A stretch of DNA of 64,000 nucleotides from Bugula neritina (taxonomy: Eukaryota; Animalia; Bryozoa), in NCBI GenBank assembly GCA_964035545.1, contig OZ037765.1, positions 9,434,698-9,498,697 of the forward strand, written 5' to 3'. Both the position numbers and the translations under genes were made by a program. Positions 1 through 64,000 of this stretch are shown one piece after another. The notes under the pieces were generated by a model. That model did no database searches. It was not told the origin of the DNA and saw nothing but the letters and a program-made list of their open reading frames with translations. Every line of letters starts with the position of its first letter. Within the stretch, counting starts at the first letter, position 1.

Positions 1-566
1 TGATTTTTACCATTATTTCATAATTACATAACAATTACTTCAAATTTTTAAATATTATTAAATTCATACTTTTCTTACCCTGTCTGCTGTTTGATAAAAG
101 TTCAGATTAATTAAATGTAGTATTGTATCACCCTACTAATCGCTGTTGAGAACAGAAAAGGTTCTCCAATGTCAAAATTGCCCCAGAAAGTTGGACCCCA
201 GAAATGAGATTATATAACTTCTATTTGTCTCTTGTGAGAACAAAAGTAATTGTAATTAATTACATTAATTTTGTCTGCAATTGCAAGTGACAAATTCTCA
301 TGTAATTGTAATTAATTACATTCATATGTAATTGGCCCCAACTCTGGTGATAGTGGATAGTTTTCTATTCTCAAAGTATAATTATAGTTTAAATCTAGTC
401 CATCACCTCACATTTAGCTCTGATCTAAATGCCTGCATAGTGCATGTAGAATCTTTGTGATATATTAGTTATATCATCAATAAGGAGTCCTGCTTCAACT
501 GCATTAAACATAAATTAATTGTTGATTATCACAAATCAGCTTGGCATTGCATTTGCATTCTTGTAG

Positions 567-640
567 CTGCTAGAGGAGGAGGACGAGGTGGGCGTGGCAG
601 AGGTGGTCCAGGTGGAAATGTCTTTCAAAGAAGGAGATAA
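567..640 (+). CDS. SNRPD3: Small nuclear ribonucleoprotein Sm D3, last coding exon only (gene starts upstream of window)
   Basis: Acceptor ttgtag at 561-566, then a phase-1 exon reading AARGGGRGGRGRGGPGGNVFQRRR*, matching the RG-rich SmD3 C-terminus (human ...AARGRGRGMGRGNIFQKRR); AATAAA at 802-807. Confidence 0.75.
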
Positions 641-931
641 AATACATGCTGAAGAAATGTTTATAGTGCACATTGCATGCACAACTATTTATAACTAACT
701 CTTCGCCTGTATTGCAAAAGGTTGATTCTTACTTTTGTACATAGCAATTCTAGCATAAACATTTTATTTCATGTGTATAGTAGTAATTTTTTTGTATATA
801 AAATAAATATTTACTACAACTCGTAAAGTGTCATTTTTTTAAGAATTGGAACTCAAGTCAGAATTAAAAGGTATGAGGCACTTCTGATTCATCAGGAGTT
901 GTTTTTTTGGTCATCAACTGTCCGGCAACTA

Positions 932-2264
932 TTATGTGCTTTGCTGGGCTAAAAATGTCCTTATTCTACCAAGTAGCTCTTTTTTAACATCATCTGGTAC
1001 AAGAGCTCTCCCTTTAGGAGTTGTTTCAGCTACTAAATCTTCAACTGTGACATGTTCCAAGCCTTTTCTCTTTACAATCTCTTTACAGTGCGCTTTCAAT
1101 TCATCTCTCCACCCGCATTCTATCAACCTTAAACAAAATTTCGGTTAAAATCTGACGATACGTATGTTTAAAGTTACTTAGCTAACAACATAATACATAT
1201 GTTGAATTTTTCTTCATACTTTCAAAGTTGATTACATTACGTTCACTCAGCTGCAGTACTACAAATACTACAACATAATATAGCTTTAGATTTTAGAATA
1301 TTCAAGTAGATAATACATTCACTTATCTAATATACTTAATTGACATGGACCATCAGCTCACTGCACAGGAAGAAATAACTCGCACATTTTCCATGGCACT
1401 TGATATCTTGTCACATAAACTCCACATAATTGAAGTTTATGAGTAGTCATGTTAGCAAGATACAGTACACAGCAATTTAGTTGCACTATGCATAAGTGGT
1501 AGTGGTGTACCTGGTGCGAAGAATATCCTTCAGTCTTTCACTTTCACCTGATTCTACAAGTTTTTGATTAATACTTGATCTCATCTACAATATGAATTAG
1601 CTAAACTTATTATTCTATGAATAAATGCATTTAATTCAATCCAGTGGTAATAAAAGTACAGGGTTCCCTGTGTTTTCTACTAGTGCAGCAATCCATGGTG
1701 CTAATACTTTTTAGAAATTTACTGTGTTCTCTCACAATCTAAAGGCAGAAAATTATAACATTGCTACTTCAATTATAGACACCTCATGCAGACAAACAAA
1801 AGTAACATTGACAGCCTGTGAACGCTTTGGTTAGTGTGGATACATAATTTACCCACTCCAGTGTTTGGCCTTAGCAAAGAACCGTTGAATCCCAAGTTTA
1901 GACTTACAAAATATAGAAAATTCTTTGTAATTTGCATATGGTGTACTGAGAGCTATAATACACTAAACACATTGCATGTAGCATTTCATATAAATACAAA
2001 CATAGGTCTAAAATAATATTAACCAGCTAACTGTTAGCATCTAAAATGAATGTCTAAAGAAATTAGGTTGCAGCTCAGCTAGTTTCAATGAAGTAGTAAT
2101 TATGGATACAGAATACAAACTTGGGGAACAAGCGCCTGCAAGTTTAAACATTTTATAGTACAAATTCATAATTGCCCTAAAATGTTAAGCAATATAGCTG
2201 CTTATTTAGATAGCAACAAAACTATTATACTAACCAGAGCTTCAGAATTCCGTCTAGGATCCAT
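932..2264 (-). CDS. ENY2: Transcription and mRNA export factor ENY2/Sus1 (99 aa)
   Basis: Exons 2264-2235 ([10 protein letters not shown]), 1584-1511 ([24 protein letters not shown]), 1127-932 ([20 protein letters not shown]...[17 protein letters not shown]) with GT-AG borders and consistent phases. Confidence 0.93.
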
Positions 2265-4783
2265 ATCTACAATAGAAATGACAAGGCTCTATGATAGAGA
2301 CTATCTTCACAGTACTGATTGATGCTATAAAATTTATTTTCACTCAGTATGAGGCAGGTCTAAAAATTTATACAATACTAAGGTGATTGGTGAGCTAGTT
2401 ATAAAACAGCTTAACACCTGTATCTCTTTAGAAAAGTACGTGCTTAAGTGTCATTTTTGCCATTTTTTCAAAAAGTTAACTTGCTAAAAATTAGGTACTG
2501 AAGTTGGTTTATAGTGATTTAAGTTTATAGCATTGTTATTCCGAGCCTTGACTGTTATTACCACCAGCTTCTTTTCACTGGAGCAAGCTAGAACTTCTCA
2601 ATAATAAATAAAGTGGTTTGATAAATTTAAGGTAAACATTAATATTCGCAAGAAAATACATAAATTCAAAAAGCTTTTGATATCAGCATTGTAATACCAT
2701 ACAGACCAAAATATCCTCACATTTTGGAAAATATAACAAAAAATTGAAAGCAACAACTTAAAGTATCAATAGCAGTTATGTATTAAGAGAATGACAATAT
2801 GCTTAAATGCAAAAACTGATTCAGAGCACTAGCCTAGTGTGTTTACTCAACGTTTAACTATATAGTATATACTATATAGCATTTTATAAGTAGAATATTC
2901 AAGAAATTAAAATTTTGTAATTTAAAAATTATGTCTTCTTTTTCTTTACTCACCTAGAATATACTAATTTTTAAAGCTAGAGTGATACTCATACAATAAA
3001 AATAAACACATCACATACTGTTCAAGCCAACTCCAATTTTATTCTAATAATTGTAGCTTTACTATTACATTTATTACTAGTGTTACTATTACTATTAGCT
3101 AATTGAAATTGCCATTAGTATTAGTTACTAGTATGAGTCGTATAATCAACAGCATTATAACTTACGAGTATTACTATAAATAATTAATATTATTACTTCA
3201 AGTTTATCATTATGATTATGGTAATCACTATCAGTGAATCACTTGATGGCTGAATCCTGAAGAAACTTTATAAAATTAGGCATGGCTACCAGTTCTAGTA
3301 GTAGTACAAGTTGAAGTAGTAGAACTTGGTTCAGTACTACTACTACTACTACTACTGCTAAAACTACTAATACATTTACTAATAGTAGTACTAATAGTAA
3401 TACTAATAGTAGAGTACTACTATTACTATTAGTATTAGTATTAGTACTACTAGTACTAGTAGCACTAAGTCAAGCTGCTACTAATAGTAATAGTAATTTG
3501 AGCTGATAGTAATACTAATAGTCATCATAATTTGATAATCACACCCATTATCATTATGGTTAAGATTATAATTATTATTACTATTAGTATTATTAATATT
3601 AATAATAATATTTATATTATATTTATATTTTAATTTATCATCATGATTATCATAATGATAATATTATTAATATTAATAAGATTATCATGTAGCATAATCA
3701 ATATCATTGACATTATGATATTGATTACGATATTAATAATTTAATACTATTACTATTACTATTAGTACGTACAAGATTTATCAATTATAATTACATTTTA
3801 TAACAGCGGAAATGCCCCGATACGAATGTGTATCAGGAAATATGCGCACCCGAATAGATAAATTGGGTGCTTCGCATCAAGACTTTGCACGACATCATTA
3901 CGTTAAACTGTGTCCGTTAAGAAATAGGCGTGGCTAACCATATCTTCATCAAAGTGATCGTTCTTAAAATCATTCTAATTATAGTTTACGTACGACTGTA
4001 ACATATAAACGTCTAGTATAGCCACTTTATATTTTTGCTTGTTACATTCTACAAAAATCACTAGTAGTAGTAGCAGTAGCAGCAGGAGCAGCAGTAGTAG
4101 CAGCAGCAGCAGTAGTAGCAGCAGCAGCAGTAGTAGCAGCAGCACTACTAATACTGTAATAGTAATAATTATAATAATAGTACTTACTTAGTAGTAGCAG
4201 TAGCACTACTAATAGTAATAGTAATACTAGTAGTAGACGTAGTAGTAGCAGTAGTAGTGGGAGTGGCAGCAGCAGCAGCAGCAGTAAAAGTTATAGTAGT
4301 ACAGTAGTAGTAGTAACTCACACTCTTCTTGATCTTCATCTCAATCTTGTGTTGTACTTGTTTTTGGTAGGATTTGTCGTATGTTTGAATAACTATATTC
4401 TATAGCGTAGCGTTTAATTGCACCCCAGCAATGTATAGAAGTTTAGCACATGGCTAAGCTCAGTTTGTGTTATAAGGTAGTACCATCAAATATCTAATGA
4501 TTTGAAAGAGAAAACTGTTTTACTTTGTAGTAGGACTCATACTTATAGTACTCATAGTTTTAATTATCCTGATACTTGTACTCATGATCATTACTATAAA
4601 TGTAATACACATAGTAGCTGCACAGTAGCCGTAGATAGTACCACTACTAGAGTACTATTATTCATACCAGTAGTACTTATACTGGTGGTAGTACTAATAG
4701 ACATAGTACTACTTCTACTACTGCTTGTAGTATTAGACTATCAAAAAAATAATATTAACATATTATTATTAACAGAAGCAATA

Positions 4784-11374
<6,591 letters not shown>

Positions 11375-11922
11375 TCTGCTGATGTGCTTCCATGTGCTAA
11401 CAGTCATATATATATCCTCTACAGGAAGTAATGCTTCTTAATGCTGTGATTTTTCAAACAATGCAATCTATTTATACAAACTTATTGAAACTAGTCTTAT
11501 ATTCAACCCAAGTATGCAGAGTAACACTTTTAATTTCAAATTCTATTTTTTAAAATTGGTTGTCTGCTATCTGTACAATTGCAAGTTACTGAAAAAATTA
11601 AAAATTTTTATACATTTATTTTCATTTTATATAGTATAATATTTTCACATACAAGATTATGCTCTAGTACCACGCTGCATAAAGCTTTGTAGAACTATTG
11701 ACATATTGGTTAAAAAAATAATTTTATTAATTTTTTTCCATTATTGCAAATTTGTATTGCATAAAATGTCTATTCAAATGTATTATGAAAGATAACATGT
11801 CTTGTGTTTAGCAATAAAGACAGCAATACTTGTTGATTGAAACAAGCTGTCATGATTCTGCGGAGCCGTGCATTTAACTCCCCACAAATATTCTGTCCAT
11901 AGCAACTATGGCTTACTTATCT

Positions 11923-14780
11923 TCACCTCTCAGTTCTTGTAGGCATCATTGAACCTTTCTTTGAATTTTGTTGCCTCTTCTTTTTTACATATGAGTCTAA
12001 TTGTCCTTTTTCTTTCAATTCTTTATATTTTTCTGCTAATACCAGCTTCTGTTTTTCAGCTAAAATATCCATAAGAAAGTGAGCTACTGTTTGATTATGC
12101 TTGACACTTATATTCAACAAACTGTTGAAGTATTCCAACAGTAAAAAACAAACTACAAATTTTACATAGCTACATATAAAGTTACAGTTTCATATAAATT
12201 GGCATACATCAAAGACTTAAATTGTTTATATTGGAGTTTTTGTTTAGTAAAAAAAGAATGCAAAATTATTCATTTTTCAACTATTTATGACATGCAAGCA
12301 ACTTGAACACATTTTAAAAAGTTTTGGAGTTTCTACAATTGGTTTAGTCTCAAGTTTAATAAAGGATCGTTATAATGCAAAACATCCAAAATCAAATTAT
12401 ATGTATTATATTGTTGGAAATAATTGTGTAACATTCTGGATATAAAAAAAATCTATCATTAATGAAGCGCACAATCTGCAGGTTAAATGGCTCTGCACAC
12501 CTTTTCAACATTCAATATATTTTGATTTTAGGCTCTGTATGTTAAATGTAAAATGCTAGTATATATGAACATTTCACTATGCTGTAGATGAAATAAATCT
12601 ACACTTGAATACTTTATACAACTGAACTCTGAAAACACAACAAATAAAAAGTTCTAGAACTTAAAATTCAGAAAATATCTAAAGTCTATAAACATAATGA
12701 AACTTACATGATTTCAAGAAAAACGGTTTTCTTCCTTCTTTAATGGCTTGCTTACGTTCTTCTTTTAATCTCTGCTCGACTGTATCATCAACAATAACTT
12801 TCTTTTTTGCTGCTTTTCGTTGCCCCTGCAAAAATTCATTAGCCAACAGCATAATATTCCATATTGATAAATAGTAAAAATCTGTGATAAATTAAAATTT
12901 ATCACAGATCTTTACATACATGCAATGAAATTGTTTTAAAAGCTATAGTTCTAATGTTTTAAAAATCTAACATATAATAAATGTCCAAATCATAAAGAGA
13001 AGTTAGATTGATTTTCCAAGTTGTTACCAATAGAGCCCTAAAAGAAAAATAATTGCACACCCTACATACCCATAATTGTAAAATACAAAACCATGCAGGC
13101 AAATTAATAACTTACCAATCTAGTGAGCATATCTTTGGCCCTTCTTCTTGTTTCCTCATCCAAACCTTCATCTTCAGCTATTTTACTCACAGCCTAAAGA
13201 GAACTTACTCATATATATTAACAAAAACTAGCAATTTAGTTTCGTGTAGAAAATGCATCTACAGATACACTGTTACCATACATGACTCACCTTAAATTCC
13301 TTGGCTTTTAGCTTGTCTATAAATTTATATGATCTTTTAAATAGTTGCTCATTAAATTCACCAGACAAGTCATCAAACCGTGGATCCCGAGTAACTCTCT
13401 TCTGTGATGCCAGCTTTGAGAGGTTGGGAGGTCGTTTAGAAGATACTTCGACAGGTCTAAATAAGACAAACATCTCAATGGTGTGTGGGTTTGGTGAGTC
13501 AACATTGACTAATGTACTCTGTTGGTTATTGATGCACTAGGAAGTTACGCAATCTAAAGGGCAGTTGTGATATTTACCCATAATTCCTGGATCTGTTTTT
13601 TGAGGAAGGTCCTGTATGCAACTTTTTCAACCCAAATTTCTTATTAAACCTAAAATTGAATAATTATTGAGATATTAGTAGAATTCTACTACAGCCGTCT
13701 AAATGGAAAAGAAATATTACTAGAATTTTACCACCATTACATGTGTTAACTATAGCACAACTTACTGTTTAATACCCAACTTATTGCGAAGGCTTTGAAC
13801 TTCTTCAAGAGACATGTCTGACAGGGCTAAAACAGAGAGACATAAGCTATAACACCATAGTTAAAAAACTAAATGATGCAACGAATCTAATGGATACCCA
13901 CTCAACAAATGCATATATTTGTTAGAACATATGGTTGTATTATAGCCATACCATAATCACCAACTTATATCTGAACTTGAAATAATACAGACTATTTTTT
14001 GTACACAACAGAACATAATAACAAGGACAAAAATAAATAGAAATAAGAACGGAGCTAAAGGGACAAACTATTACATTTCTAAAAATTGGGTTGAAGCAGA
14101 AAATACTTGAAGACATTAAATTACTTGCTATTCAGCTAATTGAAGTTAAAAGGCCTGATGTCATACAGCTGTTAGGTTTAAGCTTACAATAACTTTCATT
14201 TATATATACATTATGCTGGCAGTCAATTTTATGTTTTGTGACCTATTTACTGAAATACAAAGAAGAAATTAAAACTAAAACATGAGCATAAGTAGACAAG
14301 ATACAAACTGGTGCAGTTTTCACATATTCAAATATAAAAATCCTTTTCCACACACTTAATTTATAAAATTTAATATACATTTGCCATAACTTGACTAAAC
14401 TATTTTTAACAATTCTCAATTTTCTTTAAACATTAACAGTCGGTTTATTGAATTTAATATCTATTATAAATCAGGTAGCTATAAAAACCTGCCTGTACCA
14501 CACTGTGTTTATTATAATTATATTGAAAAAGGGTGTCCAAACCCAAATATTTGTGGCAGTTTAGTTATAGCAATTTATTTAAATTTTTGTAAGTTTCTAG
14601 TGCTTTCAGATATAAGAAACACTATTTTGCTGATTAATTTAGCAAAAGAATTATACAAAGCAAATACTGAAAAATAATTTTAGATAAGTAAATCTTGAAA
14701 AAATAGTAACAAAATACATTGAAAACAAGCTTACACTGATGACCACTGGTCCCTTCATCATCTTCTAATACACTTGCCAT
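11923..14780 (-). CDS. RRP36: Ribosomal RNA processing protein 36 homolog (DUF947)
   Basis: Exons 14780-14735, 13826-13766, 13649-13578, 13456-13291, ~13193-13116, ~12826-12708, 12059-11923. Motifs PVEVSSKRP, RDPRFDDLSGEFNEQLFKRSYKFI and KYKELKEKGQLDSYVKKKR are typical of Rrp36. Confidence 0.88.
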
Positions 14781-15634
14781 TCTACCTAGAAGTGGGGAAA
14801 ACAAAACCAGTAGTCAGCTAGGTACACCATCTTCAATAAAATATTTGCTATTTGGCAATAACTAATAACTATATCAACCGGTTTTTTTTTAATTTTAAAA
14901 GTGACAGTGAAGACACAATTCATCTGCTTAAAATTTAGCAGAAAAAATTTGGTCACTTTTTAGTTTACAGAACATACTCCAGTAAATATTTAGTAGCAAG
15001 TCACATTTTTAAAAATGGAAACACGTGAGTTTAGAATTTACATTAATGCAATATTTTGGCAATGTGTATGTTATTTTATCAAGCAATAAATAGCATTCAA
15101 TAGTGTATTCAACTACCAAAACATTATACTAGAATAACTAGGTGATATACTGATGTCAAAAATATTGTATATGGGCCTATAGTTTAATGGCAGATACAAT
15201 TACATTTAAACAAACAATGGTACAGCAATGTGTGCACTTAAATTTAAAAACACTAATCGTTCTATGATAAGAACTTACAACCTTATAACAAACAAACCGC
15301 TACATAACTGCAGAAAATTGATGCCATGAACAGTTGAATAATATTAATGATGAACGCCTTCCAGTTTGAGTTTCTATGAGAAAATTTTAACAAATTTTAA
15401 TTAGGCATTTGCACAGTTCATTGATTTTCAGAACGAAGATAAAAATTAGATTTATGATATACGGCTATACCAATATTTCATTAGTATTTTAATTTGATTT
15501 TGTATAACTAAGTATTAAGATTCAAGTTTAATAATAATTGTAAGTGTATTAACTTTAAGTACTAGCAGTATCACTACTACTTATTAGTGCAACTAATGTA
15601 ATAGTAATACTAATAATACTATTAGTATTACTAT

Positions 15635-15986
15635 TGTAGTAATTTGTGCAATTACTGAGCGTGAGTTATTTACTTGCGTATAGTTAGCTGGTTATTCTGC
15701 TAGCAATTACTAGGGTAGCTGTCGAGTAATTATATTTATTATCCACAATAAAGCATAAAACAAACATCACATCAAATTATCCTATACATCAGTCAACTAC
15801 TAACACATGTTACTACTTCAAGCCTCCGCTTACAACAACGTGATATAATGTTAATAGCCCGGGAAGTGTCACGTGAATCGGAAGCATATCTTCCGGAGCT
15901 GCTAATTGGTTGCTACATAAGGGCTAAGTATTCCAAGAGTAGGGAGAGGGCGATTCCCGTATTTGTACTTTGCACTACTCACTACA
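15635..15986 (-). repeat. 3' LTR
   Basis: Same sequence as 20552-20903 (offset 4917); preceded on the minus strand by a G-rich PPT. Confidence 0.95.
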
Positions 15987-15996
15987 CCGCCCCCCC
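15987..15996 (-). promoter_or_regulatory. Polypurine tract
   Basis: Minus strand G-run followed by CGG directly abutting the 3' LTR TGTAGT. Confidence 0.8.
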
Positions 15997-16278
15997 AGCA
16001 GAAAGCCCTACTTTCTGATAACACAATAAAAAAACACATAATGAAAAACTATACAATAATCCAAGAAGAAAAACATACATAAGTAAACCCACAAAGAGGA
16101 AGAAAAGAAATAGTTGCACGACAACATTTATGTACAGAAGAAAACAGGGTGATCGATCACACACATCTAGTCAGCTATTAAGAGAGAGGGTGCTTACCAG
16201 CACACGGGCCAATGTCGGAGCACTCGTCACTTCCCAGACGAAATACAGCTCTACGAAGGGTGCCTATCCCAGGCATAC

Positions 16279-17336
16279 TCATTGGGTGGACTCTGACTCT
16301 TGTAGCGAGCGTGCTCTGTGTCGAGCCTGTCGGGCACGTAGCCGCCTCTTCAGTCGCCCCACTGAGTCCTTCAACTGGTATAGACCTGTCGTCGTATCCA
16401 GCAAGTCAGGGGCAAGTTGTGTGAACTCGGCTTGGAGTCTTACAAGCCGCTCTTCTACATTAGCCAACTGGCTAGGCCTTGGCGGGGTTGTAGTAGTCTC
16501 TGTTAGAGGGGGTATTGTTGTTTCTTCTACTTCTGGGGTGTTGCTAGGGTTGACGGGGGTAGGAGACGGGCCCTGAACCATAGGGGACTTATGGCGGGCG
16601 GATAGCAGCAGTACGTGGAACCCTGACGCTAGTGCGGCCAGGGTGATAGCCTTCCTGATGACTGGCTTGATGGCATCCAGGTATAGGGGGAAACTGTCCT
16701 CATCAACAGTGTGGTTCTCTCCGGCGAAGCAACTCAGCTTATGTACTGTCACGGGATACGGGTAGACGTCGTGGAACCCGCAGGGACAGAAGTGGAGTAG
16801 GAAATGGGCGTCTACATGTAAACGCAGGGAGCGGTGTGACGGGCACTCCTCAAAGCAGACCTGGCAGGTTCGGTGGGGTCCACTGGGTCCCCAGGCTTCC
16901 TCAATTCTCCTTTCCGTCGTGGGTGACACCCAACGGTGTCGTCGACGGAGCACCACGGGTATGCCATTCTCCATTACAGGCTCCTCTTCCATAGGCAGAG
17001 AGGTTGGCTGGTCCCGTGACCGGGAGGTGGTCACTCGAGTGTGATCTGAAAGAGTAGCAGTGTTAAAGATTATACACTGAGGTACCGTCGGCGTGTACAG
17101 CCTGACCGGTACTCTGTTCAGTTACACTCGTGAGATTCAGGCTAATGAATAGTTGATGGAGAACACACTCGCTATGACAGATTATTTAAAATCAAAGTCG
17201 ACGTGTATTCCCACCACTGTTTATCATTATCGAATCTCCAGCTCGCTAGCTAGTGTAGCTAAAGCTGACTGATGCAGTCTAGTTATCGTACCAAAAACAT
17301 AATTAACTCACCCTTCGATCCAGAATAGTAAGACAT
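16279..17336 (-). CDS. Accessory ORF3 of the LTR element (about 263 aa, two exons): C2H2 + C2HC zinc fingers, Pro/Thr linker, coiled coil, Arg-rich tail
   Basis: Exon 1 17336-17312 (caaaATG, MSYYSGSK) ending AAGG|GTGAGT; intron 17311-17046 ending ctctttcAG; exon 2 17045-16279 joins in frame (G|AT=Asp) to the 251-aa ORF. CQVC-x12-H-x3-H and CPC-x12-H-x3-C. Confidence 0.75.
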
Positions 17337-17556
17337 TTTGGAATGAGAGCGGTAAATGATTACTGTTTACTGGCACGTCTACTCTTGACTGCATCAACAT
17401 AGGAAAAGACCGGACAGCGTGGTTGTGAAACGTGACTAGGGCTTTTCACTTCCAGTGGATGAATCTCGTGTGAGATTCCGCCGAGGCAAAAGTTGAGATT
17501 TTTGTGGTGATCACAACTCCCACGGCTCTTTGCCTGTTTTCCCATGCGAGGCCTCT

Positions 17557-19719
17557 CTAAACTTTCGTACTGCCGCTTATACCGCGGTCACGTACACAGT
17601 CTCTGAGACACGCTGGAAGTTGCCTAGTGTGTGGTCCTGGTCCTACGTTGGTATCTCCTTGCGGAGCCCCTCCCACGGGGGGTTTTTGCACTTCCGGACC
17701 TGTTTCTGGTTCCGGAAGTGGTGGTGATGGCAGGCTTGACGTTGGGGGCGGTGGGCGCACTTTCAAGGACGGAAGTGGCCTTCCTCGCCTCGCCAAGTCT
17801 TCCTGACGTGTCATGGAGGTGTTTCCGGCCAGGTTGACAGTCTCCGCCTGCCGAGACCTTCTCGCACAATGCGTCTGCCGCCCCGCTTCACCAGGGAGAC
17901 GGCTATGCTTGTTGGTCTGGCAGACTTTGCACCGTCTCACTCTGCGCCGGATATCCCGTTCCATGTTGGGCCAGTACCACCGGAGTTGTAGCTTGGTGAC
18001 CACCCCTTGGACTCCTCCGTGAGTCTCCTCGTGGGTGTCTTGTATCAACTTCCGGCGGATGGCAACTGGGCAGACAACCCTCTTCTTGGCTGGCTGTCTG
18101 CTGTTGGCAACCAAGGTCATGGTCAGCAGACCATCTGGCCCGACCCGCAGAGAGCTCCAACGTTGACAGTACAGCCGTAACTCGGCGCATCCCTGTCGCC
18201 GTTGTTTACTACTGGGTCGTCGCCCTTCCTGTTTCGCTCGGTACACGTCGGCTACCACCCCAGGAAGGCATTCCTGGAGCTTCGGCAGCTCCCTAACGTT
18301 ACCAGCCCATACAGGTTTGGCGCGGAGGCTCTGGACAGCCTCCGGGGGCGTGTCAGCCCTCTGTTGGAGTAGCTGAGCAGGGGCGGTCCTCGCCGCCCGT
18401 GGTACCTCACGACAACCTGCTCTATTTAGGCGGGCTCCGTGGTCTGTGTGGCGGAATGCCTCACTGTACCCATGTGGCAACCTAGCCATAGCCTGGCGCT
18501 TTCCGTTGCCTGTGCAGCCACGTGTCCCTGGAGGAGGGGAGGCGTGGGTTGGGACGGTCCTCCGCCCTCGAGACGGGCTCTGCTGAGGACCTTCCGTCGT
18601 AGCTCCCGACGACGGCCCAATGGCTTCCTCCTGGACAGGATGGAAGCGACCCAGCATGGATCTGGGTGGTAGGTCTACTGTCTCTGAGAAGGGGTTGACA
18701 CACTGCACTGAGATCTCTCCTTGTCCCGTAAGCCGGCTAAAGCTATGGGCAAGTTGGACTCTCGAGTGCGTACTTTCGACAACTCCCAACTTAGAGGTTT
18801 GGCCACCGTCTACCTTGCAGCGGACGGTAGCCCGGGAGTGGCCTGGTATAGTACAGCTCCGTACTACCTGCACTGCTCCCGCTAGAGGACGACCAAACTT
18901 ATCGACACAAGCGAGCTCCTTGTCGCCCATGATCATCGCAGATTTACTGAAATCGATGCGACATCCGTGTCGATGTAAGAATGGCATCCCGAGGATGGCA
19001 TCCTCGTTGAGCTGCCCGACGATAAACGTCTCTTGGATGGCCTGGTTACGGACGTAACCAGTTAGCTCAATAATGCCGTAGAAGGGAATGCACGACCCGT
19101 CTGCCAGGGTGCCATGATCCCCCTCATACGGTGCCAACCCGTCCTTGACCTTAGCGCTGAGGGTGTCAAAGAATTGACGGCTAAGGAGGTTGGTGGTGCA
19201 GCCTGAGTCCAGGAGGAAGTTGGCAGGCTTGCCGGCTAGCTTTCCTGGTAGGAAGTAGCTACTTCCGTGTGGCTGCAGTCGTGTGTGCCGTGGTTGCACC
19301 TCCCTCGCTGTGGGTCGAGGGGTCCACGGTTGGCGGCGACTATTGACCAGCTGCCGAGGTTGGGGCGGTACGCCTTGTGGCGCCTGTACCGTTTCCCTCG
19401 CAGGCTCTGTGGTCAACCGTCTGCCGGCTCCGTGTTGGTGCTGGAGTGGCGTAGAGGACCCAGGCGGCGAGTGGCTTGAGCCTACTTGCCGCGGGGGTCG
19501 CCACTTCACAGCATCTCCGCGCGGCGCCCAGCGGGGCGACAGACGCGCGGGCCTCCCTGGGTGATTCACAGACGGCCCGCAGGAGGTGGGAACATCTGCG
19601 GGCCGTGGTAGTTTAACCCTTGTGGGAGCTGAGGGCAGTTCCCCTGGAAATGTCCTGGCCTTCCGCATCCCCAGCAGAAGTGGTGCCCCATGCCTGGTGA
19701 TTGTACCTGCGGCCCGCAA
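17557..19719 (-). CDS. Internally deleted pol in the -1 frame: aspartic protease, RT N-terminal remnant, integrase HHCC finger; no RT/RNase H/DDE core
   Basis: FLLDSGCTTNLL (D at 19209-19207) and DAILGMPFL; HEETHGG...WYWPNM...CKVC (18033-17920); no YxDD, RNase H or DDE motifs in the 720-codon open frame. Confidence 0.88.
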   Translation of the reverse strand: MRAAGTITRHGAPLLLGMRKARTFPGELPSAPTRVKLPRPADVPTSCGPSVNHPGRPARLSPRWAPRGDAVKWRPPRQVGSSHSPPGSSTPLQHQHGAGRRLTTEPARETVQAPQGVPPQPRQLVNSRRQPWTPRPTAREVQPRHTRLQPHGSSYFLPGKLAGKPANFLLDSGCTTNLLSRQFFDTLSAKVKDGLAPYEGDHGTLADGSCIPFYGIIELTGYVRNQAIQETFIVGQLNEDAILGMPFLHRHGCRIDFSKSAMIMGDKELACVDKFGRPLAGAVQVVRSCTIPGHSRATVRCKVDGGQTSKLGVVESTHSRVQLAHSFSRLTGQGEISVQCVNPFSETVDLPPRSMLGRFHPVQEEAIGPSSGATTEGPQQSPSRGRRTVPTHASPPPGTRGCTGNGKRQAMARLPHGYSEAFRHTDHGARLNRAGCREVPRAARTAPAQLLQQRADTPPEAVQSLRAKPVWAGNVRELPKLQECLPGVVADVYRAKQEGRRPSSKQRRQGCAELRLYCQRWSSLRVGPDGLLTMTLVANSRQPAKKRVVCPVAIRRKLIQDTHEETHGGVQGVVTKLQLRWYWPNMERDIRRRVRRCKVCQTNKHSRLPGEAGRQTHCARRSRQAETVNLAGNTSMTRQEDLARRGRPLPSLKVRPPPPTSSLPSPPLPEPETGPEVQKPPVGGAPQGDTNVGPGPHTRQLPACLRDCVRDRGISGSTKV

Positions 19720-20516
19720 GGCTCACGGGCAGTATCTACCTGGCTTGGGGAAGCTAATGTGGTGACCAGTTTATCTAGCATGTCAGTCATCTGTGCGACT
19801 TTTGACGCTAGTGACATCTGGTTCACATTAGCCACCGCGGAGGGTTCCGCGTTTGGTTCGGCGTGAGCAGTAGTGTGCTCCGTGGTCACCTGGCGGGAGG
19901 CCACGCGGTTGCGGTGCATATGAGTCGCCAAGAGGTAGGCTTCTCCCACCGCAAGTGCATCTTCGACTGTGGTGACTCCCCTCGCTTGGAGTTGATGGTG
20001 GAGCCCCAAGTCGTTGATGGACTGCACGAAGGCATCATAAGTATACCTCTCACGGTGTACTGGAGGCAGATCGCGGATTGCGATCTGCGCTAGTGGGTAC
20101 ACCGTGGCAGCGTGCTCTTCTAGCGACGTGTGAGGATCACGCCGCATCCTTTGTAGACGGGCCCGCGCATCTATGGGAGAGATGCCAAAACGGGCCCGCA
20201 GAGAAGCAAAGATTCCGTCTATGTCAGGTCCCGCTCCGTACGGCTTAGCTTTGCCCGTCAGCGCCATCCTGAGCTTGAGCAACGCCACCCTTGGTGGCCA
20301 CTCTGCAATCTCCATCACATCTTGGAATTCTTGGATAAACTGCTCCACTGCTTCTTCGCCTGTGAAGGTGGGCGCCTTCAGCCGGTATCTGTCTTCACCA
20401 TGCTCTCTAAGAATTCTCACTTCTTCATCTAACACCACTGGTTCCACAGGTATATCAACATTATCTCTCTCACCTTCATTCAGTGGAATGGGTAGCTCCG
20501 TGCCGTCTTCTGCCAT
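19566..20516 (-). CDS. gag: Gag (316 aa): Ty3/Gypsy capsid plus CCHC zinc knuckle
   Basis: ATG at 20516, 17 nt after the PBS; capsid-like FTGEEAVEQFIQEF...WPPRVALLKLRMALTGKAK...LRARFG; zinc knuckle CWGCGRPGHFQGNC (CX2CX4HX4C). Confidence 0.9.
   Translation of the reverse strand: MAEDGTELPIPLNEGERDNVDIPVEPVVLDEEVRILREHGEDRYRLKAPTFTGEEAVEQFIQEFQDVMEIAEWPPRVALLKLRMALTGKAKPYGAGPDIDGIFASLRARFGISPIDARARLQRMRRDPHTSLEEHAATVYPLAQIAIRDLPPVHRERYTYDAFVQSINDLGLHHQLQARGVTTVEDALAVGEAYLLATHMHRNRVASRQVTTEHTTAHAEPNAEPSAVANVNQMSLASKVAQMTDMLDKLVTTLASPSQVDTAREPCGPQVQSPGMGHHFCWGCGRPGHFQGNCPQLPQGLNYHGPQMFPPPAGRL
19572..19617 (-). promoter_or_regulatory. Programmed -1 ribosomal frameshift signal
   Basis: G_UUA_AAC in the gag frame (19617-19611), 4-nt spacer, perfect 11-bp stem ACGGCCCGCAG/CTGCGGGCCGT (19606-19596 with 19582-19572); the pol ORF is exactly -1 to gag. 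Confidence 0.8.
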
Positions 20517-20532
20517 GACTGCTATACGCAAG

Positions 20533-20550
20533 ATCCCACCGCTGCCACCA
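20533..20550 (-). promoter_or_regulatory. Primer binding site complementary to tRNA-Leu 3' end
   Basis: Minus strand TGGTGGCAGCGGTGGGAT, 1 nt inside the 5' LTR; complement of ...ATCCCACCGCTGCCA-CCA, the 3' end of metazoan tRNA-Leu(AAG/TAG). Confidence 0.9.
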
Positions 20551-20551
20551 C

Positions 20552-20903
20552 TGTAGTAATTTGTGCAATTACTGAGCGTGAGTTATTTACTTGCGTATAG
20601 TTAGCTGGTTATTCTGCTAGCAATTACTAGGGTAGCTGTCGAGTAATTATATTTATTATCCACAATAAAGCATAAAACAAACATCACATCAAATTATCCT
20701 ATACATCAGTCAACTACTAACACATGTTACTACTTCAAGCCTCCGCTTACAACAACGTGATATAATGTTAATAGCCCGGGAAGTGTCACGTGAATCGGAA
20801 GCATATCTTCCGGAGCTGCTAATTGGTTGCTACATAAGGGCTAAGTATTCCAAGAGTAGGGAGAGGGCGATTCCCGTATTTGTACTTTGCACTACTCACT
20901 ACA
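20552..20903 (-). repeat. 5' LTR
   Basis: TG...CA termini with 6-bp inverted ends; minus-strand AATAAA at 20657-20652; E-box GTCACGTGA and inverted CGGAAG/CTTCCG pair in U3; adjacent to PBS. Confidence 0.95.
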
Positions 20904-20910
20904 CTATTAG

Positions 20911-21605
20911 TAGGTAAATCAAATATCCTTTAGCCCCGCCTACTTTCACAAAATCGAGTGGCATCGATAGCCCGAGCAAAATCTGGAAAGCGTTCAGTAC
21001 AGAAAACCTGTTTAGACCTCTTTTTGATTTGCTAATAACTTTTAGTATAGTTCATGCAGAGAAAATTTGAAAATATCATTGTGTAGCAGAGCCTTATATT
21101 AAACTGATTTTATGATCACGAACCCCTTCAAATCCTCTGCTCCTTGTGGTAAGGAGTGTTAAAATATAGTAAAAATCCATATTTTTCAATCAATAATTTA
21201 AGTTATAATTTGTGACAGATATGTAAAATGAATATATTTTAAAACCATCTCTAAAAGTTTTCTATCAATTGAAGTATTAATATGATGATATTATGCTTTA
21301 GCTATTTAGTTATAATGATTTAAGTCGAAGGCTATGCTCGAGACTTGTAGATTTTTGAGATAGCTATTACGCTATTGTTGCTAAACGCATGAAAATAAGT
21401 GGGTTCGCTAAAGCATTCATGGCGTGAAGATTTAATTGCTCGGGTAACTGGTTGAACGTCATAAATTTACAAGCTAATATCTGCACTTGTAGTTGATCTT
21501 GCCTGTTGAAAGTGCATTGAAGTTCACTCAAATTTTTTTGTCTACCGATCTAACCTAAAATTAAACTGTAAAGCGTTACTTGAAAATTATCATTTGATGT
21601 ACCTA
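20911..21605. mobile_element. Putative non-autonomous DNA transposon (MITE-like)
   Basis: Inverted termini TAGGTAAATCAAAT (20911-20924) and ATTTGATGTACCTA (21592-21605), 13/14 match, possible TA TSD; interrupts a TAG/TAC-rich tract. Confidence 0.5.
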
Positions 21606-24600
21606 CTATTAGTATTAGTAATAGTATTACTATTACTATAGTTAACTATAAAACTAAGTCGGCAACTGTAATTGTAACTGTGAGGCTAGGACCGAGTAAG
21701 ACCAAGAGTAAGACTAAGTGTAACACTAACACTAACAGTAACTGTGACTTCAAGTTTAGGTTTACCTCTTACTCTTAGAGTTAGAGTTAGTCTTACACTT
21801 ACAGTTTGAGTTACACTTACAGTTAGACTTAGTGTTACTTGAACTTAAAGCTACTACTAGTACTACTAGTACAAAAAACTCAGAAAGAGTTACGGTTACT
21901 TTTCTATTGACATTATCATTGTATGATGAAAATAATAATATTAAAATTATAATTAATAATATAATAATATTAAAATAATATTAATAATATCACTATCAGT
22001 ATCAGCATCACTACGTACATGCCGAGGTGAACACAGGATACCAACTTCTTCTGTTGGCGAAGATAGCGTGTTCGGCGAAATTATAATATCACACTGACAT
22101 AAGCTTTCTTTACATTTGAAGGTAATATAAAATTAGCTTAACTATTAGTGAGTAATTTCTCAGATTATCGAACCAAGTCCAACTCGTAGCTAATGTGATA
22201 CTGATACTCATACTGTAATTGTTGTCATTCTAAATCATAATATATTATAGCTATCAATAACATTTTTTAAAAAAGGTACTTGTTATTACATGTATAATAA
22301 TACACATAATTAAGCTAGATAAAATTAAACATATGTATAAAACAATTAAAATATTATAATAATAATTGATATTTTTTGAACAGTATCACTATCACTATGA
22401 CTATCAGTATCACTATCAGTATGAGTATGGTCTCAGTATCACTATTAATAATAATATGAGTATGACTATGACTGAGTACGACTATGACTATGAGCGTCAT
22501 TAATCAATATCAATATGAATGTTAAATATGAAAATAAAAATAACACTAATATTAATAATATAGTAATAATTATAATAATACTAATTGTACTAGTAGTCTA
22601 GTACTACTATTAGTATTAGTAATGATACTACTGAGTACTACTCGTACTAGTAGTAGTAAAACTAAAAGTAAAACTATAAGTATAAGTCACAGACATAAGA
22701 ATAAGTAGAACTAGAAATCATACTCATAGATTTAGAATTATTATAATAGTCAACATTATTTGTTTCAGTTTGAGAAACTGTGTAATGGTATTTTTATTAA
22801 TGTAAATAATTGTATTTGTTATGATTTACATTTTTATTTTACTACTATTAGTAGTAATACTATTACTAATATTAGTAGTACTCTACCCATAAACTTAAAG
22901 GACTACAGCCATCTAGGCGAGATGAAAAAGTAGTAATAGTACTAGTAGTACCAGTAGCTAGTAAGTTATAAGTAGTGTCACATTCACACAGTATAAGTAT
23001 GCAATGACTGTAAGCTGTAAAGCTAAGTAAAGCTAAAAGATTATTTTAATTTTTAACCAATACCACGTGTACTACATTGTGATCATCATTATGATTATTA
23101 TTTATTATTCACAGATTTTTTATATTCATATTGTGAAAAAGAAAACTGTCATAATAAGATTTGTTTTAGCCATGCAGCTCATATTACTATGGCTGTCTGA
23201 AATTCGCTATTAACTAGTTGGCTATAGGCTAGATTGAATTTATATTTAACTTCTCTGAAAGTATCCTCATGAGACAAAACAGCCTGTGATATTATTTTGT
23301 AGAGTATTCTTTTCAAGCTAGGTTCATGCTTCTGTAGTTTCATGTCTGCCTTTTGTATTTTGATGAATTTTACTACCCAGTGTGTACTAGATTCATGACA
23401 TCACTGGTGGTGTTATCAGAATGATTTCAGAAAGTATAATCATACTTTGAAATTGGTGGGCAGCTTGTTCTTCACATATTAGGCACAGTCATAGACTTTT
23501 GAATCCCTGTTTATGTTTCATGTAAAATATTAATCAAATTTTATTTGGAGTTGCCTTGAGGTTTGATGTATTCAAAAAATGTAGCTCCAAGAGCATATTT
23601 ATGATCAGGCAAGGTATTTTGCCAAAAGTAATAACTTAACACTTGTTTACCCTATCCTTGAAGCATTTTCATCTGAAAACTCTAGGTCTTCATCCACATT
23701 ATATAACAGTGTATTTATTATTAGCATAATAATTTACCCAAGGTGTGACAGTGTTTGATATATTTAATATGTGCATGAGAGACAACTTTAGTCCTAGTAC
23801 TTAGTCTTGTGACAACAAAAATAACCAAGAGCTGTGTAAATAAGGCAAGAGTGAGTGGCATGAAAATACCTTGGTGCTTTAACATTGGCCATTGTTTGCA
23901 TTGTGGTGCAACAATAAGATTGGGTTTATGGCTGATGAAGTTAAGGGGCTAGATAATTTGGAATTGTCTTCTTTTATAAAAAGTCCGATTTGAATAAATT
24001 GGCCATAAAAAACATTTAGTTTTTCATTCAGCGTAACCCATAACAAAAGCCATTCGAAGCATGGAAGCATATTGATGGACCCTGCCTTTTAAATTTTATA
24101 AGCTGCATATTTTTTACTTATGACTATGTAATCTGTAGCAACAGTCACTAGTAAATTTGTTTGTCATGAAATTATTTACAAAGTTGTCATCCTATCTGTT
24201 ACAATAATCAATTTAAATATGAGCACGCATTACTTTTAGTTAGGAGAAAATTTTCTTACAGTTTTATCTAATGTATGCTACCTACCCTTAAAGATACATT
24301 AAATAAAAATTTTTACGAACAATTGAATAAATATTTATATAATAGTTTTTACCCTTGTATTGCTATAATTAGCAAAGTTGATATGATGACCAATGTTAAA
24401 ACAGGCTTCTAAATATTTCTGATGTGCTTTTTTCTGGATCAAATACATTTGTAACTGTTTCATTTAGTAGATGTTTACCCAAATTTAATTTCAATCTTCA
24501 TTCAATTTGTAAATAGAATGTTTAAAAAAAACTTGGTTTATGGAATTCAATAAAATTCAGCAGCTTTTGCGTACATTGTCTAATCATTTAACTAAGTGTA

Positions 24601-25420
24601 TGTTTTTAGGTGCCAGGTACCTGGTTAAATTGTGTATTAATTATGGTTGGGTGGGATGGATTGACTTGGTGGGATCTTTTACCAATTTGTCTTTTTACAG
24701 TTTTCAAATTTAATCTTTATATTTCATCTTTCTCCGCCATATCCTGATCGGGTGGCGGCAAGTTTAATCTTTATATTTGAAATAATATAGCTATCTTTTA
24801 CAACTTGAAGTATGTCTCCATTGGACATTTTCATGAAGGCAAATTCCTAAACTCTTTGGCCAATCAGAAGATTTAAAAATCATCTGTCTGTGCAGGTGTT
24901 GCTGTATATGTAAAAAAAGGTGTCATTTTTAAGGTTAGAAAGTTCTAGCAATGTGGACAGATATATTATACAGTTTTTAACTTAACAATTAATATGGTTC
25001 TAGCATACTAAGCATAGTGTATCCTTGTTATGGCTTTTCTAAATGTTAGAGAAAACTTTTTTGCAATCCTAAATAGTTTTTTTTTCTAGTTTTGTATAGA
25101 TAGCTAAATTTAATCGTTTGTGGTAAGGTATAGGAGATCAAATGATGAAAATTGATGTGAATGTTATTAGCCAGAATTTATAAAGTTGTGTTACAATATG
25201 CAAGCATCTATAGCTGTTATGATGCCATTAACTGAAATTATATGCTGGTTGTAATCAAAGCTCTATTTAGAAGTTGTCAATGTAAGCACTGTGCTGAGTT
25301 GTTTTGATCAATTGACCCAATCAATGAGACTCTGCATATATTAGTATTGATTTAAAGTTGCATTTGATTTGCACACGTAAGTGTAGCCATTTTTCCTGGG
25401 TTTCAACTGTTGACTGATAA

Positions 25421-25638
25421 AAAAACTCGCGCAAGTTTATAGTCGCTATCCCTGTGAGAAACCTCTGATGGAAAGGGGTTTTGTTAGAACGGGCTAAGGA
25501 CTTGTTCAAATGAGGCACAGAAGCAATTATGACTGGGTGCTTTTCCTAACATCACCAATGGCCTTTGTCGGGTTCGAACCCACGACTTCGTGTTCACAAA
25601 GCGAACGCTTTAACCCCTAGACCACGGCTGCTTCCTCG
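25421..25638 (-). mobile_element. tRNA-derived SINE (Meta-domain-like core), copy 1
   Basis: Minus strand A box TGGTCTAGGGG, B box GGTTCGAACCC, T-run tail; exact 15-bp TSD ACTGTTGACTGATAA (25406-25420 and 25639-25653); homologous to 38312-38534. Confidence 0.88.
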
Positions 25639-26483
25639 ACTGTTGACTGATAACTTATTTGTAAATTAATTTTTCAGAATTATAACAGTTTTAAGATGTT
25701 TGTCACGTTAGATATTGAGCATGTATGGGAAAATTAACTGTTCTTCCAAAATTGGTAAAATTTTGAAAAATATTTTGGGGCAGCCAGATTGGATTACCAA
25801 AAGATTTCCCAGTTCAATGCTGAATGATTTGTAAACAAGTGTAGTGCTGTATTATATTGTTGGTGTGTGACACACGATTTCGCTGGTTTTTAAATATGTT
25901 ATTTTTTACAGATATTGAAATCCAAGGATGTCTTCGAACACAAGTGATCAAAATGTTAGGTCTAGACGCCCATTGCATAATAAGGATGAATTCACAGCTA
26001 ACTCCTCAGGTGCCTTATTTTATTAATGAATCATAGATTCAGCTCCTCAACAGTTTTGACCATCTACATTGTAGATAGTTGATACTTCCCTGCTCTGTCA
26101 TAAACATAATCGTAGGAAACTTAGGTGATATATGCTATATAAGTAGGGTTAATGTTTAACAGACAGTAAATAGAGTATAAAGCATAATTACCTATATGAT
26201 ATTATGCAATGCAAGACAATCCCCAGCTCTCTAAATCTCTCATTAAGTCAAAAACAGGAAAAAGCTTTTGTCTCAACTAAGGAGTAATCTAATGGTTTGC
26301 ATGACTTTTCTATTGCCGGCATATCAATATCCGCGATCAATAACAGATTACTACTGTTCTTTAAATGAAGTTTACACATTATTTTACACTTTGCCAATCA
26401 TACAACACACTATAGCCTGCACCTGGTTTTTCCCACTACCATGTTTGTTGTGTTGTAATGTGTGACAGTAGCTACTAGCTAAC

Positions 26484-28659
26484 ATGAGCTCCCACAACTT
26501 TGTAGAGTCAGATGAAAGCAAAGAGTATACACAGATAAAAGCTAAAACTAGTCAAACCAACTCCACGCCAGAGTCAGCTGTCAGCAAGAGCTTGTCATTT
26601 GTTCTTCTGGTGGGGATATTTACAGCTTCAATTGGTTTCCTGTATCTTATATATACTTCTCTCCCTGAACTGGATCAGTAAGTTTATTGGATATTGTGTG
26701 ATCCAGCTAATAGGCAAGTTGCAGAGCCCTTTTTGTACATATCCGTATTTAAATATAAATATATTGTAAACAAACAAATATGGCAAACTTTAAGTGAATT
26801 TATGGGTAATTTCAGGTTTATTAGATAAATTCAGAAATAATTTTATTGACACTCATAAAATTTTTATTTTCATTGTTTTGGACATTTGCTATTTTAAAGT
26901 TTTATTACCTTAAAGTTTCTTCACAATTTCATTATTTAAAATGTTTGTGACATCACCATATTAGATTATGTTTTAGAGATGAAAAAGTGCATATCAAACT
27001 ACCAACTAGTATAGAAGATGCCAAGCAGCTGGGTAAAGTACTCACCAAATACAGAAAAGGATATTATTTACAAGTCCTCTCTGCTTATTGCCTGTGCTAT
27101 ATATTGTATCCTTTAAAAAGTTTATTTGCTGGTTTTTTGTGTCCATTAGTCTAGGAGTACTACTACTACAAATTTTAATAATTTTATATAACACACTTGA
27201 TAATTAAAACTTAAGCTACTGTCTTGATTCATGGGGTTCCCCTTTGCAAACTTCACTCAACAAGATTTTACTAGCTAAGACTCTTACGATATATTTTCAG
27301 AAAAGATGACACTTTATATAGTTTATACTGTAAATCTTTCCTTAGCTATTTATCAGTTTACAAACATTTGCTATTCCTGGATCCATCTTCCTCAGTATTA
27401 TCAGTGGCTATTTATTTCCAGTCTATACAGCTCTAATCCTAGTCTGCACGGTTTGTATATTGTATATATATTATATACGCATATTTTGGGGCTATTCAAC
27501 TGGACCAGTTGCTGATTATCACTCAGTATAACTTACTTGTAGATGGTTAGTTTGATTTTTCTAAGCTTGAAACTAATATTAAAATTATCAATTTTAGCCA
27601 GTGAACTGGCTAAAATCATCTCAGAATTGGTGTCATGTGTTTTTCTAAAGAAGGCAGGTCTGAAACCCAGTGTTGTAAAATATTTGTGTATTACTTACTT
27701 ACAATGTATATACAAAACATTTTATCAATAGATTAGTCGTTGGCACATCGTTGAGATATATTTTATTTTTGTTTTAGTGTTCAGCTGTTGGAGCCACTTT
27801 CTGTTATGCCATAACTTCACTTATTGGTCGAAAAATAGTTATAAAGTATTTTCCTGAAAAAGTTGAATCATGGTGCAAACAAGTAAGTTCTAAAAAATAT
27901 CTTTCTATGTTTTCGGTTTACAAGGTAATTGCTAAAAGTATGCTGTGTTATTTTAAAATAAAAGTTTCACATGTTATATATTCATTGTTTTCTTTAAACT
28001 GTCAGTTACATGTATAGATGGGGTTTTTAAGCTATCAGCTAACTTAAGATTAGCCAGCTTAGCTATTACTCTTCACCTTGTATATTGTCTTTTTAACCAC
28101 ATTGTAGGTCAACCATTTTATAAGCCAAATTCATCACTGCTTCAGATTTTCTCGATATATCAGAATAGATATAATTACCTGATATATACATGCACCATGT
28201 GGACAACTGTTATACAATGTAATACTATACTGCAGGTTGATCATCATAGGGAACATTTGCTCAACTACATAATATTCCTGAGGATTACTCCTTTTCTACC
28301 CAACTGGTTTATTAATATAGCCTCTCCTGTCATCAATGTTGATCTATTTCCTTTTACCTTGGGCACTTTTATAGGTATGTAGACATCATATTCTGAAATG
28401 ATAGATCTATGTGAAATTTTTGGCGTTTTATCTAAACTATTTGATATTGTATAACTTTAAAGCCCATATTGTAATGTTTGGTATTGTAGGAGTTGCCCCA
28501 CCATCTTTCTTTGCTATACAGACTGGGACCACTCTCTATGAAATGACAGAATCAACTAGCAATTTCACATGGTCAAAAGTTGCATTTCTAGGAATTTTGG
28601 CAGTCCTGTCTTTATTGCCAGTTTTGTTCAAGAAAAAATTAAGAAGTCGCTTGGAATAA
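26484..28659 (+). CDS. TMEM41B: Transmembrane protein 41B (Stasimon; VTT/DedA domain)
   Basis: Exons 26484-26677, 26977-27105, 27357-27450, 27778-27882, 28236-28374, 28490-28659. Motifs YIFLQTFAIPGSIFLSIISG, LLNYIIFLRITPFLPNWFINIASP, GTFIGVAPPSF. Confidence 0.93.
27106..27356 (+). other. U12-type (minor spliceosome) GT-AG intron
   Basis: 5' splice site GTATCCTTT, branch TTCCTTAGC at 27338-27346, AG at 27355-27356; reading frame joins correctly. Confidence 0.9.
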
Positions 28660-29254
28660 AAGCTTGCATATTTTATTCAGTTCCCAGACATTTGAAAGTC
28701 ATATTTTCACAACCAGTAACTATTTCTCAGTCAACCATACTAGATTGGTTCCTCTCTTAGTCAACATTACATGTGATATTTGTGTATTCAGGTTTTTGAG
28801 AGAATACCTACATAAAGTGAATGGACGACATATTGTATATTTTCAGCATTATACAATGATATTTTTCTTTTGAATTAATTATATAAATTATTTAGTAGAG
28901 TATGCAGTAATTGTCTAAAAACCGGATTTCACATGCTTTATGTGATGCTTTGATAATTTTTACAGCATAATTAAGTGTAAGTATGGATAATAATGAAGAA
29001 ATAGACAATCTCTTACAAAAACAAATATGATTTCTAGGCAATTATTTGTTTAATTATAGTTTATTTTATGTACTATTTAAGGCTTGGAAATTATTGACTC
29101 AATATTTATACATTATGGTCAGGTTTTGCTTTTGTTTATTTTATTGGGAATAAAATAGTTAACTACCAACAATACTTCTACACAGTGAAAAATAGTAACA
29201 GTAATTCGTTGTTCAGTTGGTTTTCACAACAATAAGCATTTAAAAAACAGAAAT

Positions 29255-31897
29255 TTATCTAACAAAGCTCCCGGAAAATCCAATTCCCACATACATAGCT
29301 GCTGAAGTATCTTCGCCTTTGATGATTACTGGATTAGAGAACAATGTCCAATACTTATCTTGATAAAAAACTACAAAATATTCGTAGATTTTACTTAAGC
29401 TGTACCATCCAATGGAGAGCTATAACCTTGGTAAAAATATAAAACTTATTAGTTTTGATGCAAGGTCAGTCAAGTGGTAATTGGGAATGTAAAATTTGCT
29501 TTGTGGTGCTATGGTCCCTCATCATAGAGATCAAACAGTGTCCATCTGTGACCAAGTTAATCATCACTAACTCCCAAATAGTGCAATTTTGATTATCTAA
29601 TTGTACAATTAACAGCAAATTAATTTTGCATACATTGCCTATTAGGCAACCATCAAAACACAATAGTCACCTATTTACTGTTATAAGGGACAATTTTGCA
29701 AAAAAAAGTTTTACATAACTTCATATCTCTAACTACATTTTGTATAGTATAGAATTTATGAATCGGTTATACACCTCGAATAAATTGAAAGTAGTTTAAA
29801 CACAACATGCAATAATCACACAGCCTTACCAAGATCACCAGCTTCAACTGTTACTTTCATTTCCTTACATGAGTGGCTGCAGTCACGATGAGGGAGCAGA
29901 GTAAGTTGTCTTATGCCTTGAACTTGCTGATACCAGGAAGTGGCGAATCCTCCTATTGGCTGCAGTAGTGGCAGCATAAACTGTTACAGCATAACTATGC
30001 AGGTAGCTGGAGAGTAATTATTTGATACGTACAAAAGAATTGGGCTATACAATACGTGTGATTGGGTCATAAAGGGAAACACCTATCTTACCAATTCATG
30101 TGTACCAGCTAGAGGACCGTCAAAATAAATCCTTTTCAGCAGAGAAACTTCAAAAGCAGAAGTAAGAAAACTTGGACGGGGAAAGAGTTTTCTGATGGCT
30201 TGTGAGGTTGGGACGCTGTTGGTCTCCCACATTAGAAAACCTGTTTGTCTTTTAAAACTCATGAGTGCTGTGTCATCATATTTATTAAAGAAATCAGAAA
30301 TGTTGTAGACACCATCTAGATTGGTGTGGAGAGTATTTGCACCTTCAAGAATGAACTTGTTTTCGTTATCTGAATACATACTTCGTAGAACATCCAAAGT
30401 TATATTTGGTGCTGAATATCTCTAACAAATACAAAACATAGAGAGTTGAGTATTGGTTTAAACTTGAAGGATTATGTAGTAGTTGTGTTATCTTTCACAA
30501 AATATAAAAAAGAAAATATCTTAAATTTTGCATAATTATCCTCCATCTATAAGTTCGAGCTATATCTCACTTTTTACTTGCAATTCCTTTGTAGTTACAC
30601 ATTATCAAGAAAGCACATGCTGTAACTACATACAAATTATTGTTGAATATGTAACATAGCACTGGAATAATTAATATCCAGCGCATTGCCTTGTTGTGTC
30701 AAAACTTAGACTCTAAGAGTTCATGAACATCACTCACTTTAATGATGAAAGGATGAATATCATGAGTGTGTTGTCTCCGCTGGTCATCACTGTAATTAGT
30801 GAGATCAACAAATCCGGATTTATTGCTACAAAGATGACAATCTTCAACTGGGTCCAAAAAGAATGGATTCGTAACCAAACAACTCGCACCATAAAAACCT
30901 AAAACAAAGTTTATTCAACATTAAATATTGTTATAGTTTTGTGGGATACTACAATTGTGGGTTATGAGTGTGTGTTGCAATGCTAGAACATAGCTCTTTG
31001 CGTGTGAATTAGAGAGAGAACTGAGCTTGTAATTGTAGTAGGTCGAGTATATTTATGACACTAAGAAATAAAGTTAGTCCACCAGCTAAGTGTGTCTGGG
31101 CGTTTGTGAGTCCTGATTATAAAGCCTAGCTTGATGTTTATTGGTCTGCAGGTTCCCAGAGTGAGGCTGCAACAGACCGTTGCAAACCAACCCCCCTCCC
31201 CCCCCCCCCCCTATGGCAATCACAATATGTAGAATGATGACTTATAGCTACCAAGAATTGCACATAAATTATAGTTCCATATTTCTGAATTTTTTAAAAG
31301 ATTAAGTAGCTCTGTTATTATTAAATAAATATTAACATCATTTCTGAGAGAAAATGTACTCTTTTTAATAGCACATCGATTATTTCACACTAATTAGTGA
31401 GTATTTCTAGAAACTGCTAATGCTAAAAAGGTAGACGAATTTTTGACACAAATTTGCACAGTCTAATTTTTTATTTTGTAATTATTATGCTGTGAATTAG
31501 CACTTGTGTACATACCTTGCATATGAAACTTATCAGTCAGTGGTTTTAGCATAATTCTAGCAAATCTCATCGAAGGATAAATCCATGGAGCCATAAGGTT
31601 TTCTACCTGCCCTTCAATTTCAGGCGAAAATAGTGCACAGGTAGTCAAAATGAAATAAAGCAGAATCAAAACTGCAGGAACAACTGCCAAACATTTGAGA
31701 AGAAACCAAGTCCAAAAACCAACTTTAGTCAAAACAAACTGCCAGCCTCTTCCTTGATTTTTACTTCTGTCTTCATCTTGCAGTTGAATCACCTCCTTAA
31801 TGCACTCCTTTATTTCCGTGTCACTCATGCCCCATGATCGGCCTAATCCTACTATTTTTTCAAGCTTTGATTCCAAACTATTCAGTTTGTCTTCCAT
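29255..31897 (-). CDS. C6orf89/BRAP-like single-TM protein, copy A
   Basis: Exons 31897-31516, 30898-30738, 30421-30092, 29959-29830, 29370-29255, open throughout. TM segment, YPSMRFARIMLKP, CLVTNPFF..DCHLC, FPRPSFL, SWYQQVQG..PHRDCSHSC..GDLVFYQDKYW. Family assignment is from recalled motif resemblance only. Confidence 0.6.
30929..31224 (+). mobile_element. Solo LTR in intron 1 of copy A
   Basis: TGTTAT...ATCACA termini, 4-bp TSD ATAT (30925-30928 and 31225-31228), AATAAA 31067-31072; the paralogous intron in copy B (~41550-41580) shows the empty site. Confidence 0.75.
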
Positions 31898-32081
31898 TTT
31901 TGACTTTAGGTCCTGCAAGCACAAAGCACCAAACATATGTTAGCATTGAAAAAGTCAGTAGTCAAAACACCTCATTATTAATTTCAAATAAATAATATGT
32001 AGTGAGAAAATATTTTTCTAAACTAAAAGTAAATGTGCATATAAAATAAAAACGAAAAAATTGGATTGAGACTTAAAAAAT

Positions 32082-32428
32082 GGTGTCCGGGAGAAGTTGC
32101 GTTGATAAAAATGACACAGGTAATAATGGCAGCTCCTTTCCTCCCTACACAGGCTTTTCTCAGTTTCTCCATTACTTTACCTACCTCGGATTTTGGATTG
32201 GGGTTTAGGTTTGGGAATGCCGGGATGGGAGTTTGAGTTTGGGGGTTTGGAGTTGGTGGTTTACGTTTAGTGTGGGAGTTTTGGGTTTGGGGGTTTGGAA
32301 AATTTGTGCCATTTTTACTTACTTTTCAATCTGTGCCATTGTTACCTGTGCCATTGTTACCTGTGCCATTATTACCTGTGCCATTGTTACCTGTGTTATT
32401 ATTACTTGCACCATTTTTACCTAACATC
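32082..32428. mobile_element. Non-autonomous DNA element with 15-bp subterminal repeats (Mutator-like?)
   Basis: Tandem TGTGCCATTGTTACC-type 15-mers at ~32330-32420, inverted copy (ACACAGGTAATAATGGCA) near 32114-32131, GT-rich core, possible 9-bp TSD TTAAAAAAT/TAAAAAAAT. Confidence 0.5.
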
Positions 32429-33070
32429 TAAAAAAATTGAGGTGTAAGAGCGTCTCACCAGCACATACATTTAGAAGCCACATCTGCCATATGGTGAAAC
32501 GAGAACAAAAAGGTATGAGCAATGTCTTCAAAACATCTAGAGCTGCAGTAAACATAGCATATCACACAATTAAAAGCGGCATAAACTTAAATTAGAATTA
32601 ATATTATTATCACTCACCTTCATTCTTTTACTTGGCTTTGTACAATAGCAATAAATAAGTACATCTACACCTACAGGTAAGCAAGAAGTCAAATGTATAC
32701 ATACACAGCTTTAGGCATAGAATGGTAGTGATATCTCTTAGGCTTTCTCCTGATGAGGAATGTTAGCTTGGAATGAGTGCAAAGATCAAGGGTTAAAGGG
32801 CATTGATCATGCTGAATGAGTGTAAGCAAATGGAAGAGTGTAGACTGTAGACTATCTATCTTATAATTTAATTGTTAGATATACATCACGCTAGTTGAAC
32901 TAACCGCTTACGAAAGTCAGAAGTTGGTCAACTGGAGGTCACTAGAACCAAATAAATTTGATGTATTTTACATAAATTTCGCTGAGTAAAAAACCCATCA
33001 TTTTGGTTTTTCTGGATACAACATAGTGATCTTTACATGGGAAATAACTCTAAAAGTTACTATAACGAGT

Positions 33071-33087
33071 CACATGATTATCACGTG
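33071..33087 (+). promoter_or_regulatory. Tandem E-box (CLEAR-like) pair upstream of ZIP-A
   Basis: CACATG-N5-CACGTG; same geometry at 46981-46997 upstream of ZIP-B. Confidence 0.5.
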
Positions 33088-33889
33088 GACTGTATTTTAC
33101 TCTACTCATATCCGTTGTACTCATTTAGCTCATGGCAGTTGATTTAGTCAAGTTTTCCAATTTTAACTTTCTTTTACTTATCTTTCCTAAAATGTCAATA
33201 TGAATATTTAACTAATGTCACTTTGATTGTTAGCTACGCTTAGCAGTTGGAGAAACTCATGATGATCATGATTATGATTTAGATTAGGCTACTTAAAATA
33301 TCAATAAGTATAACTACTACTACTACTACTACTACTAGTACTACTACTACTACTACTACTACTAGTACTAGTACTACTACTACTTCTACTACTACTACCA
33401 CTACCACTACTACTACTAAATAGTGGTAATACTAGTACTAGTAGTCTTGGATCTATAAGTAAAACTTATAAATTCGAAAAGTTACATTTGTATGATAAGT
33501 ATCTGTAGTCTGTACTGGTATTTTCATTTTGAGTGAGTTGATTTTGCTTTTAATAATGATATAATAATAAGTCGTATTTTTCAATGTTGTTTTAGTTTAC
33601 TTGTTGCTTTTAGTTTTATCTTTATTCTAAATTACCCTAAGTAAATGTAGAACTAGGAGAGTTTTAATTTTGGTAAAAGCTAAAATCTACACTCAGCTTG
33701 AGCTTTAACTTTTAAGTCAAAGTATTGGTTTATAATAATGTTAATCATTATTCATTATCACACTTACTTCATAGTGATAGTGATACTAATAGTGTATTTT
33801 ATGATTGTCATCAATTACATTTTTTTTTTATTATTGTTATTATTAAAATTAATACTGATGCTTCTTATGCCTATGGCTACTATCAGTAG

Positions 33890-35990
33890 ACAGACTAGAC
33901 ACACATAAAATCAGAGGAAAGGAAACAAAGGCCAAGTTGGAAAAAGAAATTAACAGAGCACTGAAAGATCGTAACAAATTTGAACATATGGATGAGGAAG
34001 CACAGTAGAAAGCTCTCGAAACAATGGTCTATGAGGCAGCAGAAAAATTATGGGAAAAGCGTAAGCCTAAACATCAAAACTGGTTTGATGAGACAGATGA
34101 ACAGCTCGCTGTTTTACTAGAATAACGCAACAGCGCCGAAATAATGTGCTACGAACAAACACAAGTTTGAACAAAAGCAAGTACACAGCTGCAAAGAGCA
34201 AACTTTAGTCATATACTAGGAAGCTGAAATCAGACTGGTGGGAGGCAAAGGCAAAGTCTACAACACCCAGCGGTCACCAATGATATAAAATTGTTTTATG
34301 GAGGACTACGACAAGTGTACGGGCCTGTTAGATGAGGAACAACCCAGCTTACAGCTCTAGATGACAGTACGGTACTACAGGAGATGTCAGAACTCCTCAA
34401 CAGATTTGCTAAAAACTTTTCTCAACTCCTGAAAATACTTGGTACTCTGGATGTAAGGGCTGCAATGGATATTCAAGAAAGACCAGAGGTGCACTGTCTC
34501 TCTGAGTCTCCAGACTTAGAAAAAGTAATATATGCAATCGAGGCTGCAACTGAAGGTAAAACACCTGGAAAGTGTGGAATCCCATTAGAAATACGGAGGA
34601 GCAGAAGTAGTGTCTAAAGTATGTCAGATGGCTCTTTCTGTTTGGAGAGAGGAAAGTGTACCCTAAGATTGGGAAGATGCTAGTATTATCCCAATATTCA
34701 AGAAAATTAGTCAGAGAGATTGTGGAAATTACAGAGGAATATCCTTACCAGAAAAATATTCTCACGAATTCTGCTGGGCAGGTTTAACATGCATATTGCT
34801 CCAGTTGTGTTACCAGAATATCATTGTGGCTTCATGGGCATTATCTTCTGTTTGAGATAAACACATGAAAAGTGTATAAAGCAAAACATGCCACTTTATG
34901 CAAAGTTCATGGACTTCAGTAAGGCTTTTAACACCGTATCAAGAGATTGCCTTTGGTATGTTCTCACCAAAATTGAATGCTCTGCCAAATTTATAAACAT
35001 TGCCAAATCCCTACATAATGGCATGCAAGCTTCTGTAGCGTATGGAACTGATCAATCTAAAGAATTCGCAGAGACAAACAGTGTTAAACAAGAGTGTGTT
35101 CTTTCACCTACCCTTTTTCTCTATCTGTCAGCCATACTAGGAGTTGCTTTTGAAGACAGCTTGGATGGGGTATCTATCCAAGCAAGACAGAATGCATATT
35201 TCTTCAATGTAGCTCATTTAAGACAAAAACAAAAATATCTCAGAAAATCGTATGCGTAACGCTGACGACAGTACTCTAGTAGGTCATAAACAGCGCCTAT
35301 CTCAACCAGTTAAGAATCAACATGTAGTGCAGCCACCTGATAATATTATAATACATAATGAAGCTTTAGTACAGACAGAGTACTTTGTATGTCTTTGTAA
35401 TATCTGACGATGCCAGACTAGATGAGGAGCTCATCATTTGGATGGGAAAGGCTAGTGCAGCCTATAAGAAGTTGTGAAGGAGACTGGGACAACCACCATG
35501 TGTCCCTTCCAGTGAAATGCCAAGTATATAAAACAATAGTTTTATCTATCTTGCTGTATAGGGTAGAAACATAGACAGTTTATAGAACACAGGTCAAAAA
35601 GCTAAGTTCCTATATGATGAGGCAATTAGATTTTAAAACTAACTTGGAAGGAGTTATAAAGTGTCTAACAATAAAATATATAGAAGTGGTTTAGCCCTGA
35701 TAGCAGACATACTCATTGAGCACAACCTTAGATGAACTGGACACATTCATCGAATGGATGAAAAGAGACTGCCTAGGCAGCTTCTCTACTCACAACTGAG
35801 CTCGAGAAAAAAGGTATCAGGGGCGTCCGCATCCTAGCTTCAAAGATGAAAATGGAACTTAAAATAGAGAGGTATTAGACCGGATACTTAGCAGGCCGTA
35901 GCTAAACATCGACCTGTCTGAAGAACTATGATCTGGAGACCTTAACTTAGAATATTCATCGACGCGCTGCTTGTGATGATGATTATGACT
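33890..35990 (+). pseudogene. Decayed RTE-clade non-LTR retrotransposon (RT region and 3' end)
   Basis: Fragments KHQNWFDE, WWEAKAK, DWEDASIIPIFKK..CGNYRGISL, FMDFSKAFNTVSR, VKQECVLSPTLF, an ADD remnant near 35260-35270, and a (GAT)n-like tail at ~35975-35988; many stops and frameshifts. Confidence 0.85.
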
Positions 35991-38075
35991 CACAGTAACT
36001 GCCATAGATATTCATTATTTATATAATAATAACACTTAATAATGTTGTAGTTTTTATTAGTCATTAGATTTACTTTTTAAATTTTCAAAAATATTTACCA
36101 GTTTGAGTTGCCCTTAAAGCTTGAGTTTTGACTATTACTATTAGTATAATTATGATAAGAGTATGTCAAACTTCATTTTGGGGTAACAATTTAAATTTAA
36201 TGTCCTTCAGATGGTTTGTGTCTGCTAACTAATATTGTAAATAGAATTGGTTAAATATTAATATTCTGAGATAGCTTATATTCTATAATTAATGGGACTA
36301 AAATTTGCTCATTAAGTATTTCCACGTCTAATAAATAATAGCTAATGACCTAATACTGAAGCTTATATTTATAACTCTTGTTATATTGAGTACTGGGGGT
36401 TTGCAGATACTAAGTACCTAATATAACAGGGTATGCATACAATTATAATAATATTTTATGTGTATGTAACACATTTGATAGTTGGTATTGTACTTACCTG
36501 TAATATTGTTCTCTTCAGTCACATCTACTCAGGGCAGACTGTAGTGCACAAGAGACAAGAGATAGGAGATTCTGTTCGAAAGTTTCAGTACAGAAGGTTC
36601 TCTCCTTGGTTACCTCTTGTAGCCAAAGCTCCGTCACTCAGCATAAAGGTAAGATTGCGAAAGTGTGTTGTTGGGGCTAATTATATGTCATCTCCAGTAA
36701 TTAGATGTATGTCCTGTATAATGGTGCATAGCCTCCGTAAGTGTTTATTTGTATATTATGATATATAATATACTATGTGTATCGGTTTGTGTTTGTGTCT
36801 GGTTGCAAGATATGCTTTAACTACTAGCCAACTTGGCAACAGGTTTTCAAGTTTATTAACTCTCAAATCGTACCCTAGAAAAATGGGAAACATTAGAAAT
36901 TGTATAAGTAAGTAGTCACAATATAAATCAAAATTCAGAGGAACACCATGAACATTACAGAACCAAACAAATTGACATGAACTATTATAATTCTAATAAA
37001 CTTACAATATGGATGCGTAGATAAAATTCTTAGCCATCACAATACCGAAACCGATAGTTTATTCTTACAAAGAGTGTAAATATGGCGGTTTGATCATGAT
37101 ACACTGACTCATGCAGTACAGTGAATACACTAGCTCTGCCAGCTAATAGTAGCTTTGGCGAAAGCTTTGAAGCTTGAAAGCTTTAATGATTGGCTGCCTG
37201 CCAATACATCTGGGTGGCATACCAATACACTATGTATGAAATTAAAAAGCTATTATAAATTTGAAAAAGGTTAAATACAATCAAGTATTCAACACAAAAC
37301 AATATTGAGCACTAACTAATGTTGCAGGGAAGTTCCATGTGGTATATTATATTGTAGTAGCATAGCATACAAAATATTAGATATAAAATAGGGCTTGAAT
37401 ACATCTATAACACTGTTACAACATTTTGTTCATTAGCATTTTTTGTATATGTTTCATTAGTATTAGACACAACATAATTTTGAATTCAATATTTACTCAG
37501 TTAAAAGAAATAAATAAATTTTTTATAGTATGAATCTAGAAGATATAATGACAATTAAATAAAACAGCCTTGCCACTTGATTTTATGTCATACGGTGTTT
37601 TAGTTTAAACTGGAACTGCATAACTTTACTGTAAATAAAAGTGAAGAGTTGACTACTGATTAGCTTAGTGTTTTGTTGTTTTATTTGTAATTGAATATAT
37701 TGTTTTGCTGTTGCAATATTTTCCTGCTTTGTTTGTTATTATAGTAGATTAACAAATATCTACACCTAGTTAGACTTATGACTATTAGCTTTTGTTTATT
37801 TATATTTTAAGAATTGTTATATTTCTTTCAAGAAGAGCACAACTCCTACAGTAGTGAAAATCCTAATCGCGATCAAATTGGTTTACTAACTTCAAGCAAA
37901 CGAATAAGGAAGTTCAAAATAATAAATTCTTTTCTCAAATGTTCTTAAATCAAGACAAAAACTTGCTTTGTTAATTCCCAAAACTTTATGTTGGTTCTTT
38001 CTACATGTTTAATATCTTGTTACTAGTCTTTGTGTTTTGTAGTTTGTAGAAATAGCAGATCAGCAAAAACTAAAA

Positions 38076-39578
38076 ATGGAGCTACCCATAGTTAAAATGC
38101 TCATCCTACTGTTGCTATTTTCTGGAACGTTTATTTTCTCTTTACTTCCTGTTCCGTTGATGAAAGCAGCAACAAACACTGAGAATACAAGGCGTAAAAA
38201 TATGCTTGACAGATGTATCAGGTAGCTATTAACTGTAGGCCTATAATAACAGTGTGAAGCTATTTTTAGTTGAGATGAGAGTTTGTATAAATTATTAGAA
38301 TATTAACATTAGGGAGCAGCTGTGGTCTAGGGGTTAGACTGTTTGCTTAGTGAACACGAAGTCATGGGTGTCGAACCCCGACAAAAGCCATTGGTGATGT
38401 TGGGAAGAGTATCTAGTCATAATTGCTCCTGTGCCTCATCTGAACTAATGCTCAGCCCGATCTAACAAAAACCCCTTCCATCAGAAGTTTTCTAGCGGGA
38501 TAGCGATTATAAACTTGCGCGAGTTTTTTGTTGCTAGAATATTACCACTAACTCAAAATTTGAATGTTAACATGACTAACTTGACTAACTAATGAGGTCT
38601 GATATTCCTTTCAGTTTCCTGAGCTGCTTTGCTGCTGGAGTTTTCCTTGGTACATGCCTACTAGATTTATACCCAGAGGTACAAACAAAATTACATTCTG
38701 CAGTTATGTCGTACATTTCAAAGGACAGCAAGTTTGCCTGCTATCCCTTTGGAGAAGCTGTTATGGTTGCCGGGTTTTTCCTTGTGTTAATAGTCGAGCA
38801 AATGGTGCTAGCATTGAAAGAGATGAGTGTAGAGAGCAGCACTCCAGCCAACCAAAAAGATCAGCCTAGAAGTAGTAGTCAGAGTAAAAGAGTGACTTAT
38901 GATTCTATCAACAGTACAACAAATGAATGCACTGAACATGAAAGACTGTTGGGTAGTAGCTCACATAACAACACACAGTCTAGAAGTCGATTAGGTAGCT
39001 TGTCAAGCATAAGGAGCATCGAGTCAAGGAATAACCTTCACAGTCAGTCTGATGATCAACATGAACATTCAATGCATTATGATCCCAGCTCACACTCACC
39101 CGTAAGGTCATTGATTATGCTGGCAGCATTATCGTTGCACTCTGTGTTTGAAGGCCTTGCAGTTGGTCTCCAAGACACAGAAGAGGGCGTGTTGTCCATT
39201 TTTGGAGCCCTGATACTTCATAAATGCATAATTGCCTTTAGTATTGGGCTTAATCTTGTGCAAAGCAAATTAAGAGTCAAAGCAATAATTGTATCTAATG
39301 CAGTGTTCTGTTTTGCTAGTCCTTTGGGCATAGCCATAGGAATTTTAATTACTGATTTCAATTCTGATGCTGCCACATCACAACTAGTCAATGGAATCCT
39401 TCAAGGTTTAGCATGTGGTACATTCTTATATGTAACCTTTTTTGAAGTTTTACCTCATGAATTTAACAAACCTAAAGATAGACTACTTAAGTTGCTTTTT
39501 GTTATTGTGGGATTTGCATTTGTAAATGGTGTGCTCTTCTTAGAAATGTCTCTTTCAAAAGAGCCTGGCTGTGATTAA
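38076..39578 (+). CDS. ZIP/SLC39 zinc transporter (ZIP1/2/3 type), copy A, about 369 aa
   Basis: Exons 38076-38221 and 38615-39578. FLSCFAAGVFLGTCLLDL, ALSLHSVFEGLAVG, ILHKCIIAFSIG, LQGLACGTFLYVTFFEVLPHE. Confidence 0.93.
38312..38534 (+). mobile_element. tRNA-derived SINE, copy 2, in the ZIP-A intron
   Basis: Homologous to 25421-25638; degenerate 16-bp TSD TAGAATATTAACATTA/TAGAATATTACCACTA (38296-38311 and 38535-38550). Confidence 0.85.
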
Positions 39579-39888
39579 ACATATTTTCTACATGATTGTT
39601 GCATATCTCAGTTGGTTTTATTTTTATAATAAATTTTATAAGTTTACTACCTTAGCAGTTTATGACAATTAAGCTAAAAACTGCACCAAGTCAAGTTTTT
39701 TTTACGAGTTTTTATTTTATTTTTGTAGCTATTTTGTAGTTATTATAAAAAATATATGTTTATATATGCAAGTTCATTGATAGAAGATATCAAACTACAT
39801 AGTTACAATGTTATTTAAAATAATAAAAATTAGGAAACGGTCATGTTAGTCACTCTATATAGGTTGCTAGACTGTAATATACTGTAAA

Positions 39889-42277
39889 TTATAAAGTAAA
39901 GCTCCCAGAAAATCCAATTCCCACATCTTTAGCAGCTGAAGTACCTTTGCCTTTGATGATCTCTGGACTAGAGAACAATGTCCAAAACTGATCTTGATAA
40001 AAAACTACAAAATATGTGTAGACTTTACTTCAGCTGTACTGTCCAATACAGTTACTTAAGTAAAAATGTATAACTTATAATTTTTGATGCAAGCTATTCA
40101 GTCAGGCGACAATTAGGAATGTAAGATTTACTTAGTGGTGCTATGGTCCCTCATCATGGAGATTAAGCAGTGTTCATCTGAATTCTCTAATTAAAGAATT
40201 AGCATCAAATGAACTTGCTTATGTTGTGTATTAGGCAGTCATCAAAACATTTTGCCCCCCACTTACTGTTACACTGGACAATTTCCACAGTAATTTGCTA
40301 AACTATGTATAAATATGCATTGATACCTAAAAACTACATTTTTGTAGTATTAAATAGGTTGTACACCTTCCTAAAAAATTGAAAGTAGTTTAAACACACT
40401 ATGCACTAATAACAGAGCCTTACCAAGATCACCAGCTTCAACTGTTACTTTCATTTCCTCACACGAGTCGCTGCAGTCACGATGAGGGACCAGAGTAAGT
40501 TGTCTTATGCCTTGGACTTGCTGATACCAGGAAGTGGCGAATCCTCCTATTGGCTGCAATAGTGGCAGCATGAACTGTTACAGCATAACTATGCAGGTAG
40601 CTGAAGAGTAATTATTTGATATGTGCAAAAGAATTACATTGTAATGCATGTGATTGGGTCCTGAATGAAAAAAGCATGTATATCGTAACACTTATCTTAC
40701 CAATTCATGTGTACCAGCTAGAGGACCGTCAACATAAATCCTTTTCAGCAGAGAAACTTCAGAAGCAGAGGTAAGAAAACTTGGACGTGGAAAGACCTTC
40801 CTGATGGCTTGTGAGGTTGGGACGCTGTTGGTCTCCCACATTAGAAAACCTGTTTGTCTTTTAAAACTCATGAGTGCTGTGTCATCATATTTATTAAAGA
40901 AATCAGAAATGTTGTAGACACCATCTAGATTGGTGTGGAGAGTATTTGCACTTTCAAGAATGAACTTGTTTTCGTTATTTGAATACATACTTCGTAGAAC
41001 ATCCAAAGTTACATTCGGTGCTGAATATCTCTAATAAACACAAAACATAGAAGGCTTGAGCATTTATTTCAACTTGTAGGATTATGTAGTAGTTGTGCTC
41101 TCTTCCATCAAATTTCTTTATATCTTTTCGCATAATGAAAAAAAATAAATCACTTCAAATTTTACATAATGATCTGTCTATATCTCACTTGTTATTTGGT
41201 TTTTTTGAATTTACACATTTACAAGAACTGCTGTAACACACTGTAACTGCATACAACTTATTGTTGAATATGTAAGATAACACTGGATTAATTAATATCC
41301 AGCGCATCGCCTTGTTGTGACAAAACTTAGACTCTAAGAGTACATGAACCACATGAATATGACTCACTTTAATGATGAAAGGATGAATATCTCGAGCATG
41401 TTGTCTCCGCCGAGCTTCAACCTGACCGGTGAGATCAGCAAATCGAGATTTAGTAGTACAAAGATGGCAATCTTCAATTGAGTCCAAAAAGAATGGATTT
41501 GCAACCAGACAATCTGCTGCATATAAACCTAAAGCATAGTTTATTTAACTGCAAATACATAAAATGATGGATTATAGCTCTTGAAAGCGTAGCACATAGA
41601 ATTTAGTTTTACTAACCATTTCTTAATTTTTTTACAACTAAAAAATTATACCATGATGAAATAAATACTGACATCATTTCTGCGGTAAAATACTCTTTCT
41701 AATAGCAAACTATTCATCACAAGCTAATTATTAAGCATTTCCAGAAAAAAAGTTAAAAAAGTGGACAGTGTAGACTGTAGAGTCATATATCATAAGGCCC
41801 ATGCTTTTTTCAGACAAATAAATTTTATGAATTGCACGTTTTAGTTGCTACCCTGTAACTATAAAGCAGAGAATTAGCACTTGTGTACACACCTTGCACG
41901 CGAAACTTGTCAGCCAGTGGTTTCAGCATAATTCTAGCAAATCTCATCGAAGGATAAATCCATGGATTTACAATTTTGCCAACCTGCGCTTCAATCTCAG
42001 GTGATGCTGCTGCACAGGTAGTCAAAATGAAATAAAACAAAATTAAAACTGAAAGAATTACTGCCAAAAATTTGACAAGAAACCAAGTCCAAAAGCCAGC
42101 TTTAGTCAAAACCAACTGCCAGACTCTTTCTTCTTGATTTTTACTTCTGTCCTCATCTTGCAGTTGAATCACCTCTTTAATGCACTCCTTTATTTCCGTG
42201 TCACTCATGCCCCATGATCGGCCTAATCCTACTATTTTTTCCAGCTTTGATTCCAAACTATTCAGTTTGCCTTCCAT
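39889..42277 (-). CDS. C6orf89/BRAP-like protein, copy B
   Basis: Exons 42277-41893, 41528-41368, 41030-40701, 40553-40424, 40004-39889; exons 2-5 are the same lengths as in copy A (161/330/130/116) and the frame is open. Confidence 0.6.
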
Positions 42278-43109
42278 TTTGACTTTAGGTCCTGCAAGCA
42301 CACAACACCAAATACATGTAGTATTCTAAACTCTTGATCATTCATTTTAAATATATACGTAGTGACCATATTTCTTTAAAAAAAACTAAAAGTAGATCAG
42401 GGTGACATCAAAACTAAAAATGATAAAATCCAAGCTATAAATAGCTTCTGTAGAAATTGTCTAAATGAATTTTTTATACCTTGATGATTACTATTAGTAT
42501 TACTATTACTATTAGACAATACTAATAGTAATAATAATAGTAATACTAATAGTAATACTACTACTAGTAATAATAATAGTAATACTAATAGTAATATTAA
42601 TAAATAATAACTATGTCTATAGCCATAGGCATAGCTATAACTATAAGTATAACTATAACTATAAATAATAACATTAATGAGTAATTTCATTGTGATTGTC
42701 TAATTACTATTAGTATTAGTAATACTAATAGTAATTACTACTAATGAGTAATCACTATTAGTATTAGTATTACTATTACTATTAGTATTACTATTAGTAT
42801 TAGTAAACGTTTAGAAACATTTTTAAATATTAATAATCAAGCAATGCGGATTAGAATCAAAATAATTAACAGACTAAGAGTGTACAACTAAAATCAATAG
42901 TAACTGAAAGAGTACAAGAGTACGTACCGGTGTACTCAGAGTCAGTAGAACTACTACTAGATTCTTAAACTCAGATATGGTTTGACTTTGAAGCTAACTT
43001 TCACTTTGAGCAAGCGGAAACTCCAAGGCGGAAGTCTGGCCGTTTCATAATTTTTTTCAGAGGGCATCTTCAATCGCGCAGTGCAAGCGTTTCAGTTTGG
43101 ATTAAAAAG

Positions 43110-45704
<2,595 letters not shown>

Positions 45705-46980
45705 TTAAAAAGCAGAACTGAAATGAAAATTCGTGGGAATCGCGTGAAAGCGGTTTAGCGTAAAGTTAATGAGAAGGCTAAGCTGAAACATTATTTTTTT
45801 AAATTGATGACCACAAAAATTGCTCTAAACGTACACTTGCGTAATTATAAATAAAATATAAGTATAACTAAACTGGAGGGCGGAAGAGGTTAAGGCCTAG
45901 GCCCTAGAGCATGAGAGCCAAGTTTAGAAGTCAGCTAAAATGAAAGGCCACATGATTGTACTCATTTGTCACCACAGCTTTGCTGTGTTATTCAGAATGC
46001 ATATAACAGTTTATACTTATCTTAAGCATTAAAAGGGCCACTGAAAAATGGGCGAAGGGGTACAAGGTGGCTTAGGGGCCCCCAGTTGCCCACATCTGCC
46101 CTAGAGTATGTACATCACTATGAACTAAACCAGTGGGGGGGGGGTGTGCTTATTTAGACTTACAGAATTATCTCTTTTTATTAAGAAATAGCTGAAATAT
46201 AAATCTCCAAGAGGAGGAAGTTAATGCCAGCAAAATACTATAATTTACATCAGAGCCATTATGCCACCCCTAGATGGGGTGGCTCGAAGTACTATGTGTT
46301 TATAGCGAATAGTTGCTTAACAAACTCATACATTTTCAACAATTGTTGCATGTTTCCTTACACAAAAAATCATGATAAGCACTATAAAGACATTCTCCAC
46401 TCATTCAAACTAGATATAATCATTAACAGCAACTGAATTTAATAGCAGCTTGCATTTGCGCTTGTACTAATTTGTGAAAAGTACATGCATTTAGAGTATA
46501 AACTTGTCCAATGATGATTAGTTTCTTGTTATAAATACTATCTCAATCTTCAACCTCTCAGAGGGCATGTTTCAGATTATGGATTTGAAGTTTACTGAAA
46601 CTAGATGTGCACATGACATATATACCCCCCCCCCCCCAGTTTGAAAGCTTGACAAAAACATACCTTGTGAGCATGTTTTGAATAATAGTATTTGTTTATA
46701 CTGAAACTTGTGGCTGGACCATGATGAAGTAGGTAACAGCTGCGCTTGCAAGTGATTATATAATAATTATGTGCATGCTGAACCTGCTTTTGTACAAATC
46801 TACCATGGTAATTTTCAAACGCTGCTATACAAATGAGAAAAACCCAGCATAATATTGATACATTTTGAGAGAGATTTTTTTGCCAAACATTTTGTGGTGG
46901 TAATCAAGTATTAATAGGTTCATTCCAAATAACCAGTGCGCGTTGCAATAAAAGATATTTACCACAAAATGATAACAAGC

Positions 46981-46997
46981 CACGTGCTCATCACGTG
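46981..46997 (+). promoter_or_regulatory. Tandem E-box pair upstream of ZIP-B
   Basis: CACGTG-N5-CACGTG. Confidence 0.5.
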
Positions 46998-47774
46998 AAT
47001 ATGTTTCACGTACAAAAGTAGTGAACAGAACTAGGCTTCACATATTTTCACATTTCAAACCGATTGCGATGGAATAACATCTAACCTCACTAACGCTCTG
47101 TACTTCACTCTGGAATCACAACTGGAGCAGTTTTAGTAAGTATACTCTAATTATGCAATGTGATTTTTATCAAAACCAAAAATAATTTGTATTAGCGTAT
47201 TTAAATTTTTGTATCATCATGATAATAATCATAAACCAGCTACTGCGCCTTTAGTTGAAATGTTATTCTGTCCCACTTGCTGTTTAGTCATAAATAGAGA
47301 TGGTGCTGCTACACCAAGGTACAAAAATAACTTTGCAATGTTGATTGGCATGGCAAAATGCTTTATCATAATTAGTTTTAATCAGCTCCAATGATAATTC
47401 TTCTTTGTTAGGTAATATTAATATGACTGTAATAACTGCAATAACTGTAATAACGTTTAATATATTGCTCTGTCAGCACTGTGAAACATTAATTCTGTTT
47501 GCTGTGTCTCTGAGGACAATGAGACAGACTACTGTACATCACTGAACGCTGGTTACTTTGCCTAGTGACTACATTTTGTACTAGCTGAGGGCACACATAT
47601 TTCTAAGCTTTAAAAGTAGTTTTACTGACATGTACTTAATACTTCTATAAGCTGCTTTCAAGTTGTGTTGGAATTCAACAAAGCATACAGCATCATTTGA
47701 GTTTTAATTAGTTTTTCTTAGTAATATCTAGTAATCACTTGTTGTAGGAACAGGAAAAAAATTAGCTGAACAAA

Positions 47775-49071
47775 ATGGACCTCTCTATCACGAAACTGCT
47801 TATTTTAATATTGTTATTTTTTGGCACATTTATTTTCTCTCTACTTCCTATTCCACTTATGAAAGCAGCAACTAGCGCGCAAAATGAAAGGCGAAAACAA
47901 ATTATGGAAAGACTCATCAGGTACCTACTAAAATAATATTTATTGTTAAGGAAAAGTGACAATAAATTTTATATAGATGATCTATTCAGAATCACTGAAT
48001 TTTACGTAGCTAATTCTTACTATAAGCCTGAAAATTTACAGTAAATACACATTTACTCACCATTTGAACAAATTTGATAACCAATAAGCTAATAGTAAGT
48101 TGCGGTCATTTTCTCTTTGTAGTTTTTTAAGCTGCTTTGCTGCTGGTGTTTTTCTTGGCACATGTCTACTAGATTTATACCCAGAAGTGCAGAGTGAACT
48201 AACAAGCGCAGTTGCACAATACCTATCAACGGATAGCAAGTTCTTCTGCTATCCATTTGGAGAAGCTGTTATGGTTGCTGGCTTTTTTCTTGTACTAATA
48301 ATAGAACAAATGGTATTGGCTTTTAAGGAAAACTCAGACTACACTCTTGAAAATTTGAATAATGGCCAATGTGGAAGTAATGGTTCCCAAAGAAATACCT
48401 ATGGTTCGATGAGAAATACTCATGATGAACCAACGGAAACTGATAGACTGCTAGGAAGTGGTCTACAAGAAGATGCATCTTTAAGTCAACCAAATAGCAT
48501 CTCTAGTATAGAGAGACCTGCAACTTTAGAAAACAATCAAATGTTCTCCAATGCTGATAATCAACATGAACATAATTTCAACTCACACTCACCTATAAAG
48601 TCATTGATTATGCTGGCAGCATTATCGTTGCACTCTGTGTTTGAAGGTCTTGCAGTTGGTCTCCAGCGCACAGAAGGGGGTGTGTTGTCCATTTTTGGAG
48701 CCCTGATACTTCACAAATGCATAATTGCCTTCAGTATTGGGCTTAATCTTGTGCAAAGCAAATTGGCAGTAAAAGCCACTATTGTTTCAAATGCAATATT
48801 TTGTTTTGCTAGTCCTTTGGGCATAGCCATAGGAATTTTAATCACTGAGCTCAACTCTGATACTGACTCATCACTATTGGTCAATGGAATCCTTCAAGGT
48901 TTAGCTTGTGGTACATTCTTATATGTCACTTTTTTTGAAGTTTTACCCAATGAATTCAACAATCCAAAGGATCGACTGTTTAAATTACTGTTTGTTCTTG
49001 TGGGATTTGCTGTTGTAAATGGGGTGATATTTTTAGAATTAGCTCTTTCCAATGAGACTGGATGTGATTAA
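47775..49071 (+). CDS. ZIP/SLC39 zinc transporter, copy B, about 364 aa
   Basis: Exons 47775-47920 (146 nt, as in copy A) and 48123-49071; same TM4/TM5 metal-site motifs. Confidence 0.93.
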
Positions 49072-49545
49072 AAAGTTTATGTTACAGTATTTTTTTTAAA
49101 AATATTATTTCTATTTTTTTACATTATTTTATGCTATATATTTCATTAAAAAATTGAAATAAGTATATTTATACAAAAAGTTGAAAACTAGCCTAATGGT
49201 TAGTAGTGAAATCATAATTAAATTAGAAAAGTGCATAAACCCTGAAAAATAGGTCAATGTTTTAATAAAAAAAGTGTTATTATTTAAAACATGCTCATAA
49301 GGAATGTTATTGCAAAGGTTAGCCATCTTAAATGGAAGAGTAATATATAAATCACATATCTAAATATGCACATTTATTTTAGTAAACTTTAAATTCATAA
49401 TCTAAAGAAAAGCAAGTAAATTTAGAGCTGCTATTTCATAGACTAGAAATATTTATTAATGTCTACTAAAGGTGAAATAAGCCTAAAGTTTGACACTAAT
49501 ACATTGCAGTTTTCAATTCAGACTAAAAAGTAAAATCATCAAAAC

Positions 49546-63561
<14,016 letters not shown>

Positions 63562-64000
63562 CTGATAAAATAATATTTATAGATGACAATAACATTCTAT
63601 CTGATTCAGGATAATTATTCTCATACAACTGTGTTTCAAAATTATATGAAATGTGAAAGTAGCAGCAAGCATGCATTATAGTACACAAATAAATTGGATA
63701 CACCATTAAAACATGACTTATTATAAAGTAACCCTAAAAAACTAACTAAATTATACTAATATTTACAATGTTCACTATAAATAGCAGTGCTAATAGTTGA
63801 AAAGTAGCTAGAGTAGTTACTTTCTGTCCTAAAACAGCCGATGTGTCATAAGGTCAAGAGGTTAAAATTATCACCATAGTTCTACAAATACTAGTCACTA
63901 AATATAGAAAAAGCTATATTGCAAAACACTTTAATGACAAAATGTGTTCCTAAATACTCACATAGTCATCATAAGCATCTTTGAGAGCAGTTAAAGCCAA

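What the first reader, a model, noticed from the sequence alone, without database searches (positions are those of the whole stretch)
15635..20903. Brand-new, RT-less LTR element that still encodes capsid, protease and an accessory protein
Seen: LTRs identical by eye, perfect TSD, intact PBS/PPT and three uninterrupted ORFs, yet no RT, RNase H or integrase catalytic core. Established: identical LTRs indicate very recent retrotransposition, so RT and IN must come in trans. Inference: a selected satellite-type lineage rather than a dead copy. It could build and mature its own Gag particles while borrowing enzymes from a tRNA-Leu-primed helper, comparable to plant TR-GAG elements but also keeping protease, frameshift and a regulator ORF. 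It may parasitise or interfere with the helper, or form RNA-carrying capsids.
Basis: partly seen in the sequence, partly recalled or inferred. Interest (0 to 1): 0.88.

Follow-up and report, generated by a model that had tools for sequence, protein, structure and literature searches.

The report
RT-less gypsy retrotransposon lineage, bryozoan
This is a very young copy of a gypsy-type jumping gene in a bryozoan (Bugula-like) genome that lost its reverse transcriptase and integrase core long ago, yet has kept spreading and has kept its capsid, protease and a third gene under selection, so it must borrow the missing enzymes from relatives.

Summary
Window 15635-20903 is a 5,269-bp LTR element on the minus strand. 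Its two 352-bp LTRs are 352/352 identical and it has a 4-bp target duplication (CTAT). Its 18-nt primer-binding site is the exact complement of the tRNA-Leu(AAG/TAG) 3' end. It has a polypurine tract and three open frames: gag, a 720-codon protease + integrase zinc-finger frame, and ORF3. Reverse transcriptase, RNase H and the integrase core are absent.

The host is a bryozoan close to Bugula neritina.

Six independent, diverged copies (72-83% nt identity) from Bugula-associated assemblies share both deletion junctions. Three copies with readable ends, counting the window, have different target duplications (CTAT, ATAA, TAAG). LTR-pair identity ranges from 86% to 100%. These copies group apart from relatives that still carry RT, RNase H or the integrase core and use the same primer-binding site.

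dN/dS is about 0.2 for gag, 0.06-0.18 for protease and 0.11-0.14 for ORF3, and about 1 in two spacer stretches.

The element therefore belongs to an old, still active, non-autonomous Ty3/gypsy lineage mobilised in trans. No intact helper was found, no slippery frameshift site was seen, and ORF3's function is unknown. Gag/protease-retaining non-autonomous elements are known in plants, so this is a new animal variant of a known kind.

The parts
15631..15634 (.). Target-site duplication CTAT (flank next to the element's 3' LTR)
   Evidence: Identical 4-mer at 20904-20907
15635..15986 (-). 3' LTR in element orientation, 352 bp, TG...CA
   Evidence: 352/352 identical to 20552-20903. GC 0.39
15987..15996 (-). 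Polypurine tract GGGGGGGCGG abutting the 3' LTR
   Evidence: Conserved in L001/L008 and, degraded, in L007
16279..17034 (-). ORF3, 251 codons from GTG (first ATG at 16992). It has a conserved C-x2-C-x12-H-x3-H zinc-finger-like pattern, a long C-terminal helix and an Arg-rich end. Function unknown.
   Evidence: No Pfam family. 135 homologue clusters, mostly about 245 aa. dN/dS 0.11-0.14. AlphaFold2 pLDDT 68, no fold match
17557..19719 (-). ORF2, 720 codons, -1 frame relative to gag: remnant Pol (PR, post-PR, RT/RH deletion, IN zinc finger, IN-core deletion, unselected tail)
18970..19248 (-). Aspartyl protease domain (ORF2 aa 158-250), active-site LLDSGC
   Evidence: Pfam PF13650/PF13975. Motif conserved in all copies and dN/dS 0.06-0.18
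18370..18379 (-). Junction A, where RT and RNase H are missing. About 414 aa of a full-length Pol are lost (P0158 about 441 to 855). The window lineage has a further in-frame 111-nt loss here.
   Evidence: L009 (RT-bearing) matches to the left and L004 (RH/IN-bearing) to the right
17902..18069 (-). Integrase N-terminal HHCC zinc-binding domain (ORF2 aa 551-606)
   Evidence: Pfam PF17921, E 8e-15. H, H, C, C kept in all RT-less copies; dN/dS 0.19-0.41 (0.19 against the near-identical L001, 0.35-0.41 against the diverged copies)
17802..17874 (-). Junction B, where the integrase catalytic core and SH3 domain are missing. About 950 bp present in L004 (3580-4527) are absent here.
   Evidence: Sharp end of homology at element nt 3030 against both L004 and L010. 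L002 is colinear across it
17557..17873 (-). ORF2 tail after junction B, evolving neutrally; the stop codon position varies between copies
   Evidence: dN/dS about 1. L001 reads about 66 codons further
19566..19719 (-). gag/ORF2 overlap (154 nt), presumed -1 recoding region
   Evidence: Frames. No canonical slippery heptamer
19566..20516 (-). gag, 316 aa, with a C-terminal CCHC zinc knuckle
   Evidence: 121 homologue clusters. The knuckle weakly matches retroviral nucleocapsids. dN/dS about 0.2. Capsid fold not demonstrated
20533..20550 (-). Primer-binding site, 18 nt, complementary to the tRNA-Leu(AAG/TAG) 3' end
20552..20903 (-). 5' LTR in element orientation
20904..20907 (.). Target-site duplication CTAT

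Best explanation
The element is a recently inserted, fully open member of an old non-autonomous sub-lineage of a Ty3/gypsy LTR retrotransposon family. The host is a bugulid bryozoan.

Shown:
- An ancestor lost RT and RNase H in one internal deletion and the integrase core and SH3 domain in a second.
- Descendants carrying both junctions kept inserting over a long time and diverged to 72-83% identity.
- Throughout, gag, protease, the region after protease, the integrase zinc-finger domain and ORF3 stayed under purifying selection. Two spacer stretches drifted.

Inferred:
- The element is transcribed from its LTR.
- It makes its own Gag and, by a -1 shift, a Gag-PR-truncated-Pol protein that matures its own particles.
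- It makes ORF3 by an unknown route.
- It is reverse-transcribed from a tRNA-Leu primer and integrated by RT, RNase H and integrase supplied in trans by related autonomous elements that use the same primer-binding site.
For: Structure:
- Identical LTRs, TSD, PBS and PPT.
- PR and IN-H2C2 only, no RT, RH or rve.

The same architecture in other copies:
- L001/L008, 97% nt identity.
- L002/L003, L007, L006, L014/L015 and L016/L017, 72-83% nt identity.
- Both junctions are shared at nucleotide level. The window lineage and L006 carry nested secondary losses around junction A.

Independent insertions over time:
- TSDs CTAT, ATAA and TAAG.
- LTR-pair identity 100% (window), 91% (L014), 86% (L007, L016).

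Relatives with the missing domains:
- L009 continues from PR into RT, at 75% nt identity.
- L004 has the RT C-terminus, RH, IN core and the same PBS.
- L010 has RH, IN and an ORF3-like frame.

Trees: the RT-less copies form one side of a branch against L004 + L010, with support 95/98 (gag) and 100/99 (IN zinc-finger region).

Selection: dN/dS with bootstrap intervals below 1 for gag, PR, post-PR, IN zinc finger and ORF3. It is about 1 for the pre-PR spacer and the tail.

Youth: CpG o/e is 0.76 inside the element against 0.41 in the host flanks.
Against: - No intact autonomous element was recovered. The RT/IN-bearing relatives are fragments or other deletion derivatives on short contigs.
- There are no expression, particle or mobilisation data.
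- There is no canonical slippery site in the overlap.
- L002 and L007 carry frame-breaking indels before PR, so only the window/L001/L008 group shows the intact -1 arrangement.
- The comparison copies come from short-read assemblies of a sister species: host synteny is only 88-89% identical.
- The trees are unrooted and have only two or three RT/IN-bearing outgroup rows.
- Recombination with autonomous relatives could carry part of the selection signal.
- LTR identity cannot be checked against reads.
Confidence: 0.8

Rival explanations
1. A one-off, dead-on-arrival deletion derivative of a near-identical autonomous element, with no lineage of its own.
For: Internal deletions are common in this family. 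L004 and L010 are other deletion types.
Against: Six diverged copies share both junctions, have different TSDs and have LTR pairs of different ages. Selection is seen between RT-less copies.
Confidence: 0.03
2. The same deletions arise again and again from autonomous masters, for example by template switching at hot spots. RT-less copies would then be short-lived by-products, and the selection signal would come from the autonomous context.
For: Only two or three RT/IN-bearing rows were available, the trees are unrooted, and the family is visibly deletion-prone.
Against: Both junctions coincide at nucleotide level in lineages 17-28% apart, and later losses are nested around junction A. RT-less copies group together in gag and in the IN zinc-finger region. 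All six elements sampled with both gag and ORF3 on one contig are of this type.
Confidence: 0.1
3. An assembly artefact: LTR identity, or the whole deleted structure, produced by collapse or chimerism.
For: Short-read contig L008 is circularly permuted through the LTR (ORF3-LTR-gag) and L001 has an inverted fragment at its 5' end. So LTRs do confuse assemblers.
Against: The internal structure is reproduced in independent assemblies of two samples and in the window. The flanks give a clean TSD and a continuous empty site.
Confidence: 0.03
4. A host-domesticated gag/protease gene cluster rather than a mobile element.
For: There is purifying selection on gag, PR and ORF3.
Against: The element has intact identical LTRs, PBS, PPT and TSD. 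There are more than 100 diverged homologue clusters each for gag and for ORF3, and copies sit at different sites.
Confidence: 0.02

Closest known systems
Autonomous Ty3/gypsy (Metaviridae) LTR retrotransposons of animals, e.g. the 1,499-aa Pol P0158
   Same: LTR-PBS-gag-PR...IN-PPT-LTR layout, TG...CA ends and a 4-bp TSD. Protease and post-protease region are 29% identical and the IN zinc-finger region 32% identical to P0158. CCHC knuckle in gag.
   Different: It lacks RT, RNase H, the integrase core and the SH3 domain. It carries an extra ORF3 with no known family.
Plant TR-GAG elements and the GAG/PROT-retaining non-autonomous LTR families described in sugar beet (PMC13570524)
   Same: Non-autonomous LTR elements that keep a gag ORF, or gag plus protease, and lack the replication enzymes. 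They form families and presumably use helpers in trans.
   Different: The host is an animal (bryozoan). The element also keeps an integrase zinc-finger domain and a third ORF, both under selection, and it is larger (5.3 kb). No sequence relationship to the plant elements was tested.
LARDs and TRIMs, including animal TRIMs in ants and bivalves (PMC3532108, PMC6934838)
   Same: Non-autonomous LTR retrotransposons mobilised in trans; such elements are known in animals.
   Different: LARDs and TRIMs have no coding capacity. This element has three selected ORFs.
Mammalian helper-dependent pairs such as ETn/MusD and deleted IAP elements (from my own knowledge, not tested here)
   Same: Internally deleted LTR elements that outnumber or out-transpose their autonomous partners and rely on them in trans.
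   Different: They belong to a different superfamily (ERV class II). ETn is non-coding. No homology is implied.

Membership tests
Ty3/gypsy LTR retrotransposon (by descent) | Direct LTRs with TG...CA ends flanked by a short TSD | tested here: met
   352-bp LTRs, 100% identical, TG...CA, 4-bp TSD CTAT
Ty3/gypsy LTR retrotransposon (by descent) | tRNA-complementary PBS next to the 5' LTR and a PPT next to the 3' LTR | tested here: met
   18/18 complement of the tRNA-Leu(AAG/TAG) 3' end; G-rich PPT
Ty3/gypsy LTR retrotransposon (by descent) | Pol domain order PR-RT-RH-IN, with IN after RT | tested here: met
   PR lies before the IN zinc finger in the element. Relatives fill the gap in that order: L009 PR to RT, L004 RT-C, RH, IN
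Autonomous LTR retrotransposon | Encodes reverse transcriptase and RNase H | tested here: not met
   No RVT_1 or RNase H by Pfam or by tblastn with P0158
Autonomous LTR retrotransposon | Encodes the integrase DDE catalytic core | tested here: not met
   No rve. Homology to L004 and L010 stops at element nt 3030, just before the core
TR-GAG (plants) | LTR/PBS/PPT frame with gag as the only coding domain | tested here: not met
   gag is present, but so are a protease, an IN zinc finger and ORF3
TR-GAG (plants) | Lacks RT, RH and IN enzymes and depends on a helper | tested here: inconclusive
   The enzymes are absent. Dependence on a helper is inferred, not demonstrated.
LARD / TRIM | No protein-coding capacity in the internal region | tested here: not met
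   Three open frames under purifying selection
Env-carrying gypsy elements (errantivirus-like) | The third ORF encodes an envelope glycoprotein | tested here: inconclusive
   ORF3 is only about 240 aa, has no Pfam family and no fold match. The model shows a zinc-finger-like domain plus a long helix. Nothing env-like was seen, but no signal-peptide or transmembrane predictor was run.
Propagating non-autonomous lineage (as opposed to a dead copy) | Several copies with the same deletion junctions, at different sites, of different ages | tested here: met
   Six lineages; TSDs CTAT, ATAA, TAAG; LTR-pair identity 86-100%
Propagating non-autonomous lineage (as opposed to a dead copy) | Purifying selection on the retained ORFs between copies that share the deletion | tested here: met
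   dN/dS: gag 0.20-0.23, PR 0.12-0.18, ORF3 0.11-0.14, with bootstrap intervals below 1
Propagating non-autonomous lineage (as opposed to a dead copy) | An intact autonomous partner with matching LTR/PBS in the same genome | tested here: inconclusive
   RT-, RH- and IN-bearing relatives with the same PBS exist in the sister-species assemblies, but only as fragments or other deletion types. The window's own genome could not be searched.

The most novel reading that the evidence does not exclude
A retroelement 'satellite' in an animal. It would build and mature its own capsids and keep an integrase zinc-finger fragment and a zinc-finger/coiled-coil ORF3 as working modules for capturing a helper's RT and integrase. 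It may also move between sibling bryozoan species: the element is 97% identical between the window and the sister-species assemblies, whereas the host loci are 88-89% identical.
Probability: 0.3. Interest if true: 0.7.

Novelty: new variant of a known kind. Interest (0 to 1): 0.5.

Why it matters
Non-autonomous LTR elements are usually treated as decaying, non-coding passengers. Here a lineage without RT and without an integrase core has persisted and diversified while selection kept capsid, protease, an integrase fragment and an extra ORF. This indicates which functions such an element must supply for itself and which it can borrow. It extends to animals (Bryozoa) a pattern documented so far mainly in plants. 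It also offers a natural system for studying trans-complementation, particle sharing and possible interference between retroelements. The selected but uncharacterised ORF3 family is a candidate new retroelement accessory protein.

Tried and rejected
- Exact look-up of the three ORFs and two host ORFs in the protein collection found none.
- A scan of metagenome contigs with a gag profile gave 153 pattern matches but no true relative. The Bugula samples are evidently not in that collection.
- tRNA and Rfam scans of the window, and a tRNA scan of the loci, found nothing. So the tRNA-Leu assignment rests on a published human tRNA-Leu 3' fragment, not on a bryozoan tRNA gene.
- Paper searches for the JGI sample numbers and for the SRA run found nothing.
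- The AlphaFold2 model of gag from a 13-row alignment was too poor (pLDDT 41) to test for a capsid fold, so it was not searched.
- The ORF3 model (pLDDT 68) gave no significant match in PDB or BFVD; the best E values were 1.8 and 0.77.
- A search for a canonical slippery heptamer in the gag/ORF2 overlap found none.
- The idea that L002 and L007 use a +1 frame by design was rejected. Their frame change comes from two different indels (13 nt and 1 nt) in the neutral spacer.
- The host contig L013 ends 5 kb upstream of the ZIP gene, so an empty-site test in the sister species was not possible.
- The alignment tools printed majority-consensus lines for gag and ORF3 as an automatic by-product. I did not use or reproduce them.
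Full report
**1. What is in the window**

A direct-repeat search finds one long repeat pair around the stated coordinates. Exact comparison shows that 15635-15986 and 20552-20903 are identical at all 352 positions. They begin with TG, end with CA, and lie between two copies of CTAT at 15631-15634 and 20904-20907. The duplication is 4 bp, not 5.

The local (TATTAG/TATTAC)n repeat runs straight across the reconstructed empty site. That fits a clean insertion, though a 4-bp match in such sequence is weak evidence on its own.

All long open frames lie on the minus strand, so the element reads right to left. In that orientation:
- The 5' LTR is followed, after one base, by TGGTGGCAGCGGTGGGAT.
- The 3' LTR is preceded by GGGGGGGCGG.
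- The 18-nt site is the exact reverse complement of AUCCCACCGCUGCCACCA. PMC8698603 lists that sequence as the 3' fragment of nuclear tRNA-Leu(AAG/TAG).

No bryozoan tRNA gene was available for comparison.

The internal region has 56% G+C and the LTRs 39%, in a host sequence of 32%.

**2. Coding content**

- gag is 316 aa from its first ATG (19566-20516). It has no Pfam family. Its C-terminal C-x2-C-x4-H-x4-C knuckle gives weak matches to retroviral nucleocapsid knuckles.
- ORF2 (17557-19719) lies in the -1 frame and overlaps gag by 154 nt. That frame is open from 157 nt before the gag stop to 2,009 nt after it.
- Pfam finds an aspartyl protease at aa 158-250 (active site LLDSGC) and the integrase HHCC zinc-binding domain at aa 551-606. 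It finds nothing else.
- ORF3 (16279-17034) has no family.
- The 720-codon frame is far longer than any frame in shuffled sequence of the same composition (maximum 268 codons).
- No X XXY YYZ heptamer lies in the overlap. The frameshift is therefore inferred from the frame arrangement alone.

**3. What is missing, and where**

An exhaustive protein search with ORF2 found full-length gypsy Pol proteins at about 30% identity. Against one of them, P0158 (PR, RT, RNase H, IN zinc finger, IN core, SH3):
- ORF2 aa 155-422 align to residues 139-404.
- ORF2 aa 489-632 align to residues 914-1055.

RT (472-631) and RNase H (695-823) fall in the gap. The integrase core and SH3 domain lie beyond the end of the second match.

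Closer relatives fix the junctions:
- L009 matches the element at 75% nt identity through protease and then continues into RT.
- L004 matches from element nt 2534 onward through the zinc finger and then continues into the integrase core.
- Homology to L004 and to L010 stops sharply at element nt 3030. It resumes at nt 3102, after about 950 bp that only L004 has.

In window coordinates, junction A is at about 18370-18379 and junction B at 17802-17874.

**4. Host**

The window has few long frames. It carries two tandem intronless ZIP zinc-transporter genes at 38592-39578 and 48100-49071.
- The best named homologue is from the bryozoan Watersipora subatra (60% identity).
- Other lophotrochozoans follow at 45-50%.
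- An unnamed JGI protein is 94% identical.

All close relatives of the element come from two JGI samples whose scaffold names carry AY690838. That is the accession of the Bugula neritina mitochondrial genome.

A 16-kb contig from one of those samples is syntenic with window 32.8-50.2 kb at only 88-89% nt identity. I conclude that the window comes from a bugulid bryozoan closely related to, but not the same as, the animal in those samples.

**5. Is it a lineage?**

gag has 121 homologue clusters and ORF3 has 135, almost all from those samples. Six independent elements have the window's architecture, colinear with it through both junctions:

| Copies | nt identity to the window element |
|---|---|
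| L001/L008 | 97% |
| L002/L003 | 79-83% |
| L007 | about 81% |
| L006 | 76-81% |
| L014/L015 | 68-73% |
| L016/L017 | 71-77% |

Junction A in detail:
- L002 and L007 are colinear with each other across junction A. In L002 the left homology (to P0158 residue 441) and the right homology (to L004 nt 3004) meet within a few bases.
- The window lineage lacks a further 111 nt there, in frame.
- L006 lacks about 490 nt.

This is the pattern expected from one old deletion followed by erosion of now useless sequence.

Insertions are independent and of different ages. TSDs are CTAT (window), ATAA (L007) and TAAG (L016). LTR pairs are 100%, 91% (L014) and 86% (L007, L016) identical.

In maximum-likelihood trees the RT-less copies form one side of a branch against the RT/IN-bearing relatives L004 and L010. 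Support is 95/98 for gag and 100/99 for the zinc-finger region. In the protease region the RT-bearing L009 lies outside them. The trees are unrooted and the outgroup rows are few.

**6. Selection**

These are Nei-Gojobori estimates between the window copy and L002, L007 and L006:

| Region | dN/dS |
|---|---|
| gag | 0.20-0.23 |
| protease | 0.12-0.18 |
| region after protease | 0.34-0.46 |
| IN zinc-finger region | 0.35-0.41 |
| ORF3 | 0.11-0.14 |
| spacer before protease | 0.74-0.88 |
| tail after junction B | about 1.0 |

- For the first five regions at most 0.4% of bootstrap replicates reach 1. The last two are not distinguishable from 1.
- The same pattern holds between L002 and L007. It also holds at shallow depth between the window and L001, where protease gives 0.06.
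- DSG, the ILGMPFL motif and the H, H, C, C residues are kept in every copy.
- Older copies carry stops and indels. These bias the estimates toward 1, so the test is conservative.
- L002 and L007 each have a different frame-breaking deletion in the neutral spacer (13 nt and 1 nt). The intact -1 arrangement is seen in the window, L001, L008 and, by frame, in L006.

**7. The helper question**

The same assemblies hold relatives with the missing domains:
- L009: PR to RT.
- L004/L005: gag N-terminus joined to the RT C-terminus, then RNase H, IN zinc finger, IN core and SH3.
- L010: gag joined to the RNase H C-terminus, then a complete IN and an ORF3-like frame at 39% identity.

L004 has the same primer-binding site and the same one-base spacer. 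ORF3 therefore belongs to the ancestral family and is not an acquisition of the RT-less lineage.

None of these relatives is an intact autonomous element. The contigs are short and two of them are themselves deletion derivatives. No RT is present elsewhere in the 64-kb window. A helper is required by logic but was not found intact.

**8. ORF3**

In 35 aligned homologues the pattern C-x2-C-x12-H-x3-H is nearly invariant, as is a second Cys/His cluster. An AlphaFold2 model (pLDDT 68, pTM 0.42) shows:
- a small N-terminal alpha/beta domain;
- helices at 98-135;
- a disordered linker;
- a 60-residue C-terminal helix ending in an arginine-rich stretch.

Foldseek found nothing significant in PDB or BFVD. 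The top weak matches include C2H2 zinc fingers. A nucleic-acid-binding, oligomerising accessory protein is a reasonable guess, but no more than that.

**9. Comparison with known systems**

By descent this is a Ty3/gypsy element. By function it is non-autonomous.
- It is not a LARD or TRIM, which are non-coding.
- It fails the strict TR-GAG definition, in which gag is the only coding domain.
- The closest described things are the plant non-autonomous families that retain GAG/PROT. Twenty-eight such families were recently reported in sugar beet and likened to TR-GAGs (PMC13570524).
- My searches of the paper library surfaced only non-coding TRIM-type non-autonomous LTR elements in animals (ants, bivalves) and small-RNA-derived groups. 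That search was not exhaustive.

The kind is therefore known. The new parts are the animal host, the retained and selected integrase zinc finger and ORF3, and the demonstrable age and continued activity of the lineage.

**10. Verdict**

Still open:
- the identity and integrity of the helper;
- the recoding mechanism;
- whether Gag forms particles;
- what ORF3 and the integrase fragment do;
- whether the 97% element identity against 88-89% host identity reflects transfer between sibling species.

Noticed in passing
window 15635-20903 versus L001/L008; window 32.8-50.2 kb versus L013: The element is 97% identical between the window and the JGI Bugula samples (LTR 96-97%, dS 0.04-0.13). The syntenic host region is only 88-89% identical. 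This may reflect horizontal transfer or introgression between sibling bryozoan species, or mixed animals in the sample.
   Followed up: partly
window 15599-15634 and L002 5361-5400: The window copy and L002 are both inserted into the same kind of (TATTAG/TATTAC)n microsatellite-like sequence, which is common throughout the window. This could be a target preference or simply the abundance of that repeat.
   Followed up: no
window 29.2-32.0 kb / 39.9-42.3 kb and 38.1-39.6 kb / 47.8-49.1 kb: There is a segmental duplication of about 10 kb (73-97% identity) that includes two tandem intronless ZIP zinc-transporter genes (38592-39578 and 48100-49071). The same tandem pair is present in the sister-species contig L013.
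   Followed up: partly
window 43208-45620: An extremely A+T-rich block (12% G+C) of (TA)n and degenerate 280-bp repeats is bounded by 346-nt inverted arms that are 90% complementary. It looks like a foldback or palindromic structure of unknown nature.
   Followed up: no
window 25420-25639 and 38311-38529; L004 1-159: A repeat of about 150-220 nt is present twice in the window in inverted orientation. It also occurs at the end of contig L004 (87-92% identity). It is a dispersed short repeat family, possibly MITE- or SINE-like.
   Followed up: no
L008 1-4770 and L001 1-151: Contig L008 is circularly permuted (ORF3-LTR-gag-ORF2). L001 begins with an inverted fragment of an element's 3' end. These are either tandem or nested element arrays or short-read assembly through shared LTRs.
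   Followed up: no
window 16279-17034 versus L002/L007: Synonymous divergence of ORF3 (dS 1.4-1.6) is about three times that of gag and PR (about 0.5) for the same pairs of copies. This suggests recombination between sub-lineages or a different mutational regime in the 3' part.
   Followed up: no
window 60666-60873 and 61206-61491: There are two short tandem arrays, (ACGTATGT/GCATGTAT)n-like with a 12-nt period and an 8-10-nt period array, near the right end of the window.
   Followed up: no
window, whole: CpG observed/expected is 0.41 in host sequence but 0.76-0.84 in the element. This is consistent with a CpG-depleting (methylating) genome and a young element.
   Followed up: partly

Follow-up and report, generated by a model that had tools for sequence, protein, structure and literature searches.

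A Gypsy-type LTR retrotransposon in the window (the whole stretch of 64,000 nucleotides of Bugula neritina DNA that was analysed) carries a third gene, ORF3, which indirect evidence indicates is made from spliced RNA and which encodes a conserved two-finger domain followed by a predicted coiled coil. The best class of explanation for ORF3 is a nuclear trans-regulator, and we tentatively favour a nuclear DNA-binding activator of its own element, comparable to Tas of the foamy viruses. The gene is under constraint, has relatives tied to Gag or Pol sequence, and is kept in an element that has no reverse transcriptase of its own.

Structure of the element

The insertion, judged by its sequence to be of Gypsy type, is 5,269 bp long (20903-15635, minus strand), carries ORF3 and has a GC content of 48-61% per kilobase, as against ~32% in the host. 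Its features are collected in Table 1. The primer-binding site resembles what we take to be the 3' end of tRNA-Leu. ORF2 overlaps gag in the -1 frame, and the heptamer in the overlap presumably belongs with the known slippery sites, which it resembles. The Gag knuckle matches Pfam zf-CCHC below the cut-off (E 0.15). Passages of PMC12440569 give TG...CA LTRs, a 4-6 bp target-site duplication, a primer-binding site and a polypurine tract as criteria for Ty3/Gypsy (Metaviridae) elements; all of these are present here, together with a Gag knuckle, and the pol order is seen in full-length relatives (P0139, P0140, P0146 and P0148), which have PR-RT-RH-IN with GPY/F. Since the two LTRs are identical, with TG/CA ends and ATAG at both flanks, the insertion is recent.

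Table 1. Coordinates of the ORF3-carrying element and its features, in window positions.
Feature	Position	Strand	Remarks
5' LTR	20552..20903	-	352 bp, TG...CA, 100% identical to 3' LTR; AATAAA at 20657
3' LTR	15635..15986	-	352 bp
Target-site duplication ATAG, 4-bp	20904..20907	-	second copy 15631-15634
Primer-binding site	20533..20550	-	after 5' LTR; from sequence
Polypurine tract, G-rich	15987..15996	-	preceded by T-rich 3' untranslated stretch; 3' LTR adjoins
gag, 316 aa	19566..20516	-	CX2CX4HX4C knuckle at its end
Candidate -1 frameshift heptamer	19611..19617	-	in gag/ORF2 overlap
ORF2, 721 codons open	17557..19722	-	protease, spacer, integrase zinc-binding (H2C2) domain
Second splice donor, gag codon 15	20468..20476	-	AAG/GTGAGA, phase 1; intron starts at 20473
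Candidate internal start region for mini-exon	17337..17393	-	two TCAKTY initiator-like words, 17359 and 17346
ORF3 exon 1	17312..17336	-	25 nt, caaaATG...AAGG, 8 codons + 1 nt
ORF3 intron	17046..17311	-	266 nt, GT-AG, GTGAGT...TTTCAG
ORF3 exon 2	16279..17045	-	common to both donors
Conserved compact domain, ~125 aa	16576..16971	-	Trp-helix, two fingers, VD motif, three helices
C2H2 finger (finger 1)	16866-16804	-	in compact domain
C2HC finger (finger 2)	16788-16729	-	in compact domain
C-terminal long helix, predicted coiled coil	16285..16470	-	Arg-rich patch at its end

ORF2 has neither RT and RNase H nor the integrase core: Pfam searches found no RVT_1, RT_RNaseH or rve match in it, and it matches P0139, the closest of the long relatives, at residues 92-319 and 931-1104 only (52% and 41% identity, respectively). 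The element is thus a non-autonomous one of Gypsy type, and RT and integrase would be borrowed from an autonomous relative. The ORF2 frame is unbroken across the sites of the missing RT/RNase H and integrase core. It retains the integrase zinc-binding domain and the terminal motif, and this remnant may have a role.

Other features of the window

Outside the insertion the window contains two single-ORF ZIP zinc-transporter genes (38589-39578 and 48088-49071, plus strand; Pfam Zip E 2e-65 and 9e-60), which sit in a tandem duplication with a spacing of ~9.5-10.6 kb, and an exon of a phospholipid-translocating P-type ATPase (49546-50055, minus strand; PhoLip_ATPase_C E 1e-10). Related ORFs at 31463-31939 and 41825-42325, which are repeats 85% alike, have no clear Pfam match. 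Inverted repeats of 346 nt, 90% complementary (43208-43553 and 45275-45620), flank a nearly pure AT microsatellite of 1.7 kb, and the pair resembles a foldback or MITE-type element. A second inverted pair of 153 nt, 86% complementary and 12.8 kb apart (25420-25572 and 38377-38529), is probably a dispersed repeat.

Splicing of ORF3

An earlier note on this DNA had proposed that a 25-nt first exon joins in frame across a 266-nt GT-AG intron, and the coordinates and a single open frame agree with it: spliced ORF3 is 792 nt long, has a single stop, at its end, and encodes 263 aa, while in unspliced RNA the exon-1 ATG reads 17 codons. The 251-aa ORF of that note is a real frame, but it starts at a GTG (17034), and the first ATG of exon 2 (16992) gives 237 aa. 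Only two GT sites in the 5,269-nt element match MAG/GTRAGT at 8 or more of 9 positions, at 17311 and at 20473. The latter, in gag, is also in frame with exon 2, and its predicted product has 269 aa including 14 Gag residues; each of the two strong donors follows an ATG, is phase 1 and leads in frame into the acceptor at 17045. Seven further AG sites pass the same pyrimidine filter as this acceptor, which is thus not unique by that filter alone. An internal start for the mini-exon is suggested by the three ATGs farther upstream of exon 1, which are out of frame, and by the TCAKTY words, which we take as an initiator-like motif: two of the three in the element fall within 25 nt of the exon-1 ATG, a proximity noticed post hoc. 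A palindrome with 7-bp arms lies upstream of exon 1 (17478-17461, minus strand), with one half nearly copied in the intron (17136-17126); hairpins of this kind are many in the element.

Traces of splicing were found in host DNA. In the sequencing run used, each of the 30 bins of an 18-kb host stretch is covered, with depths that mostly lie at 60-140, and this even cover identifies the run as genomic DNA. One contig of the run skips exactly 266 nt, 17046-17311 (17045 joined to 17312), with the ends CT..AC on the plus strand. Reverse transcription of spliced RNA leaves DNA from which a GT-AG intron is precisely missing. The joint comes from a single contig, with 29 letters on its short side and a min_likeness of 85, and joints with fewer than 30 letters on one side or a likeness of 85 are less safe, and less reliable in metagenomes; given its exact boundaries, we argue that it is real. 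Intron-less copies in genomic DNA indicate that spliced RNA is sometimes packaged, so that survival of the intron alone does not call for a Rev-like factor. The intron-less DNA may stem from one event, amplified afterwards. Most copies apparently keep the intron, because the depth of the intron-less contig (843) is small compared with that of the neighbouring bins (7,060-16,321; element bins overall 7,060 to 38,954), depth not being copy number. Among 15 of the 18 joints, those listed for this run, no gag-donor joint (20474/17045) was seen. The 14 further joints listed (15600-21000) leave out 71-619 nt; a pair of GT and AG ends is seen in none of them, and they represent internally deleted or diverged family copies.

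Homologous proteins carry related traces. The first 14 residues of P0010 are 86% identical to the start of Gag (20516-20475), and the protein then goes on at the acceptor residue; this join, seen at the protein level, occurs in one of 259 proteins tested. Together with the exact intron loss in DNA it provides indirect evidence that ORF3 is made from spliced element RNA. No peptide like that of exon 1 was found at the start of a homologue (best score 25/42 among the 259 proteins), which is a weak test because gene callers choose other starts. The acceptor position could be located by pattern in 39 of 137 close relatives (near-duplicates included), and in 37 of these 39 the acceptor residues are, at the protein level, S-D, L-D or S-G, compatible with YAG/; the other two are P0010 and one stray match. 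P0003 reads through the intron region in a frame that opens one codon past the TGA in the donor hexamer, over a similar length. It matches the window intron only in pieces, over three frames, so the intron is conserved in position and non-coding. No DNA loci of the homologues were recovered from metagenome, viral or genome contigs.

The ORF3 protein

Every motif that had been picked out from the protein is present: C-x2-C-x12-H-x3-H, C-x-C-x12-H-x3-C, LRRRHRW, RLKRRLRARQARHRAR and a Leu heptad region. The protein likewise has no signal peptide or TM segment and is not an env, as had been stated; its peak 19-residue hydropathy is 1.56, within the folded domain, and among 54 close relatives three reach 1.6 and none reaches 1.9. 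The compact domain is modelled with high confidence (132-residue region, alignment A2; pLDDT 93, pTM 0.86), while the full-length model is poor (pLDDT 59) and a PDB search with it came back empty. Fold searches with the domain gave no match at E <= 0.001 in PDB or BFVD and none at Z >= 5, and the best scaffold matches do not exceed Z 4.3 among 48,161 chains, a lack of match that does not amount to proof of a new fold. Against Pfam and NCBIfam the window ORF3 protein has no match at cut-off, and the ESM Atlas returned generic C2H2 or unnamed clusters only.

Finger 1 is a classical C2H2 finger (helix 46-57 in the model), and its profile matches the C2H2 fingers of SALL/ZBTB DNA-binding factors (best E 6.7e-6, SALL3). 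The finger pair aligns weakly to the DNA-bound tandem fingers of Kaiso, SALL4, ZBTB38 and CTCF (Z 3.2-3.9; rmsd 2.8-3.6 A over 51-59 residues). ORF3 thus resembles SALL, ZBTB/Kaiso and CTCF in the pattern of finger 1 and the geometry of the pair, but differs from them in its C-x-C...H...C finger 2, in a hydrophobic 5-residue linker and in the flanking helical scaffold. A TGEKP-like linker is absent between the fingers, which are not a Krueppel-type tandem array. In the window subfamily the finger-2 helix reads Y-P-Y-P-V-T-V, without basic residues, and positions +3 and +6 of finger 1 are A/S and L, respectively; with the hydrophobic linker, these residues make canonical DNA reading doubtful here. 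In distant members the recognition helices are basic, with R/K at +2 (86%) and R at +3 (71%) in finger 1, and R-D (70%) and R/K at +6 (57%) in finger 2.

The Leu heptad region, read earlier as part of a Rev-like protein, is real, but it forms a long predicted coiled coil, and NES-like patterns occur only in the folded core. A homodimer prediction for the coil scored 0.02, without a usable model. In a set of 68 sequences, 24 distant members were of sufficient length for the coil test, and 18 of them have a C-terminal heptad coil, compared with 3% of shuffles; the N-terminus is acidic in 25 of 40, a count that has no control. The N-terminus of the window ORF3 is short, polar and weakly acidic (net -2 in 25 residues).

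Conservation of ORF3 and its place in the Gypsy lineage

A word-indexed search found 134 relatives, with identities of 50-96% among the 120 listed, and a profile of 54 relatives run against 1.84 billion representatives gave 129 matches, at least two of which are coiled-coil noise (P0256 and P0273; 65 scanned). Three of the proteins found (P0167, P0213 and P0244) contain two copies of the finger domain. Alignment A2 consists of 95 hand-picked sequences (the window, 25 close and 69 distant relatives), leaves out fragments and two-domain or very long matches, and is too diverse for pattern scans. Its invariant or near-invariant columns are the seven zinc ligands; the Trp, a Thr, the VD motif and one Pro are also kept. 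Among the 69 distant relatives the ligands are kept in 94-100%, the last Cys in 74%. Of LRRRHRW only the Trp is kept in them (86%), the Arg positions being found in 10-41%.

Close relatives are 76% identical in the fingers, 78% in the coil and 77% in the basic tail, as against 29% in the linker. In the DNA run, for which 40 of 397 variants were listed, six of the eight listed ORF3 variants are synonymous (35% expected, P 0.026), compared with 6 of 10 in ORF2 and 2 of 7 in gag; both non-synonymous ORF3 changes have a depth equal to that of the intron-less contig. The domain-wise identity, the synonymous excess and the retention of the zinc ligands bear out the earlier expectation that ORF3 is conserved and not neutral. 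Nor is it a recognisable fragment of a host gene, having no Pfam/NCBIfam match at cut-off and relatives that are tied to Gag or Pol sequence; some distant matches could be host genes. The possibility that ORF3 is a passenger or captured host fragment, functionless for the element, is accordingly very remote: many database relatives are truncated or frameshifted, as decaying copies would be, but the domain-wise conservation, synonymous excess, confident fold, working splice sites and presence in autonomous relatives at 27-29% identity all speak against it.

Three of 17 long RT-bearing relatives (P0146, P0148 and P0152; profile E 5e-9 to 2e-8, in a small set) carry the domain in frame behind the integrase, at the C-terminus of Pol, and a linker and a helical tail come after it. 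The window ORF2 ends at the terminal motif that, judged by eye, precedes the finger domain in these fusions, and the position of ORF3 is in this sense shared with them. Two other relatives join the domain to an ORF2-like tail (P0093) or to a post-protease segment (P0259). Taken together, the Pol fusions, these two joins and the shared position argue that the gene is old in the lineage and was not recently captured by this copy. Of 122 representative matches, 79 resemble the Pol fusions, mostly through the finger domain itself. When 7,987 candidates of 840-2,395 aa were scored with a profile for fused forms of greater length, none emerged; three are known, so the search is insensitive.

In the literature reached, which included few subscription journals, the domain family, the arrangement of two donors and the retention of such a gene in an enzyme-less element are not described. 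ORF3 may already be annotated in Repbase or Dfam.

Possible functions of ORF3

On the reading that we tentatively favour, ORF3 would first be made, independently of the LTR, from a weak internal promoter situated shortly before the 25-nt exon. The protein would oligomerise through its coil, bind element DNA through the finger domain, and switch on or de-silence the LTR. LTR transcripts would then be divided between unspliced genomic RNA (for gag, protease and packaging) and RNA spliced from the gag donor, which would give more ORF3. There would thus be two routes to ORF3, from the LTR by way of the gag donor or from a separate ATG exon, and low basal expression would be followed by LTR activation. 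A Tas-like activator is consistent with the finger pair, the coil, the often acidic N-terminus and a putative internal promoter near the 3' end, and ORF3 was likely kept in an enzyme-less element because its version would serve the element's own sequence. According to passages of PMC3185757, Tas (Bel1) is a DNA-binding activator that is made from an internal promoter and then activates the LTR, and its gene, like ORF3, is an accessory gene near the 3' end. Foamy viruses differ in having env, and the internal promoter and DNA binding are established for them and predicted here. Against a Tas-like activator, a comparison of the LTR with the putative internal promoter found shared words no more often than in shuffles, and none of them is enriched. 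C2H2 fingers also bind RNA and protein. The gag-sharing splice and the structured RNA of the unspliced-only region, described below, fit a role in export equally well.

Such a role, in which ORF3 would act like Rev or Cer1 CERV by binding structured unspliced RNA and licensing its nuclear export or stability, is possible but on the whole unlikely. Tiles of 266 nt were folded with 20 shuffles each; within the gag-donor intron (20473-17046, minus strand) 10 of 13 fold at z -2.5 or lower, as against none of six outside it (exon 2, 3' UTR and LTRs), a contrast noticed post hoc. This pattern would suit an export factor, as would the apparent retention of the intron in most copies and the conservation of the Arg-rich tail in close relatives, but the antisense strand folds equally well in several tiles, and gag or ORF2 tiles are no less structured than the 266-nt intron (z -4.47). 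As a candidate RRE the intron was rejected, because it is not singled out among tiles that fold equally well. The structured unspliced-only RNA could equally serve packaging. The loss of the Arg patch before the Trp in distant relatives, the confinement of NES-like patterns to the folded core and the occurrence of intron-less copies as DNA also weigh against export, and feedback of this kind needs no separate ATG mini-exon.

The gene logic is nevertheless that of cerv. As described in excerpts of PMC10309623, CERV of the C. elegans Gypsy-type element Cer1 is made from a spliced mRNA that shares exons with gag and is needed for export of genomic RNA; like ORF3 it is a non-env protein with an N-terminus common with Gag, a leucine zipper, which in ORF3 would correspond to an oligomerising coil, and a Cys finger, and it is regulatory. 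It differs in its length of 517 aa, in five exons that all lie in the gag region, and in a C4 finger and a G-like domain, and no homologues outside nematodes are reported there. ORF3, with 263 or 269 aa, lies after pol, pairs a C2H2 with a C2HC finger and has an additional, internal ATG exon. Searches of ORF3 in Pfam and in the profile and fold libraries gave no match to CERV or Rev. HIV Rev and Tat are likewise products of spliced regulatory genes and have basic patches, whereas the conserved core of ORF3 is a folded ~125-aa two-finger domain and not an Arg-rich motif with an export signal (Rev is described in parts of PMC10309623 and PMC7264820). Of the Rev/Tat-like architecture first assigned to ORF3, a spliced, conserved, non-env third gene stands, while the Arg patch before the Trp is not conserved in distant relatives.

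ORF3 might instead be a competition or copy-number factor, its coil pairing with a helper's ORF3 or Gag and redirecting or dampening the helper, or might block a host silencing protein. Constraint on ORF3 in a non-autonomous element would fit this, as would the hydrophobic finger-2 surface of the window subfamily alongside a strongly conserved coil, but we regard it as improbable.

Another reading, which we consider quite improbable, is a chromatin or DNA tether for integration that would here be provided to the integrase of the helper as a protein of its own. The in-frame domain after the integrase in three Pols favours it, and precedents exist in the chromodomain of chromoviruses and the MBD of CopiaMBD (passages of PMC12440569 and PMC6673714, respectively). 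However, the other 14 of the 17 long Pols are without an in-frame domain, the gene calls give stand-alone proteins for most of the family, and the element is without an integrase core. In the fused forms, moreover, the domain may have a start of its own, with an acidic segment, as in the stand-alone P0237, so that the Pol fusion may be an open frame and not a functional polyprotein.

Comparison with other accessory genes and significance

Extra genes between pol and the 3' LTR are known from bdelloid rotifers (ORF3s; PMC5408684) and from plants (aORFs such as GENE23 of Grande; PMC7264820). By the accounts in parts of these papers they are typically spliced or have their own promoter, and some products are nuclear; unlike the ORF3 studied here, they are env-like, GDSL, DEDDy or antisense, and neither paper uses 'zinc' or 'finger' in its main text. 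The statement in the earlier note that no Gypsy gene of this form has been described was therefore too strong: with spliced ORF3s of LTR retrotransposons, and with CERV as a tested regulator, the kind of gene is already known.

In the literature reviewed, Cer1 CERV is the sole accessory protein of a Gypsy element whose regulatory role has been tested. ORF3 appears to be a second Gypsy accessory solution, apparently unrelated to CERV, and its domain combines a confident fold and more than 100 distinct relatives with the lack of any Pfam model. A broader proposal, which we consider doubtful as a whole, is that an old and wide animal Gypsy lineage encodes its own sequence-specific zinc-finger transcription factor, from a domain family not yet described, in an independent foamy-virus-like circuit of two promoters without env, with a first expression from the internal promoter and re-expression by splicing from gag, and that a non-autonomous offshoot, having lost RT and integrase, retained the gene and re-tuned one finger for a circuit of its own. 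The retention of ORF3 together with Gag and protease in an enzyme-less element shows what a parasite of retrotransposons cannot borrow, and intron-less genomic copies are a natural read-out of the packaging of spliced RNA. Animals silence retroelements with C2H2 proteins; if a finger protein encoded by an element acts for that element, this mode of host silencing is turned around.
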